64,000 bases of DNA from Candidatus Hydrogenedentota bacterium (GCA_034669905.1 JAXMOL010000014.1:1-64000); one strand, 5' to 3'. Counted from the first letter of the stretch, positions 1 to 64,000 are shown. Notes: generated from the letters alone by a model not told the origin. A program made the numbers and translations.

Positions 1-519
1 GCACGGATTGTTACTTTTTTAGGGGCGAGTTGACGCCATCGGTACAGTCCCCGGGGACTGCACCGACGCAGTAAACGCAACAAAGCGAACGTCACGCCGA
101 GGCGAAACAGGCCGCTCCAAAAAAGCATGGCACACCCGGACGTCGGGGCTGTCCCCCTCTTCAAGAACTTAAACGCCCTACGGGCCCGTCGTCTATCGAG
201 CTTCCACGCACACGAACCGGCAGGGCCGGATCGCGTGGCACGGATTGTTACTTTTTTAGGGGCGAGTTGACGCCATCGGTACAGTCCCCGGGGACTGCAC
301 CGACGCAGTAAACGCAACAAAGCGAACGTCACGCCGTGGCAAAACAGGCCGCTCCCAAAAAGCATGGCACACCCGGACGTCGGGGCTGTCCCCCTCTCCA
401 CACAAAACGGGGACTGCACCGACGCAGTTAACGCGACAAAGCGAACGTCACGCCGAGGCGAAACAGGCCGCTCCCAAAAAGCATGGCACACCCGGACGTC
501 GGGGCTGTCCCCCTCTCCA
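1..519. repeat. Tandem direct repeats (periods 237 and 119 bp) carrying three copies of a 104-bp REP-doublet element (family A)
   Basis: 1-160 recurs at 238-397. The core GGGGACTGCACCGACG...CGTCGGGGCTGTCCCC occurs at 53-156, 290-393 and 409-512. Confidence 0.9.
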
Positions 520-568
520 AGATCTCCCTCTTTCCCGCAACGCCATTCCGCAGATCACGCTGCAAGAT

Positions 569-672
569 GGGGACAGCCCCGACTGTCACGCTCATCAAGC
601 CAAAACACCGTCACAGGCAAACCACGGGGCGCTTGTCTCCAAAAGCGAAATGGTGACGTCGGTGCAGTCCCC
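569..672. repeat. Family A 104-bp REP doublet, inverted orientation
   Basis: GGGGACAGCCCCGAC at 569 and CGTCGGTGCAGTCCCC ending at 672. Same length as copies 1-3 but a different interior. Confidence 0.85.
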
Positions 673-760
673 GCACTCCCCAAGTGTAAGAAGGCCCCCC
701 CGTGCAGGTAGAATCAAGGGCAACACGTCGTAACCCCAGCCCAAACGAGTACCCCAAACC

Positions 761-2464
761 ATGCGCACCCTCTACCAGGCACTCGATTTTCTGCACACCC
801 GCATTACCCCCTACGACCGGGTCACCCCCCTGAGCCCCGCCCGTATTCCCGGGCTGGCGCTCACCCACAAAATCGTGGTCGCCCTGCTCCTCCTCTTCAT
901 CGCACTCGGCGCCCTCCTCGTCTTCGGGGGCTACATCGACAACAAGCCCACCACCGCCAGCACGGGCCTCGTCACCGCCCACCGCATGGTCACCCTGAAC
1001 CCCGGCGGCTGGTTTTCCGAAGGCATCTGGTGGCGCGGCAAACAGACCCCCACACCCCTGCCCTTTACCCTCCACGGCGCATTCTTCGCCCTCTTTGGCT
1101 ACACCATCCGGGGCATCCTCTTCCTCCATGTGTGTCTCGGCGCGCTCGCGGGCACGCTGCTCTACCGGATAACGGCCCGGCGTTTCGGCGCGGGCACCGG
1201 GCTCCTGGCCATACTCCTCTATCTCATGGCGCCCCTGACCCTCTACGTAAACCTCAGTGGCTGGACCTTCGTCTGGGCGACCCTCTTCTTGCTCGCGTCC
1301 ATCGACCTGCTGGACAAGGCCGTGTTGGCAAAACGCATCCCCTACTACCTGCTCGCCGGGCTCCTCCTCGGGTGCGCGGGCATGAGTCGGCCGGAAAACT
1401 ACGCCGTGGCGGCCCTGGTACTCCTCTTCGTTCATATCCCCCTGCGATACCGCATCCTCTTCCTGCTCCTCGCCTTTTCCTATCCCCTCGCCCAATACCT
1501 GCACAACAATGTCTATCTCGGGGACCGCTCCGGACTCCGCATCCTCAACGATTCCCGCAGTGACATGACCGCCCTCAGCCTCTTTCAGGAGTGGTTTGGC
1601 AGCGTCCACCGTAACGTCCTCCAGCGAAACTTCGTTCCCGCCGCGCAATGGCTCCTCGTTCCGGCCGTCCTTTTTTTGGGCCTGCCGCGCCATCGCTTTC
1701 TCACTGGCGTGCTCGCCTATTTCACCGTCGCCTTCTTCGCGGCCTACGCCATGCGCCGCATCTCCTTCAACCACGAGGGCTACTACTACGCCCACGTCGT
1801 CCTCACCATGCCCTTTCTCGCCGCCCTGTTGGGATGGCTCGCCACCCAGGTCACGGCCGCCTTCCGGCGCATCGGCATGCCAACCCGCCGGGCCTTGATT
1901 CCGGCCGTCTTGCTACTCACTATCGGATTAACGGCGCAGGCCTGGCTGTTGCGCGATGCCTACCGCGACCGCCTTTTCTTCCGCGTACCGGAGCCCGTCC
2001 GTGAAGTCAGAGACTTCCTTCAGCGGGAACTCCAACCCGACGACCGCCTGGTACTCGACTATTTCCGGGAGGTTTCCTGGATGATTGCCGAGGTGGAAGG
2101 ACCCGAAGGGCGGGATCTCTACTACTATGAATCCAACCCCTCGAAAATCCCCCGTCCCCGGGTCAACGCCACCCGCAAAGACATCGCCCCGGATGAGCAA
2201 GCCCTCATGAACACATGGGTCGGTACGAATTATGCCCTCTGGCATGCCCAGAAGCCCCCGCGCTTCATTGTCACCCAGTCCGATGCCGCCTGGACCCGGG
2301 AACGGGATCGTCCCCGCGCCATGGGGCACTACCGCATGTACTCCCTCCGCCCCGCCCTGGGCATTGACGTACCGGGTGGCCACCTGCTCACGGGCACGGT
2401 GGTGTTCGAAAACGCGGAGTTCGTCATTCTCGAACGCCACCCCGACGCCCCTGACAAACTGTGA
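761..2464 (+). CDS. Polytopic membrane glycosyltransferase (GT-C fold, PMT/ArnT-like)
   Basis: 567 aa with many TM segments, an 'LLGCAGMSRPE' motif and a soluble C-terminal domain. Lies upstream of wzm/wzt. Confidence 0.65.
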   Translation: MRTLYQALDFLHTRITPYDRVTPLSPARIPGLALTHKIVVALLLLFIALGALLVFGGYIDNKPTTASTGLVTAHRMVTLNPGGWFSEGIWWRGKQTPTPLPFTLHGAFFALFGYTIRGILFLHVCLGALAGTLLYRITARRFGAGTGLLAILLYLMAPLTLYVNLSGWTFVWATLFLLASIDLLDKAVLAKRIPYYLLAGLLLGCAGMSRPENYAVAALVLLFVHIPLRYRILFLLLAFSYPLAQYLHNNVYLGDRSGLRILNDSRSDMTALSLFQEWFGSVHRNVLQRNFVPAAQWLLVPAVLFLGLPRHRFLTGVLAYFTVAFFAAYAMRRISFNHEGYYYAHVVLTMPFLAALLGWLATQVTAAFRRIGMPTRRALIPAVLLLTIGLTAQAWLLRDAYRDRLFFRVPEPVREVRDFLQRELQPDDRLVLDYFREVSWMIAEVEGPEGRDLYYYESNPSKIPRPRVNATRKDIAPDEQALMNTWVGTNYALWHAQKPPRFIVTQSDAAWTRERDRPRAMGHYRMYSLRPALGIDVPGGHLLTGTVVFENAEFVILERHPDAPDKL

Positions 2465-2587
2465 ATTCTTCGAGGAGGCATTTCGCCCCCAATGGTAACC
2501 CGGGGTATACTATCCCGTTGAGCCCCTGTTTAAGGGGCCCCGGTCGGGCGCACGGAAGCGTCCGCTGACAAGAAGGTCACACGCGCT

Positions 2588-4525
2588 ATGAGATTTACCG
2601 ATATCGGGCCCACAGGACGCACCCTGGCCACGCTGTTGCTCGTCGCAGGGCTCCTCTTCGGAAGCCCGGCTGCGGTGCAGGCCCAGGTCAACACCCCCCT
2701 GGAAAAACTCAAGACCATGGCGGCCGACAGCAGCACGCCCCCCGATCTGGCGCGCGCCGCCCTTCTCGGCGCCCAACTCGTCCGCCCGGCGGTCGACCCG
2801 GATGCCTACCTCGCACAGCTCGATCAACTGGCCGCCGAGGCCCGGGTGCAACTCCAGAGCGTTACCGCGGCCGTTGATGCCACCAACATCCTCTCCAACT
2901 ACCTCTACAACGGCCTCGGCTATGCCAACAGTGCCGTGCTCTCCGCCGACGTCTTCGTGGGACTGGACCAGGTGCTCGAAGGGCGCCAGTGGAATTGCGT
3001 CGGCATGTCGCTCCTCTATGTGGCCCTCGGTGATCGCCTCGGCATTCCCCTGCAGATGGTAGCGGGCTACGGCCACGTCTTCGTCGCCTACACCGGCACC
3101 GCCACCTTCTACCTCGAGACCACTGCGAGCGGCCGTCTGGAAGCGACGCGGGACTATCTCCGGGAGTATCTGCCTTTCCCCTGCACCGACCCCACCTCCT
3201 ACGTGGCCCTGAATCCCCGGGAATCCGTGGCCCTGTGCCTCACCCAGATGGGCCTTGCCATGCAGCGGGATGGGCGAATCGAGCTGGCCCGCACCCTCTT
3301 CAACCTGGCCCTCGAGTTTTCCCCCAACTACGCCGAGGCCCACGGTGGTCTCGCCTTTCTCCTGATAGCCGAAGGCAAGGGGACGGAAGCGATCACAACC
3401 TTTGAGCGGGCCATCTCCTTGAATCCCGACTTTCGGGAAGGCTATGGCGGCCTGGGCAACGCCCTCGCCGCCCAGGGCAACACCCTGCGCGCCATTGAGG
3501 CCTACCGCACCCTGGTGGCCCTCTGCCCCGAAGAGCCCACGGCCATTTTCAATCTGGGCCAGTTGCTTTACGATACCGGTAACCTGGAAGACGCCATCGC
3601 GGCCTTTGACCGCTACATCGAACTGGAACCCCAGGATCCCGAAGGCTACATGCGCATCGCCTTTCCTCTGGAAGATATCGGCAACATGGAACGGGCCGCA
3701 GAGGCCTACAACCGGGTTCTTCAACTGGCCCCCGGCAACGTGAACGCCCTGAGCAATCTCGGTAACATTCTGGAGAATGTGGGCGACCTGGAGTCTGCCA
3801 TGGGAGCCTACGAGCGGGCCCTCACCGTCAACCCCCAGTACTTGCAGGCCATGGCCGGCGTCTCCCGCGTGTTGGGCAAGGCGGGACGCTTCGATGATGC
3901 CCTCCGCACCTTCCGCGACACCCTCCGTATCTACCCCGGAGAAGCCTTCGTCTGGGTGGATCTGGGCCGCCTCTTTGAGCGGGCCGGGGACTATCGGCAG
4001 GCCATCGGCGCCTACCAGGAAGCCACCCGCGTTGCACCGCTGGAAACGGAAGGCTACTACGCCCTCGCCGAAACCTTTCTGGGCCTCGGTATGAATCAGG
4101 AAGCCCGACAGATCCAGGAACAGGTCCGCCTCGTCGAAGAAGAGCGGGCACGCCGCCAAGCCATCCCCCTGCCCGGCACGGAAGGCCCCGATGCCGCTGC
4201 GCCCGTGTCCCCCTTTGAAGCAGCCATGCCCGCCGAAGCGATGCCGGACGAAGAGCCTGCCCCCACAGACGAAACGCCGACCGCGCCCGAGGATGCTGCG
4301 TCACCCGAAGCACCGATGACCGAAGACGCCCCGGAGACTACGACGCCTGCGCCCGCACCGGAAGGCGAGTCGGCCGATACCACGACGGAAGAGGCCCCGG
4401 CCACCGAAGAAAAACCCGCGGTCACCCCCCCGAAAGCACCGGCACTACCCGCCCTGCCCTCCACCCGGGTCACCACGCCCGTCAATATCCCGATTCCACC
4501 GGCACCGGAGAAGCCCGCATCGTGA
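2588..4525 (+). CDS. Exported transglutaminase-like (SirB1-type) domain + TPR repeat protein with a Pro/Glu/Thr-rich tail
   Basis: Signal peptide; 'WNCVGMSLLY...GHVFV...YLETT' Cys-His-acid pattern; about 8 TPR-like repeats ('AI..F.RAI.LNP'); low-complexity C-terminus. Confidence 0.8.
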   Translation: MRFTDIGPTGRTLATLLLVAGLLFGSPAAVQAQVNTPLEKLKTMAADSSTPPDLARAALLGAQLVRPAVDPDAYLAQLDQLAAEARVQLQSVTAAVDATNILSNYLYNGLGYANSAVLSADVFVGLDQVLEGRQWNCVGMSLLYVALGDRLGIPLQMVAGYGHVFVAYTGTATFYLETTASGRLEATRDYLREYLPFPCTDPTSYVALNPRESVALCLTQMGLAMQRDGRIELARTLFNLALEFSPNYAEAHGGLAFLLIAEGKGTEAITTFERAISLNPDFREGYGGLGNALAAQGNTLRAIEAYRTLVALCPEEPTAIFNLGQLLYDTGNLEDAIAAFDRYIELEPQDPEGYMRIAFPLEDIGNMERAAEAYNRVLQLAPGNVNALSNLGNILENVGDLESAMGAYERALTVNPQYLQAMAGVSRVLGKAGRFDDALRTFRDTLRIYPGEAFVWVDLGRLFERAGDYRQAIGAYQEATRVAPLETEGYYALAETFLGLGMNQEARQIQEQVRLVEEERARRQAIPLPGTEGPDAAAPVSPFEAAMPAEAMPDEEPAPTDETPTAPEDAASPEAPMTEDAPETTTPAPAPEGESADTTTEEAPATEEKPAVTPPKAPALPALPSTRVTTPVNIPIPPAPEKPAS

Positions 4526-4562
4526 AAGACCTCCTCCCATCGCCACAGGCAACCTACGGCCC

Positions 4563-5414
4563 ATGAGCGAACCGGTCTATCGCTATGCCGCCACGTCCCA
4601 ATCGCGCCATCCGGCGACGGTGGGGCGCGCCATCCTTCACGGCTTCTTCCATGCCCGCTACACCGCCTACCGCCTCGCCCTGAAAGACATTAAGGGGGCC
4701 TACGCCAAGTCGAGCCTGGGACTTCTCTGGGATCTCGCCGACCCCCTCATGTTCGGGGCCATCTTCTACACCCTCGTCGCGGCGGGTATCCTGCACCCCG
4801 GCGAAATGGCCATTCCCTATGCCCTCTTCGTCACCTACGGCATGCTCCTCTATCTTACCTTCACCGAATCGCTCCTGGCCTCCCTCCGCCTCTTTCGGAG
4901 CTCCCGGGGACTCCTGAGCCACGTGAAGATTGCCCCGGAGGCCCTGGTGCTCTCCGTCTTTTTTCGCATGCTCTTTAACAGCAGCTTCCGCATCCTCGTC
5001 CTGCTGATCCTCACCCTCATGATGACCAGCCTGCCCCCATCCGGGATCGCGGGCAAGCTCCTCGATCTGGGTATCTTTCTACTCCTCTTTCTCGCACTCA
5101 TCATGGCCGGCATGGCCATCGGACTCTTCCTGGCGCCCTTCAACGCCCTCTTTACCGACGTCGAGCGCGTGGTGGGCCTGGTCATTCTGCCCCTGCGCTT
5201 TGCCACCCCGGTGTTCTACACCATCGCCAATACCAAGGTGATCCTGCTCAATCCCGTGGCCATGCTGATCGTCAACCTCCGCGACGTGGCCACCCACCAG
5301 GGATTCTATGCCCCCGGGGCCCTGCTGGCCTGGATCGCCCTGTTCGCCATCCTCTTTGCCGTGGCCACCTACCTCTTCCACCTCGCCGTACCCGTCCTTT
5401 CGGAGCGTGCGTAA
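4563..5414 (+). CDS. wzm: ABC-2 polysaccharide export permease
   Basis: 'DIKGAYAKSSLGLLWDLADPL', about 6 TMs, 'FATPVFY', 'LLNP'. Its stop overlaps the wzt start (TAATG). Confidence 0.85.
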   Translation: MSEPVYRYAATSQSRHPATVGRAILHGFFHARYTAYRLALKDIKGAYAKSSLGLLWDLADPLMFGAIFYTLVAAGILHPGEMAIPYALFVTYGMLLYLTFTESLLASLRLFRSSRGLLSHVKIAPEALVLSVFFRMLFNSSFRILVLLILTLMMTSLPPSGIAGKLLDLGIFLLLFLALIMAGMAIGLFLAPFNALFTDVERVVGLVILPLRFATPVFYTIANTKVILLNPVAMLIVNLRDVATHQGFYAPGALLAWIALFAILFAVATYLFHLAVPVLSERA

Positions 5415-6697
5415 TGGATCCCATTATCTCCGTAGACGGTGTGGCGAAACGCTACTCTCGGAAAGCCCAATCCCACCGGGGCTATGGACTCACCGATTTT
5501 CTGCGCGAAGTCTTCGACCGCCCCCAGGCCACCGAACTGCGCAAGGATGAATTCTGGGCGCTCCAGGAAACCTCCTTCACCATGGCGCGGGGCGATTCCC
5601 TGGCCCTTATCGGACGAAACGGTGCGGGAAAAAGCACCCTGCTCAAGATGATGAATGGCCTCACCAAACCGGACCAGGGCGTCATCGAAATGCGCGGACG
5701 GGTCCAGGCCCTCATCAACCTCGGGGCAGGTTTTAACCCGGCGTTGACCGGCATGGAAAACATTTACAATGCGGCTTCCCTGGCGGGACTGAAGCACCGC
5801 GACGTGCGGGACATCGTCGACACCGTGGTCGAATTCGCCGAACTGGAAGACGCCATCGAGAGCCCGGTAGAAACCTACAGCTCGGGCATGAAGGCCCGAC
5901 TTGGATTCGCCGTCGCCGTGCACCTGAAACCCGACATCCTTCTCATCGACGAAGTGCTCGCCGTGGGCGATTTCGCCTTTCAGAACAAGTGCTTCCTCCG
6001 CATGGAGCAACTGAAGCAGGACGGCGTCACCATCGTCTTTGTATCCCACAGCCACAACACGGCCATCAAACTCTGTGAGCGGGCCCTGTGGCTCCATCAG
6101 GGTCAGGTCATGGCCGAAGGGGATGCGACGGCCACCGTACAGCGCTATCTGGAATACCTGGAGAGTCTGGAAGAGAAAAAGTTTCTCGCCCAACCCGCGC
6201 CCACCCAGGCACCGAAAAAGTCTGCGCCCGAAGAAACGCCCGCCGAACCAAAGGGAGAGCAGCTCTACGGCCCCGTGGTCTCGGAAGAAACGCATGTGAC
6301 GGATATCGCCTGTGACGTGCGCATCGGCGGAAAGACGACCGACGTGGTCCCTGTCCACAGCGCCGTGGATATCTCCTTTTCCTTTACCTTGAAGCGGCGG
6401 GTGGAAGGACTGAGCACCACCCTCAACTTTTTCCGGGAAGACGGCCTCTTGCTGGGCATTGTGACCACCCTCTATGAAAAGCGCATCGAACACATCCACG
6501 AGGGCCGGGTCACCTGCCACTTCGCCATTCCCCATCTTGATTTCGCGCCGGGCAACTATGTCATCATGGCCCCCATATCCGAGGGGCAAGGCTATCTCTG
6601 GCGCGACGTCGTAAAACGTTTCTGCATCACGGGCAGCGGTACCGTCGCTGCCGGGGTCCTCTACCTGCGCCATGACTTTGACCTGCATCATGAATAG
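5414..6697 (+). CDS. wzt: Polysaccharide ABC exporter ATPase with a C-terminal Wzt_C-like carbohydrate-binding domain
   Basis: 'FWAL', Walker A GRNGAGKST, 'YSSGMKARLGFA', 'LIDEVLAVGD', and a beta-rich extension ending near 'PGNY'. Confidence 0.92.
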   Translation: MDPIISVDGVAKRYSRKAQSHRGYGLTDFLREVFDRPQATELRKDEFWALQETSFTMARGDSLALIGRNGAGKSTLLKMMNGLTKPDQGVIEMRGRVQALINLGAGFNPALTGMENIYNAASLAGLKHRDVRDIVDTVVEFAELEDAIESPVETYSSGMKARLGFAVAVHLKPDILLIDEVLAVGDFAFQNKCFLRMEQLKQDGVTIVFVSHSHNTAIKLCERALWLHQGQVMAEGDATATVQRYLEYLESLEEKKFLAQPAPTQAPKKSAPEETPAEPKGEQLYGPVVSEETHVTDIACDVRIGGKTTDVVPVHSAVDISFSFTLKRRVEGLSTTLNFFREDGLLLGIVTTLYEKRIEHIHEGRVTCHFAIPHLDFAPGNYVIMAPISEGQGYLWRDVVKRFCITGSGTVAAGVLYLRHDFDLHHE

Positions 6698-6772
6698 GGA
6701 CGTGGCCTCAAACAACCGGCCCGCACCGCCCAGGCGGCACGGCGCTTCCCTGGCGAAAGGGAGCCCGAAACG

Positions 6773-8383
6773 ATGAATCGGCTCGTATCCTTACTATTCC
6801 ATGGGGTGATGAAACTCCCCGGAGCACCGCAAATCTTCCACGACTACGTGCTCACACACCACGCCGCCACCCTTCGCGATTTACTCTGGAATCCCGAGGC
6901 CCCCGACACCTTGCGCCAGCGGGTGCTGGGCGAGGAGCAGGCCCATCTCAAGGAGTACCTGGCCCGCGAAGACCACGCCCTCCTCCACACGCTCGTGGAA
7001 GAAGCGGGTAGCTCGCTCCGTGCCGCCTTGCTCGAACGCATCCCCAGGGAAGCCCTGAGCGACTTCCTGTGCGCCGAAGACTTTGCCCGCTTTCGCGCCA
7101 TCGCCACCCAGGACCAGGGCGCGGCACTACGCCGGCTCCTGACCGAAAATAACCACGAACGGCTGCGGGATATGCTCGCGCGGCGGGGGTATGAAGCCCT
7201 GAAAGCCGCGGTACTCCAGGGACCCGATGATCTGTACCGTACCCTCGCCATCGCCGAAAGCGGGAAGCGTATTGCCACGATTCTCTTCGAAAACGACGCC
7301 CGCGTCCTCCGGGATATCCTTCGACAACAATCCGACGACACCCTCTTGCCCCTCTACCGCGCCGAGAAAACCCGTTTCCTGACCCTTACCCCGACCCGTG
7401 ACCTGCTGGAGGCGTTAAGCGATCGCATCGACGCACCAGAGACCGTCGACGCCGTGCTCCAACAGGGCCAACTCCGCCATGCCCTGCAGGGCTCCACACG
7501 GTGGCAGGCCAGCACCGCCCTCTACGAATCCTGGGAGGCCCTCTCCCCCTGGCTTCCCGGGGAGCGTGCGGAGACCCAGGCCGCGCGGGAACGCGGTCTG
7601 GTCGGCATTCGTGAACCCGCCCACGTTCGGGGAAGGCTCCTCGACGCCATCACCCAGGACGATATCGTGCACCTGGCCCACGGCACCCTTCGCTTCCCCT
7701 GCCGCCATTCGCTCTGGACCCTGCTCCACGAGATACTGCTTCACGAAGATTACTTTTTCCCCTGCGAGAACCCGTCGCCCCGCATCATTGATGGGGGCAC
7801 CCACATGGGCATGGCCATTTACTACTTTAAGGCACGCTATCCCCAGGCCCGCATTACCGGCTTTGAACCGGACCCCGCCCTGCGAGCGCTGGCCGAAGAA
7901 AACGTGGCGCGTAACCACTATGAAGACGTCACGGTCCTTCCCTATGCGCTGGCCAAAGAACGGGGCGAGCTCCCCTTTTACCGCTCCGAATCCTGGACCA
8001 TGGCGGGCGCGCTGGACGATCGGCGCAGCCAACTGGGAGATGCCGTCGAAGCCATCCAGGTGGAGACGGTGCCACTGAGCGACTACCTCGACGAACCGGT
8101 GGACTTCCTGAAACTGGATGTCGAAGGCGCGGAAGCCGATGTGCTCACCGAGGCCGCAGCGAAGTTGCCCAACGTCGCCTGGCTCTTTTGTGAAGTCCAT
8201 CTTGGAGGCGGTGTGGACTCAGAGCGCCTGGCCCGAATTCTAACCCTCTTGGAAGAGGCCGACTTTGATGTGCAGGTGGCGAAATCCCACAATTTCCAGC
8301 ACACGTCCCACCACCGTCCCTTCACCCACTTTGACGGATCTGCCTCAATGATTGTCTGGGCGCGCAACCGCCGGAACCTATAG
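6773..8383 (+). CDS. FkbM-family SAM methyltransferase with an N-terminal helical repeat region
   Basis: 'IIDGGTHMG', 'FEPDP', 'LKLDVEGAE' in the C-terminal half; 12-aa periodic repeats in the N-terminal half. Confidence 0.88.
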   Translation: MNRLVSLLFHGVMKLPGAPQIFHDYVLTHHAATLRDLLWNPEAPDTLRQRVLGEEQAHLKEYLAREDHALLHTLVEEAGSSLRAALLERIPREALSDFLCAEDFARFRAIATQDQGAALRRLLTENNHERLRDMLARRGYEALKAAVLQGPDDLYRTLAIAESGKRIATILFENDARVLRDILRQQSDDTLLPLYRAEKTRFLTLTPTRDLLEALSDRIDAPETVDAVLQQGQLRHALQGSTRWQASTALYESWEALSPWLPGERAETQAARERGLVGIREPAHVRGRLLDAITQDDIVHLAHGTLRFPCRHSLWTLLHEILLHEDYFFPCENPSPRIIDGGTHMGMAIYYFKARYPQARITGFEPDPALRALAEENVARNHYEDVTVLPYALAKERGELPFYRSESWTMAGALDDRRSQLGDAVEAIQVETVPLSDYLDEPVDFLKLDVEGAEADVLTEAAAKLPNVAWLFCEVHLGGGVDSERLARILTLLEEADFDVQVAKSHNFQHTSHHRPFTHFDGSASMIVWARNRRNL

Positions 8384-8747
8384 GGACGTTTTGCCGCACG
8401 TGAACGACGCCGTAGCGCGGTCACCCGGAAATCTAAACATACACCCACCCCAGTGATAGCCACCCCGACGCGGCAACATGTCCCGGCGGCACAGGGAAAA
8501 GAGTGACGCCCCACAAAAGACCACCACAAAGGTGCCACCCGCCTGCGGCGCGTCGTGGACCTTCAAAGACTCGCGCACCGCGAGCGGCGTTGTGGGTGCG
8601 GCGATGTCCCAGTGCCCAGGCAGACGCTTCGCCTACAACCCAATCTCCCCTTCACTCCCCCCACCCATTTCGTTATACTGCCCGTTCACCAGGAATTACC
8701 GGTGCCGATTCCGGGCACCGAGGAAGCACAGGAAGGATTCTGTTTTT

Positions 8748-10151
8748 ATGCGCAGTGTACGAGATTTCGGGGCCGTGGGCGACGGCGTGGCCGATGATAC
8801 GACCGCCATTCAACATGCCGTCGAGCAGGGGGTCAACCTGCTCCATTTCGAGCCGGGCCACTATCGCATCACCCGCTCCATCGTGATTGATATGGCCGCC
8901 TCCGGCTATACGAGCATCTCCGGCAGTGCCGGCACCACCAAGGTTATCATGGACGGCGCCGGACCGGCCTTCGACTTCCGGGGCAACCACGACGGTAGCG
9001 CAGATCCCGAGCGGTTCAAGGCACAAATCTGGGCCCAGGAGCGGATGCCCCTGATTCAAGGTATCGAAATCGAAGGCCGCCACCCGGAAGCCGACGGCAT
9101 TCATTGTTACCAGACCGCCATGAGCACCTTTGAAGGGGTCATGCTGCGCAAGTTGCGCCACGGCATCCATTTCACCCAGCGGGCCCGCAACGTGCTCATC
9201 AGCCATTGTCACATCTACGACAACTCGGGCGTGGGAGTCTTTCTCGATCACGTGAACCTGCACCAGGCCATCATCGCGAGCAGCCACATCAGCTACAACA
9301 AGCGCTCCGGCATCAAGATCCTGAATGGAGAGGTCCGCAACATCCAAATCACGGGCAACGACATCGAATACAATTACGACCGCCACGAGAAAGAAGGAGC
9401 CCCCGCCAGCGCGGAGATCTGGATCGAAACCACCGGCGAAAAGGCGTCCATCCGCGAGGGCACCATCGCCAGCAACACCATCCAGGCGCGCTACGCCCCC
9501 GGCGGTGCCAACATCCGTTTTCTGGGAAACCCGGAGGAGAACCACCACACGGGGCTCTTCGCCATCAGCGGCAATATGATTGGCAGCCAGGAAACCAACA
9601 TCGACCTCAACTCCGCCCGGGGCATCACCGTCAGCGGCAATATCATCTACAGCGGTCACCAGCGCAATCTCCGCGTCACCAACAGCCGCAACATCGTGGT
9701 CACGGGCAACACCTTCGACCACAACTATGGCTACCTCCCCAAAGAGCTGGCCACCGGCATCACCTTCGAAGGTAGCACGGACTGCACCTTCAGCGGTTCC
9801 AACATCCACGATGCCTACGCCGGTGAACACACGGCCAACACGCCCGTAAAGATCGAGCGAAAGGGATTGGTAGAGGTCCACGACTGCAAGCGCATGGTTT
9901 TCAGTGCCTGCCAGATTCTCGACCCCGGCCTGCCCGGCTTCCACCTGAAGAACTGCGACCTCGTCCACATCCAGGGCTGCTCCATCCTCGATGGCCACGA
10001 AGCCCCCACGATGCCCCACGCCATCCTGTGGGAAGGTCCCGGCACCGCCAACCAAATCAGCGGCTGCACCCTGAGCAAGGGCACCGACGGCGCCCTCAAC
10101 GCCGCCGCCGAAGCCAACGTGAAAATTGGCGACAATCTCGAAACCGTATAG
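8748..10151 (+). CDS. Right-handed parallel beta-helix protein (pectate-lyase-3-like N-terminus)
   Basis: 'SVRDFGAVGDGVADDTTAIQ' plus repeated 'I.GN.I' strands. ATG at 8748 follows AGGA; the upstream in-frame extension looks non-coding. Confidence 0.85.
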   Translation: MRSVRDFGAVGDGVADDTTAIQHAVEQGVNLLHFEPGHYRITRSIVIDMAASGYTSISGSAGTTKVIMDGAGPAFDFRGNHDGSADPERFKAQIWAQERMPLIQGIEIEGRHPEADGIHCYQTAMSTFEGVMLRKLRHGIHFTQRARNVLISHCHIYDNSGVGVFLDHVNLHQAIIASSHISYNKRSGIKILNGEVRNIQITGNDIEYNYDRHEKEGAPASAEIWIETTGEKASIREGTIASNTIQARYAPGGANIRFLGNPEENHHTGLFAISGNMIGSQETNIDLNSARGITVSGNIIYSGHQRNLRVTNSRNIVVTGNTFDHNYGYLPKELATGITFEGSTDCTFSGSNIHDAYAGEHTANTPVKIERKGLVEVHDCKRMVFSACQILDPGLPGFHLKNCDLVHIQGCSILDGHEAPTMPHAILWEGPGTANQISGCTLSKGTDGALNAAAEANVKIGDNLETV

Positions 10152-10370
10152 ACAGGGTGCCCGGCCCCGGATATAACGCCGCCGGCGCACCGTCCCCCAA
10201 ATCGCTGCACGGGTGCCACGGGCAGGCCCGCAAGGGTTTGCCCGTGCCCCCATTGAGCACCGAAAAACGGGTAATCCCCTGCAAAAGTGGCCGTAGGACC
10301 CTCCGTTCGTGTTATAGTTAAATCAATTTCAACAGAAACGAACGAGACCCACACCCCAGCGAGGAACATC

Positions 10371-10832
10371 ATGCAAGTCCAAGACCAGGCCATCGTCGGC
10401 ATTCACTACACCCTCAAAAATGACGCGGGAGAAACCCTGGACAGCTCCGACGGGGGCGAACCCCTCCAGTTCCTCCAGGGTTCCGGCGGCATCATCAAGG
10501 GCCTCGAATCGGCCCTCGACGGCAAAGAAGTCGGCGAAAAACTCGACGTCGTCATCGAGCCGGAAGAAGGCTACGGCGTCCACCGCGAAGAACTCGTGCA
10601 AGACGTGCCCCGCAGTGCCTTTGCCGGTGTCGATGACATCCAGGTGGGCATGACCTTTCAGGCCCAGACCGACAACGGCCCCGTGCCCATTCAGGTCGCG
10701 GCCGTCGGTGACGAGACCGTCACCGTCGACGGCAACCACCCCCTCGCCGGTGAGCGCCTCCACTTCTCCGTGAGCATCGAAGAAGTCCGTGAAGCGACCC
10801 AGCAGGAAATCGATCACGGCCACGCCCACTAA
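10371..10832 (+). CDS. slyD: FKBP-type peptidyl-prolyl isomerase SlyD
   Basis: 'IHYTL', 'GLESAL', 'PEEGYG', 'VDGNHPLAG', C-terminal 'HGHAH'; GAGG RBS. Confidence 0.93.
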   Translation: MQVQDQAIVGIHYTLKNDAGETLDSSDGGEPLQFLQGSGGIIKGLESALDGKEVGEKLDVVIEPEEGYGVHREELVQDVPRSAFAGVDDIQVGMTFQAQTDNGPVPIQVAAVGDETVTVDGNHPLAGERLHFSVSIEEVREATQQEIDHGHAH

Positions 10833-10865
10833 GGCCGCTTAGCAACCCATAGCATCTATCCCATC

Positions 10866-10903
10866 GACCCGCGACGTGCCCCCACGTCGCGGGTCTTCGT
10901 TTT
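10866..10903 (+). terminator. Intrinsic terminator after slyD
   Basis: GACCCGCGACGTG-cccc-CACGTCGCGGGTC followed by TTCGTTTT. Confidence 0.75.
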
Positions 10904-11227
10904 GGGTCCATGGGCAATCAGCAGGCAAGAGCGGAATCTCAGCGGCGTATTGTGCTCCCCTAACCTGCAGGTCCACCGCGAGCGGCTTTGTGGGTGCTAC
11001 GCCGGACCGGAATGCGGGTTTTCTTACCCGCAACAAAGCACACGCAAGAAAATAAGGCACGGAGCCCTGAAAGGATGGCCCAGCGACACGCTCAATCTTT
11101 CCCAGTGTCTTTAAGGCCAAACAAGAACCCTTCGGCGGGCAGGTCGTCGACGCGCCGTGGCGGAAAAACCCGCACGCCGATTGCGTCGCCCTTCGTTCTC
11201 TTCGTAAGAACACTCACCCTCCACGAT

Positions 11228-11262
11228 AAAAAAACGGGTGAGCCATGATAGACTCACCCGTT
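11228..11262 (-). terminator. Intrinsic terminator after the NRAMP-like gene
   Basis: AACGGGTGAG/CTCACCCGTT stem with an A-tract on + (U-tract on -). Confidence 0.7.
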
Positions 11263-11307
11263 GATTTCAAACTACAAACTACACGGCAGGCATTCCCTGC
11301 CCCACCA

Positions 11308-12540
11308 TCACCCGCCGTAGACCTTTCCCCAGACGATGGTCAGGGTGCGAATCGCCAGGCCCAGCAGGATAATCAGGCCCACAGCCCCCAGGACATTGCT
11401 CATGACCTTATTCCGCAGGTCGCCCATCAACGCACGGTTGTTGGCGAAGTAATAGAGCAAGAGCGCGCACAGGGGCGACGCAATAATGGTGGACGTCTGG
11501 GCAATCAGCACACTCTGTGAGCCACCCACACCGGCCTGCATGGTGGCAATCGCCACGCCGCAGCCAATCAACAGTGCAGCCGCCGCACAAACACGTGTGG
11601 GCGTCTTCTCCATCGTCGGGTCCAGCCCCAGTCCGTCGGCAAGCAGGGTGCCACCAATCAAGGCATTCGCGATAAAGGAAGAGAAGGCCGCCGCACACAA
11701 GCCCAGCCCGAAGACCAGGCCCGCCGAATCACCCAGCACGCTGGTCAGCTGATTGGCGAGTTGCCCGATGTGCTTGAAGTCCCCGCCCGTCTCGTGGAGG
11801 GTCTGGGCCGCACCAATCATGATCACCAGCCCCATGGTGCCCAGGATCCCGATACCAATCCACGCATCCTGAATGGCGTTGTGGAGATTCTCCTTATGCC
11901 AGCCCTTGGCCTGCACCAGGTAGGCCTGGTAAAACGCCGCCACGGCAGAGAAAGTCGTGCCGAGCATGCCCGCCGCAATAATAAACTCGCCCTCGGCAAA
12001 ACGATGGGGAATCAGGCCCGTTGCCAGGCCCACCGGACTCACGCCCGTGAAAACCAGGTTGCCGATGAAGGCCACCAGCATAATCCCCACGAAGAATCGC
12101 ATCACCAACTCGAGCAGGTGGTAGACGTTTTTCGCCATCAGCATGAAAACCAGCGAAAGTCCGGTAAACACCAGGGGCCAAATCCACGCCGGCACACCGG
12201 GCACAATGCCCTCCAGTGCATAGGCCACGCCGAGATTATTGCCAAACTGAAATCCTGCCGCCACAAAGAAGGCCGAAAAACCCGTGACTGCCGCAATGGG
12301 ACGACCCCAGCGCTTGGACAGAAATTGCAGAAAGGACTCTTCCAAGGCGCAGCCAATGCGGGCGCCCATGGACGTGAAGACCGCCATGACCACACAGGCC
12401 AGGGCGAGCATCCACACAAGGCCGTAGCCTGCATCCGCCCCGGCCCGACTGGACGAAACGATGCTTCCCGGACCCAACACCACCGCCGCCGTAATCAGCC
12501 CCGGTCCTACACGTTCATACCAACGTCGCTTTTCACTCAT
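11308..12540 (-). CDS. NRAMP-family (YcsG-like) transporter
   Basis: 'GPGLITAAVVLGPGS', 'FQFGNNLG', 'GTTFS', about 11 TMs. Confidence 0.82.
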   Translation of the reverse strand: MSEKRRWYERVGPGLITAAVVLGPGSIVSSSRAGADAGYGLVWMLALACVVMAVFTSMGARIGCALEESFLQFLSKRWGRPIAAVTGFSAFFVAAGFQFGNNLGVAYALEGIVPGVPAWIWPLVFTGLSLVFMLMAKNVYHLLELVMRFFVGIMLVAFIGNLVFTGVSPVGLATGLIPHRFAEGEFIIAAGMLGTTFSAVAAFYQAYLVQAKGWHKENLHNAIQDAWIGIGILGTMGLVIMIGAAQTLHETGGDFKHIGQLANQLTSVLGDSAGLVFGLGLCAAAFSSFIANALIGGTLLADGLGLDPTMEKTPTRVCAAAALLIGCGVAIATMQAGVGGSQSVLIAQTSTIIASPLCALLLYYFANNRALMGDLRNKVMSNVLGAVGLIILLGLAIRTLTIVWGKVYGG

Positions 12541-12552
12541 GCGTAACTCCTC

Positions 12553-13614
12553 TTATCCGCGTAACCAGTCGTCTCGGTGTGAGGCAACAAACTCGTCATC
12601 ATTTAACTCGGGGTACTGGGCGTAGACCCGATCGATTTCTTCCAATTGTCCCGGGCTCAACCCCTCGTTGGGGTCGAGACACCAGAGGCCTTCCAACAGG
12701 CCCTGACGGCGCAGCACTTCATGGAGCCCGGCGATACACCCGGCAAAACCGTTGGCCGCGTCGAAAAAAACAGCGTTGGTATCCGTCACGGCAATCGCCT
12801 GACTCAGGAGATCCCGCGAGATGCTCCCCGTCGCTACTTCCCCATGGCAGCGCTCCAGGAGGGAAACCGCTTTCTGCGTCCAAACGGACCAATGGCCCAG
12901 AAGGCCCCCGACAATACGGCGTTCGACCCCCTGGTCGCCCCGGGCAAGTCGGTAGTGGGTGACCAGATCGGCCACAATGTTGTCGTCGTTGCCGGTGTAG
13001 AGCGCGATATCGTCCCGCCCGGCATCCACGACCGCCCGCACCACGTCGAGGGTCTGGTATCGGTTGAAGGGCGCCATCTTAATGGCCACCACGGACTCAA
13101 TTTCGGCAAAGCGTCGCCAGAAAGCATAGGGCAATACCCGCCCGCCCACCGAGGGCTGCAAATAGAAACCCACCACGGGAATCACCGCGGCCACCGCTTC
13201 GCAATGGGCAATCAGCGCCGGCACATCGGCATCGGCCAGGGCCGCCAGACTGAGCAGACCCGCGTGGTAACCGAGCTCACGGAGCAACTCCGCCTCGGCG
13301 ACCGCCTGGGCCGTGGGACCACAAATGCCGCCGATACGCACCAGGGGTGTGTCGCGCCCGGCATCGGCACGGCCCATTTCTTCGGCGGCCAGTTCCAACA
13401 CCGGCCGGAACAGTCCGACCTCCGGATTCCGAATGGCGAACTGGGTGGTGTGTACGCCGACGGCAATACCGCCCACCCCCGCGTCGATATAGTAACGACT
13501 CAGCGCCCGTTGCCGTCGTTCGTCCAATGTGCGTGCTGCCGTGAGCGCCAGGGGCTGGGCCGGAATGGCGATACCCCGGTGTAACGTTGCGCGAAAATCT
13601 GTCGGGGTCTCCAT
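12553..13614 (-). CDS. Dihydrodipicolinate synthase/N-acetylneuraminate lyase family protein
   Basis: 'IPAQPLAL', 'GVHTTQF', 'FYLQ', Schiff-base Lys in 'IKMAPF', 'YTGNDD'. ATG at 13614 follows GGAGG. Confidence 0.85.
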   Translation of the reverse strand: METPTDFRATLHRGIAIPAQPLALTAARTLDERRQRALSRYYIDAGVGGIAVGVHTTQFAIRNPEVGLFRPVLELAAEEMGRADAGRDTPLVRIGGICGPTAQAVAEAELLRELGYHAGLLSLAALADADVPALIAHCEAVAAVIPVVGFYLQPSVGGRVLPYAFWRRFAEIESVVAIKMAPFNRYQTLDVVRAVVDAGRDDIALYTGNDDNIVADLVTHYRLARGDQGVERRIVGGLLGHWSVWTQKAVSLLERCHGEVATGSISRDLLSQAIAVTDTNAVFFDAANGFAGCIAGLHEVLRRQGLLEGLWCLDPNEGLSPGQLEEIDRVYAQYPELNDDEFVASHRDDWLRG

Positions 13615-13649
13615 CAGGTCGACCCTCCACACGTAGCCACCCACATCAC

Positions 13650-14687
13650 CTAAAAGTCTCCCTTGCGGTTTTCAAAGTGGGTCGGCTTGTTGAGGCTCGC
13701 CCCACCTGCCGTGACCCAATCCGCGATCCAGTGGAGCATCTGATCGAGGGAGACCGTGGGATAGCCCCACAGGGCGTGCCCTTGCTGACCATTACTCAGC
13801 AGGGCATCGGGCGCTTCTTCCCCTTCGATGAGTACCGGCTTACCCATCAGTCGCCCGAAGGTCTCGGCCACCCGCCGCACACTGATTTGCTCCGGACCGG
13901 CTATGTTAATCGTCCAGGCCGGGGTCCGCGTCTGGGCGAGGGAGAGGAGCGACATGGCATTGGCATCGCCCTGCCAGATGGCATTCAGGCTGCCCATGGA
14001 CACATCGACCGGCTGGCCTTCGAAGACCTGGCGGGCCACATCGACCAGCACGCCGTATCGCATTTCCGTCGCATAGTTGAGCCGGAGAATACTCGTCGGG
14101 ATAGCGCGGGCCTGGCTGAAGTATTCGAAAATGCGCTCCCGTCCCATGGCACTGGTGGCATATTCACCCACCGGGTTCAGCGTATCCGTTTCCACGGAAC
14201 CCCCAAGGGACAGGGGCGTCAGTCCATAGACATTGCCGGTGGAAAAAGCCGCGATACGACTTTCGGCGTAATGTTCGCAAATGAGAGAGGGCAACCAGGT
14301 ATTCATGGCCCACGTCATCGCCTCTTTTCCGGTGGCGCCAAACTTCATACCGGTCATATAGACCACATTGGGCACCTGGGGCAGGGCCGCCACATGGCCG
14401 GGATCGAGGAGGTCACAGCGCACCGTTTCGATGCCCCAGGCCTGCAACTCCATCTCCGTTTCCCGGTTACTGAAACGAGAGGCGGCCAGAATGCGCCGTT
14501 GCACTCCAGCCTCATCCGTCGCGCGCCGCGCCATACGCGCCATCGTGGGGCCCATCTTGCCCCCGGCGCCCAGAAAAATGATATCGCCTTCAAGACGTTT
14601 CATCATCGTGACCACGGCGGGTGTGGGGCGGCTCAACAATTCCTCGAGCGTCTCTACGCTGTCGATGGATTTCGGAAACTCGGGCAT
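13650..14687 (-). CDS. NAD-dependent epimerase/dehydratase (extended SDR)
   Basis: 'LGAGGKMG' Rossmann motif, 'STGNVY', 'GEYATS', 'RLNYA'. Confidence 0.85.
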   Translation of the reverse strand: MPEFPKSIDSVETLEELLSRPTPAVVTMMKRLEGDIIFLGAGGKMGPTMARMARRATDEAGVQRRILAASRFSNRETEMELQAWGIETVRCDLLDPGHVAALPQVPNVVYMTGMKFGATGKEAMTWAMNTWLPSLICEHYAESRIAAFSTGNVYGLTPLSLGGSVETDTLNPVGEYATSAMGRERIFEYFSQARAIPTSILRLNYATEMRYGVLVDVARQVFEGQPVDVSMGSLNAIWQGDANAMSLLSLAQTRTPAWTINIAGPEQISVRRVAETFGRLMGKPVLIEGEEAPDALLSNGQQGHALWGYPTVSLDQMLHWIADWVTAGGASLNKPTHFENRKGDF

Positions 14688-14812
14688 AGTCAGATAAATT
14701 CCTCTTTGAACGCGTTGTCACCAAAAGGTGTCGGTGTAAACCCGACCATCATGCCATATCGCACGCCATGATTTCCGCCAAGCCCGATTGGCACCGTGCA
14801 TCCCCCCCCCAC

Positions 14813-14945
14813 TCCACCCTCCACCCTCCACCCGTCACCCTCCACCCGTCACCCTCCACCCTTCACCCTTCACCCTTCACCCTTCACCCTTCACCCTTCA
14901 CCCTTCACCCTTCACCCTTCACCCTTCACCCTTCACCCTTCACCC
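14813..14945. repeat. Heptanucleotide microsatellite, 19 units (7 TCCACCC/GTCACCC + 12 TTCACCC)
   Basis: Counted directly. Intergenic between the divergent epimerase and pilT genes; preceded by a C9 run at 14802-14810. Confidence 0.95.
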
Positions 14946-15078
14946 TTCCTCGTCATCTGCGAATACTGAGACCTTGTCAATAGACTTGTTTTCCCGCAGG
15001 ACCCATGATAACCTGATAGCGTCTAATTTATGGGACCGCCGATTGACCCGCGCACGTCGTGCGCGAGGAGGATATGTG

Positions 15079-16167
15079 ATGGCTGAAATTGATAAGTATT
15101 TCCGGTTGATGGTCGAACACGGAACCTCGGATTTACACCTGTGTACCGGATGTAAACCCATGTTTCGAAAAGACGGCTCTATCGTCCCCCTGAAAGCCGA
15201 CGAAGAACTGACGTCGGAGCGGGCCGAAAAACTTCTCTTTGAGATCACGCCGGAAAAAAACCTCCAGGAGTTCAAGGACAGTCACGACACCGACTTTGCC
15301 TATGAACTGGAGGGCGCGGGCCGCTATCGTGCCAACATCTTCCGCGACCACAAAGGTGTGGGGGGCGTCTTCCGCCTGATCCCCTCGGAAATCCTGACCT
15401 TTGAGCAGTTAAACCTACCCCTCGCGCTCAAAAAGTTTTGTCAGCTGCATAAGGGACTCGTCCTCGTGACCGGTCCGACGGGTAGTGGTAAGTCGACCAC
15501 CCTCGCCGCCATGATCGACTACATCAATAAGAATCGCTCGGATCACATCATCACCATCGAAGATCCCATCGAATTCGTGCACCCCAACCACCGTTGCCTC
15601 ATCAACCAGCGGGAAGTCCACACCCACACCCTGGGCTTCAAGAACGCCCTGCGCGCCGCCCTGCGTGAAGACCCCGATATTGTATTGGTCGGTGAGATGC
15701 GCGATCTCGAAACCACCCACATCGCTATCGAAACGGCGGAGACCGGCCACCTGGTCTTCGGTACCCTCCACACCACGACCGCCATCTCGACCGTTGACCG
15801 CCTGATTGACCAGTTCCCTTCGGGACAGCAAAGTCAGATTCGGACCATGCTCTCCGGCGCCCTCAAGGGGGTCGTCGCGCAGAACCTCATCAAGAAAAAG
15901 GGCGGCGGTCGCGTCGCGGCTCTGGAAGTCCTGGTGGTCAACGCCGCCGTGGCCATGCTGATTCGCGAAGGCAAGACCGCCCAGGTCATGAGCATCATGC
16001 AAACGGCCAAGAAAGAGGGCATGACCCTGCTCAACGAAGAACTGGCGCGCTTCGTGAAGGAAGATGTGATAGAAGCCAGTGAGGCCTATTCCAAGGCCGT
16101 CGACAAAGAAGGCATCATCAAGGCCCTCGACGGACACGGCATCAAATTTAGTCCGGCGGCCGACTGA
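15079..16167 (+). CDS. pilT: Type IV pilus retraction ATPase PilT family
   Basis: 'SDLHL', Walker A GPTGSGKST, 'TIEDPIE', 'ALREDPD', 'GEMRD', 'AETGHLVFGTLHT'; GGAGG RBS before 15079. Confidence 0.93.
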   Translation: MAEIDKYFRLMVEHGTSDLHLCTGCKPMFRKDGSIVPLKADEELTSERAEKLLFEITPEKNLQEFKDSHDTDFAYELEGAGRYRANIFRDHKGVGGVFRLIPSEILTFEQLNLPLALKKFCQLHKGLVLVTGPTGSGKSTTLAAMIDYINKNRSDHIITIEDPIEFVHPNHRCLINQREVHTHTLGFKNALRAALREDPDIVLVGEMRDLETTHIAIETAETGHLVFGTLHTTTAISTVDRLIDQFPSGQQSQIRTMLSGALKGVVAQNLIKKKGGGRVAALEVLVVNAAVAMLIREGKTAQVMSIMQTAKKEGMTLLNEELARFVKEDVIEASEAYSKAVDKEGIIKALDGHGIKFSPAAD

Positions 16168-16194
16168 CCCCACGAACCTCCCCCATCACCCCCC

Positions 16195-16226
16195 GGGACG
16201 CAGGCGCGCAGTCTGCGTCCCTTTTT
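16195..16226 (+). terminator. Intrinsic terminator after pilT
   Basis: GGGACGCAGGC...GTCTGCGTCCC followed by a T-tract. Confidence 0.75.
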
Positions 16227-16395
16227 GTGTTCGCACGGCCAGGAGGGAGTGTCCGCTCCGACACGAGCCGCGCTCCTGAAAGAAACGACCTGGTTATGCC
16301 ACCCGACCGCTTCTAAATCCGTTCGGGTGGCACGACCGTTACCTCAAACCACGATGTCCCGATGGTGTTCCCCCCTATAGTTCCACCCCACACGA

Positions 16396-16429
16396 AAAGC
16401 GGCGACTCCGTATCTCGGAGCCGCCGCTT
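16396..16429 (-). terminator. Intrinsic terminator after the large surface-protein gene
   Basis: On the - strand, AAGCGGCGGCTCCG...CGGAGTCGCCGC followed by TTTT. Confidence 0.75.
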
Positions 16430-16453
16430 GGGTGGTTTCTATTCAGCTACGCG

Positions 16454-19400
16454 TCAGGACTGGTGCGCCTTGCGCTTGACCCGCCGACGAATGAACAGGG
16501 CCATTCCACCGAACAGGGTCAGGGCGAAGAGACCGGGGGAGGTCAAGGCGAACTGCCCCAACACAACCACGGGCACCAGCGCGATACGCACCAGGGCGGC
16601 CAGCACGGGGCTCTGGGCCACCACGTCGGCAACCGCCGGGCTCACCGTGTAGTAGGTGTCCACGAAGGCCGTACCAAGCGCGCTGTCGAGCAGGTAGGTA
16701 TCCCGCACTTCACGCAACACATTGATATCGGCGCTCATCGGCGTGCCATAGGCGGCCGTTGCAATGAAGCAAGGACCACCACTGCCACCACCATCTCCAC
16801 CGGCCGCGATGCCGAAGAAGGACAGGATGAGCGAAATCAACAGGAAGAACGGGAAGTCCGGTGTGCCGCCTGCCGTGTACTCGAAGAAGTTCGGCAGGGT
16901 AAAGGCCGGATTCTCCGGATCGGAGGCCAGGAAGATGGTCACATCCATCATGCCCGTCGCACTACCGCGCGGCGTCTGGAAGGTGAAGGTATTCTCATCC
17001 GAACCCGGCACCGTCACGAAGCGATCCGAGCCTGCCGTAATGGCCGTGTCTCCAGAACCGATGAGCACGTGGTCAATCCAGGCGAGGCCGCCATCCGGCG
17101 AAACCACGGTGACCGACGTACCGCCTGCCGTGCTCCCGTTGAAGGAGATGTTGGCATTGGCCGCCACAATCGAGTCTACCAGGGAATCCGGAATGCCGCT
17201 ACCGCGACGAAGGGAGAATCCATTCATGCTGTAGAGACGCGTACGGCTCACCGCATCGATACTGGTCGAGTCCGCATCCGACGCCGACAGGCTGGGATCC
17301 ACCTCGGCATTGAGCAGGTTCGATTGGTAGGCCACCATCGCCGTTGCCGGCACCGTCAGCGTACCGGTGGCATAGTTGTAACTGCTCTCCGAGCCAAACC
17401 ACGTCAGGCCCGAGCGCACAATACCAGCATTCAGCGTTGCATCATCCGTCAGGAAGGAAAGCTGAATCGGGTCGTTCTCAACGGGTTCACCGGTGACCGC
17501 ATCAATGACCGGGTCGCCGTTTTCATCCAACAGGTAGCGGGACAAACCGCCCGCCGCGAAGGCGCCACCACTGGCCTGACCGGAAGTCGGCATGCCCATG
17601 GAAGGCGTATTCTGCTTGGCTTCCGAGAAGTCCAGGGGCTGATAGAAATAGAGGCTGAAGTCATGCACATCACCCTCCAGCACATCACCGGCGTCCACAC
17701 CCTGCGCCGCAAGGGACGTGTCAATTGCATTCGTACCGATGGCATTGGGGTTGGAAGCCGCCGCCGTGCGCACGATGCCATAGGTACGGGCACCGCCACT
17801 GGTCGCGGGAACGTTCAACGAAGCGAAGGCATTGTTGCCCAGCGCCACATCCACATCAGATGCACCCGCCGCGCCGTCGAACGCATAGGCCGTCGTGTTG
17901 ACGTCCCCTTCGGTCACATAGCGGTTGTAGCGGAAGCTGTTGAAGGTCGAGCTGTTCTGCTGACCAGGATTCGTAACGACTACCGACACATCGACGAAAT
18001 CATTGTTTGACGTGTCGGTGCTTTCGGGCACGATAATCTCAATACTCGAGCCATCATTCGCCGCACGGAATCCCGTCACGACCACGCCACCAATATTGAT
18101 GGTGGTGTTTACGTTCAGATTCTGACCGCGCAGCTCTGCCACCACGCCACCGAAAATCCACGCTTCGTCGGGCGTTACCGACGTTACAATGGCTTCTCCA
18201 AAGGTCGTCTGGAAGGCCACCAACTCGGCCGTCGTCAGGAACCCGTCGTTATTCGTATCGAGACGCCCGAATCCTTCGAGCGTGAGACGGGACAGGGCCT
18301 GCTGGGCCTCCGCCAGACTCAGGCGACCATCGCTGTTCGAGTCGGCCGCGACGAATCCGGCGAGCAACGAATCGGCATTGTCTTCGTCACTGAACTCGCC
18401 TTCACCTTCACCTTCACCTTCACCTTCGCCTTCACCTTCACCTTCGCCTTCGCCTTCGCCTTCGCCTTCGCCTTCGCCTTCACCTTCACCTTCACCTTCA
18501 CCTTCACCTTCACCTTCGCCTTCACCTTCACCTTCACCTTCACCTTCACCTTCGCCTTCACCTTCGCCACCCGCTTCACCGAAAGTGGCCGACACGGTGG
18601 TATCGTCGGAAGCCGTGAACGCGAGCATGCCGCTGCTCACCGAGCTGGGAACGGAAACCTCACCGAGCAGAACCGTGAGCAATTCCGAGCCCGTGTCCGC
18701 CGTAAAGGTAACCGTTACATTGGTATCTTTGAGATAGGTGCCACCCGTGGTGCTCCCCTCAATAGAAGCCGGGGACACCGTCGCCGTTCCGTTGCCCTCC
18801 ACCGCGATCGTAACCGTGACGGAGTCTTTCAGCGTCGCGGCTTCCGGCACCGTAAGGCTGTTGCCGGTAAAGCGCAGGTCGGTAATCGTCAGGCTCACAT
18901 CCGTGTCGACGGGCTCACCTTCCACCATATCCAGCGCCAGGGAAGGCGTGGTCAGGTAAAGGGTCGTGCTGTTGGCCGCAACCGTGCCACCCGAACCGCC
19001 ATTGCGGAAGCTTGCCGCCTGGCCATTCAAGGTAACGCTGAACACTTCGGCCGCTTCCGTGGCATCCAGGCTCACGCCCGCACCCAGGGGGAAGGAACCC
19101 GTCAGCGTCAAGTCGACCATGGCATTGCCGGGAAGCACGTCGGGGTCCACCGTCGTCACTGCAATCTCAGAAGCGAAGGCCGCGAAGAGCCCCGGGCTGC
19201 TGAGGTTAACATCAATATTCCCATTCATCGAAATGGGCTCGACCGGCAACAGTTCCCAGTCGCCTTCGCTGTCACTGCTGACAACCACCGAGCCACCCGC
19301 ATTCACGGCCGTACTGGCGTAGGAGAAGAGCTGCACCTGCTCAAGAGATTCTTCCGGGAAGTCGCCCTCAATAAAGAGGTTCACGGCGAGCGAGCCCAGA

Positions 19401-20455
19401 TCCGTTACCGGCGCCATATCACTGACGGAGGTACCGGCCAGAATCGTGATCTGCACATAGGGCGCGCCTTCAAGCACATCCAACGGCTGGGCGTCGCCTA
19501 CAGCAGTAATCCAATCGGAAACCGTACCCGTACCGCTGTTGCTGTCAACGGCGGCATCGAGTTCGTCGACAATATTTACCATCACAAAGGCCGATTGACC
19601 GGCGCTAATCACGCCTTCATTCAACAGGTCCTCCGTCGAAGGGGCCGTGACCATGACGTTTCCAAAGGCGACGACCGTGTCCACCCCGGCCGATACCCCC
19701 TTGGAGGTGGCGGTGCCCAGATTCGCGAGCAACGCCGTTCGGCCTTCGCCATTTACCATCACGTTGGCCACGGAACTCGCGTTGACCGGCACGTCCGTAA
19801 AGGGATCATCCGGGTAGCCGTTGCCGTCCGCATCGTTATTCTCCGATGCAATCGTCAAGGCGATGGCGTCTTCCATCGCGTTTACCGAGTCATACATCAG
19901 GTTCGCCGACTGCTGCGACTCCGCCACGGCGTTGATCAGGGCATAGATCAGGATCGCCGTCTGCGTGCCTTCCGCATTGGGAATAAAGCTCGTCAGCGTA
20001 AGATTCGACGCAAAGTCATCGGGGAAGCCATCTTCCGACGTTACACCATCGGTGCCCGGGGTGTAGACCCCTTCGTTGGTCGTCCAGGGCGCTTCTTCTT
20101 CGGTCTCATCGTTTGCCGGATTGGCCACATAGGTGACCGTCGTGTCATTGCCGGCACCGGGCACGCTGGCACTCAGCAGCACTTCCACCCCACCAATGTT
20201 GGAAGTGGGGACAATAATGGTATCTCCGTCTTCATAGGGCAGCGACTCCAGCGCCGTTCCGGCACCTTTGTCATAGAGGGCACCCCCCTGATTCATCAGA
20301 ATCAGGTCCAGGAATTGGCCAAAATCGATTTGACCCTGGTCGCCCGCAGCACCCACGCGCGCTGCATCGTGGGACGGCACAAGGCCGATCACAAACGCAA
20401 GTACTACCATCATGCTCACGAGCGACGCAAGCATTAGTTTCTTGCTGATCCCCAT
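16454..20455 (-). CDS. Large acidic surface protein: signal peptide, Ig/IPT-like domains, (GE)29, EF-hand pair, TM helix, CFI-box-CTERM domain
   Basis: 1333 aa. EF-hand loops 'DSNSDGRLSLAE' and 'DTNNDGFLTTAE'; C-terminal 'GGGSGGPCFIATAAYG...LREVRDTYL...FVDTYYTVSP'; ends in a hydrophobic stretch plus RRRVKRK. Confidence 0.88.
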   Translation of the reverse strand: MGISKKLMLASLVSMMVVLAFVIGLVPSHDAARVGAAGDQGQIDFGQFLDLILMNQGGALYDKGAGTALESLPYEDGDTIIVPTSNIGGVEVLLSASVPGAGNDTTVTYVANPANDETEEEAPWTTNEGVYTPGTDGVTSEDGFPDDFASNLTLTSFIPNAEGTQTAILIYALINAVAESQQSANLMYDSVNAMEDAIALTIASENNDADGNGYPDDPFTDVPVNASSVANVMVNGEGRTALLANLGTATSKGVSAGVDTVVAFGNVMVTAPSTEDLLNEGVISAGQSAFVMVNIVDELDAAVDSNSGTGTVSDWITAVGDAQPLDVLEGAPYVQITILAGTSVSDMAPVTDLGSLAVNLFIEGDFPEESLEQVQLFSYASTAVNAGGSVVVSSDSEGDWELLPVEPISMNGNIDVNLSSPGLFAAFASEIAVTTVDPDVLPGNAMVDLTLTGSFPLGAGVSLDATEAAEVFSVTLNGQAASFRNGGSGGTVAANSTTLYLTTPSLALDMVEGEPVDTDVSLTITDLRFTGNSLTVPEAATLKDSVTVTIAVEGNGTATVSPASIEGSTTGGTYLKDTNVTVTFTADTGSELLTVLLGEVSVPSSVSSGMLAFTASDDTTVSATFGEAGGEGEGEGEGEGEGEGEGEGEGEGEGEGEGEGEGEGEGEGEGEGEGEGEGEGEGEGEGEFSDEDNADSLLAGFVAADSNSDGRLSLAEAQQALSRLTLEGFGRLDTNNDGFLTTAELVAFQTTFGEAIVTSVTPDEAWIFGGVVAELRGQNLNVNTTINIGGVVVTGFRAANDGSSIEIIVPESTDTSNNDFVDVSVVVTNPGQQNSSTFNSFRYNRYVTEGDVNTTAYAFDGAAGASDVDVALGNNAFASLNVPATSGGARTYGIVRTAAASNPNAIGTNAIDTSLAAQGVDAGDVLEGDVHDFSLYFYQPLDFSEAKQNTPSMGMPTSGQASGGAFAAGGLSRYLLDENGDPVIDAVTGEPVENDPIQLSFLTDDATLNAGIVRSGLTWFGSESSYNYATGTLTVPATAMVAYQSNLLNAEVDPSLSASDADSTSIDAVSRTRLYSMNGFSLRRGSGIPDSLVDSIVAANANISFNGSTAGGTSVTVVSPDGGLAWIDHVLIGSGDTAITAGSDRFVTVPGSDENTFTFQTPRGSATGMMDVTIFLASDPENPAFTLPNFFEYTAGGTPDFPFFLLISLILSFFGIAAGGDGGGSGGPCFIATAAYGTPMSADINVLREVRDTYLLDSALGTAFVDTYYTVSPAVADVVAQSPVLAALVRIALVPVVVLGQFALTSPGLFALTLFGGMALFIRRRVKRKAHQS
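18395..18568 (-). repeat. Coding hexamer repeat (GGYGAA)n encoding (Gly-Glu)29
   Basis: 174 bp of TTCACC/TTCGCC units on the + strand. Confidence 0.95.
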
Positions 20456-20654
20456 TCTGGCTTCTCCTCTACACCGTTGTTCTTATTGGTGGATTGTCTG
20501 CAAATGACCGCGGTTGCGGATAGCGATTTACAGGAAAATAGACGTCATTTAAGTCACACCATACCTACCAGAGCCGTGCCACACGCTTCCCAAAGGAAAC
20601 GCGCCCACCGTCTCTACGGCGGGTAGACAAGACGCGACTCGGTCAGTTTGCCTA

Positions 20655-20683
20655 AGTATAGTGAACCACTTAGATCCTGTCAA
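20655..20683 (-). promoter_or_regulatory. Near-consensus sigma70 promoter of the surface-protein gene
   Basis: TTGACA-17 bp-TATACT on the - strand, about 200 bp upstream of the ATG. Confidence 0.8.
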
Positions 20684-20765
20684 CACTTTATCGGAAAGTG
20701 CTTGACTTCCGTGGTGATTATCTCAGTTTTCGTCCGTTTGCGTCCCCATCCGGGTGGGGCCGCGC

Positions 20766-21599
20766 CTACGAAGGCACCGTGCCACGACGCCACTTGGTCT
20801 GGTACATGACCAGGTAAAACAGGGCACCCCCCATAAACAGCACCAGCCCAATGGTTTGGCTTACGGTCATGCCGTAAATCGAGCGCACGCTATCCCCCCG
20901 AAAGGCTTCCGTCGTAAAACGCAGGATCCCATAGAGGAGGGGATAAAGAAAGATAATGGAGCCGTCATGCTTCTTGTGCTTATAGGCGAAGCGCATGACC
21001 AGGAAGATTACAAAGAGACCGAGTGATTCATAGAGCTGGGTAGGGTGAACCGGCAGGGGATGCTCGGCCGCCCGGGTAATGAGGCCCTCTTCCACCTGGC
21101 GCTTCCAGGCCAGGCTATAGCGCGGAAACACCACGCCCGTAGGGCCATCCGTGTGGTAACCCCAACAACATCCATTGAGAAAACACCCCAACCGGGCAAT
21201 CGAGTGGCCCAGCGGCAAAAAGGGCATCCCCACATCCCCCATTCCGAGCACCGACGCACCCACGTATTTGAAATACGCCAGGGCTCCGATTACGCCGCCA
21301 ATGAGCCCGCCGTAGTACACCATGCCGCCTTCCCAGATAAAGAAGACCCGGTACCACTCATAGGGGTTCCCCTCGTTGTCCGTCCAGGTCGTCCCATATT
21401 GGAGGTACCAATAGATCTTCGCCCCCAGCAAGGCGCCAAAAAATATCCAGACGCCGCCCGCCGGGGTAACCGGGTAGGGCTTTTCGAGCTTGTAGTTTTC
21501 CCGAACCGCGCCCAATACGCCGAACAGGAAGGCCAGGGCCAGCCCCACCGTGTAGGCGTGAAACTCCAGGGGACCGATTTCAAGCAGGGTAGGGTACAT
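20766..21599 (-). CDS. lgt: Prolipoprotein diacylglyceryl transferase family protein
   Basis: 'MYPTL', 'EGGMVYYGG', 'RLGCFLNGCCWG', 'HPTQLYE', 'RFTTEAFRGD'. Confidence 0.88.
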   Translation of the reverse strand: MYPTLLEIGPLEFHAYTVGLALAFLFGVLGAVRENYKLEKPYPVTPAGGVWIFFGALLGAKIYWYLQYGTTWTDNEGNPYEWYRVFFIWEGGMVYYGGLIGGVIGALAYFKYVGASVLGMGDVGMPFLPLGHSIARLGCFLNGCCWGYHTDGPTGVVFPRYSLAWKRQVEEGLITRAAEHPLPVHPTQLYESLGLFVIFLVMRFAYKHKKHDGSIIFLYPLLYGILRFTTEAFRGDSVRSIYGMTVSQTIGLVLFMGGALFYLVMYQTKWRRGTVPS

Positions 21600-22019
21600 G
21601 CCGCAATAGCCTTTAAACGATAGTGCATCGCCGGGTTACTACCCCAACGGGGCAGACTCAATTCCAATACCGGGCCGATTGTGGCATAGTTCCCCGCCCG
21701 GTTGCGAGCTAAGCGCCCTGACCCAAAATACATTTCAAGACAAATGGGTGCGAAGCCAGTACAGCTGTGGCATCGAAAACAGTACATTTAACCAAGGTGA
21801 TCAACGAATTCCGTGCGTATAGGGGCGCTATCCGATTGAGATGTTCATTGCGACCACGACTCCAGCGCCCCGTGCCACGTCTACGACGCGCCGCAGGAGT
21901 GCGATGCCGAGTAAAACGAGGTTTCGTGTGCGTGGAGAAAAGAAGCACGCCCCGCCACCAAACACACCCAATGAGGGCGTCCAATTATTCCGAAGTGATG
22001 GGAAGACGCCCGAATTGAA

Positions 22020-23132
22020 CTATCCGCGTGCCGCAGGCCGACCTTTGACCAGCACACCCAGGAGCGCCAGGAAAAGCAGGGCCGTTCCCAAGGTGTCGGC
22101 ACCAGGCACCAGCGATGCGACCTGCTCCCGTTTCGCCTGCACACGGAACCCCTCGGCGGACGTCGCACTGAGCGACCCCTGACAGCCCTCGGGCGTGCGG
22201 GCACGCACCCAGTAAAAGTAACTTACTTCCGTCACCTGATCGGGCACGGTGCAACCATCACCGGGCACCACCGCAGGCACCAGGGCCGATATGTCCAGGA
22301 AAGAAGTGCTCGTCTGCCATTCCGTACCGAGGGCAAGGGCCGATGCGGCATTGTTGACCGTATTGCGATAGACCCGGTATTCCGCACCGGTCGTGGCCAC
22401 GGCCGACCACCCGATCTGCACCCCGTCACTCCGATTCTGTGTGGCGGTCACCCCCGAAGGCGTTCCGGGTGGCGCGCAGCCAATCTCAATCACGGCATCT
22501 TCAAACCCATAGGTCAGGGCCGCACCATTGGCATCAGAGGCCGAAGTGGATGCGGGCGTAACCCCACCGCTTCCATCGGGAATCACGATGGCGTTATCGG
22601 CCGTCAGGCCCATCACATCGGTCATCGTGCCATTTTCCAGGCCGCCTGTCACCGTAAAGGCCACCGTAAACAGGGTGCCGGCCGAGATAGCCGTGGAATT
22701 CTGGCTGAAAATCACAACGCCAAAGACCCCCTGATCATGATGTTCCTGGGAATCAAAGCTGAATCCCGACGCAACCAGACTCTCCGATGGGCGCACGGCA
22801 CGACGCATGGTAATGGCATTGCCATCATCATCCAGCACGGGCTCGGTGGGCTCGAAGCTCTGCAAAATAAGTTCATACTCATTTGAATTCGGCGTCAGCG
22901 TCATCGGATCATAGGCCAGAAAGACGATCATCGAGGTCGGGGAATCCCCCCCCACGGCCATTGAGACCGTGACCTCCACCGTATCCCCGGGTTGCGCGGT
23001 TGTTGCGCCAAGGCTGAGTGTTATATCATTTGGATCCTGTGCAGCAATCGTCTGGGCACCGCCCAACGACCCAATTGCCAGTCCCAGGACTACAAAACGT
23101 GCCATAACGGCAACGATACCATTCCGAACCAT
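22020..23132 (-). CDS. Exported cohesin-like + FN3-like protein with a C-terminal membrane anchor
   Basis: Signal peptide; 'TLSLGATTAQPGDTVEVTVSM...LAYDP...GTLFTVAFTV' (cohesin-like); 'PSGVTATQ...IGWSAV...YRVYR...YFYWVRA' (FN3-like); C-terminal TM plus basic residues. Confidence 0.7.
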   Translation of the reverse strand: MVRNGIVAVMARFVVLGLAIGSLGGAQTIAAQDPNDITLSLGATTAQPGDTVEVTVSMAVGGDSPTSMIVFLAYDPMTLTPNSNEYELILQSFEPTEPVLDDDGNAITMRRAVRPSESLVASGFSFDSQEHHDQGVFGVVIFSQNSTAISAGTLFTVAFTVTGGLENGTMTDVMGLTADNAIVIPDGSGGVTPASTSASDANGAALTYGFEDAVIEIGCAPPGTPSGVTATQNRSDGVQIGWSAVATTGAEYRVYRNTVNNAASALALGTEWQTSTSFLDISALVPAVVPGDGCTVPDQVTEVSYFYWVRARTPEGCQGSLSATSAEGFRVQAKREQVASLVPGADTLGTALLFLALLGVLVKGRPAARG

Positions 23133-23263
23133 GCAGGTACTCCTTTAATCGTGAGTGAACGGCCTAGCCTAATGCGCCACCGCCCATACAGTCAACTTCG
23201 GACTGTGTCGTCGAGTGAAAAAAATTCGCGTGCCCGTACGGCACGGGTCTGTTGCACCTGCCC

Positions 23264-24946
23264 ATGATACCGGTAACGTGTGCCCATTGCAGTCTCAAGA
23301 TTATGGTGCCTCCTACGGTACAAGGCAAGCGGGGGGTTTGTTTCAATTGCGGCCAGCCCCTGAGCATTCCCACCGGCCAGGATATGGAGCGCCACTTCAA
23401 TCTCCAGTTTGAGCAGGGTGACAAAATCGCCGACCGCTACATGATTGAGCAACACGTGGGCAAGGGCGGCATGGGCGTGGTCTATCGCGCCCACGACACC
23501 CTCGTGGATGAAACGGTCGCCCTCAAATTCATGAACCCCAAGCTCTTGCGCACCTCCAAGGGCAAGCGCCTCTTCATCCAGGAAGCCCAGATCGCCCGGC
23601 GACTTCGCCACGAAAACATCGTGGCCGTGCATGACGTCAGCTGGACCAACGAAGGCATCCTCTATCTCTCCATGGAATTCGCCGAAGGACAATCCCTCCG
23701 TGCCTTCCTGCGTAAACAACGTATTGACCGGCGATACGTTGACGTGCGGCTCTGTGTTACTTTTGTTACCCAAATGCTCCGGGCCCTTGAAAACGCCCAC
23801 CGCACGGTCATCCACCGCGACATCAAGCCCGAAAACCTCATCCTCCTCGCCGGTGAACGGGTCAAGGTCCTCGACTTCGGCCTGGCGAAAGCCGTCCAGG
23901 AAGAATTCCTCAAGACCGAGCCGGACGAACAAAAGTCGAATCAGATCGTGGGCACCCTGGCCTATGCAGCGCCGGAACAACGACAACGCCGCACCGTCGA
24001 CCCCCGTACCGATATCTACGCCGTGGGCCTGGTCTTCCACGAGTTATTGACCCTGCGCACCCCCATGGACGAACCCGTCACGGTGGAGCAGGTGCGGGAA
24101 GATGTGGCGCCCTCCATCCTCCAGGTACTCAAAAAGTCCCTGCACGATGAAAAAGAACACCGTTGGCAGAATGCCCGCGAATTTCGACGGGCCCTGGAAG
24201 GGGCCTTCAACGACTCCTACCGGCGCCTCACCGAACGGGTGGAAATCAGCACCGAACGTGGTGCCGTGTCCACGGAGAACATGGTCTTCATGGAGGGAGG
24301 CAACTTTCTCATGGGAAACGACAGTTTCCGGGAGTCTGCCCCCGAAGAAGAAGTGTACGTGGCCCCCTTCTGGATCGATGCCTACCCGGTGACGGTCAAG
24401 GAATACGGCGCGTTTATCGCCGCCACCCAGGCCCCCGAGCCCAAGTACTGGCGCGATGCCCAATTCAACGGCCCCGACCAACCCGTCATTGGCATCACCT
24501 GGCAGGAAGCCCAGCGCTATGCGGAGTGGGTGGGCAAACGGCTCCCCACCGAAACCCAGTGGGAATTCGCCGCCCGGGGCAAAGAAAATCGTACCTATCC
24601 CTGGGGTAGCCTGCCCGCCGATACCACCCGTTGTAATTTTGCAGACTACCTCAGCATGCCCTCTATCGTCACCATGCACGAAGACGGCTGCACCCCTGAC
24701 AAGGTGTATGACCTGGCGGGCAACGTGATGGAGTGGACCCTCGACCCCTTCATTTCCTACAAGAAAATCCGACAGGAACCAGACGTCATCCTGGACGCCC
24801 CCCGACGGGCCGTTCGCGGCGGGTGTTTCAACTCCCCCCAGGAAGACCTGCGCACCTATGTGCGCCGGGGCGTCTTTCCCGAATCCCAATTGCCCACCGT
24901 AGGATTTCGCTGCGTCCTGCCCGCTGGTGCCTCCAGCTTCTCCTGA
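23264..24946 (+). CDS. Zn-ribbon + Hanks Ser/Thr kinase + FGE/sulfatase-modifying-factor-like domain protein
   Basis: CAHC/CFNC; GKGGMG, VALK, HRDIKPEN, DFGLA, APE; 'RLPTETQWEFAARG', 'DLAGNVMEW', 'GFRC'. Confidence 0.9.
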   Translation: MIPVTCAHCSLKIMVPPTVQGKRGVCFNCGQPLSIPTGQDMERHFNLQFEQGDKIADRYMIEQHVGKGGMGVVYRAHDTLVDETVALKFMNPKLLRTSKGKRLFIQEAQIARRLRHENIVAVHDVSWTNEGILYLSMEFAEGQSLRAFLRKQRIDRRYVDVRLCVTFVTQMLRALENAHRTVIHRDIKPENLILLAGERVKVLDFGLAKAVQEEFLKTEPDEQKSNQIVGTLAYAAPEQRQRRTVDPRTDIYAVGLVFHELLTLRTPMDEPVTVEQVREDVAPSILQVLKKSLHDEKEHRWQNAREFRRALEGAFNDSYRRLTERVEISTERGAVSTENMVFMEGGNFLMGNDSFRESAPEEEVYVAPFWIDAYPVTVKEYGAFIAATQAPEPKYWRDAQFNGPDQPVIGITWQEAQRYAEWVGKRLPTETQWEFAARGKENRTYPWGSLPADTTRCNFADYLSMPSIVTMHEDGCTPDKVYDLAGNVMEWTLDPFISYKKIRQEPDVILDAPRRAVRGGCFNSPQEDLRTYVRRGVFPESQLPTVGFRCVLPAGASSFS

Positions 24947-25100
24947 ATTCAGGCCCGTCAGACGCCTGGCAAATCCGGTTTGCAATGTGAACCGCCCAAG
25001 CGCTAAGCTGTTCCGATTGCCTTTGTCAATCCGATGGAGGCGACCACCCAGGGCGACGCCTTGGGTCTCTCAGTTCAGACACAACCGCAAGGAACTTTTC

Positions 25101-25814
25101 ATGAAACTCGCTATCCACTGGCGTTCCATCTTTCTTGGAGCCGCCCTCATTGGCGCGCCGCTCATTGTCAGCGCGCAAGACGAGAAAGCCCCCGCTGTGA
25201 ATCTTGACTCCGACACCGCAAAACAGAGCTATGCCGCTGGCGTAAACGTGGCCAAAAGCATCACGGGCCCGGGCGTCGAAATCGATCTGGAAGCCTTCCT
25301 CGCCGGCTTCAAGACCGCCTATAAAGACGAAGACCTCGCCCTGAACGAAGACGAAATCCGCGCCGCCCTGATGGGACTCCAGCAGAGCATGCAGGCCGCT
25401 GCCCAGAAGAAGCAGATGGAACAGGGCAACGCCGCCATGGCAGAAGGCAAAGCCTATCTGGAAGCCAACGCTGCGAAAGAAGGCGTGAAGGTTACCGAAA
25501 GCGGCCTTCAGTATAAGGTCATCACCGAAGGCGACGGCGCCCTGCCCACCGCCGAAAACACCGTCAAAGTGCACTACACCGGCACCTTCATCAACGGCGA
25601 GAAATTTGACAGCTCCGTCGACCGTGGCGAGCCCGCCGAATTCGGCGTGACCCAGGTCATCAAAGGCTGGACCGAAGCCCTTCAGATGATGAAGGTGGGC
25701 TCCAAGTGGGAACTCGCCATCCCCAGCGAACTCGCCTACGGCCCCGGCCGCCCCGGCATTCCGCCGAACTCCGTGCTGCTCTTCGAAGTCGAGCTCCTCG
25801 AAATCGTGAGCTAA
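25101..25814 (+). CDS. fkpA: Periplasmic FKBP-type PPIase (FkpA/Mip family)
   Basis: Signal peptide; 'SYAAG', 'TESGLQY', 'VHYTGT', 'FDSS', 'VIKGWTEAL', 'IPPNSVLLFEVEL'. Confidence 0.9.
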   Translation: MKLAIHWRSIFLGAALIGAPLIVSAQDEKAPAVNLDSDTAKQSYAAGVNVAKSITGPGVEIDLEAFLAGFKTAYKDEDLALNEDEIRAALMGLQQSMQAAAQKKQMEQGNAAMAEGKAYLEANAAKEGVKVTESGLQYKVITEGDGALPTAENTVKVHYTGTFINGEKFDSSVDRGEPAEFGVTQVIKGWTEALQMMKVGSKWELAIPSELAYGPGRPGIPPNSVLLFEVELLEIVS

Positions 25815-25837
25815 GCAGCCCCTTCCCCCTTGAATGC

Positions 25838-25871
25838 AATGGCCGCCGTGGACCCCACGGCGGCCATTTTT
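25838..25871 (+). terminator. Intrinsic terminator after fkpA
   Basis: AATGGCCGCCGTGG...CCACGGCGGCCATT followed by TTT. Confidence 0.75.
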
Positions 25872-25922
25872 GTACTATAAGGGCAATCGATTCACTCCCT
25901 CACCACGCAGGAGCCCCCACCC

Positions 25923-26621
25923 GTGATCCCCAAACTCAGTATTGCCCTGGCCCTGTGCAGCCTCCTGTGCGCCACGGGCGGCCCCCTCCTCGCCCGCGCA
26001 CAGCTCATCCCACCGATGTTGGGCATGGGACTCTTTCTCCTCAGCGGCCTCGTGGGATTGCTCGCACTCGGATGCGCCCTCGTCGCCGCCGTGCGCTTTC
26101 AGGCCTACCTCCCCGCCATGGTGGGCGTGCTCGGACTACTCCCCCTGCTGGCCGTCATCGCAACCGCCACCCAGAGCGCCCGCTACCCGGCCATCAACGA
26201 CATTACGACCAACCTCGACGCACCACCGACCTTCGTGCAGGCAACCGCGTTACCCGCCAATCAGGGACGGGATATGGCCTTTCCGTCGGCCTTCGTCGAA
26301 CCCATCAAGACCCACTACGATGATCTGAAGACCCTGTCCCTGTCCATCCGCCCTGATATCGCCTATAAACGGGCCCGGGATATGGCCACCCAGGACCCCT
26401 TCTACTGGGAAATCACGCGGGACGACGAAGCCCAACTCACCTTCGAGGCCATTGACACCACCCGTATTTTCCAATGGAAAGATGATATTGTCCTGCGCGT
26501 TCGCCCCAATGGCGAGACAGGGAGCTACATCGATATGCGCTCCAAATCACGGGACGGGAAGAGCGATTTCGGGGCCAACGCCAAACGCATCCGGCGCTTT
26601 TTCGAGGCCCTTAATTACTGA
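25923..26621 (+). CDS. DUF1499-family membrane protein
   Basis: Three N-terminal TMs; 'PAINDITT', 'FQWKDDIVLRV', 'DMRSKSRDGKSDFGANAKRI'. Confidence 0.85.
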   Translation: MIPKLSIALALCSLLCATGGPLLARAQLIPPMLGMGLFLLSGLVGLLALGCALVAAVRFQAYLPAMVGVLGLLPLLAVIATATQSARYPAINDITTNLDAPPTFVQATALPANQGRDMAFPSAFVEPIKTHYDDLKTLSLSIRPDIAYKRARDMATQDPFYWEITRDDEAQLTFEAIDTTRIFQWKDDIVLRVRPNGETGSYIDMRSKSRDGKSDFGANAKRIRRFFEALNY

Positions 26622-26635
26622 AGGTCCTGTCCCCC

Positions 26636-27826
26636 TCAGGATGCCACCAGCTGATAGACGGCCCCGGCACCCAGGTCCACCACGTAGAGTTCACCGGCCC
26701 CGTCCTCCCCGAAGGAGGCCACATGCTCCAGCGTGATCCCCCCCTGATTGAAACTGTCCGTCTCATCCGTTACGGTGACCCCACCGCCCCCTTCCCGCAC
26801 GAGGGCATAGCCCCTCCCCGTAATATAGTCGGCAAAAAAGTAGGTGCCCACCAGCTCGGGAATCGCCGCACCCCGGTAGACATAGCCCCCCGTGATGGAC
26901 TGGTTCCCCACGTTGGAATAGACGTGAATCGGGTCCACCGCTCCAGACAACGTGCACTCCGCTTCACCAGGACGGCACTGGTCCCCTTCCCGATTGCGCC
27001 AGCCATAGTTCTCGCCCCCCGCACTGTCCGCCGCCTGGAAATTGATTTCTTCCAGGGCATTCTGACCCACATCGGCAATCCAGAGATCGCCCGTCTCCCG
27101 GTCAAAGCTGAAGCGCCAGGGGTTACGCAGCCCATAGGCCCAAATCTCGCCCCGGGCATCCTCCTCGCTTACGAAGGGGTTGTCCGCAGGGATGGCATAG
27201 GGCTCCCCATGGTCCACATCAATTCGCAGCACCTTCCCGAGTAAGGTGTTCAAGGACTGCCCCTGGTTATCGGGGTCATTGGCGCTGCCCCCGTCACCGG
27301 AGGCAACATACAGATAGCCATCAGGACCGAAGGCCAGCATGCCGCCGTTGTGGTTGCTGTAGGGCTGGTCGATGGTCAGTAGAATCTTCGCTGTCGCCGG
27401 GTCACCTCGGTCGGGATCTTCCGCGTAGGCGCAATAAAGCGCCACGACCGTGTCATGATTGACGTCGGTATAGTGGACGAAGAATATCCCGTTGCGCGCA
27501 TAGTCGGGATGGAAGGCCATACCCAGCAGCCCCCGCTCCCCGACGCCCGAACCGAGGAGCCCCGACAGGTCGAGAAAAGGCGTGGCCAACACAGCTCCGT
27601 CTTTGTGCAGGAGAATCCGGCCCCCCTGCTCGACGATAAAAAGTCGGTCCTCATCCCCGGGTGGAGCCGTTACAAAAAGCGGCCGTTCCAGCCCTTCGGC
27701 GACGGCCTCAAGGCGCATCATTGTGCCCTTGGAGGGAATTGAAGGACCCGGATTATAGGGACAGGAACTCAGCAGAATGGTGAACAACAGCCCCAGCGCC
27801 AGGAGCCATACGCTGTTTGGAAACAT
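26636..27826 (-). CDS. PQQ-dependent glucose/sorbosone dehydrogenase-family lipoprotein (paralogue 2)
   Basis: Lipobox-like LSSC; 'GERGLLGMAFHP', 'NHNGG', 'FGPDGYLY', 'YGLRNPWRFSFD', 'SFGED'. Confidence 0.88.
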   Translation of the reverse strand: MFPNSVWLLALGLLFTILLSSCPYNPGPSIPSKGTMMRLEAVAEGLERPLFVTAPPGDEDRLFIVEQGGRILLHKDGAVLATPFLDLSGLLGSGVGERGLLGMAFHPDYARNGIFFVHYTDVNHDTVVALYCAYAEDPDRGDPATAKILLTIDQPYSNHNGGMLAFGPDGYLYVASGDGGSANDPDNQGQSLNTLLGKVLRIDVDHGEPYAIPADNPFVSEEDARGEIWAYGLRNPWRFSFDRETGDLWIADVGQNALEEINFQAADSAGGENYGWRNREGDQCRPGEAECTLSGAVDPIHVYSNVGNQSITGGYVYRGAAIPELVGTYFFADYITGRGYALVREGGGGVTVTDETDSFNQGGITLEHVASFGEDGAGELYVVDLGAGAVYQLVAS

Positions 27827-27877
27827 GGAAATCACTCCATCATGGGGTCGAAGGACAGCGTGGGGAGGGTGCCCCGC

Positions 27878-29071
27878 TTACGAAGCCGCGACCATCTTAA
27901 ACACGGTGCCACCCCCATAGTCTACGATATAGAGTTCGCCGTCGGCATCTTCGCCAAAGGAAGCAACATTCGCCGGCCCCGAGGCACCGCGCAGGATAGC
28001 CTCCCGCTCTTCGCTCACGGTCACCGAATCATCGGCATTTCGGCGCAAGGCGTAGAGCGCGCCCGTAATGTAGTCCCCAAACCAATACACGCCTGCCAGT
28101 CCAGGCAGGGCGGTTCCCCGATAGACATAGCCCCCGGTAATCGACTGACTTCCGATGTTAAAGTATTCATGAAATGGTGCCACCCCGTCGGGCAGTTCAC
28201 AATCCGTGGCGGCCGTGCCGCAGAGAGAGCCCTCCCGAACACGCCAGCCATAGTTCTCCCCGCCGCCACTGGACGCCGGTTGAACGTTAATCTCTTCAAA
28301 GGCAAACTGCCCCACGTCACCGATCCACAGGTCGCCCGTATCCCGATCGAAACTGAAACGCCAGGGATTGCGCAGGCCATAGGCCCAGATTTCCGGGCGC
28401 GCTTCCGCCATCCCCACGAAGGGATTGTCGGGCGGAATGGTATAGGGGAGGCCATTGGCCACATCTATGCGGAGCACCTTCCCCAGTAACGTGTCGAGCG
28501 ATTGGCCGTTATTTTCGGGATCATTGGCGCTCCCACCATCACCCGAACCGATGTACAAATAGCCATCGGGACCGAAGGCAATCATTCCGCTGTTGTGCGT
28601 ATTGAAAGGCTGCTCCAGGGTCCATACCTCCACCGCCGAATTCGGGTCCGCCTGATTGGGGTTGTCCCCCCGGGCCTCATAGCGGGCAAGCACGTTGTGC
28701 CCCTGGGTGTTGGTATAGTTCACAAAGAACTGGCGGTTCGTCCCATGGTCCGGGTGAAGCGCAAAGCCCAGGAGCCCCCGCTCCCCGGCAATCGACCCCA
28801 CGAGTGCGCGAATATCGAGAAAGGGCGTGGTGACCCGCTCGCCGTCGTCGATGACCCGAATCACCCCGGCCTGCTCGACCACAAAGAGTCGGGAGGCATC
28901 TTCAGGCGCGGACGTCACAAAGAGGGGGCGCTCGAAGCCCGCGGCCACCACCTCGAGGGCCACTAAGGCCCCGAGAGACGGTTCGGAAGGCCCGGGCGCA
29001 TAGGGACAAGACAGTTGAGACGTGGCCAGAATCAGCCCCAGCAACCCCACCCCCATTGAACGCGTCTTCAT
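27878..29071 (-). CDS. PQQ-dependent glucose/sorbosone dehydrogenase-family lipoprotein (paralogue 1)
   Basis: Same motifs as paralogue 2. Its ATG overlaps the stop of the upstream gene (TGATG). Confidence 0.88.
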   Translation of the reverse strand: MKTRSMGVGLLGLILATSQLSCPYAPGPSEPSLGALVALEVVAAGFERPLFVTSAPEDASRLFVVEQAGVIRVIDDGERVTTPFLDIRALVGSIAGERGLLGFALHPDHGTNRQFFVNYTNTQGHNVLARYEARGDNPNQADPNSAVEVWTLEQPFNTHNSGMIAFGPDGYLYIGSGDGGSANDPENNGQSLDTLLGKVLRIDVANGLPYTIPPDNPFVGMAEARPEIWAYGLRNPWRFSFDRDTGDLWIGDVGQFAFEEINVQPASSGGGENYGWRVREGSLCGTAATDCELPDGVAPFHEYFNIGSQSITGGYVYRGTALPGLAGVYWFGDYITGALYALRRNADDSVTVSEEREAILRGASGPANVASFGEDADGELYIVDYGGGTVFKMVAAS

Positions 29072-30213
29072 CACGATTCTCCCACAGTTTGGGGGTGAAG
29101 GCGGGGTGCGGCCAATCCATTTCGCCACGCGCCCAGAAACAGGCCCAGCCCCATCGAGTAATTTACCATCCCTTCCTTAATTCCCTGGGACTTCAAATAG
29201 GTGTCATAGGCATGGTAGCCCACCTGCTGGTAAAGCCGGTTTTTGATGCGGTAGCGGTCCTGTATTTCCCAGCCCAGGGCCGCATCTTCACGGGCCCGCA
29301 ACGGCAAGGCCTCCCACGCTACGCGATAGCGCTCGGGGTCAGGCTCCCGCCGAATCAGGTCGAGGTAGATGCCCAGGGCGATGGCGTAGCGGGCCATATC
29401 GTTCTCCGCATTCAACCCCGCCAGGTAGCCCATGAGCGTCGCCTCGGACTCGCGATTGTACCCCGCCACGTGCCCCAATTCATGGGCCGCCACCCGCGTA
29501 AAGGACACAGGGTCCAAGGCCCCATCCACCCAGGGTTCGACGACGGGCGGCATGCACATCCCCATGGTCGAGCTGATGAGAAAAACCCCGGGCAGGGAAG
29601 CGCGAACCTGGTCGGGCAGGGCAATCGGCACCTCGCCCCGAGCCACTACCAGCCGTTCCATCGACTCCGAGATGGCCGCAATCGCCTCCGCTGGATCATC
29701 GGTGACCGCCCGGCCCGCCGTCTCCTGGATCATTGCCAGCAACTGGGCCCGGAGTTTCGTGACTTCCTCCGCCGTCGGGGGCGCCAGGTCGAGCGACCAG
29801 CGTTCGTCGACCGGTGTCCGTTGGTAGCCAGCCCCCCAGGCCAGCAACATCCAGAAGAGCAACACCACGGCCCATTGAAAAACGAGGGCGGAAAGCCAAC
29901 CGGCCAATCGCCAGGCCCCGGCAGCGCGCACGGCACGCACGTGGTACCACACCCACAGCACAAACGCCCCCACCATGCCGGCAATCAGCACGGAGGACAG
30001 GGAAAAGGGGAGCAGGTCTTGCACGGCCGCCAGGGGGCTCGCGATGACCCGAAAAAGCCCCTGGCTGTACCACCGCTCCACCACGTCTCCGGGTGGCGGC
30101 ACGACCAGCCACCCCAGCTCCAACAGCACCAGGCACAGCAGAAAACACCGCCACGGCGTCCACACCCGTTTCCACCGCGCACGCGGCCTGTCTTCACACA
30201 TAGAACCCCCCAT
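29071..30213 (-). CDS. DUF3810-like membrane protein with an HExxH motif
   Basis: 'VERWYSQGLF', 'WGAGYQR', 'AHELGHVAGYNRESEA', 'YDTYLKSQG...GMVNY'. Confidence 0.78.
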   Translation of the reverse strand: MGGSMCEDRPRARWKRVWTPWRCFLLCLVLLELGWLVVPPPGDVVERWYSQGLFRVIASPLAAVQDLLPFSLSSVLIAGMVGAFVLWVWYHVRAVRAAGAWRLAGWLSALVFQWAVVLLFWMLLAWGAGYQRTPVDERWSLDLAPPTAEEVTKLRAQLLAMIQETAGRAVTDDPAEAIAAISESMERLVVARGEVPIALPDQVRASLPGVFLISSTMGMCMPPVVEPWVDGALDPVSFTRVAAHELGHVAGYNRESEATLMGYLAGLNAENDMARYAIALGIYLDLIRREPDPERYRVAWEALPLRAREDAALGWEIQDRYRIKNRLYQQVGYHAYDTYLKSQGIKEGMVNYSMGLGLFLGAWRNGLAAPRLHPQTVGES

Positions 30214-30353
30214 TTCCGGGCCACCACACGATAGTGCTTTAACCGGGATGGTATCAGTCTATAGAATGGAATCCGGGCGGTCACGCTTCGGCAGCTATTG
30301 CTGCCAGGGGACCACGACCGCCCTCGCCCCGCAATGGAAAGGTACCAGTCATC

Positions 30354-31604
30354 ATGCTTGAAGTCAACGGCTTCCGAGGGATTCGATACAACCCGGAACA
30401 CATCAACAACATGAGCGATGTGATCACCCCCCCGTACGACGTGATCACCAACGAAGAGCGGGATGCCCTGCTGGCACGTAGCCCCCATAACTTCGCGCGA
30501 CTGCTCTTACCCGAAGAACGGGAATCGCTCAGCCCCTATGAAGCGGCGGCAGCCGATCTCGATACCTGGCTCGCCGAAGGCATTCTCCAGCAGGACGAAG
30601 AGCCCGCCATCTATCTCTTACAGCAACACTTTACAGACCTCGACGGCAACGCCCAGGTGCGGCGGGGATTCTTTGCGGCCATCCGTCTCCCCGAAGCCAA
30701 CGAAAACTACGTGCTCGGCCATGAGCGCACCTTTGCCAAGCCCGTGGAAGACCGTCTCCACCTGACGGCCGCCACCGAGGCCAATCTCGGCGCCGTCTTT
30801 GGCCTTTACAATGACCCCAACAACGCCCTCGGCCCCCTGCTTGAGCAAATGGACAGCCGACCCGCCGACATCACGGCCGATACCATCGACGGCGTTAAGC
30901 AGGAACTCTGGGTCGTCCACGACGATAGCCTGGTTCGGGGATTCTTCAAAGACCAGACCATTTACATCGCCGATGGGCACCACCGCTTCCAGACCGCCTG
31001 TACCCACCGGGACAATCTGCGGGCCCAGGGCGACCTGGCCGATGATCACCCCGCCAACTTTGCGCTCATGGGCTTTGTGGCCTTTAACGATCCCGGTCTC
31101 AAGATTTATCCGCCCCACCGCGTGGTGGCCAAGCCGGAGAATTTCGATATCGATATTTTCCACACCCGCCTCGCCAAACACTTCCGTATCACGGCCATCA
31201 ATGGCGACCTGGTAGAACGGGTCCAACGCAATCGGGGTTCCGGCATCATGGGCGTGGCCGTTCCCGGCAAGGGTGATTATCTCCTGGAGTTTTCGGGCGA
31301 CCGGGAAGAATTCCTGGGCACGGACCGGGGACCTTCCTGGCGTGATCTGGATGTGGCCCTCTTGCACCGGGGCATCATCGAAAAAATTCTGGGAATCCCC
31401 GAGGGCACCGTTTTCACCTATGAAAAAAGTGCGGCCAATGCGATGAGAGCAGCCCACGAAGGAGGCAAACTCGCCTTCATACTTCAGGCCACCCTGGCGC
31501 GACAGATTTGCGCCTGCGCCGATGCGAAGGAGCCCATGCCGCAAAAGTCGACCTATTTCTTCCCCAAGCTACCCAGTGGTGGCGTCATTCATCGGTTGAA
31601 ATAA
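30354..31604 (+). CDS. DUF1015 family protein
   Basis: 'FRGIRY', 'PPYDVI', 'HERT', 'IADGHHR', 'MPQKSTYFFPK'. Confidence 0.9.
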   Translation: MLEVNGFRGIRYNPEHINNMSDVITPPYDVITNEERDALLARSPHNFARLLLPEERESLSPYEAAAADLDTWLAEGILQQDEEPAIYLLQQHFTDLDGNAQVRRGFFAAIRLPEANENYVLGHERTFAKPVEDRLHLTAATEANLGAVFGLYNDPNNALGPLLEQMDSRPADITADTIDGVKQELWVVHDDSLVRGFFKDQTIYIADGHHRFQTACTHRDNLRAQGDLADDHPANFALMGFVAFNDPGLKIYPPHRVVAKPENFDIDIFHTRLAKHFRITAINGDLVERVQRNRGSGIMGVAVPGKGDYLLEFSGDREEFLGTDRGPSWRDLDVALLHRGIIEKILGIPEGTVFTYEKSAANAMRAAHEGGKLAFILQATLARQICACADAKEPMPQKSTYFFPKLPSGGVIHRLK

Positions 31605-31814
31605 GAGGACGCAGGGCAGGACGTTATTGTTGTCATGGCTGGGAACTGTAGCCCAAAAAGAAAAACCAGCGGGCCCCACGGGTAGGCCCAACGCCTTCCT
31701 TTTCGAGCCCCGGTCGACGGCCGTCGCGGACTCGTGGGTGGGAAGGCGAAAGACTGCTCCGAGAAGAAACACCCAGACCAGAACGATAGGTCCCCGGATC
31801 CCACCTATGGTCTA

Positions 31815-32738
31815 TCAGCCCCCGAAGGTCCACTTGTAGGTCAAGCCCAGGACAAAGGTCACCTGGTCACGCGAGCCGCCGGGACCTTCTACGATGGGGC
31901 TGTCTGCCGCGTCGCCCACAAGACGGCTATACCGCATGGCCGCCAACAGTCCAACCCGATCGGTGAAGTCGTGGTCGAAGCGCATCCCGACGAAGCCATC
32001 TTTGAATCCGGCGTCGGCGGCATAGGGACGATAGATGCTCCGCCAGGCCTCCCGGTGATCCACGCTGAAAAAGGCATCCATATAGTCGTCATCGGCCCAG
32101 GTGGTGCCCACTTCCATCCCCAGCCGCGTGCGGGGGGTAAAGGGTATACGTGTGCCCAGACTGAGCTTCGCGGTGAAACCCTCGTGTCCCCCGGCCACTT
32201 CCTGGCGCAAGACCAACTGAGTCGCCACCGGTCCGGTACGAAGAAAGAAATTGGCTCCGACATCCAGACCGACATCCACATCGGAAAGTCCGCGAAGATA
32301 CTTATTGTTGTCCCGGGTCGAAAAGAGGGAATCGCTGTCTCCCTTGCGCGATGCCGAAGGACTGATGGCCGGCTCCAGCCGGAATTCCACCTTCTTAAAC
32401 GGACTCTCCGCATCGTTTTCGAACTGGAGTAAGGTGTAGGAAAGCCCACGGAAGGAGAGATTGAACTTGTGCCAGTTGTTGATTTCAATGACCGGCAGGG
32501 GTGTAAACCCATAGTCCTTCGACCCTTCAAAATCCGGGGAAACAAGAAAACCTGCACCCAGACGAAGCGTGGTGGCATCGCCCGCGTCGGGAACCGCCGC
32601 CTCGGCGGCAATGGGTGCTTCAGGAGCTTCCTCCGTTGCCGCGGGGGAGTCTTGCGCCATAGCCCCTGGCGCACCAAATACGACCGCTGCGAGCAATACA
32701 CTGCCCGGCACCATCCTGTGGAGAATTTGAAAACCCAT
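31815..32738 (-). CDS. MipA/OmpV-family outer-membrane protein
   Basis: Signal peptide; 'PDFEGSKDY', 'WADDDYMDAFFSV', 'RLVGDAADSPIV'; aromatic C-terminal strand. Confidence 0.85.
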   Translation of the reverse strand: MGFQILHRMVPGSVLLAAVVFGAPGAMAQDSPAATEEAPEAPIAAEAAVPDAGDATTLRLGAGFLVSPDFEGSKDYGFTPLPVIEINNWHKFNLSFRGLSYTLLQFENDAESPFKKVEFRLEPAISPSASRKGDSDSLFSTRDNNKYLRGLSDVDVGLDVGANFFLRTGPVATQLVLRQEVAGGHEGFTAKLSLGTRIPFTPRTRLGMEVGTTWADDDYMDAFFSVDHREAWRSIYRPYAADAGFKDGFVGMRFDHDFTDRVGLLAAMRYSRLVGDAADSPIVEGPGGSRDQVTFVLGLTYKWTFGG

Positions 32739-32782
32739 GACCTCTACCTCCGGTCGTCGTTAAAGTTTACCGCGTGTATCGC

Positions 32783-32811
32783 AGTATAGACCGACCGGTA
32801 AGCACTGTCAA
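32783..32811 (-). promoter_or_regulatory. sigma70 promoter of the mipA-like gene
   Basis: TTGACA-17 bp-TATACT on the - strand. Confidence 0.75.
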
Positions 32812-32842
32812 AAGGTACACTGACGAAAGGCGACGCCCAAGC

Positions 32843-33013
32843 TTAGGCACGGGCGAGGAGATGGCGAAAAACCAACACGCTGGGCACCAGCAGAAGAATC
32901 GCCGCAATCCCATCCGCCATGCCGTCTGCCAGCAGGCCCAGGGTGATCGCAAAAGCAATGACGACGGCACAGGTCCAGGGACCGGGCGCAAATTTCCCAG
33001 GGGATTTAGTCAT
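32843..33013 (-). CDS. Small two-TM protein (56 aa) coupled to the PepSY-TM gene
   Basis: MTKSPGK...PW...GLLADGMADG...; its ATG overlaps the end of the PepSY gene; hydrophobic helical hairpin. Confidence 0.65.
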   Translation of the reverse strand: MTKSPGKFAPGPWTCAVVIAFAITLGLLADGMADGIAAILLLVPSVLVFRHLLARA

Positions 33014-34268
33014 GGAGCATCTCTCGTGCGGCGAGGGTTTCCGACACCGGATCGGGCGCGACGGCGGCCGCTGCCTGCGCCTTCCGCTGACGGGCACGCC
33101 GCCATTTGATGAAATACATGAGGTAGCCACTAATCGAAAGAAAACCGGATGATAGCCCAAGCAAGAGATACGCAAAATAGACGGGCTTCCCGCCAAAGGC
33201 GCCGGTGTGCAAGGGTGCCCCCAACAGGATGGCTTCCATCCACCAGGTAAGCGCATACACCTGCGGACGGGGTGTGGCTTCGGCGGTCACAATACCAATC
33301 TCCGGCACCAGGCCGTGTTCGAAGGGGTCGGGCTCGGCAAAAAAAGTAAAGACCTTGTCGCCCTGGATGGCATCGGGGCCGGGGTATTCGAGCCGAATCA
33401 CGGTGTGGTCTGGAAATACCGATTGGGCGTGACGGTAGATGACATCAATGTTGGGCGGCGGTGTCACCGGTACGATTTCACCCACCTGGGATTCGATGGC
33501 CTTCAAATCCTCCCGGACCTGAATCTGAATGGCGAAAAGCCCCAGGGTCAGGCCAATGCCGGTGACGGCCATCATCAGGTTAAAGGCGAGGGCGGCCATC
33601 CCGATGAGCTTGTGCATATCCGCCCAGCGAATGGGCGTCGCCCGCTTCCAGCGGATGGCCCCAAAGACCAGTCCCTTCATGAAGGGCGCATAAATAATCC
33701 AACCGGTGACCGTGGAAATCAGAAAAATTACGCCGCCGATACCCGTCAGCAAGGTGCCTACCAGCCCCAGGGCGAGGTTGGTGTGCAAACTCAGCATCAA
33801 CGCCGCCACGCGTTGGTAACGGGGCAGGGGCGCATCAACGGCGGCCGACTCCGCCGTGGCAACTACCCCTTCGCCCACAGGGGGAATCCCTTCGGGAAGC
33901 GTCCCCCGTATCAAACTCAGGGCACCGGTGTAGGGCTCCACGGCAAAGCGCAGATGGGTGTGGGAATCCACCAGTTCCACCCGCAGCTCATGAAGATCCC
34001 CCTCCGCCAGCGCATAGGTCACCCGCTCCACGACCAGCTCGTGGCCCGAAAAGTGGCGTGCCAGGCCGTCGATGATGGGCTGCACCGGCAAGACCCGCTC
34101 CCCATCAATCGGCACCGCGTTCCCCACCTCGTGGGCCTCCGACGCCACCAACTCCACGCTCAGCAGATAGGTGGCCGTCACGCTGAATAACAACACATGG
34201 AGACCGATCACAAGACCGGTCCATTTGTGGATAGCATAAAGCAGACGTGTTCGGCGTACTCGATTCAT
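33006..34268 (-). CDS. PepSY-associated TM helix protein (iron-regulated membrane protein, FoxB-like)
   Basis: TM histidines in 'IHKWTGL', 'LHTNL', 'DMHKLIG', 'PLHTG'; 'VEPYTG'. Likely start MNRVRR at 34268. Confidence 0.87.
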   Translation of the reverse strand: MNRVRRTRLLYAIHKWTGLVIGLHVLLFSVTATYLLSVELVASEAHEVGNAVPIDGERVLPVQPIIDGLARHFSGHELVVERVTYALAEGDLHELRVELVDSHTHLRFAVEPYTGALSLIRGTLPEGIPPVGEGVVATAESAAVDAPLPRYQRVAALMLSLHTNLALGLVGTLLTGIGGVIFLISTVTGWIIYAPFMKGLVFGAIRWKRATPIRWADMHKLIGMAALAFNLMMAVTGIGLTLGLFAIQIQVREDLKAIESQVGEIVPVTPPPNIDVIYRHAQSVFPDHTVIRLEYPGPDAIQGDKVFTFFAEPDPFEHGLVPEIGIVTAEATPRPQVYALTWWMEAILLGAPLHTGAFGGKPVYFAYLLLGLSSGFLSISGYLMYFIKWRRARQRKAQAAAAVAPDPVSETLAAREMLHD

Positions 34269-34288
34269 GGTCGTAATGGGTCCTGGCG

Positions 34289-34333
34289 AAAAAAAGGGAG
34301 TGCTGGTGGGATGGTGTGTGTCATCCCACCAGC
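34289..34333 (-). terminator. Hairpin or leaky terminator between the DUF1559 and PepSY genes
   Basis: 12-bp stem GCTGGTGGGATG/CATCCCACCAGC with a U7 tract 6 nt downstream on the - strand. Confidence 0.6.
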
Positions 34334-34365
34334 GAAAGACCGGAACGGGAGCAGGGTGTGCCGGC

Positions 34366-35343
34366 CTAGAAGAGGGTGTAGATGCCGATGAGGGTGCCAC
34401 TCGTGCCGTTGAGGGGCTGCTCACCCGTGGCGCTGTATTTCAGGAATTCCACGTGCCCGTCCATGTAGAGCACGTTGGACCCACCGGGAATGTGGTTGTA
34501 GGCCGACGGGTGAATGGAGATGGCGTCGAACATGACGTACACATTGCTCTGGGCCTTCGCGCTGCCTGCCGGATTATTGATATCCGTAATCAGGAAACGC
34601 TCCACGCCTTCACGAAGGCGGAGAATAGTGTCCCCACCACCATTGCCATGGCCCGGCGCACTGGAAGAAAGGTCGATGTCTTCCGACATGGCCGCCATGG
34701 GCGCATCGGTCGGGTGATCGGTCGGACTTCCCACGAGACTCAGGTAGCCCGCGAAGAAATGGTCCATCATCCAGCCCCACTGGACCGGCACCTCGGCCGT
34801 CGTATCGGCGCCGTAAAGGGTGGCCACATAATTCAGCGTCGGGGCGCTGCTGATGGCCATAAGCGGGTCATCGGCCTCGTTGCGGTCCAGCAACCAGCCA
34901 AAATACTGGTAGCTCGAATCCACCCCACGGCCACATTCCCGGAAACCGCCACCGCCATAGCCCAGGCACCACGCTCCGGTGTCATCCTTCATGCCTTCTT
35001 CCGCGCTCGAAAAATCCGCCGTGGAGGGACAGAGCAGGACACCGGGGTCGGTGAGATATTCGGGGTAAATCAGGGTGGGGTACGGCCCGGCATCCAGTAC
35101 CGCGCCCGCCGTGCCATCCGCCTTGGGGAGGTAGCCCAGGGCCACTTCCGGAAAGGTCTCCCCACGGGATTCGTTGGCATACATCTTCAAGACGACGCCC
35201 ATCTGCTTGAGATTGTTCTGGCAGCTCGTGCGCCGGGCAGCTTCACGGGCCCGGGCCAAGGCCGGCAGGAGAATGGCCGCAAGAATGCCGATAATGGCAA
35301 TAACGACCAGTAATTCGATAAGGGTAAAGCCCTTGCACTTCAT
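34366..35343 (-). CDS. DUF1559 prepilin-type N-methylation protein with an H-X9-DG C-terminal motif
   Basis: '[44 protein letters not shown]' and '[16 protein letters not shown]'. Confidence 0.93.
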
Positions 35344-35368
35344 AGTTACGTCCTTTTTGTAAAACCAA

Positions 35369-35386
35369 TGTTTAGTGATCTAAACA
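35369..35386. promoter_or_regulatory. Palindromic operator candidate TGTTTAG-N4-CTAAACA
   Basis: Perfect 7-4-7 inverted repeat in an AT-rich patch between the predicted -10 and the RBS of the DUF1559 gene. Confidence 0.6.
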
Positions 35387-35396
35387 ATAGGACGAA

Positions 35397-35426
35397 ATAC
35401 TATCACTTACTCTGCGCACAATGCAA
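35397..35426 (-). promoter_or_regulatory. sigma70 promoter of the DUF1559-PepSY unit
   Basis: TTGCAT-18 bp-TAGTAT with an extended TG, on the - strand. Confidence 0.6.
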
Positions 35427-35497
35427 TAGATAAATTACACACATCATCGCTCACCCAAAAAACCTGCCGAACACTTCGGTATACGTGCGCACCCAAC

Positions 35498-35529
35498 ACA
35501 AAACCCCGTGTCCTGGGGGACACGGGGTT
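35498..35529 (-). terminator. Terminator after the vWA-OmpA gene
   Basis: AACCCCGTGTCC/GGACACGGGGTT stem with a T-rich tail on the - strand. Confidence 0.7.
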
Positions 35530-35559
35530 CTGACTGGATTGGCGGATTGGGTCGACGCG

Positions 35560-36609
35560 CTAGTCGATTACAGAAATCTCGACGCGGCGATTTTCCTGGC
35601 GACCGGAACGGGTATTGTTCGGCGCAACCGGTTCGGTTTCACCATGAGCCCGGGGGAAGACCTTGTCACGGCTGGCACCACGGGCCAGCAGCGCCTCCAT
35701 CACGGCTTCGGCGCGACGCTGCGAAAGGGCTTCGTTGTAGCTGTTCGAAGCGGTCGAATCGGTGTGGCCACTGACGCAGACGAAAATGTTGTCGGTCGTC
35801 TTAAGGATGGACGCCACATTATCAAGGAGCGCGTTGTACTCGCTCTTCACAATCGATTTGTCTGTATCAAAGAGCACCTTGCCCAGAATGCGCTTTCCGC
35901 CGTCGCCGTCCACGATTTCGATGACGGCCAGGTCCTGGAAGAAGACTTCGCGGATGAAGGCGTCCATTCCGATATCGGTCGCAATCGCATCCCCGTGGCG
36001 ATAGGAACCGCAGGGCGTCAGGTTGGCCATATCGGAAAGCAGGCGTCCACCTTCCGCATCGTCACCCACCTGTACGGTATGGATGCACAAGGGCACGGGA
36101 CCATAAGCGAGCTCGACACAACGGGCCAACACGGCGTCGCGATCGGCCTTACCATCGGAAACGATGATGAGGGCCCGGGCGCGATGGGAATTCAAATAGG
36201 TTTCACCCACGTAGTGGAGGGCTTCTTCCAGGGGGGTGGATCCCGCCAGGAAGCGCGTTTCCGCGGCCGCAGCCTCAAGACCTTCCCGGTTAAGAGGCGT
36301 CATCGGATAGTCGGTCCACTCAAATTGCCACTCACCACCGAAGGACAGCAGCCCGGCACCGTAGTGCCCATCCGGGAAGCCCTTCACCATCGATTCGGTC
36401 AACGCTTTGCCGTAGGCAAAGGACGTGCCCGGCCACATGGAACCGGATGCATCCAACACGACAACCACATCTTGCAGACCGACCCGCTCCCCTTCGGCAG
36501 GTGCCGTAACGGTAGCAGGAATTACAGTTTTGTTCCCCATAGAATGGCAACCGGCAAGCGCCAGTCCTGCGATGAGTGCACAGGAAAGCCAGGATATATT
36601 TCGGTGCAT
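35560..36609 (-). CDS. Lipoprotein with vWA and OmpA-like peptidoglycan-binding domains
   Basis: Lipobox LAGC; MIDAS 'DASGS', 'GSTPL', 'SDG'; 'GHTDS...YNEALSQRRAEAV...NRRVEI'. Confidence 0.9.
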   Translation of the reverse strand: MHRNISWLSCALIAGLALAGCHSMGNKTVIPATVTAPAEGERVGLQDVVVVLDASGSMWPGTSFAYGKALTESMVKGFPDGHYGAGLLSFGGEWQFEWTDYPMTPLNREGLEAAAAETRFLAGSTPLEEALHYVGETYLNSHRARALIIVSDGKADRDAVLARCVELAYGPVPLCIHTVQVGDDAEGGRLLSDMANLTPCGSYRHGDAIATDIGMDAFIREVFFQDLAVIEIVDGDGGKRILGKVLFDTDKSIVKSEYNALLDNVASILKTTDNIFVCVSGHTDSTASNSYNEALSQRRAEAVMEALLARGASRDKVFPRAHGETEPVAPNNTRSGRQENRRVEISVID

Positions 36610-36673
36610 TGTTCACTCCTTCATTTACAGACCGCTTGGAATAGCGTCCCTCAAGATATATTCGGCGACTGTC

Positions 36674-36702
36674 ATAGTACGATTAATCGCCGCGAGTGTC
36701 AA
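36674..36702 (-). promoter_or_regulatory. sigma70 promoter of the vWA-OmpA gene
   Basis: TTGACA-17 bp-TACTAT on the - strand. Confidence 0.7.
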
Positions 36703-36736
36703 CAAATTCCCGCTCCGGCACCGGAACGAATCCCCC

Positions 36737-37429
36737 TTAGCTCCCCGCCTTCCCATTCTGACGTAGCACCGTTCTCAGCCCCACTACGAGCAGCCCCAGG
36801 GACACGCCATACCACAACACCCCCCACATCAGGGCCGGAATACCCGTATGGCGCGCCAGCAGGGTGGCATCAGATACCCCGCCACCGGGCCAGAAAACGT
36901 CAGCCTGGATATCGATCAATACATAGATACAACTGGACACCCCCACCAACAGCACCAGGAGCCGCTGAATCCAGGGCGTGCCATAGTACACGAGGGCCGT
37001 CAGGCCAGCGGCCGTCGCCAGTCCAAAAAGGAAGCCAAACCCGACCATGGGCCGGATATAGGTCAGGGTGACGACGAACAGCAGGACCGCCAACAGGGCA
37101 AGGAGAGGGCGAAGTGCCCGCTCGCGGCGGGCCAGCAGAATCGCCCCGAGCCCCCAGCACAAACTACCGGGGTAACCTGCCATCAGGATAAGGGTGTGAT
37201 TGCCCCCGGCGATCTGGCAGATACCACTTTCCCGGTTGGTGATGTTGAGATGGACCAAACGCCCCCCGGTCAGCACCCCGACGAGGGCGTGGCTCAACTC
37301 ATGAAAAAGCACGGTGAGCCACTTGAGGGGCAGCAGAATGGGCCAGTTCCAGCCGAAATACACGACGAACAGGCAAAGGAGGACGGACCAGAAAAAGGGC
37401 GAACGACGGGCCCGGTGCACGGTATTCAT
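36737..37429 (-). CDS. Peptidase M50B-like intramembrane metalloprotease
   Basis: 'FHELSHAL...TGG', 'AGY', 'SDA'; multiple TMs. Confidence 0.85.
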   Translation of the reverse strand: MNTVHRARRSPFFWSVLLCLFVVYFGWNWPILLPLKWLTVLFHELSHALVGVLTGGRLVHLNITNRESGICQIAGGNHTLILMAGYPGSLCWGLGAILLARRERALRPLLALLAVLLFVVTLTYIRPMVGFGFLFGLATAAGLTALVYYGTPWIQRLLVLLVGVSSCIYVLIDIQADVFWPGGGVSDATLLARHTGIPALMWGVLWYGVSLGLLVVGLRTVLRQNGKAGS

Positions 37430-37492
37430 GGCAGGTTGTTGCAAGACGAACGTACACCCCGTATCAGCAGATTGTCCGGCGGCGATTTCCTA

Positions 37493-38359
37493 TCACCACG
37501 CGATGGGTTCGGGAAAATACTTTCCGATGAGTTCCTCATAATAGGGACGCAATTCTGCAACATTCGGGGGGGCATCACTCTTGGTGTAAAGATCATAGGG
37601 ATTAAAGGCTTCCACCCAGCGGAACATGGCACGATCGTGGTCATTCATCAGGTGATTATAGGCCTTTTCCCGGTGCGCCGCATAGAAGGAATGGTAGCGA
37701 ATCATATAGAGCGATTCTTCGGGCATGTAGTCTTTCACCACCTGATAGAGATACTCATCGTGCCCCCAGGACAGGTGCACGTTGTCCAGCCCGGTGCCTT
37801 CTTCGTAGATCCCACACAAGGTGGAGAGCTCGGGACGCTGGGTGTCGGGATTGGCCGCGAAAAATTCGGGATAAACGATCTTGTCGGAGAAGGCACAACC
37901 CACCGGAAAGGTATCGCCCACGACGGCCCACTGGGCTTCGCCGTAGAGACACAAGACCTTGCCCAGATCGTGGATCAGTCCGGTGAGAATGAACCAGTCC
38001 GGGTGACCGTCTTTGCGAATGCCCTCTGCCGTCTGCATGAGATGCTGAATCTGGGACAGGTCCGTATCGGGATCGCTGTCATCCACCAGGGTGTCCAGGT
38101 ATTCCATGGCTTCCCAGATGGTCATGGTGCCATGCTGTCCCGGCGCAAATTGGGCCTTCTTCTCCTGGACCAGTGCCAGGGTCTGGCCTTCGTGATTGAT
38201 GCGATAGAATTCACGCACCGTATCCCGGCCGGGCTCATCGTAGTTCCGGAAGGACGCTTTCTCTTTCCCGTTGGGATCGTAATCCGTCTCGGGGTAGCGC
38301 CGTTTCAGGTCGTCTTCCCAGGCTTCTTCCAGCTCATGATCGTAGGCAGTGTCACTCAT
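37493..38359 (-). CDS. myo-Inositol oxygenase (MIOX) family
   Basis: 'FRNY', 'VDDSDPD', 'HLMQTAE', 'HDLGK', '[13 protein letters not shown]', 'SWGHDEY', 'IRYHSFY', 'FNPYDLYTK'. GGAG RBS before 38359. Confidence 0.93.
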
Positions 38360-38461
38360 CGGGCTTCTCTCCAGTTGGTCTCCTATTCTACCACCAAAGT
38401 TCATTCATCGGGCTAGCGAAATTGTTTCCATTTCATGATGACCAGCCCACCCATCAAACTG

Positions 38462-38490
38462 TTGCATTTCTAACAATCTTGTGCTAGGAT
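38462..38490 (+). promoter_or_regulatory. sigma70 promoter of the MFS-acyltransferase gene
   Basis: TTGCAT-17 bp-TAGGAT with an extended TG. Confidence 0.6.
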
Positions 38491-38538
38491 TCCAATGGTC
38501 GTGATGTCGTACTATGGGCAAAAAAGGAACTCCCCGCC

Positions 38539-40443
38539 ATGCATTCGATTGGATTGCTGAAACAACGCCGCTTTGCCCCCCTCTTCTGGGTGCAGGCCCT
38601 GGGTGCCTTTAATGACAACGTGTTCAAGAACGCCCTCGTCATTATGATCGCCTTTAAGTCCATGAGCCTGGGTGCCCTCGACCCCACGTCCATGGTGGCC
38701 CTGTGCGGGGGGCTGTTCATCCTCCCCTTCTTCCTCTTTTCCGGTGTGGCAGGCCAGATGGCCGATCACTGGCCCAAGACCCGGCTGATCCCGTGGATAA
38801 AGCTCGGGGAAATCATCATCATGGCCCTGGCCACCGCCGGACTCTTCCTGGAGCACCTCGTGTTGCTCCTCTTTGTCCTCTTTCTCATGGGGGCCCAATC
38901 TTCCTTCTTCGGCCCCATCAAATTCGGCATCTTGCCCGAGCTCCTCGAAAAAGAAGACCTCGTGGGCGGCAACGCATTGGTGGAGATGGCCACCTTCCTC
39001 GCCATCCTGCTGGGCACCCTGACCGGCGGCATCCTCATCGCCACGGACCACGGAGCCACGTGGGTCAGTGCCACCGTACTCTGCATCGCCGTGCTGGGCT
39101 GGCTGGTGACCTTCCGCCTTCAACCCACCGTCGCGACCAATCCCGGTCAGCGCATCAATTGGGATCCATTTTCATCCACCTGGCATATGCTCGCCCGGGT
39201 AGGTGCCGAGCGGGGCATCTATCTCCCCATTCTTGGCATCTCGTGGTTCTGGTTCCTCGGCGCCAGTCTGCTCGCCCTCTTCCCCACCTTCTCGAAAGAT
39301 GTGCTGGGCGGCACGGAACACCTGGTCACTTTTTTCCTCGCGGTCTTTTCCATCGGCATCGGCGTCGGCTCCATACTCTGCGAACGACTCTCCAAGGGCC
39401 GCCTGGAACTGGGACTCGTGCCCATCGGCTCCATCGGCATGACCCTCTTCACCCTCGACCTCTTCTTCGCGGGTGCGCCGCAGGCCGAAGACACCTTCAC
39501 GCTGATAGGATTTCTCACCAGTTTCGGGGGCCTCCGTATCAGCCTCGACATTCTCTTCCTGAGTATTTTCGGGGGCTGCTACATCGTGCCCCTCATGACC
39601 ATGATCCAGCAGCGCTCCGCTCCCAAACACCGGGCTTCCATTATTGCCGCGAGCAATATCGTCAATGCCCTCTTCATGGTCATCTCTTCCCTATTCCTCA
39701 TCGGGCTGCGCCTGGCGGGACTCCCCCTCCTCTGGACCTTCCTTATCCTTGCCCTCATGAATGCGGCCATCGCCCTCTACATCTATCTCCTCATTCCCGA
39801 ATTCATGTACCGCCTCCTCTGCTGGCTCCTCGCCAATATTGTCTACCGCCTCCGACTCGAAGGCGAAGACCACATCCCCCACGAGGGCCCCGTGGTATTG
39901 GCCAGCAACCACGTCACCTTTGTCGACTGGATGCTGATTGGCGGTGCCTGTCCCCGACCCGCGCGCTTTGTCATGCACCACAGTTTCATGAAAATCCCCG
40001 TGGCCAATTGGATCTTTAAGGGCGCCAAGGTCATCCCCATTGCCTCCGCCAAAGAATCCCCCACCGTCTTGAAGGCGGCCATGGACAGCATCTCAGAAGC
40101 CCTGGAAAATGGGGAAGTGGTGTGTATCTTCCCGGAAGGCCAAATCACCCGGGACGGCAACTTCAATGAATTCCGTGCTGGCATCGAGCGCATCGTGGAA
40201 CGTAATCCGGCGCCCGTAATCCCCATTGCCCTTCATGGACTCTGGGGCAGCTGGTTCAGCCGCGAACGGGGCAAGGCCCTCCGTGGCAATCCCCTCCGCT
40301 GGCTCCGCGCCCACGTCGGATTACGTATCGGCGAAGCCATCCTCGCCGAGGACGTCACGGCCGAACGGGTAAAAGAGGAAGTGCACCGCTTGTACGGAGG
40401 CGACATGCCCCTGGCCCCGAAGGAGGACGGGGAGAGCAGCTGA
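38539..40443 (+). CDS. LplT-like MFS transporter fused to a PlsC-type acyltransferase
   Basis: 'QALGAFNDNVFK', 'FGPIKFGILPE', 'SWFW'; 'SNHVTFVD', 'IFPEG'. Confidence 0.9.
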   Translation: MHSIGLLKQRRFAPLFWVQALGAFNDNVFKNALVIMIAFKSMSLGALDPTSMVALCGGLFILPFFLFSGVAGQMADHWPKTRLIPWIKLGEIIIMALATAGLFLEHLVLLLFVLFLMGAQSSFFGPIKFGILPELLEKEDLVGGNALVEMATFLAILLGTLTGGILIATDHGATWVSATVLCIAVLGWLVTFRLQPTVATNPGQRINWDPFSSTWHMLARVGAERGIYLPILGISWFWFLGASLLALFPTFSKDVLGGTEHLVTFFLAVFSIGIGVGSILCERLSKGRLELGLVPIGSIGMTLFTLDLFFAGAPQAEDTFTLIGFLTSFGGLRISLDILFLSIFGGCYIVPLMTMIQQRSAPKHRASIIAASNIVNALFMVISSLFLIGLRLAGLPLLWTFLILALMNAAIALYIYLLIPEFMYRLLCWLLANIVYRLRLEGEDHIPHEGPVVLASNHVTFVDWMLIGGACPRPARFVMHHSFMKIPVANWIFKGAKVIPIASAKESPTVLKAAMDSISEALENGEVVCIFPEGQITRDGNFNEFRAGIERIVERNPAPVIPIALHGLWGSWFSRERGKALRGNPLRWLRAHVGLRIGEAILAEDVTAERVKEEVHRLYGGDMPLAPKEDGESS

Positions 40444-40473
40444 GTGCTGCACCTCAAAAGCAAACCACTTTCT

Positions 40474-40642
40474 GGAGTGTGGGAGCTTGCTCCCACCCTT
40501 CTCCAGGGAGCTTGCTCCCGAGTCAACAAGGTGGCTACCGACCCCCGACGTTGATTTCCCTTTTCAGACTGTCACCAAGGCACATTCACTCCTCACGCGA
40601 GCAAGCTCGCTTGGGGAAAGCGCAAGCAAGCTTACGCACTCC
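40474..40642. repeat. REP-doublet element family B (AGCTTGCT/AGCAAGCT palindromes)
   Basis: GGAGTGTGGGAGCTTGCTCCCAC ... GCGCAAGCAAGCTTACGCACTCC, with inner GGGAGCTTGCTCCC and GCGAGCAAGCTCGC. Confidence 0.8.
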
Positions 40643-40680
40643 GAAGCGACTCGTTGGGAGAAGCCCCCCCATGTTACCTC

Positions 40681-41649
40681 CTACCCCAGCCCCGCCAATG
40701 CTATCCCGCCCAAACCCACAATAGCCAGCGGCTCAATCAATCCAATCAGCAATCGCAGCCGAAAGAGGGCCTCGTCATAGAGCCCCCGGGACAGGTGCTC
40801 GAAACTATCATCGAGCTTTCCCGTAATCTCCCCGGTTTGAATGTAGGCCCGTGCTCCTTTCGGCAAGAACTTCGCCTCTGCCAGGGCCTCTTCCAGGCTG
40901 TGCCCCTCTCTCAGCAGCGGTGCCAGCCGCTCAAAATCTCCCGCGATACGTCGGGTACCTGTCACCTGCCCCGAAAGCCGCACCGCATGGTCGAGGGGCA
41001 GCCCCGTCCGTGTAAAAACCATCATGGCCCAGGCGAAACGGGAAATGAGGATGCGTCGCACGATTCCCGCAAAGGGCCAGGCATACATGAGCAGCGATTC
41101 GCGGGATACAAAGCGGAAGGTGACGCGGGCCACCACCACAATGGTCAGAAAGGTGCCGCCCACGTGAAGGCCGAAGTTTCGGAGTATCCAATAGAGTTGG
41201 GCTTCGAAGGGTGCCTCCGCAACACCCGCCACATCGGCCAGGAATGCCTGCAAGATGGGAATGCCGACGATGATGGCAAAGAACACGGCCGCCGGATAGG
41301 CCACCTGCCGAATCACGCCGTTATAGAGCCCACGGAGATCCTCATAGTAGTGCGTGAGTTGGGGCAAGATGGTGCCCAGGGCACCCGACTGCTCCCCGAT
41401 GGCGATTAGCTGCACAAAGAGCGGTGGAAACCGCTTCTGGTGCCAATGAATCGCCTGCGAGAGGGTGGCCCCCTGCAAGATGGACTGGCCCAAATCCCGG
41501 GTCACCGTGCGCAGGGCGTGACTTCCGGTGCTTTCTTCCAGGGCCTTCATGGCGCGCACCATGGGCACGCCGCTGTCGTAGAGGGTTCCCAGCCGGTGGG
41601 CAAAGTGGGCCAGATCACGGGCTGACAAGGTCGATGAAAGCAGGCCCAC
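40681..41649 (-). CDS. Type II secretion F / PilC-family platform protein
   Basis: Two GspF repeats: 'SGVPMVRAM...GATLSQA...GEQSGAL' and 'TGLPL...GEITGKLD...LIEP'; AAGGAG RBS before a GTG start. Confidence 0.88.
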   Translation of the reverse strand: MGLLSSTLSARDLAHFAHRLGTLYDSGVPMVRAMKALEESTGSHALRTVTRDLGQSILQGATLSQAIHWHQKRFPPLFVQLIAIGEQSGALGTILPQLTHYYEDLRGLYNGVIRQVAYPAAVFFAIIVGIPILQAFLADVAGVAEAPFEAQLYWILRNFGLHVGGTFLTIVVVARVTFRFVSRESLLMYAWPFAGIVRRILISRFAWAMMVFTRTGLPLDHAVRLSGQVTGTRRIAGDFERLAPLLREGHSLEEALAEAKFLPKGARAYIQTGEITGKLDDSFEHLSRGLYDEALFRLRLLIGLIEPLAIVGLGGIALAGLG

Positions 41650-41739
41650 CGATAGCTCCTTTACCGGGTCCTTAGAACCCCATCATTTTCATCCGTCCCC
41701 CATCCGCCACGGAGGTACGACTCCCCCTGCCTGCCCGGC

Positions 41740-42789
41740 TCAGCAGCAACAGCTGGCCCCATCGTCGTTACCCTTGAGCACCGTCGTTTCATCGCTGTGG
41801 AACAAACCGTAGTGCACACTCCGATCCCCCTTGACCTCAAAGTGGGGCGCGAAACGGGTTTCCTGCAACATGGCCGCCGTGTTCCCACAGACGGATACAT
41901 ACTTCCCCTTCGGAAAATGGTGGTGGTCATCCAGGGTGAAGGCACAGGGTTCATGGGGAATCGTGCCCAGATAACGCACAATCTGGCCAAAATCTTCGCT
42001 ACGATCTTCCAGCGAATCCACCTTAAAGGCGCGCACCGTAATCGAACAGAAGGTGGCGTCGCCCAGCTTCTCCGCCACCGCGGCATCATCGATGGACAAA
42101 ACCCGCCGGGTGGTCTCGCGGTAGTCGCGGATACCACAGTCGGCCAGGATACGGCGAAAATCTTCCAGGTACAAGGCGCCGGCCAGGCACTCACCCATGA
42201 GCACCGGGTCATCCTGCAAGGCGACGGGCAGACGCCGATCGGCAAAGACGTCGGAGAAATACAATTCGCCGCCCGGCTTGAGCACCCGCGCAATCTCGCG
42301 CAGGACCTGCTCTTTATTGGGCGACAGGTTGATGACGCAATTGGAAATCACCACATCAACGGAATGGTCGGCAATGCCCGCCTGGGCCAAGTCTTCCATA
42401 TAGCCCTGGACAAAACGGACATTGGACTGCCCGAAGCCAAAGCGGGCCATCTGGGTGGCTTCGTGTTTCCGGGCTTCGCCAATCTGCTCATCGGTCATGT
42501 CGAGCCCGATAACTTCCCCGGTCGGCCCTACCAGTTTGGAGCACACATAGACATCGCGCCCTGTACCGCAACCGAGGTCGAGGACCGTGCAGCCTTCCAG
42601 CGCGGCGGGAATAGGCGAGCCACATCCGTAAAACTTTTCCACGATAGCAGGCTCTAATTCGCCGATAATAGCGCGCACGTGGGCCGGCATACTATCCATC
42701 GAGCAACAGGCGTCGGTCTTCAGATCATCGCTGCCACCCAACACCTTGCCATAATATTCCTGCACCATTTCGTAGGTGGACTCTGCCAT
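41740..42789 (-). CDS. arsM: Arsenite S-adenosylmethyltransferase-like (AS3MT/ArsM type)
   Basis: 'YYGKVL...DLKTDACC', 'FYGCG', 'LDLGCGTGRD', 'ISNCVINL', 'GECLAGA', 'VCGNT'; C-terminal CCC. Confidence 0.8.
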   Translation of the reverse strand: MAESTYEMVQEYYGKVLGGSDDLKTDACCSMDSMPAHVRAIIGELEPAIVEKFYGCGSPIPAALEGCTVLDLGCGTGRDVYVCSKLVGPTGEVIGLDMTDEQIGEARKHEATQMARFGFGQSNVRFVQGYMEDLAQAGIADHSVDVVISNCVINLSPNKEQVLREIARVLKPGGELYFSDVFADRRLPVALQDDPVLMGECLAGALYLEDFRRILADCGIRDYRETTRRVLSIDDAAVAEKLGDATFCSITVRAFKVDSLEDRSEDFGQIVRYLGTIPHEPCAFTLDDHHHFPKGKYVSVCGNTAAMLQETRFAPHFEVKGDRSVHYGLFHSDETTVLKGNDDGASCCC

Positions 42790-42934
42790 GATAAACACTC
42801 CGTCAGGCTGGGGGCTTGTGCCCGAATAATTACCAATACCGATACGCCAGGGACACCTACATCATTTCATCCCACTGCGCTCTTCATTCATTCACGGGAA
42901 CGGCGGAAGCAGGTCGAAGCACTACGCCCGGCTC

Positions 42935-42963
42935 TTGCATCTCACTCCCGTGGTACGTAGCAT
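42935..42963 (+). promoter_or_regulatory. sigma70 promoter candidate for the MBOAT operon
   Basis: TTGCAT-17 bp-TAGCAT. Confidence 0.5.
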
Positions 42964-43039
42964 ACAGCTTTCGCGCCCGCGCATGAAAGACAGGCGGCGC
43001 GCCGTTCCGCCTCGCTGCTAAGAAGGAGTCCAACAGACC

Positions 43040-44464
43040 GTGGTTTTCAGTTCCATTGTCTTCCTGTTTCTTTTTCTGCCGGTGGTCCTTTCGGCCTACT
43101 TCCTCTGTCCCCGGGCAGCCCGCAATTACCTGCTCCTGGCGGCAAGCCTCTTCTTCTACGCCTGGGGCGAGACGACCTTCGTCTTCGTCATGGTGGGCTC
43201 CATTGCACTGAACTACGTTTTCGGACTCTGGATTGATCGCGCACGGGGCACCCAATACGCCCGACTCCCCCTGGTACTCGGCATCCTCGTCAACCTCGAG
43301 CTCCTCGCCCTGTACAAATACAGCACCTTCTTCATCGACAATCTCAATTACTTCCTGGGGCTCTTCGGGGTCGCACCCCTCATGCTGGAAGGTCGCCACC
43401 TCCCCATCGGTATTTCCTTCTTCACCTTCCAGGCCATGTCTTACATCATCGATGTCTATCGGGAAGCCGCGCGCCCCCAACGGAACCCCTTTAACCTGGC
43501 TCTCTACATCGCCCTCTTCCCCCAACTCATCGCCGGGCCCATCGTCCGCTATCAGCAAATCGCCGCCGAAATCCTGGAACGCCGATCCCGCGCCCATGAC
43601 GTGGTCGAAGGCATCAAACGTTTCGTCATCGGACTGGGCAAGAAGGTGCTCATCGCCAACACGGTGGCCCTGGGGGCCGACCAGGTTTTCGCCCTGCCCC
43701 CCAACGAACTCACCACCCCCCTCGCCTGGTTCGGCATCGTCTGCTACACGCTCCAGATCTATTTCGACTTCTCCGGCTACTCCGATATGGCCATTGGCCT
43801 GGGCCGCATCTTCGGATTTCACTTTCTGGAAAACTTTCAGTGGCCCTACATCGCCCAATCCATCCAGGAGTTCTGGCGGCGCTGGCACATTTCCCTCTCG
43901 AGCTGGTTTCGGGACTACCTCTACATCCCCCTCGGTGGCAGCCGCGGCACCGCAGGGCGCACCGCCTTCAACCTCGTTACCGTATTTTTTCTCTGCGGAC
44001 TCTGGCACGGTGCCGCCTGGAATTTTGCGCTTTGGGGACTCTTCCACGGTGCCTTCCTCGTCCTCGAGCGGAGCCCCTTCGGCGCCTGGCTGGGGCGCTG
44101 GCCCCGTCCGCTGCGACACGTCTATGTACTCCTCGTCGTAATCGTGGGCTGGGTCCTCTTCCGAGTCACCAGCCTGGCCGCCGGAAGCACCTACCTCCTC
44201 GCCCTGGTGGGATTCGCCGAAGGCACCAGTGTAGTGCGCCCCCTGGCCCTCTACGCCACACCCGATATGCTCATGGCCCTTGTGGTGGGCTGCGTGGCCG
44301 CCACCCCCGTTTTGCCCCGCCTGCGCCAACTTGCCCTCATGCACCCGACCCTCCAGTTTGCCCGACCCTATGTGGCCTACGTCGGTTACTTCTTCTTGCT
44401 CTACACCTGCGCGGTGCTCTTGTCCGCCCAGACCTACAACCCCTTCATCTACTTCCGGTTTTGA
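43040..44464 (+). CDS. algI: MBOAT O-acetyltransferase, AlgI/PatA/DltB family
   Basis: 'MVFSS..FLF.FLP', 'PIGISFFTFQ', 'FPQLIAGPI', 'DFSGYSDMA', 'FWRRWHISL', 'GLWHGA', 'YNPFIYFRF'. Confidence 0.9.
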   Translation: MVFSSIVFLFLFLPVVLSAYFLCPRAARNYLLLAASLFFYAWGETTFVFVMVGSIALNYVFGLWIDRARGTQYARLPLVLGILVNLELLALYKYSTFFIDNLNYFLGLFGVAPLMLEGRHLPIGISFFTFQAMSYIIDVYREAARPQRNPFNLALYIALFPQLIAGPIVRYQQIAAEILERRSRAHDVVEGIKRFVIGLGKKVLIANTVALGADQVFALPPNELTTPLAWFGIVCYTLQIYFDFSGYSDMAIGLGRIFGFHFLENFQWPYIAQSIQEFWRRWHISLSSWFRDYLYIPLGGSRGTAGRTAFNLVTVFFLCGLWHGAAWNFALWGLFHGAFLVLERSPFGAWLGRWPRPLRHVYVLLVVIVGWVLFRVTSLAAGSTYLLALVGFAEGTSVVRPLALYATPDMLMALVVGCVAATPVLPRLRQLALMHPTLQFARPYVAYVGYFFLLYTCAVLLSAQTYNPFIYFRF

Positions 44465-44465
44465 T

Positions 44466-45638
44466 ATGAGCGACGCTACAACAACCCAAACGATGGCCGA
44501 TGCGGGCAGCCAGACACCGCGTCAACGGCTCTTCATTGGCATCTTCTTCCTCTTTCTCTGGCTGCCCTTGCTCGACAGCGTCCTCCACCTGGACCGCACC
44601 CTGCCCACCAACGAAAACCGGGCCCTCGCACCGGCACCCGTAGTCGATGCGCCCAAAGAATTTCCCCAACAGTTCTCCGCCTGGTACGACGACCGCTTCG
44701 GCTTTCGAAACTTCCTGGTGAAGCAATACCATACCGTCCATTTCGGGTGGCTCGGCATCACCGACCCCGAGCTCGTGGTGCAGGGGAAGGAGGACTGGCT
44801 CTACCTCGGCCGCCGTCGCCTCATCGATGAAGCCCGGGGCCTGAACCCGGCCACGGAAAACGAAATCGCGGCATGGGTCGAAAAACTCGACGCCATTCAC
44901 GCCTGGCAGACCCAGCGGGGCGGTCGCTTCCTGTTGGTCCTCGTGCCCGACAAACACCGGGTCTATCCCGAATACCTCCCCGACTGGTTCATTCCCCAGG
45001 AACAACGCCGGAAGGAACAATTGCTCCAGGCCCTCGCAGGACACGAGATGGAAATTCTCGACCTGACCAAAATATTACGGATCATGAAACCTGCGTTCTC
45101 CCACGATCTATGGCTGAAGACCGATACCCACTGGAATGGCCTCGGCGCCTTTGGCGCCACGCAGGCCATCACCCAACAACTCGGCCTGCCCATACCGCCC
45201 GAAGACGATTTCGTGCTGGCCGATCACCCGCCGCTCCACGAAAACGCCTGGCACAAAACGGGGAACCTGGCCGATTTTCTCGGGGTCCGTAGTCTCGTAC
45301 CCGAAGATTGGATCGGCCTCCTGCCCAAAGAACCCCAGGCCCAACGCCATACCCACTTCGCCCCACCCACCCGTAACGTGAGTGGTGTGAATGTGCCCCT
45401 GGCCAGCCGCATCGACAACGACTCCCTGCCCACCGGCCTCGTACTCGGCGACTCCTTCCGCTGGGCACTCATTCCCACCCTGTCGGAATCCTTTCGTGAG
45501 ATCCTCTATACGGACTTCCGCTACTGCTTCTTTGATCCCGCCCTGGCCGAGTCACTAAATCCCGATATCATCCTATTCCAGATGACCGAGCGCCAGTTGC
45601 TCCACCACCCGTTACCGCCAGGCGAAAACACGTGGTAG
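44466..45638 (+). CDS. AlgJ/AlgX-like SGNH O-acetyltransferase partner
   Basis: N-terminal TM; 'ENRALA', 'DRFGFR', 'GKEDWLY', 'VPDK', 'TDTHWN', 'GDSF'. Confidence 0.85.
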   Translation: MSDATTTQTMADAGSQTPRQRLFIGIFFLFLWLPLLDSVLHLDRTLPTNENRALAPAPVVDAPKEFPQQFSAWYDDRFGFRNFLVKQYHTVHFGWLGITDPELVVQGKEDWLYLGRRRLIDEARGLNPATENEIAAWVEKLDAIHAWQTQRGGRFLLVLVPDKHRVYPEYLPDWFIPQEQRRKEQLLQALAGHEMEILDLTKILRIMKPAFSHDLWLKTDTHWNGLGAFGATQAITQQLGLPIPPEDDFVLADHPPLHENAWHKTGNLADFLGVRSLVPEDWIGLLPKEPQAQRHTHFAPPTRNVSGVNVPLASRIDNDSLPTGLVLGDSFRWALIPTLSESFREILYTDFRYCFFDPALAESLNPDIILFQMTERQLLHHPLPPGENTW

Positions 45639-45748
45639 CGACATCGGCGGGACGTTGGGACGTTTCGCCGCAGGGGCAATAGACACCGCAGCGGAGACGG
45701 TGTGAAAAACGGAAGCATCCGGACAGGGGCGCACCACACAGATCACCA

Positions 45749-46162
45749 GCGCAATCGACACCAACGCACACACCATCATCACAGCGACGCAACACCATCT
45801 ACCCCTCACCGTGAGCAAGCTCACTCAGAAAAGCGCAAGCAAGCTTACGCACGCCACAGAGACAACCTGCGCAAACAAGACGCACTCCTTGGAGTGGGAC
45901 AGCTTGCTGTCTCCCTGCCGAAGGGAGCTTGCTCCCGACGAACGGGCGCGCACGGCGCAGTGCACCCGCGCAACCGACACCAAAGCACACACCAGCATCA
46001 CAGCGACGCAACACCATCTACCCCACACCGTGAGCAAGCTCACTCAAAAAAGCGCAAGCAAGCTTACGCACGCCACAGAGACAACCTGCGCAAACAAGAG
46101 GCACTCCTCGTAGTGAGACAGCTTGCTGTCTCCCTGCCGGAGGGAACTTGCTCCCGACGAAC
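45749..46162. repeat. Tandem duplication (period 219 bp) of family B REP units
   Basis: The block at 45751 recurs at 45970. Each copy has GTGAGCAAGCTCAC, GCGCAAGCAAGCTTACGCAC and GAC-AGCTTGCT-GTC. Confidence 0.88.
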
Positions 46163-46178
46163 TCACACAGACTCCGCG

Positions 46179-47576
46179 CTACGGCACCGCGTCCAGCACC
46201 CGCCGTATAAACGCCTCCAGCGGAAACTTACCTTCCGTCGTCAGCCCAAGCCGCACAATGACCATATCCCGCGACGGCACGACGACGACAAACTGCCCTT
46301 CATGGCCCGATGCGAAATAAAGGTCTCCGGGCAAGGTCGGCATGGGACGACGTTCCGGCTCGCCAGACGGGCCCGCGTTCAGCCACCAGTGGGCCCCATA
46401 ATTTCCCTTCGGCGCGGTGGGCGTCGGAGTCGCGCTGTATTCCACCCAGCCCTCCGGCAGAATCCGCTCCCCCTCCCAGACACCGTCCCGCAGATACAGC
46501 AACCCAAAGCGCGCCCAGTCCCGCGCCGTGGCATAGGTATAGGACGAACCCACAAACGTCCCGGAGGCATCGGGCTCCATCAGCGCACTCCCCATGCCCA
46601 GCGGACCAAAGAGGGCCGTGCGGGGAAAATTGAAGTAGTCGGCCTGGCTGCCACCCACAGCCTCCCGCACGATGCGGGACACCAGATTCGACGTACCACT
46701 CGAATAGGCCCAATGGGTATCGGGCCCGTGGGCCAGGTCACATCGCGCGGCATAGCTGCCGAAATCTTCGGAGCGATAAAGCATGTGCAGCACATCGGCG
46801 AAGGGGTCCCCGTAGCCTTCGTTAAATTCGAGGCCGCTGCTCATGCGCAACAACATATCCAAGGTAATGGCCTGTCGCGGATCGCCCGGTTCCTGCCACT
46901 CCGCAACGGGCGCCGGCGCATGCAGATCCAGTTTCCCTTCTTTCACCAGCACCCCCACAAGGGCACTGGTCACGCTCTTCGACATGGACCAGCCCAACAG
47001 GGGCGTGTGGGCGTCAAAGCCGGGCGCATAACGCTCCGCAATCAACTGTTCGCCCTGCACCACCAACACCGCCCGCGTGCGGCGTCCGGGAATTACACCC
47101 GGTTCCTCAAAGGCCCACGTGATCGCTTCTTCGAGGGCGTGCTGGGGAAGGGCAGAAAGCCCTTCAACTATCGGCCCGTCTCCCCGAGGCCACGGCATGT
47201 GCGGCTCCGGTCCGGGAATTTCCACGGGGGTGAATTCCGTCTCAAAGGCCACTTCCGACTTCCCCGGTGCCAACAAGGTCACACCGATTCCCGGGTGGTA
47301 GACCGCCGTGCGAGCGGCAAGCCCCAGGCAGGACACCGTCACCGAACGGGCTTCTTCATCCCGCGACCAGCGAAGCAAGCCAATGTACTGCGCGACATCT
47401 TCCGCCACGATTTGCCCTTCTTCCCGCCCGGCCACATAGAGGGAAGAGGCAAAAACCTTGGCCGTATGCCCGTTGATAATGGGAAACACCACGCGAAGGA
47501 GAAACCCCGCGACAAGCAGGAGCGCGAGCAGCAACAGCGATGCGGCCACCTTGAGCCAGCGACGTTTTTTCGTCAT
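46179..47576 (-). CDS. Serine hydrolase, beta-lactamase/AmpC-like family
   Basis: SxxK 'WSMSKS', 'LLRMSSGL', 'YSS', 'ARDWARFG', 'SGHEGQ'; N-terminal TM. Confidence 0.88.
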   Translation of the reverse strand: MTKKRRWLKVAASLLLLALLLVAGFLLRVVFPIINGHTAKVFASSLYVAGREEGQIVAEDVAQYIGLLRWSRDEEARSVTVSCLGLAARTAVYHPGIGVTLLAPGKSEVAFETEFTPVEIPGPEPHMPWPRGDGPIVEGLSALPQHALEEAITWAFEEPGVIPGRRTRAVLVVQGEQLIAERYAPGFDAHTPLLGWSMSKSVTSALVGVLVKEGKLDLHAPAPVAEWQEPGDPRQAITLDMLLRMSSGLEFNEGYGDPFADVLHMLYRSEDFGSYAARCDLAHGPDTHWAYSSGTSNLVSRIVREAVGGSQADYFNFPRTALFGPLGMGSALMEPDASGTFVGSSYTYATARDWARFGLLYLRDGVWEGERILPEGWVEYSATPTPTAPKGNYGAHWWLNAGPSGEPERRPMPTLPGDLYFASGHEGQFVVVVPSRDMVIVRLGLTTEGKFPLEAFIRRVLDAVP

Positions 47577-47610
47577 GGAATTTCCTTCTGGGTGATGGGG
47601 TGCGTACGCC

Positions 47611-48981
47611 TCAGGGATTATCCACATAACCCAAGGCTTCGAGGCGCTCACGGTCGGCCTCACTCAACGGCGCACCATCCACGGCGCCCCCGTCAAGTGT
47701 CCGGTGTTCCTCGAGCAGGTCCGCAAACGCACGAACCCGCTCGGGCGCGATGGTCGCTAAGTCCTGCGCCTCTTTGGGGTCCCGCTCCAGGTTAAAGAGC
47801 GACGTCGTCTCCGTGCGGCGATCCACCAGGTAGCTGTAGCCGTCGCGGTACACGCCCTCCACCTGCACGCCCAAGGCAGGCCAGGGTCCCCGGGAGAACG
47901 AATAGACCGTCGCGGAAGACACGGGCTTTTCCCAATCTGCTTTCCCGTCGAGGTAGTCCAGCAGTTGTTGTCCCAACAGCTGGGTGGACACGGTCGTTTT
48001 TATTTCCTGCTGCGGCACCCTCGGCCCTACCCAGAAATAGGGCACGTGGACCTGCTCCTGAAAAAGAGTCGTGCCATGGCCCATGCCGCCCCGCTCCCAA
48101 AACTCCTCGCCGTGATCCGAGACAAACAAAAACACCGTATTCGGGTAGACGGATTGAATCCCGGTCACCAGCCCTTCGATGGCCTGGTCCATGGCGAGAC
48201 ACTCCAGATCATAACGATGGTGTACCCCTTCTTTCCCTTCCGGCGAAAGGTCGGGCAGGGTCGGCGCCGGTTGCAGGCCCAGGGCCGTCTGTACCTGGTC
48301 CATGTAGTAGGCCATGAAGCGTCCATCGTCGCCCAGCACTTCCCGGTCATAGGCCGTCATCTCCGGCTGCGGGCCGAGCGCATGGGCCAGCCCCTCGGGC
48401 ACGTGATAGGGCGCATGGGGCTCCATATAGTGGGCGTAGAGAAAGAAAGGGGCCGCAAATTCGGTAGCGGCGGCGAGCGACAGGGCCGTCACCTGGCTGG
48501 CCGGTGCCCCATTCGCAAAGTGATAGTCGCCCGCGACAAATCCCTGGGCAAAACCGAGGGCCGCCGTCAGGTTCGCATTGGTCTGATAGCCCCACGTGCG
48601 ATAGCCCCGCGCCTGCAACTGCTCGGCCAGGGTGACGTGTGATTCGGACAAGCGGTCACTGGTAGGGTGCGCCGGGTCTTCCTGCCGCGCACTGTAGATC
48701 ACCCCATGGGCCTCGGGCGATAGCCCTGTAAACAAAGACGCCATCGTCGGCTTGGTCCAACTGCTGGGGCTGATGGCGTGGCGATACGCTGTGCCCGAAG
48801 CAGCCATGCGGGACAAAAAAGGCATGACCGCCTTCCCGTTCCGCGTGGCATCGAGACGGTCGGCCCGCAGGGTGTCCATGACGACGAGCACCACATTGGG
48901 AGAAACCTCCGGCTCCACGGGGGCCTTGCATCCCCCCGCAAGAAGGAGCAGGCCGACCCACGCTACGCACGCCGTCTTCAC
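47611..48981 (-). CDS. Sulfatase/alkaline-phosphatase superfamily lipoprotein with a non-canonical Thr motif
   Basis: Lipobox-like AGGC; 'DTLRAD', 'SSWTKPTMAS', 'EPHAPY', 'SDHGEEF', 'LEALGY'. GTG overlaps the upstream TGA. Confidence 0.8.
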   Translation of the reverse strand: MKTACVAWVGLLLLAGGCKAPVEPEVSPNVVLVVMDTLRADRLDATRNGKAVMPFLSRMAASGTAYRHAISPSSWTKPTMASLFTGLSPEAHGVIYSARQEDPAHPTSDRLSESHVTLAEQLQARGYRTWGYQTNANLTAALGFAQGFVAGDYHFANGAPASQVTALSLAAATEFAAPFFLYAHYMEPHAPYHVPEGLAHALGPQPEMTAYDREVLGDDGRFMAYYMDQVQTALGLQPAPTLPDLSPEGKEGVHHRYDLECLAMDQAIEGLVTGIQSVYPNTVFLFVSDHGEEFWERGGMGHGTTLFQEQVHVPYFWVGPRVPQQEIKTTVSTQLLGQQLLDYLDGKADWEKPVSSATVYSFSRGPWPALGVQVEGVYRDGYSYLVDRRTETTSLFNLERDPKEAQDLATIAPERVRAFADLLEEHRTLDGGAVDGAPLSEADRERLEALGYVDNP

Positions 48982-50348
48982 TCGTGTTCCCATTTGAGAA
49001 TCCACGGGTCGTTGGTCCGCTCCTGATGGGCCTTGAGACGGCCCTGCATTTCGGCGAGCAACTCCGCATAGGCGGGATCGTCGGCCAGGTTCTTCACCTC
49101 ATCGGGGTCCACGTCCAGGTCATACAACTCGAATTCCGGACGATGGAGATAGGCCTCGATGGGACGATTCGCAAAGTGGGTCGCATCGGTAATCACGAGA
49201 TGCTGCCACGTTTTCGAGGCCCATAAGTCGGAAGCAAAAGGAAAGGACAGGCCATGGGCCAGATTCCAAATGAGTTTGTAGCGGCGGTCCCGCAGGACGC
49301 GCATGGGATAGTACATGGTGATTTCGTGGAAGGTATGACTCGCAAAAACGCTGTCCCACCCTTCCGGCGCGGGCTGGTCCAACACCGAAAGAAAGGAGCG
49401 TCCATGAAACGCCGCTTCCGCCGGCAAGAGCCCCGTGTAGTCCAAAATCGTCGGCGTAATATCTGCCCAGGTCACCATGGCGTTGGTCACCACGCCCTGC
49501 TGCGCCACATCGGGATTCCGCACCACACAGGGCAGGCGGAGCCCCGGTTCGTAGCAATTGGTCTTCGCACCGGGAAAAGCAATGCCGTTGTCCGATATAT
49601 AGATAATCAGCGTGTCGTCCCAATGCCCCGTGTCTTTCAACGTTTCTATCAAGGCCACCAGCCCCGAATCCGCCTGCTCCACGGAGCTGTAATACTCCGC
49701 CAACTCCTGACGGGTCGCCGCGTTATCGGGCAGAAAGGAAGGCACCAACACATCCTTGGGGTGCACCGCTTCGGCCTCCTCCCGCTTGAAAGGACGGTGG
49801 GGCTCCTGGGTACAGAAATAGAGAAAGAAGGGCCGCTCATCGTCGGCACGAATAAAGGCATCCGCCCCCGCCGCCAGTTTACTCGGCGAGTTGCCTTTGC
49901 CCTCCATGAAATCCTTCCCCCAGAATTCAAAGTCATATTGGGCCTGGGGTGCCACGTGGTATTTACCAAAGGAGGCCGTCCGGTAGCCTCCTTCACGCAA
50001 GCGATTGGGCAGGCTCTTCACGGAATCGAAGGTCTTGAAGTGGTGGTAGCTGTGGGCATGGCCATATTGACCATTCGCGTGATTCAACACGCCGGTAAGA
50101 ATCACCGAACGGCTCGCACTGCACGAGGGCGTGGTACAGAATCCGTGGGTAAACCGGGTGCCCGCTTCCGCCAAGGTGTCGAGTCCCGGCGTCTTGATCA
50201 CCGGGTTTCCGTAACACCCGGCGTCCGTGCTTCCCTGGTCATCGGTCACATACAACACGACGTTTTTCGGTGCGGCCTGGCTGAGCTCCGACGCCAACAC
50301 CACACCCAACACAACGGCCCATACGACAACATTCATTCGACCCATCAT
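48978..50348 (-). CDS. Sulfatase (N-sulfoglucosamine sulfohydrolase-like)
   Basis: Signal peptide; 'TDDQG', 'CSASRS..LTG', 'GKYH', 'PHRP', 'SDNG', 'HTFHEITMYYPMR'. Confidence 0.9.
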   Translation of the reverse strand: MMGRMNVVVWAVVLGVVLASELSQAAPKNVVLYVTDDQGSTDAGCYGNPVIKTPGLDTLAEAGTRFTHGFCTTPSCSASRSVILTGVLNHANGQYGHAHSYHHFKTFDSVKSLPNRLREGGYRTASFGKYHVAPQAQYDFEFWGKDFMEGKGNSPSKLAAGADAFIRADDERPFFLYFCTQEPHRPFKREEAEAVHPKDVLVPSFLPDNAATRQELAEYYSSVEQADSGLVALIETLKDTGHWDDTLIIYISDNGIAFPGAKTNCYEPGLRLPCVVRNPDVAQQGVVTNAMVTWADITPTILDYTGLLPAEAAFHGRSFLSVLDQPAPEGWDSVFASHTFHEITMYYPMRVLRDRRYKLIWNLAHGLSFPFASDLWASKTWQHLVITDATHFANRPIEAYLHRPEFELYDLDVDPDEVKNLADDPAYAELLAEMQGRLKAHQERTNDPWILKWEHE

Positions 50349-50486
50349 TCATACTTCCTGTCTGGCCGGACCATGGCCTCCACCGGCCCCTTGAATTCAC
50401 AGGGCGTCTCCGCCCAACATGGTACCGCTGTAGGATGCCCCACCTATCGGCAGGGTTACAAGTAAACCGGAGAGAGGAATACCCCC

Positions 50487-51872
50487 ATGGCCTTATCACG
50501 CCCCACCCTTTCCCGCCGCAATTTTCTGCGTGCGGCCGCCGCCACCTGCCTCACCGCCGCCACGTCGGCCCTGGCACGCCCTGCCCACGTACGCCAGAAG
50601 GCACCGAACATCCTCCTCATCATGGTGGACGACCTCGGCAATGGCGATTTAGCGAGCCACGGCGCAAAAGACATGCGGACGCCCCACATCGATGCCCTCA
50701 TGGAAGCGGGCATCCGTTTTGACCAGTTCTACGCCAACTGTCCCGTCTGCTCGCCCACCCGCGCCTCCCTGTTGAGTGGCCGCTATCCCGACAAGGCCGG
50801 CGTGCCCGGGGTCATCCGCACCTATTGGGACAACAACTGGGGTTATCTCCGTCAGGATATGGATTTGTTACCGGCAGCCCTCCGCCAGGGCGGCTATCAC
50901 ACCGCCATGGTGGGCAAATGGCACCTGGGCCTCGAATCGCCCAACAAGCCCAACGAGCGGGGTTTTGACCACTTCAAGGGTTTCCTGGGCGACATGATGG
51001 ATGACTTCGAAAACCACCGGCGCCATGGCATCGACTACATGCGAGAAAACGAAACACCCATCTACCCCCACGGCCACGCCACCGATCTATTGAGCCAATG
51101 GTCGGTGGACTACATCAAGTATCAACTCACCGCCGAGGCCCCCTTCTTCCTCTACCTTGCCTACAACGCGCCCCACACCCCCATCGAGCCGCCCGAGGGC
51201 TGGCTGAAGAAAGTGAAGGACCGCGAGCCGGGCATTTCGGACAAACGCGCCGGACTCGTCGCCTTAATCGAACACATGGACGACGGCATTGGCAAGGTGG
51301 TGAAAGCCCTGAAAGACACGGGGCAATATGAAGATACCCTCATCATATTCTGCTCCGACAACGGCGGCTATATGACCGTGGGCGCTACCAACGGACCCGT
51401 CCGCGGCGGCAAACAGGACATGTATGAAGGCGGCATTAAGGTGCCCATGTGCATGAGCTGGCCCGCAAAAATTCCTCACGGACAGCGCAACAACGACCCC
51501 ATCATGAGCATGGACTTCTACCCGACCCTCTGCGAAATGGCCCAGGTGCCCTACGACAAAAACATCGACGGCGAAAGCCTCGTACCCCTTATCGAAGGCA
51601 CGGGCACGGTGAACCCGGAGCGCACCATGATCTGGATGCGCCGGGAAGGCGGCCCCCACGGCGGACAGGATTACTATGCCATTCGCCGGGGCCCCTGGAA
51701 GCTGTTGCAAAACAGTCCCTTCGAGCCCCTCAAGCTCTACAACCTGCACGATGACCCCATGGAGGCCAATCCCCTCCCCGACAACCACCCTATGCGCAAC
51801 ACCCTCTTCACCGCCCTCCGGGAACACATCAACCAGACCGGCAGCATCCCCTGGCAACGCCCCAAAGCCTGA
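50487..51872 (+). CDS. Tat-exported arylsulfatase
   Basis: Tat motif 'SRRNFL'; 'DDLG', 'CSPTRASLLSGR', 'GKWHLG', 'APHTP', 'SDNGG'. Confidence 0.92.
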   Translation: MALSRPTLSRRNFLRAAAATCLTAATSALARPAHVRQKAPNILLIMVDDLGNGDLASHGAKDMRTPHIDALMEAGIRFDQFYANCPVCSPTRASLLSGRYPDKAGVPGVIRTYWDNNWGYLRQDMDLLPAALRQGGYHTAMVGKWHLGLESPNKPNERGFDHFKGFLGDMMDDFENHRRHGIDYMRENETPIYPHGHATDLLSQWSVDYIKYQLTAEAPFFLYLAYNAPHTPIEPPEGWLKKVKDREPGISDKRAGLVALIEHMDDGIGKVVKALKDTGQYEDTLIIFCSDNGGYMTVGATNGPVRGGKQDMYEGGIKVPMCMSWPAKIPHGQRNNDPIMSMDFYPTLCEMAQVPYDKNIDGESLVPLIEGTGTVNPERTMIWMRREGGPHGGQDYYAIRRGPWKLLQNSPFEPLKLYNLHDDPMEANPLPDNHPMRNTLFTALREHINQTGSIPWQRPKA

Positions 51873-51961
51873 ACGAGAAAAAGTGAGACGTCGGCGTCCC
51901 ACCGGTCAAGAGCCCACGTAAGACGTAAAACCGACCCTGACGCCATCCACGCCCATTCCGT

Positions 51962-52150
51962 GGAGTGCGTAAGCTTGCTTACGCCCTTACGGAGCAAGCT
52001 TGCTTGCGTCCCCACGCCAGTCGAAACAGAGCAATAAACAGCACAACAAGGACCCCATCCAGCTGCGGTCGTGTCGAAGAGCCAGGGCTGGACCTGGTAC
52101 ATGCCGGGAGCAAGCTCCCTCAAAAAAGTAGCAGCAAGCTGCCACACTCC
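51962..52150. repeat. REP-doublet element family B, opposite orientation to 40474
   Basis: GGAGTGCGTAAGCTTGCTTACGC ... GTAGCAGCAAGCTGCCACACTCC. Confidence 0.8.
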
Positions 52151-52284
52151 AAGGAGTCACCATTGGGATAGGCGTCCCACCCGCTGGCGACCTGTCAAGA
52201 GCGCTCGCAAGTCACAACAAGGGTGCCACCCTCAAACGGAGGAGCGAAGCGGGGGAAGTTTGTGGGTGAAGAGACTCCAAAGAG

Positions 52285-52389
52285 GGGGACGGCCCCGACG
52301 ACCGGGCGTGGCTCCCTTCTCGGAGCACTTCTAGTCCGCCCACACGTCAATCAGTCTACCCCATCGTTCCCCACGTCGGTGCAGTCCCC
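52285..52389. repeat. REP-doublet element family A (105 bp)
   Basis: GGGGACGGCCCCGACG ... CGTCGGTGCAGTCCCC, the same ends as the copies at 53-672. Confidence 0.82.
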
Positions 52390-52470
52390 GCCGGTCCATT
52401 GCGGCCAAATTCGGCACCGTGCTACACTGCCGTCCCTATGCCGCTGCCCCATCAAACCGGAGAATCCCCT

Positions 52471-53481
52471 ATGAAACCCACCATGCTCTTCGTCATCGGT
52501 GCCCCCCGCTCGGGCACCACGATGCTGGAGCGGATGCTGAGTGCCCATCCGGACATCCAGGGCGGCCCGGAGCCCCATCTCCTCACGCCTCTGGCCCACC
52601 TCGGCATCTGGGACACGGTCGATAAAGCCCCCTATGATCACGTGCTGGCCGCCGAATCGCAGAAGCTCTTTGTCTCTAAACTCCCCCAGGGAGAACAGGA
52701 TTACTGGGACGCCTGCCGCGCCTATTGCGACGTCCTTTATGGCCGCTACATGGAAGGCAAATCGGCCACCCTCTGCCTCGACAAGACGCCCGCCTATGCC
52801 CTCGTGCTACCCTTTCTACAACGCGTCTTTCCCGACGCCCGCTATGTGGTGCTCACCCGCCACCCCCTGGCCCTTTTCTCCTCCTTCGCCAACTCCTTTT
52901 TTGACGGCGACTACGAAGCGGCCCAGCAATACAACCCCATCCTCTCCCGCTACGTGCCGGCCCTGGCCGCCTTCCTTCGTCAGAAGGAGGTCCCCTTCCA
53001 CCACGTCCGTTATGAAGATCTCGTGAGCGCGCCCGAGTCCCACTTCGAAGCCATCTGCGGCCACCTCGACATCCCCTACACGGCGGACGCGGTAAACTAC
53101 GGCGAGAAACAATCGGGCGCGGTAAACGAAGGCCTCGGCGATCCCCTGGGCGTGCAACAACACACCCGCCCCAGCACCGACTCGGTGGAAAAGTGGGTCA
53201 ACGAACTGGCCCACGACACGGGCAAACGCCAGCTCATGGAATCCCTCATCAACGCCCTCGACCCCGACGACCTCGCTACCATCGGCTATCCCGTGGACCA
53301 TCTGTGGGACCCCCTCACGAAGAACGCCGACGTGCCGCCCCCGAAGAAACCCAAGCTCAACCGCTACCGCCTCCAGCGCAAGTTAATCGTGACGCTCCGC
53401 CGCTGGACCCAGGGCATTGCCCCCCTTCGGGCTCTCCTCCTCAAAATCCGCCTCGCCTGCGACGTCCTCACCCGCGAGTAA
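52471..53481 (+). CDS. PAPS-dependent sulfotransferase
   Basis: 5'-PSB loop 'GAPRSGTT', 'DKTP', 'LTRHP...S', 'VRYEDLV'; GGAG RBS. Confidence 0.9.
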   Translation: MKPTMLFVIGAPRSGTTMLERMLSAHPDIQGGPEPHLLTPLAHLGIWDTVDKAPYDHVLAAESQKLFVSKLPQGEQDYWDACRAYCDVLYGRYMEGKSATLCLDKTPAYALVLPFLQRVFPDARYVVLTRHPLALFSSFANSFFDGDYEAAQQYNPILSRYVPALAAFLRQKEVPFHHVRYEDLVSAPESHFEAICGHLDIPYTADAVNYGEKQSGAVNEGLGDPLGVQQHTRPSTDSVEKWVNELAHDTGKRQLMESLINALDPDDLATIGYPVDHLWDPLTKNADVPPPKKPKLNRYRLQRKLIVTLRRWTQGIAPLRALLLKIRLACDVLTRE

Positions 53482-53546
53482 GTGCGCGGGTCCACGACGC
53501 GACGTCTCCACCTTTTACCGCCCTCCCTCGGCACGGGTGTCTCTCT

Positions 53547-53593
53547 GGAGTGTGGCAGCTTGCTGCTACTTTTCTTGAGGGAGCTTGCTCCCG
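53547..53593. repeat. Half element of REP family B
   Basis: GGAGTGTGGCAGCTTGCTGCTAC...GGGAGCTTGCTCCCG, close to the reverse complement of 52105-52150. Confidence 0.78.
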
Positions 53594-53748
53594 GCAGGCC
53601 CGGGCCCGGCAGATCGCTTCACGCGAAACCCTGGCCCAAGCCCGCCACCATAGTGAAACCCGACGCGTTAGTGGTACGATAGCTAAAACGATTACCTTAC
53701 TATGTTCGACATTACACAACACCATCCCCCAGGAGAGACCGCTTACCC

Positions 53749-54105
53749 ATGGACATTTCATGGCAAGAAGCCAAAGCACTGTTACGCGAAGTACTCGAAG
53801 ACGAAATGGGCACCGGACGTCATGAAATAGCGCCCAAGTACCGGGGCGGCACCCTCGTCTTGAAACCTGCCGACGACGCCCTTCAGGGCAAAGAAATCCC
53901 CATCGACACCTTCTTCAAGAAGATTACCTCCGTACGCGAGAAATTGCGTGTGCTCGAACAAAAGATCAACAATCACAAAGCGCTCTCAGAAACCGACAAG
54001 GCCGAACTGCAACGCTTTATCACCAAAAGCTACGGCAGCCTGACGACCTTCAATGTCTTGTTTAAGGAAGAAGAAGACCGATTCGTGGGGTCCAAGGAAT
54101 CCTGA
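53749..54105 (+). CDS. Conserved hypothetical small protein
   Basis: AGGAG RBS; 118 aa with 'KEIPIDTFFKKI...LRVLEQKIN...YGSLTTFNVLF', a motif I recall from uncharacterised bacterial proteins. Confidence 0.8.
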   Translation: MDISWQEAKALLREVLEDEMGTGRHEIAPKYRGGTLVLKPADDALQGKEIPIDTFFKKITSVREKLRVLEQKINNHKALSETDKAELQRFITKSYGSLTTFNVLFKEEEDRFVGSKES

Positions 54106-54150
54106 TTACCAGCAATAAGGGGTAGCACACACCCCCGGAGCATTCGGACA

Positions 54151-56745
54151 ATGCGACATACGAGGCAAGAGGGGTCCCGCCATCAACCCGTCCCGGCAGC
54201 GCCCCGTTTCCCAGGCGTCGTCGCGCTCTCTGGGCTGGGCGTTTCCCTGCTCGGTCTTGCCAGCCACGCGGATACTGCAGCGTCGGAAGCCCTTGCCCCC
54301 AGCAACACGGGCTATATGTTCCTCGCGCTCCTGCTTTCTCTGACGCTGCTCGCCGTGGCGGGGTGGGCCTTTCGGCTCCTCGGCCAACTTCGCTCCGTCA
54401 GTGAAGCCCTGAACACGGCGAACGCCCGTCTCTCCCATGACACGAACGCCGTGGAAGCAAGCCTGCGTTCCGCGGAACCACAGCAGCGCATGTTGTTTGA
54501 GCAACTGCCCGTCGGATTGGCCCTGTGTCGATTGAATGGTGACCTGATCGACGTAAACCCCGCCTTTGCGCACATCCTCGGCCGGAGCGTGGAAGAAACG
54601 CTTCAACTGACCTACTGGGACATTACGCCGAAGTCCTATGAACAGGCGGAACTTGAACTGCTCGCCACCATCAACCAGGCCGGTCGATTTGGCCCCTACG
54701 AAAAAGAATACATTCATAAGGACGGCCACCTGGTTCCCGTTCGCTTGAGCGGCATCCTCATCAAACGCAATGGCGAGTCGCTGGTTTGGTCCTGTGTCGA
54801 AGACATTACCGACATCCGCTCGACCGAAGCCTCCCTCCGCGATCGGGAAGCCCAATACCACACCATATTTGATGCGGCCCCCGTCGGTCTTATCATCTCC
54901 AACCGCTCGGGCGAAACCGTCGCCGCCAACCGAGCCGCTGCCCAAATGCACGGCTACACGCCGGAAGAATTCATCACACTCCGCCCCGAGCAATTCATTC
55001 ACCCCAACTCCATGAATGCGTTCCAGCAATACATGGGCGCGGTTTTCAGCGAGCAGAGTATTCGCCTGGAGGCGCAAGACCTTCGGAGGGATGGCACCCC
55101 CATCGATATCGACGTTTTCGGCGTCCCCATGCGCTATGGCGGCGAAGTGCACGGATTGGGCATCCTGCAAGACATCACCGAACTGAAGCAGGCGGAGCAT
55201 CGCCGTCGCCTGAGTGATGAACGGTACCGCAGCCTCGTGGAAACCAGCCAGGAATGGATCTGGGAAATCGACGTCCAGGGGAATCACACCTTTTCCAACC
55301 CCGCCATCACCCATATCCTCGGTGTGGCATGCGACGCCTTTCTGGCCGAAGAAGCCTTCGCGAGAGTTCACCCCGATAACCGCGATTCGGTCCGCGCTGA
55401 ATTTGACCGTCACATCGCCGAAAAATCCGGCTGGCGATACTGGACCATTCGCTGGCGCCATGCCGACGGCACCTATCGCCACCTCGAAAGCAATGCGGAG
55501 CCCATACTCGATGCCAGCGGAAAGCTGACGGGGTTTCGCGGTGCAGATCGCGATATTACAGAACGCCTCAATGCCGAGCGGCTTCTTCGTGAATCCCTCC
55601 AGGCATCGGCAGACACCATTTCGGCCATTCCGTCGGGCATGATTATCTACCGCTACGAAGCGCCGTCGGCACTCTACATGATCGAGGCCAACCCCGCGGC
55701 ATCCCGATTAATGAACATTTCCCTTTCCGAAAAGATCGGAGAGGAGTTCGGTTCGGTATGGGCTGACTATGACCAACCCGGACTCAAAGACGCTATCGTG
55801 GAGGTCGTACACACCGGGACGCCGCTGCGACAAGACTATCTGAAGCGGGACGATACGGGTCAGATAGTCCTCGCCATGCACTTCCACGCCTTTCCCATGC
55901 CCAACAGTCAGGTGGGTGTCGCCTTCGAAGACATCCTGGAACATAAACAAACCGAGCAGAAACTCGAGCGCTACCGCTTCCAACTGGAAGAAATTGTGCG
56001 GGAACGCACCGAGGCCCTTGAAGAGGCCCAAAGCGAACTCATTAAGAAAGAGCGGCTCGCGGCACTGGGGCAACTGATCGGCATGGTGAGCCACGAACTC
56101 CGCAACCCCCTGGGCACCATCCGGGGCTCCCTCTTCAGCATCGGGAAACGGGTCGCTTCGGAAGACTACGACCGACTGCCCGCCATCATCGAACGGGCGG
56201 AACGCAATATCATTCGATGTGACCGCATTATCGAAGAACTACTCGACTTTTCCCGGGATCGCACCATTGATGTCGCAGAAGTCGACCTCGACCCCTGGCT
56301 CCGGGAAGTCTTCGCGGAAATCGATGAGCTGGACGGCATCACGTGCCAGTGGGCATTGGAAGCGAACATTACGATTCCCCTCGACACAGAACAGTTTCGC
56401 CGGGTACTCATTAATATCATTACCAACGCCGTACATGCGATGAATGAACCGGAAGCCCCCGGGAAAACGCTGACGGTCAGCACCCGGGTAATAGACGCGG
56501 ACGTCGAAATCGTCGTTGAAGACAGGGGCGTGGGCATCCCCCCTGAAATAATGGCACGAATCGGAGAGCCCCTCTTCAGTACCAAAGGCTTTGGTGTCGG
56601 ACTCGGCGTACCCATCATCGAAGAGATCGTCGCGGCACACGGTGGTTCCGTGACCTATGATTCCAGGGTAGGGCGGGGCACCCGCGTTCGTATACGCCTG
56701 CCCCACGCCTCCAGCCCCCCTGGCAGCGCCGTGGCAGAAACCTGA
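54151..56745 (+). CDS. Multi-PAS sensor histidine kinase
   Basis: N-terminal TMs; four PAS-like domains ('EDITD', 'QDITE', 'RDITE', 'EDILE'); 'SHELRNPL', N box, 'DRGVGI', 'GVGLG'. Confidence 0.92.
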   Translation: MRHTRQEGSRHQPVPAAPRFPGVVALSGLGVSLLGLASHADTAASEALAPSNTGYMFLALLLSLTLLAVAGWAFRLLGQLRSVSEALNTANARLSHDTNAVEASLRSAEPQQRMLFEQLPVGLALCRLNGDLIDVNPAFAHILGRSVEETLQLTYWDITPKSYEQAELELLATINQAGRFGPYEKEYIHKDGHLVPVRLSGILIKRNGESLVWSCVEDITDIRSTEASLRDREAQYHTIFDAAPVGLIISNRSGETVAANRAAAQMHGYTPEEFITLRPEQFIHPNSMNAFQQYMGAVFSEQSIRLEAQDLRRDGTPIDIDVFGVPMRYGGEVHGLGILQDITELKQAEHRRRLSDERYRSLVETSQEWIWEIDVQGNHTFSNPAITHILGVACDAFLAEEAFARVHPDNRDSVRAEFDRHIAEKSGWRYWTIRWRHADGTYRHLESNAEPILDASGKLTGFRGADRDITERLNAERLLRESLQASADTISAIPSGMIIYRYEAPSALYMIEANPAASRLMNISLSEKIGEEFGSVWADYDQPGLKDAIVEVVHTGTPLRQDYLKRDDTGQIVLAMHFHAFPMPNSQVGVAFEDILEHKQTEQKLERYRFQLEEIVRERTEALEEAQSELIKKERLAALGQLIGMVSHELRNPLGTIRGSLFSIGKRVASEDYDRLPAIIERAERNIIRCDRIIEELLDFSRDRTIDVAEVDLDPWLREVFAEIDELDGITCQWALEANITIPLDTEQFRRVLINIITNAVHAMNEPEAPGKTLTVSTRVIDADVEIVVEDRGVGIPPEIMARIGEPLFSTKGFGVGLGVPIIEEIVAAHGGSVTYDSRVGRGTRVRIRLPHASSPPGSAVAET

Positions 56746-56829
56746 ACGGCCCGTTTTTTATCCCACCCACGCTCCGTTATACTTCCCGGCAACGCCATAG
56801 CTGCTTTTTGCGACTCCAAAGGGACTCCC

Positions 56830-59313
56830 ATGTTACTTCCACTTTGTCTCAGCGCACTGCTTGCCGCGGGCCCTGTCCCGCCGCTACCCCTGCCCGAGTT
56901 GACTGCCATCTCAATCGATGGCGACACGAACGACTGGGCACAGAACGGCCATGCTATCCCGATCATGGGACCCATCGGCGAAACGCTGTCCGGCCCCCAG
57001 GACCTCGATGCCCGGGCCACGCTCGGCTGGTGCAATGCCGGACTCCTCGCGGCGTTCACGGTCCGGGATGATGAATTGGTCGCCGCCAATGAACACGGAT
57101 TCCGGGGAGACCGGGTCGACCTCCATCTCGCCTCCCAGGGCGATCCTATGGCCCGCATTCACCTGCGCATCACGGGTATGGAGACGCCCGAGGCCCTCCG
57201 CGCCATGATCGACTACCCCAAGCCCAGCCGAAATGCGGCGGACGATGGCGTGCAGGTCGCGGCCCGACGCCAGGAAACAGGCTACACCCTTGAAGTGCTC
57301 CTCCCCTGGACTGAGACCCTCCAACCCGGCGCAGATGGCGCCCTCGGCGTTCAGTGCAGTGTGTCGGACATGGATAGCGACGGCCCCCTCCATCGCGTCA
57401 GTTGGTATCCGGCCGACGATTGGGCCCCCGAAGGGGTCGCCACCTTTCCCGTGCGCTTCACCGCCGAAAAGCACCCACGCCCTGCTATATGGACGAAAAT
57501 CACCTTCGACGAACACGGGCGAACTGCGTGTCATATGCTCACGCGGAACCCCGACTTGTCCACCCAACTCACCCTGGGCGCACACCGTCACGACGTCCAG
57601 TTCGAAACGCATAACGGCTGGCAGGAAGCCCGCTTTCACCTCCCCCTGCCCGACGACACCGACCAGGCCGTGCTGGTTCAGGGCGAGTCCACGTGGCAGC
57701 TCCCCCTGCCCGATGTGAGGGACTATCGCGCACGTGCCCTCATGGTCCTCCCCCTGCGCTTTGATCCGCCCGTGTTTTCCAGCGCCACCTTCCCGCCCGT
57801 TGGCTTCGAAAACGTGCTGCTGGCAGAACGCCTCCTGGGGACCTACGAAATCGAAACAACCTACTACGACGCCGAATACAACATCGTTGACCAACCGGAG
57901 GCACCCGGACGCTACGGTGCCGTGGTCACCGTCACCTCGGAAAGCGGCGACACCCTCACCCGCTTCCGCACCCTCTTTCGCGCACCCCGAACGACCAATG
58001 ACTTCGCCTGGAACTTCGTGCCCCAGCCCCCGGCTGACGGCGCCATCCCCCCCCATCTCTACGCCGACGATGCCTTCGTGCCCCAACCGGGCCACCCGGC
58101 CGTTACGCCCTTTATTCATGAACAACTCGGTCGTGCCATGCGCACCCACCACAGCAGTGCCGCACTCCTGGCCGCCCTCCATGAAGACGCCCAATCGGGC
58201 ACAATCGACGGGGAACACACGGCCAGAGAGCGGGATCGCCAGTGGTGGGTCGGCCTCAAACGCCAGCATTACGTCAGCGATCGCGAGATGGACGTCCCCT
58301 TTGTCGCGCCCCGCCGTTTCGTGGGCGAGCCGGCCCCCACCCTACGCGACGGCACGGAAGTCGAAGCGGGCATGAAGGCAGGCGTCTCGGACGCCCTGGA
58401 CGCCCACCTCAACGCCTGGGCCGCCGACAGCAACGAGGCCTTCGCCGTGGCCGTCGTCTCCCAAGGCGTGCTCTTCTACCACAAGGCCTTCGGCGAGCGA
58501 AACGGCGTGCCCATGACCGTCGACACGCCCAGCTGGATGGCCTCCATCACCAAGCTCATTTCCGGCACCACCATGATGACCCTGGTCGACGCGGGCCGGG
58601 TCGACCTCGATGACCGGGTGGACGCCTACCTGCCCGCCCTGAAATATATCGATGTGCCTCGGCCGCTCCAGGTCCGCGATCTCTATAACCACACCAATGG
58701 CCTCGCCCTCAACATCAAATACCCCGAGGCCTACCGGGACCACTGGGGCGACCAGCTCCACGACCTGGAAGAAATCGTTGCGGGCTATTACCCCCACCTC
58801 AAGGTGCGCCAGCGGCTGGGCTACAACGGCGTGGGCTACGCCCTCGGTGGCAAGATCATGGAAATGGTCAGCGGCGAATCCCTGCCCACCTTCTACCACA
58901 ATCACCTCTTCGGCCCCCTGGGTATGGAACACACCACCGTGCCCGATGGCTCCGCCCACGGCTTCAGCACCCCCCGCGACATGGCCGCCTTCGGCCAGAT
59001 GCTCCTGAACAAGGGCAGCTATGGCCCCTGGCGCTTCTTCCGCCCCGAAACCTTCGCGCAAATGCTTCCCCGCCCCTTGCACGAAACGGCCGGACTCGAC
59101 ACCGACCGGAGCTGGGGCGTCGGGGCTGTCTGGATGGGTGGCAATGGGTTGAGTGAGCGCACCTTCGGACACGGGGCGGCGTCGGCCGCTACCCTGCGGA
59201 TTGACCCGGAAAATGAGCTGGTCATCGTCATGTGCCGCAACGCCGCCGGAGACAACTACGGCACCTACCATCCCCGCTTCCTGGAAATCATTGCCGAGCA
59301 CCTTGCACGGTAG
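56830..59313 (+). CDS. Exported CBM9/DOMON-like + serine hydrolase (beta-lactamase family) fusion
   Basis: Signal peptide; 'IDGDTNDW...VRDD...GDRVDL...GYTLEVLLPW'; C-terminal 'ASITK', 'LYNHTNG', 'FGHG'. Confidence 0.8.
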   Translation: MLLPLCLSALLAAGPVPPLPLPELTAISIDGDTNDWAQNGHAIPIMGPIGETLSGPQDLDARATLGWCNAGLLAAFTVRDDELVAANEHGFRGDRVDLHLASQGDPMARIHLRITGMETPEALRAMIDYPKPSRNAADDGVQVAARRQETGYTLEVLLPWTETLQPGADGALGVQCSVSDMDSDGPLHRVSWYPADDWAPEGVATFPVRFTAEKHPRPAIWTKITFDEHGRTACHMLTRNPDLSTQLTLGAHRHDVQFETHNGWQEARFHLPLPDDTDQAVLVQGESTWQLPLPDVRDYRARALMVLPLRFDPPVFSSATFPPVGFENVLLAERLLGTYEIETTYYDAEYNIVDQPEAPGRYGAVVTVTSESGDTLTRFRTLFRAPRTTNDFAWNFVPQPPADGAIPPHLYADDAFVPQPGHPAVTPFIHEQLGRAMRTHHSSAALLAALHEDAQSGTIDGEHTARERDRQWWVGLKRQHYVSDREMDVPFVAPRRFVGEPAPTLRDGTEVEAGMKAGVSDALDAHLNAWAADSNEAFAVAVVSQGVLFYHKAFGERNGVPMTVDTPSWMASITKLISGTTMMTLVDAGRVDLDDRVDAYLPALKYIDVPRPLQVRDLYNHTNGLALNIKYPEAYRDHWGDQLHDLEEIVAGYYPHLKVRQRLGYNGVGYALGGKIMEMVSGESLPTFYHNHLFGPLGMEHTTVPDGSAHGFSTPRDMAAFGQMLLNKGSYGPWRFFRPETFAQMLPRPLHETAGLDTDRSWGVGAVWMGGNGLSERTFGHGAASAATLRIDPENELVIVMCRNAAGDNYGTYHPRFLEIIAEHLAR

Positions 59314-59400
59314 ACGGTAAAAACAGGCATAATATGACCGTCAACAATTTATTGGGTCGGGGCATCCTCCCTCGTAGTACCCGGAACCGACAGGTCCTCC

Positions 59401-60123
59401 ATGAACAACACCACCCTCATTGAGAGCACGGAAAAGGTCGCCCGCTCCGTCGTTCCCATACTGTCCGTATTTCCCCATGCGCCGCAGAAACTCATGATTT
59501 GCGGCACCGGCTTCTTTATCCACGAGCGGGGCTGCCTCGCCACGGCCTCCCACGTCGCCCGCCTGGAACATAAGTGGGTGCTCTACGACGGCACCCTGCT
59601 CGAGTGCGACGTCATGGCCGAGCAACTCACCATCAACAAAGAAAAAGACGACCCGCGCATGAAACATGCCTGGGATATTGGCGTCTTGCAGGTTCAGGCA
59701 CCGCAGAAAACCTTCCACCCCTTGGGTTTATCCAACAAACTCCACTTTCGCCGGGGCGAACCCATCGCCCAGTATGGTTATTACGACCAGGGCGTAAAAT
59801 ACAAGGTAGGCTCCATTACCGGACTCAACGGCTTGCTGACCACCGGCATTGTCAGCGCCTCCACCAATATCCGCATCGGCCACATCGAAATGGGCAGTCG
59901 ACTCATCCTCGACATCAGTGCCGGCCCCGGCAGTAGCGGCAGCCCCGTCTTCGACCCGGAGAATGGTGATGTCCTCGGCATGATCGTATCCGGCAAGGAA
60001 AAACAGGTGCTCGGGCCGGGGCCCAGCCCCACCGAGATGAAAATTGAGCATATTCCCCTGGGTATCGCCTACTCCGACCCCGTCATCCACCTGGGTATGT
60101 GGCTTCAACGATTTGTGTCCTGA
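59401..60123 (+). CDS. Trypsin-like serine protease
   Basis: 'CGTGFFI', 'TASHV', 'DIGVL', 'GSSGSPVF'; no signal peptide or PDZ domain. Confidence 0.82.
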   Translation: MNNTTLIESTEKVARSVVPILSVFPHAPQKLMICGTGFFIHERGCLATASHVARLEHKWVLYDGTLLECDVMAEQLTINKEKDDPRMKHAWDIGVLQVQAPQKTFHPLGLSNKLHFRRGEPIAQYGYYDQGVKYKVGSITGLNGLLTTGIVSASTNIRIGHIEMGSRLILDISAGPGSSGSPVFDPENGDVLGMIVSGKEKQVLGPGPSPTEMKIEHIPLGIAYSDPVIHLGMWLQRFVS

Positions 60124-60300
60124 ACAACACGGGTTTTCGCAACGTTGCGCCCGGCTATGCTATTATTCGGGATTCCAAGCGTGCGATTTCGGGCCATGCT
60201 GCTTCCCACCGTCAGGGTGGATCGCCCGGCGCAAAAGCAACGCCCCGGCTATCCCGCGGGCCACAATGAACGTAGCAGCCCGCAAGAGAAAGTACCCGTA

Positions 60301-61149
60301 ATGGAATCCCTGATTCGGAAAACCATCGCGGCCGCCCTGGAAGAAGACCTGGGCCACGGCGATGCTACAACCAACGCCCTGGTGCCCCCGGCGGCACGCT
60401 GCAACGCACGCCTCGTGGCCAAGCAGGACGGCGTCTTGAGCGGTATGGAGGTCTTTCGCCAGGTCTTTGAGGCCCTGGACACCGATCTCCAGGCCTGGAA
60501 GGCCGCCCAGGACGGCGATAGGGCCAAAAAGGGCGACGTCGTCGTCTCCTTTGAAGGCAAGACCCGGGCCGTCCTCGCTGGCGAGCGTACCGCCCTGAAC
60601 TTCCTCCAGCACCTTTCAGGCATTGCGACCCTGACCCATTCTTTTGCGGCCCTTATCCAGGACCTGCCCTGTCAGATCTGCGACACCCGCAAAACGACGC
60701 CCCTCCTCCGTAATCTGGAGAAGGCCGCCGTGCGCCATGGGGGCGGCTCCAATCACCGCCACAACCTGACCGATGGCATCCTGATCAAGGAAAACCACAT
60801 TGCCGCCGCAGGCGACATCGAAACCGCTATCACGCGGGCACGGACCGCCGCCCACCACCTCATGAAGGTGGAAATCGAAGTCACCAACCTCGACGAACTC
60901 CGTCAGGCCCTCAACGCCGGGGCCGATGTGGTCATGCTGGATAATATGGACAATGCCACCATGACGGAAGCCGTGGCCATCAACAAGGAGCTGACCGGTG
61001 GCCGCAGCAAGCTGGAAGCCAGTGGCAATGTTTCCCTGGAACGGGTCCGCGCCATGGCCGAAACGGGTGTGGATATCATTTCTATCGGCGCCCTGACCCA
61101 CTCGGCACCTTCCCTCGACATCTCGCTCCTCATTGAAACCCGTGAATAA
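60301..61149 (+). CDS. nadC: Nicotinate-nucleotide diphosphorylase (carboxylating)
   Basis: 'ALEED...GDATT', 'ERTALN', 'DTRKTTP', 'LIKENH', 'MLDN', 'EASG', 'GALTHS'. Confidence 0.96.
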   Translation: MESLIRKTIAAALEEDLGHGDATTNALVPPAARCNARLVAKQDGVLSGMEVFRQVFEALDTDLQAWKAAQDGDRAKKGDVVVSFEGKTRAVLAGERTALNFLQHLSGIATLTHSFAALIQDLPCQICDTRKTTPLLRNLEKAAVRHGGGSNHRHNLTDGILIKENHIAAAGDIETAITRARTAAHHLMKVEIEVTNLDELRQALNAGADVVMLDNMDNATMTEAVAINKELTGGRSKLEASGNVSLERVRAMAETGVDIISIGALTHSAPSLDISLLIETRE

Positions 61150-61184
61150 GCCGCGGCCAATCGCGTCCAATTGGATGAAAACGT

Positions 61185-61964
61185 ATGTTACTCGTCATTG
61201 ATGTAGGCAACTCCCATACCGTGCTGGGCCTCTATAAAGAGGAATCCCTGCAGGGACAGTGGCGGGTGGTCACCAACAATTACCGCACCGGCGATGAATT
61301 GCGCATCCTCTTCTCCATGCTCTTGCAGGGCGAAGGCGTGAAGCCCAGCGCCATTGACGGCTGCTGTATCTCCAGCGTGGTGCCCCAACTCAACATGGCC
61401 TTGCAGGAAGTCTGTCAGACCGCCTTTGGGGTTACGCCCCTCATGGTCGGGCCCGGCGTCAAGACCGGACTCCAGTTGCAGTGTGACAATCCGAAAGAGG
61501 TGGGTGCCGACCGCATCGTCAATGCGGTGGGGGCCATTGAATCCTACGAAGGTGCCCTTATCATTATTGATTTTGGAACGGCCACTACGTTTGATGCCGT
61601 CACCGAAAAAGCCGAGTGGCGTGGTGGGGCCATTGTGCCCGGCGTCCAGCTTTCAGCCGAGGCCCTCTTTGAACACTGCGCCAAACTGCCCCGTGTCGAG
61701 CTCAGCCGACCCACCCAGGTTATCGGACGGGACACGGCCAGCAACATCCGCTCGGGATTGATCTTCGGCTACGCCGACCTTGTCGACGGCCTCGTACGCC
61801 GTTTCAGCGAAGAGATGGGCGGCAAGCCCACCGTGGTCGCCACGGGTGGCCTCGCTTCCCTCATCGCCGATGTGGGCCACTCCATTGATGTCATCGACCC
61901 CCTCCTGACCCTGTCGGGTCTTAAGGCCGTCTATCGGCGCAATAGCAAGGTGGCCACCCCGTGA
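61185..61964 (+). CDS. coaX: Type III pantothenate kinase
   Basis: 'IDVGNS', 'SSVVP', 'GADR', 'DFGTATT', 'GGAIVPG', 'ATGG'. Confidence 0.96.
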   Translation: MLLVIDVGNSHTVLGLYKEESLQGQWRVVTNNYRTGDELRILFSMLLQGEGVKPSAIDGCCISSVVPQLNMALQEVCQTAFGVTPLMVGPGVKTGLQLQCDNPKEVGADRIVNAVGAIESYEGALIIIDFGTATTFDAVTEKAEWRGGAIVPGVQLSAEALFEHCAKLPRVELSRPTQVIGRDTASNIRSGLIFGYADLVDGLVRRFSEEMGGKPTVVATGGLASLIADVGHSIDVIDPLLTLSGLKAVYRRNSKVATP

Positions 61965-62563
61965 GGCGGGGCGCACTGCTCATAGCCGTCCTGCCGTTGG
62001 CCCTGGCCGCATGCACTCAGCCCGCCCGAGAGACGACGCCTGCCAATGATTCGAACCTGGCCCCCACGTCGGAAAGCATGCCGGAAGACGTGATGGAAAA
62101 CATCGAGATGTCGCTCTGGCCATCGGGCGACTCGGCCCAACAAAGTCAGAAGCCTGTGCTCTCCATCAGCGCCAGTCGCTTCACCGGCTCCATGGGCTCA
62201 GACAGCGAATGGGCCTTTGAAGATGCCGTCGCCGTCGCACCAGCCCAGGACGCGGACCATGTGGACATTCGCTTTGAAGCTGCCCGCGGTGTGTTTCGTG
62301 AAGATCAGCGGGCCACCCTGCAAGGGGGCGTGACGGCCTATATGAACGAGATGACCATTTATCTGGAAGACATTACCTGGGAAATCGCTTCGGACGATAT
62401 GGAAGGAAGCCCTGCGGGCCGTGCCTACAGCACCAATCCCCTTCGTATCGACAGCCCCACCCAGAAACTGGAAGCGACCAGCATGACCTTGAACCCTGAA
62501 ACCGCTATCATCGAGTTAACCGATGTGGTGGGCGAGTTTTTTCTTGGAGAACAACAGCCATGA
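61961..62563 (+). CDS. lptC: LptC-like beta-jellyroll lipoprotein
   Basis: Position directly before lptA/lptB; lipobox LAAC; beta-strand pattern 'ATLQGGV', 'EDITW'. Confidence 0.55.
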   Translation: MRRGALLIAVLPLALAACTQPARETTPANDSNLAPTSESMPEDVMENIEMSLWPSGDSAQQSQKPVLSISASRFTGSMGSDSEWAFEDAVAVAPAQDADHVDIRFEAARGVFREDQRATLQGGVTAYMNEMTIYLEDITWEIASDDMEGSPAGRAYSTNPLRIDSPTQKLEATSMTLNPETAIIELTDVVGEFFLGEQQP

Positions 62564-63459
62564 AACGAGTATGCGTGACTTTGACGACCCTGGCCCTGCT
62601 GATGGCCCTTCCCGTCTTCGCCCAGGGCGGGGCCGATGGCTATGACCTCATGTCGGTCAAGGCTGGCCTGATGCGTGGCAACATCAACACCAACCGCCCC
62701 GAGAGCTTTTCCGGCGGGGCCCACATTGTGTTGAAGGCCAGCGACGGTACCAAACCCGAAATGCCCATCAAGGCGAGCACCATCACCTTCACCTGGAAGG
62801 ACGGACAGACCACGCCCGCCCTCATCAAGATGGAAGGCAATGTGGATATCCGCCACCCCGACGCCAAAATCACGGCACAGCGGGCCGACTGGAACCTCGA
62901 GACCGGCGACCTCGTCTTCACCGGCAACCCGGTCATGGACTCTCCCGCGCTCAAGGGTCTCCGCGCCAAAAAAATCAGCATCAACCTGAACACGGGCGCC
63001 TACGAACTCGAGCAGGGGGAAGTGGATGAAGCTCCCCTGGAAAGCATGGACAGCGGCAGTGGAAGCAGCAGCGGCCCGGCCCTTCCCGGCGAACTGGCCG
63101 AGAGCGATGTGACCGACTGGGAAGGCCTCATCAATGCCATCAAGGCCCAGGGTCAGGCCGAAGGGGATAACCCCGGCAAACAGATCCTGAAGCAGTTGGA
63201 TGAAAAAACCCGGGGCTTCCTCCAATCGGTGGACACCCCCGTATTGGTCAACAACAAAGGCGACATCCTCAAGCAAATCAATGGCGTCATCCGTCGGCCG
63301 GGTATGTTCAAGCGGGCAGCCTGGGAAAGTCAGGGCATCACCCTGTCGGACGAACTCGAATCCCTGCTGAATATCTCGCAGCAGACGCCAGAGCAACAGG
63401 CACGACAGAACCGCCTCCTACTTCAGGCCGCCTATCCCGACATGATTAAGGCCCTCTAG
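62560..63459 (+). CDS. lptA: LptA/OstA-like periplasmic protein with a C-terminal helical extension
   Basis: Signal peptide; 'MEGNVDI...ITAQRADW...LVFTGNP...AKKISINL'; lies upstream of lptB. Confidence 0.7.
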   Translation: MKRVCVTLTTLALLMALPVFAQGGADGYDLMSVKAGLMRGNINTNRPESFSGGAHIVLKASDGTKPEMPIKASTITFTWKDGQTTPALIKMEGNVDIRHPDAKITAQRADWNLETGDLVFTGNPVMDSPALKGLRAKKISINLNTGAYELEQGEVDEAPLESMDSGSGSSSGPALPGELAESDVTDWEGLINAIKAQGQAEGDNPGKQILKQLDEKTRGFLQSVDTPVLVNNKGDILKQINGVIRRPGMFKRAAWESQGITLSDELESLLNISQQTPEQQARQNRLLLQAAYPDMIKAL

Positions 63460-63526
63460 GGGACCCAAGTAGCCCGTTGCTTTGTTACGTCGCAACACGA
63501 ACCACCTTCGATTCCCGTAAATACGC

Positions 63527-63601
63527 CCCTCCTCGGAGGGGCTGGGGGTGGGTCAAGTCTCGCGAGGAGCGCAAACCCACCGCTGCCCCCTCCGAGGAGG
63601 G
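63527..63601. repeat. REP-like inverted doublet (family C)
   Basis: CCCTCCTCGGAGGGGCTGGGGGTGGGT ... ACCCACCGCTGCCCCCTCCGAGGAGGG. Confidence 0.72.
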
Positions 63602-63685
63602 CTATCCTTCGGTACAGACGATGATTGTCTCTTCCGCCCCCTATTCCCCTATACTTCCTATCAATTCGTCAGGAGGAACCAACAC

Positions 63686-64000
63686 GTGAGCAAAAAGAAA
63701 CCCGCCCTGCTCCATACCGAGGGCCTCGAAAAATCCTTCAAGAAACGGAAGGTGGTTCGGGGCGTCTCTATTGCGGTCAACCCCGGTGAAGTCGTCGGTC
63801 TCCTCGGCCCCAACGGTGCGGGTAAAACTACCACCTTCAGCATGACCGTAGGACTCCTCCGTCCCGATGCGGGAAGCATCGTCTATGACGGCAAGGACAT
63901 TACGCGCCTCCCCATGTATCAGCGGGCCCAGCAGGGCATTGCCTACCTGCCCCAGGAAGCCTCCGTCTTTCGACAGCTCACCGTGCGGCAGAATGTCCTC
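63686..64000 (+). CDS. lptB: LPS export ABC ATPase LptB (truncated by the window edge)
   Basis: AGGAGG RBS and GTG start; hand translation gives '[16 protein letters not shown]...[28 protein letters not shown]'. Confidence 0.93.

Follow-up and report, generated by a model that had tools for sequence, protein, structure and literature searches.

A DUF1559 prepilin gene in the receptor position of a predicted iron-regulated PepSY operon of Hydrogenedentota

TonB-dependent transporters (TBDTs) are normally credited with bringing scarce small nutrients actively through the outer membrane, and haem-uptake operons of the hmuTUV/hemS type are headed by a haem TBDT. Among reductive iron-uptake systems the available part of the report on hiuABC from Caulobacter crescentus describes an iron-regulated order of first gene, PepSY gene and small membrane protein, with FeoAB proposed as importer of Fe(II) (PMC13001220). 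The locus described here has the same three-gene order, and FeoAB takes the same place in the model proposed below. Its first gene is different: in hiuABC it encodes a TBDT under control of Fur, whereas here it is a prepilin gene behind a DtxR-type box in a genome without a TonB match. FoxA–FoxB of Pseudomonas aeruginosa (COG3182) offers a second parallel with its four-histidine PepSY_TM protein; according to the part of that preprint at hand a TBDT adjoins each such PepSY operon of P. aeruginosa (bioRxiv 10.1101/2021.01.28.428567), in contrast with none upstream of the 26 PepSY_TM genes read here. The unit thus falls outside the class of TBDT–PepSY operons by its defining receptor, while the small partner after PepSY is present.

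Pilins have been connected with nutrition elsewhere. In the accessible text on the type IV-like MUL2 pilus of Akkermansiaceae, pilin-like proteins of a PVC-type bacterium are tied to nutrient acquisition, but by glycan attachment, with other proteins and with neither a paralogue array nor metal regulation (PMC13174399). PilA1 of Synechocystis is likewise linked to iron supply, but this major pilin has been proposed to act as a reductant of iron oxides and does not serve a transport operon as its receptor (PMC4144903). Literature searches outside subscription journals and bioRxiv supplements turned up no publication in which a pilin acts as receptor for haem or an iron chelate, and the pairing of a DUF1559 pilin with PepSY was not found described, including in the available parts of PMC2754498 and PMC8567305. 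The reductase module is already known.

The window, i.e. the whole stretch of DNA that was analysed, comprises 64,000 nucleotides from Candidatus Hydrogenedentota bacterium (GCA_034669905.1, JAXMOL010000014.1:1-64000). The unit and its borders consist of the following features:

35499-35532, minus strand: GC-rich hairpin 3' of a vWA-OmpA gene (-34.3 kcal/mol, z -6.8), likely terminator
35426-35421 and 35405-35397, minus strand: predicted promoter identified by eye, -35 element TTGCAT and extended -10 element TG-A-TAGTAT
35369-35386, no strand assigned: operator palindrome (7-4-7), TGTTTAG-N4-CTAAACA, directly 3' of the -10 element and so in a repressor position
34366-35343, minus strand: DUF1559/H-X9-DG prepilin-type gene, 325 aa (profile searches and structure model)
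34302-34333, minus strand: intergenic hairpin of 12 bp with a U-run beginning 6 nt further on (fold scan)
33006-34268, minus strand: PepSY_TM (COG3182-type) inner-membrane protein, 420 aa, ATG at 34268 (PF03929, E 9e-35)
32843-33013, minus strand: 56-aa two-helix membrane ORF (8-nt overlap with the PepSY stop)
32783-32811, minus strand: sigma70-like mipA promoter (11/12 matches), which marks the end of the unit and is not a part of it
31815-32738, minus strand: mipA, following the unit

The initial annotation had described a self-contained minus-strand unit, and every element that it named was recovered. The separate mipA promoter at 32811-32783 is the sole promoter flagged by the scanner between 31500 and 36500; the unit's own promoter scores under the threshold of this scanner, and its TTGCAT and extended -10 elements recur in the relative G007. 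The hairpin at 35499-35532 is likely a terminator that insulates the pilin–PepSY unit, and it is absent from the list of the terminator scanner. The spacer between the pilin and PepSY genes is 111 nt long and gives a fold with z -3.9; its hairpin is present in G007 and G003 too but absent in G011, where the two genes are 6 nt apart. This hairpin is likely a partial terminator or mRNA stabiliser that favours the pilin over the reductase; it could also end most transcripts, which we count against a pilin receptor. No promoter was flagged in the spacer (34270-34365) that would let PepSY be transcribed independently. As had also been noted, pilT (14788-16167, TIGR01420 over the cut-off) and a gspF/pilC-family gene (40681-41649) lie elsewhere in the window. 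It further holds a divergent Nramp-family transporter gene without the box (11308-12540) and a gene for myo-inositol oxygenase (37493-38404; MIOX, E 3e-110).

The PepSY protein reaches 121 bits with PF03929 (cut-off 28.8) and is encoded by the only gene of this family in the genome. Four transmembrane histidines had been pointed out in it from the start, and four (H14, H162, H219 and H354) are indeed invariant in all 13 aligned proteins. The family profile matches FoxB (7abw) at E 1.7e-17 with these four histidines aligned to those of FoxB, the H219 column corresponding to H198; the window sequence by itself had no PDB match. Of the four helices expected, three showed up in a simple hydropathy scan. 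Altogether a di-haem ferric-chelate reductase similar to FoxB and HiuB is predicted. The 56-aa ORF was correctly foreseen as a coupled protein with two transmembrane segments: hydropathy gives two hydrophobic helices, and similar small ORFs stand 3' of PepSY genes in 11 relatives. It has no Pfam match and resembles HiuC by position, size and hydropathy only. In G008 (locus L029), a member of the same genus with a one-contig genome, the PepSY gene has shrunk to a remnant.

With its exact sequence the operator palindrome occurs once in the 7.4 Mb genome (35386-35369), and it recurs upstream of related units with the consensus TGTTYAG-N4-CTRAACA. Its register matches the SRE1 site of SloR from S. 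mutans (PMC12096823, as far as available) and it resembles the TroR motif of Haloferax (PMC10783522, likewise in part), both regulators belonging to the DtxR family. A matrix was trained on nine sites of related units, whose own scores are therefore circular (leave-one-out 13.8–23.8 bits). Sites of at least 10 bits were found upstream of 25 of 30 dtxR-feoAB loci, often about 30 nt before the regulator start, against a background of 53 out of 4744 genes in the window genome. Neither the 30 Nramp nor the 19 MntR-type upstream regions contained such a site, and a manganese reading based on the likeness to SloR was dropped. Presence at dtxR-feoAB together with absence at Nramp genes thus speaks for iron rather than manganese.

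A DtxR-family regulator is present in 112 of 135 genomes, where it heads a feoA-like gene and feoB (FeoB_N was confirmed by profile, FeoA recognised by eye). It carries cysteine at the position of DtxR C102 and histidine at that of M10, while its best sequence matches are MntR proteins; cysteine at the former position marks Fe(II) sensors according to the accessible part of PMC11672702. In the window genome the regulator with a Cys-rich tail heads feoA-feoB at L183:1501-3555 (contig C21). Iron regulation in Hydrogenedentota is likely governed mainly by this protein, with TGTTYAG-N4-CTRAACA as its box. After retraining of the matrix on 14 feo-operon sites, themselves chosen with the first matrix, the C1, C17 and window pilins rank first of 48. 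A genome-wide motif scan gave no excess (67 matches compared with 61–75 in shuffled sequences), and exact-pattern counts across the phylum were similar to a reversed control, so the box is informative by position only. No box of at least 9 bits was found at the units of G003, G042, G078 and G088 or at two short-PepSY units. The operator is most likely a metal-repressor box for iron, predicted to be the site (35369-35386) of the DtxR-family regulator heading feoAB, and iron repression of the pilin–PepSY unit is predicted in turn. That this unit represents an iron-regulated reductive uptake operon appears very probable. Box-like sites occur also at C42:33709, C45:47628 and C26:51776 of the window genome (G000) and at L086, L090, L113 and L121; some may be due to chance. 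Genes near such sites resemble sdhC, rnfA and alternative complex III by eye or encode PFOR, SOD, a 2Fe-2S ferredoxin and a desaturase by Pfam.

Profile searches found neither TonB_C nor plug nor receptor barrel in the window genome (95.7% complete). Its envelope repertoire includes Omp85/BamA, seven secretin matches, PilT and many PilB/PilT-type ATPases. TonB_C was found in none of the five relatives searched, a one-contig genome included. Throughout the phylum receptor barrels were matched in 43 of 135 genomes with 1–4 copies each, and the other 92 had no barrel match. None of eight barrel loci read carries the box, and in all 135 genomes barrel matches and PepSY matches over the cut-off lie on separate contigs. 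Two of the barrel receptors were tested and belong to the TOL_0244 family, one of them being followed by a YfiR-like gene. The TonB-receptor-like genes at L272, L274-L277 and L279 are of TOL_0244 type, and in most cases a YfiR-like gene and the gene for a sensor protein come next; TonB was not found in the genomes carrying them.

The window pilin matches the N_methyl, DUF1559 and H-X9-DG profiles (TIGR02532, PF07596, TIGR04294), all over their cut-offs, and is one of 55 full-length paralogues among about 6000 crudely called genes (~0.9%) of a genome of 7.44 Mb and 95.7% completeness. An even larger number, 91 family copies, is given for Tuwongella in the part of PMC8567305 available. A model built from 136 sequences is confident (pLDDT 92.8, pTM 0.88) and replaces an earlier one from 16 sequences that was unusable (pLDDT 47.7). 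The pilin fold spans residues 6-311 of this model, and the top 21 fold matches are pilins, the best being EpsG with a modest Z of 5.0 (rmsd 3.2, 95 residues aligned). Since the Z values do not exceed 5.0, the greater part of the head represents an insertion to which no solved structure was matched; the predicted protein is a pilin core into which a large head has been inserted. Structure prediction of the head, proposed earlier as a way to find a ligand pocket, has therefore delivered the pilin core but no solved binding protein as counterpart: Foldseek returned nothing at E 0.001 or better, a two-lobed solute-binding fold (SBP_bac_10 in Pfam) is missing among the fold matches listed, and a search of the Atlas gave clusters from Hydrogenedentota only. 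In this model-based comparison the lack of a match does not prove a new fold, and it counts against a pilin receptor. Among 47 long homologues, 14 join the head domain to an M56 peptidase of BlaR1 type, which fits a role of the head as ligand-binding module in view of the function of BlaR1; none of the 47 is a pilin–PepSY fusion, a point against a pilin receptor. It is probable that the head binds cargo.

The same exchange of receptor for pilin is seen in a haem operon of the window genome (contig C1, L213:3682-8818), where a boxed pilin gene precedes Peripla_BP_2, an FecCD permease, a haem ABC ATPase (over the cut-off) and HemS. Its binding protein, permease, ATPase and HemS correspond to hmuTUV/hemS, from which these operons differ in having a DUF1559 pilin gene at the head in all nine loci. 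Besides the window genome these are the eight other close orthologues of the binding protein (E <1e-80), each with the pilin directly upstream; five of the eight come from one genus, and 60 more genomes with weak matches were mostly left out. The box reaches at least 17 bits in six of the eight, none of which was used for matrix training. Common to the haem-linked pilins are a THWLNP motif and a histidine at the C-terminus, which are candidate ligands and both lacking in the window type. One box is common to the C17 pilin and a DUF4198 gene, and in G003 that pair has hemS, apbE-DUF2271 and a PepSY_TM_like_2 gene as neighbours.

The strongest competing explanation keeps the binding function but abandons the filament: the pilin would be a periplasmic binding protein held in the inner membrane by its prepilin helix, and chelates would enter through porins or by secretin leakage and be concentrated by it for the reductase or the ABC transporter. 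Subunits of ~320 aa with a large head are indeed bulky for a filament, PepSY units without a pilin exist, HiuB/C work whatever the entry route and can use low-affinity, receptor-independent entry (PMC13001220, available part), and Tuwongella proteins carrying both domains were recovered in two detergent-soluble fractions, S2 and S3 (PMC8567305). Against a mere anchor stand the class III signal, Glu5 and the pilin helix, which are nearly invariant in 136 homologues, as well as the pilin fold over residues 6-311; moreover, the haem operon already has a periplasmic binding protein behind its pilin. We regard this explanation as unlikely, though worth serious attention.

Pilin genes also follow other regulatory elements. 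Of the 30 top loci with a cobalamin riboswitch, 5 have a prepilin gene no more than 1.5 kb behind it, and so, after extension, do 7 of 10 further ones (15 were left unextended). Behind the four cobalamin riboswitches of the window genome, one of which lies near a contig end, ORF reading revealed no pilin directly following, and the genome has no TPP riboswitch match. Leader ORFs with CxxC-R[AG]PP precede DUF1559 pilins on C60, C19 and C12 of the window genome (L325-L327); C19, C60 and C43 pilins group as one clade. In Bordetella CruR heads a copper TBDT–PepSY operon (PMC13038864, as far as available). The riboswitch- and leader-linked pilins are consistent with further receptor slots; they agree with the model and do not test it. 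Some secreted proteins behind cobalamin riboswitches (L311:6661-9339, L312:440-2833, L314:6889-9690) have an in-frame hydrophobic anchor followed by an internal prepilin motif and are possibly polyproteins cut by prepilin peptidase, or else reflect an overlapping start. In two genomes a DUF1559 pilin has a beta-propeller phytase directly behind it (L328:2951-5150, L066:9147-11416).

A pilin could also be co-regulated without carrying any cargo, acting during iron starvation as an adhesin or surface variant for iron minerals or haem sources, or in reductive dissolution as proposed for PilA1 (PMC4144903, available part). Boxed pilins with no adjoining transporter in G079, G056, G016, G027, G091 and G009 would suit this explanation, as does the description of MUL2 pili as attachment devices in the accessible text of PMC13174399. 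It is nevertheless quite improbable, considering that the transporter encoded downstream varies with the pilin clade and that pilins occur also behind cobalamin riboswitches and CxxC-R[AG]PP leaders, where soluble cargo is the target.

With so many paralogues in the genome the adjacency of pilin and PepSY genes had to be tested against chance. Within 135 Hydrogenedentota genomes PF03929 matched 25 at 35 places, corresponding to 32 genes after merging of split matches; 26 were read, and six were left out, five as weak matches and one for its position at the start of a contig. A DUF1559 pilin gene is located directly upstream on the same strand of 13 of the 26, in 12 genomes and five families, so the adjacency noted in the initial annotation is conserved in relatives. 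The surveyed kin are not independent, even though their PepSY proteins range widely (190–510 aa). By subfamily the pilin precedes 9 of 14 genes of the window type and 4 of 12 others, and a scan of genomes for the locus gave four close loci. A single clade of PepSY-linked pilins is rejected (AU test, p-AU 3.8e-42), which means that the pairing arose or was swapped repeatedly. An iron-linked clade of 18 rows appeared in one tree and was not recovered in another (p-AU 0.39, not rejected). As a control, none of 79 paralogous metagenome pilins, 57 with at least 600 nt downstream, is followed by PepSY, HmuT, DUF4198 or phytase (positive control 6/6). The pilin is missing upstream of window-type PepSY in 5 of 14 close relatives: in G001, G006 and G027 the box is placed directly on PepSY with no pilin between, in G012 two pilins come 3' of the small partner, and G088 is the fifth. 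As PepSY and the small partner occur without it in these relatives, the pilin is not obligatory. Boxed genes of 180–190 aa without annotation or Pfam match adjoin PepSY units of G012 and G019 (L024:976-1524; L028:4956-5531). That one of 55 mobile paralogues merely landed beside an independently transcribed PepSY gene, as the large family and the strong hairpin might suggest, is largely refuted already and extremely improbable given 13/26 versus ~1% of genes, the several PepSY subfamilies and pilin clades involved, the 6-nt spacing in G011 and a spacer without a flagged promoter.

The placement of a pilin in the TonB-receptor slot, as first proposed, thus stands with regard to recurrent adjacency, absence of TonB receptors, iron box and the same swap in a haem operon, but not as an obligatory arrangement. 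On balance we favour an analogue of hiuABC: a ferric chelate caught by the DUF1559 pilin would go to the PepSY reductase, and FeoAB would import the Fe(II). The DtxR-family regulator heading feoAB would bind the box at plentiful Fe(II) and let go on starvation. The prepilin would then be processed and join a type IV or T2SS-like (pseudo)pilus as one of ~55 interchangeable, substrate-specific subunits; PilB/PilT-type ATPases, GspF/PilC and secretins of the genome constitute assembly machinery, whose link to this pilin we infer. Its inserted head would bind Fe(III) in a siderophore-like complex, which the dynamics of the pilus would then carry through a secretin to the periplasm, where the PepSY protein and its small partner would reduce the iron for import of Fe(II) by FeoAB. 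Carriage of cargo on a retractile filament and its transfer to the reductase are likewise inferred, and passage of the outer membrane by a pilus/secretin route has a little less than an even chance of being right. The paralogous C1 pilin would act in the same way for haem ahead of the HmuTUV-like transporter and HemS.

More tentatively still, DUF1559/H-X9-DG proteins in general might form a library of substrate-specific pilin receptors that replaces TBDTs, so that in Hydrogenedentota, and possibly in further phyla rich in DUF1559, a type IV pilus/secretin system driven by cytoplasmic ATPases would take haem, siderophore iron, copper, cobalamin and other nutrients through the outer membrane. 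The operons name candidate ligands, namely a ferric chelate for the window pilin and haem for its C1 paralogue. If true, a function would be found for the DUF1559 family, which has dozens of copies per genome and no assigned role, and if pilin heads import nutrients they would represent a second route beside TonB-dependent transporters.
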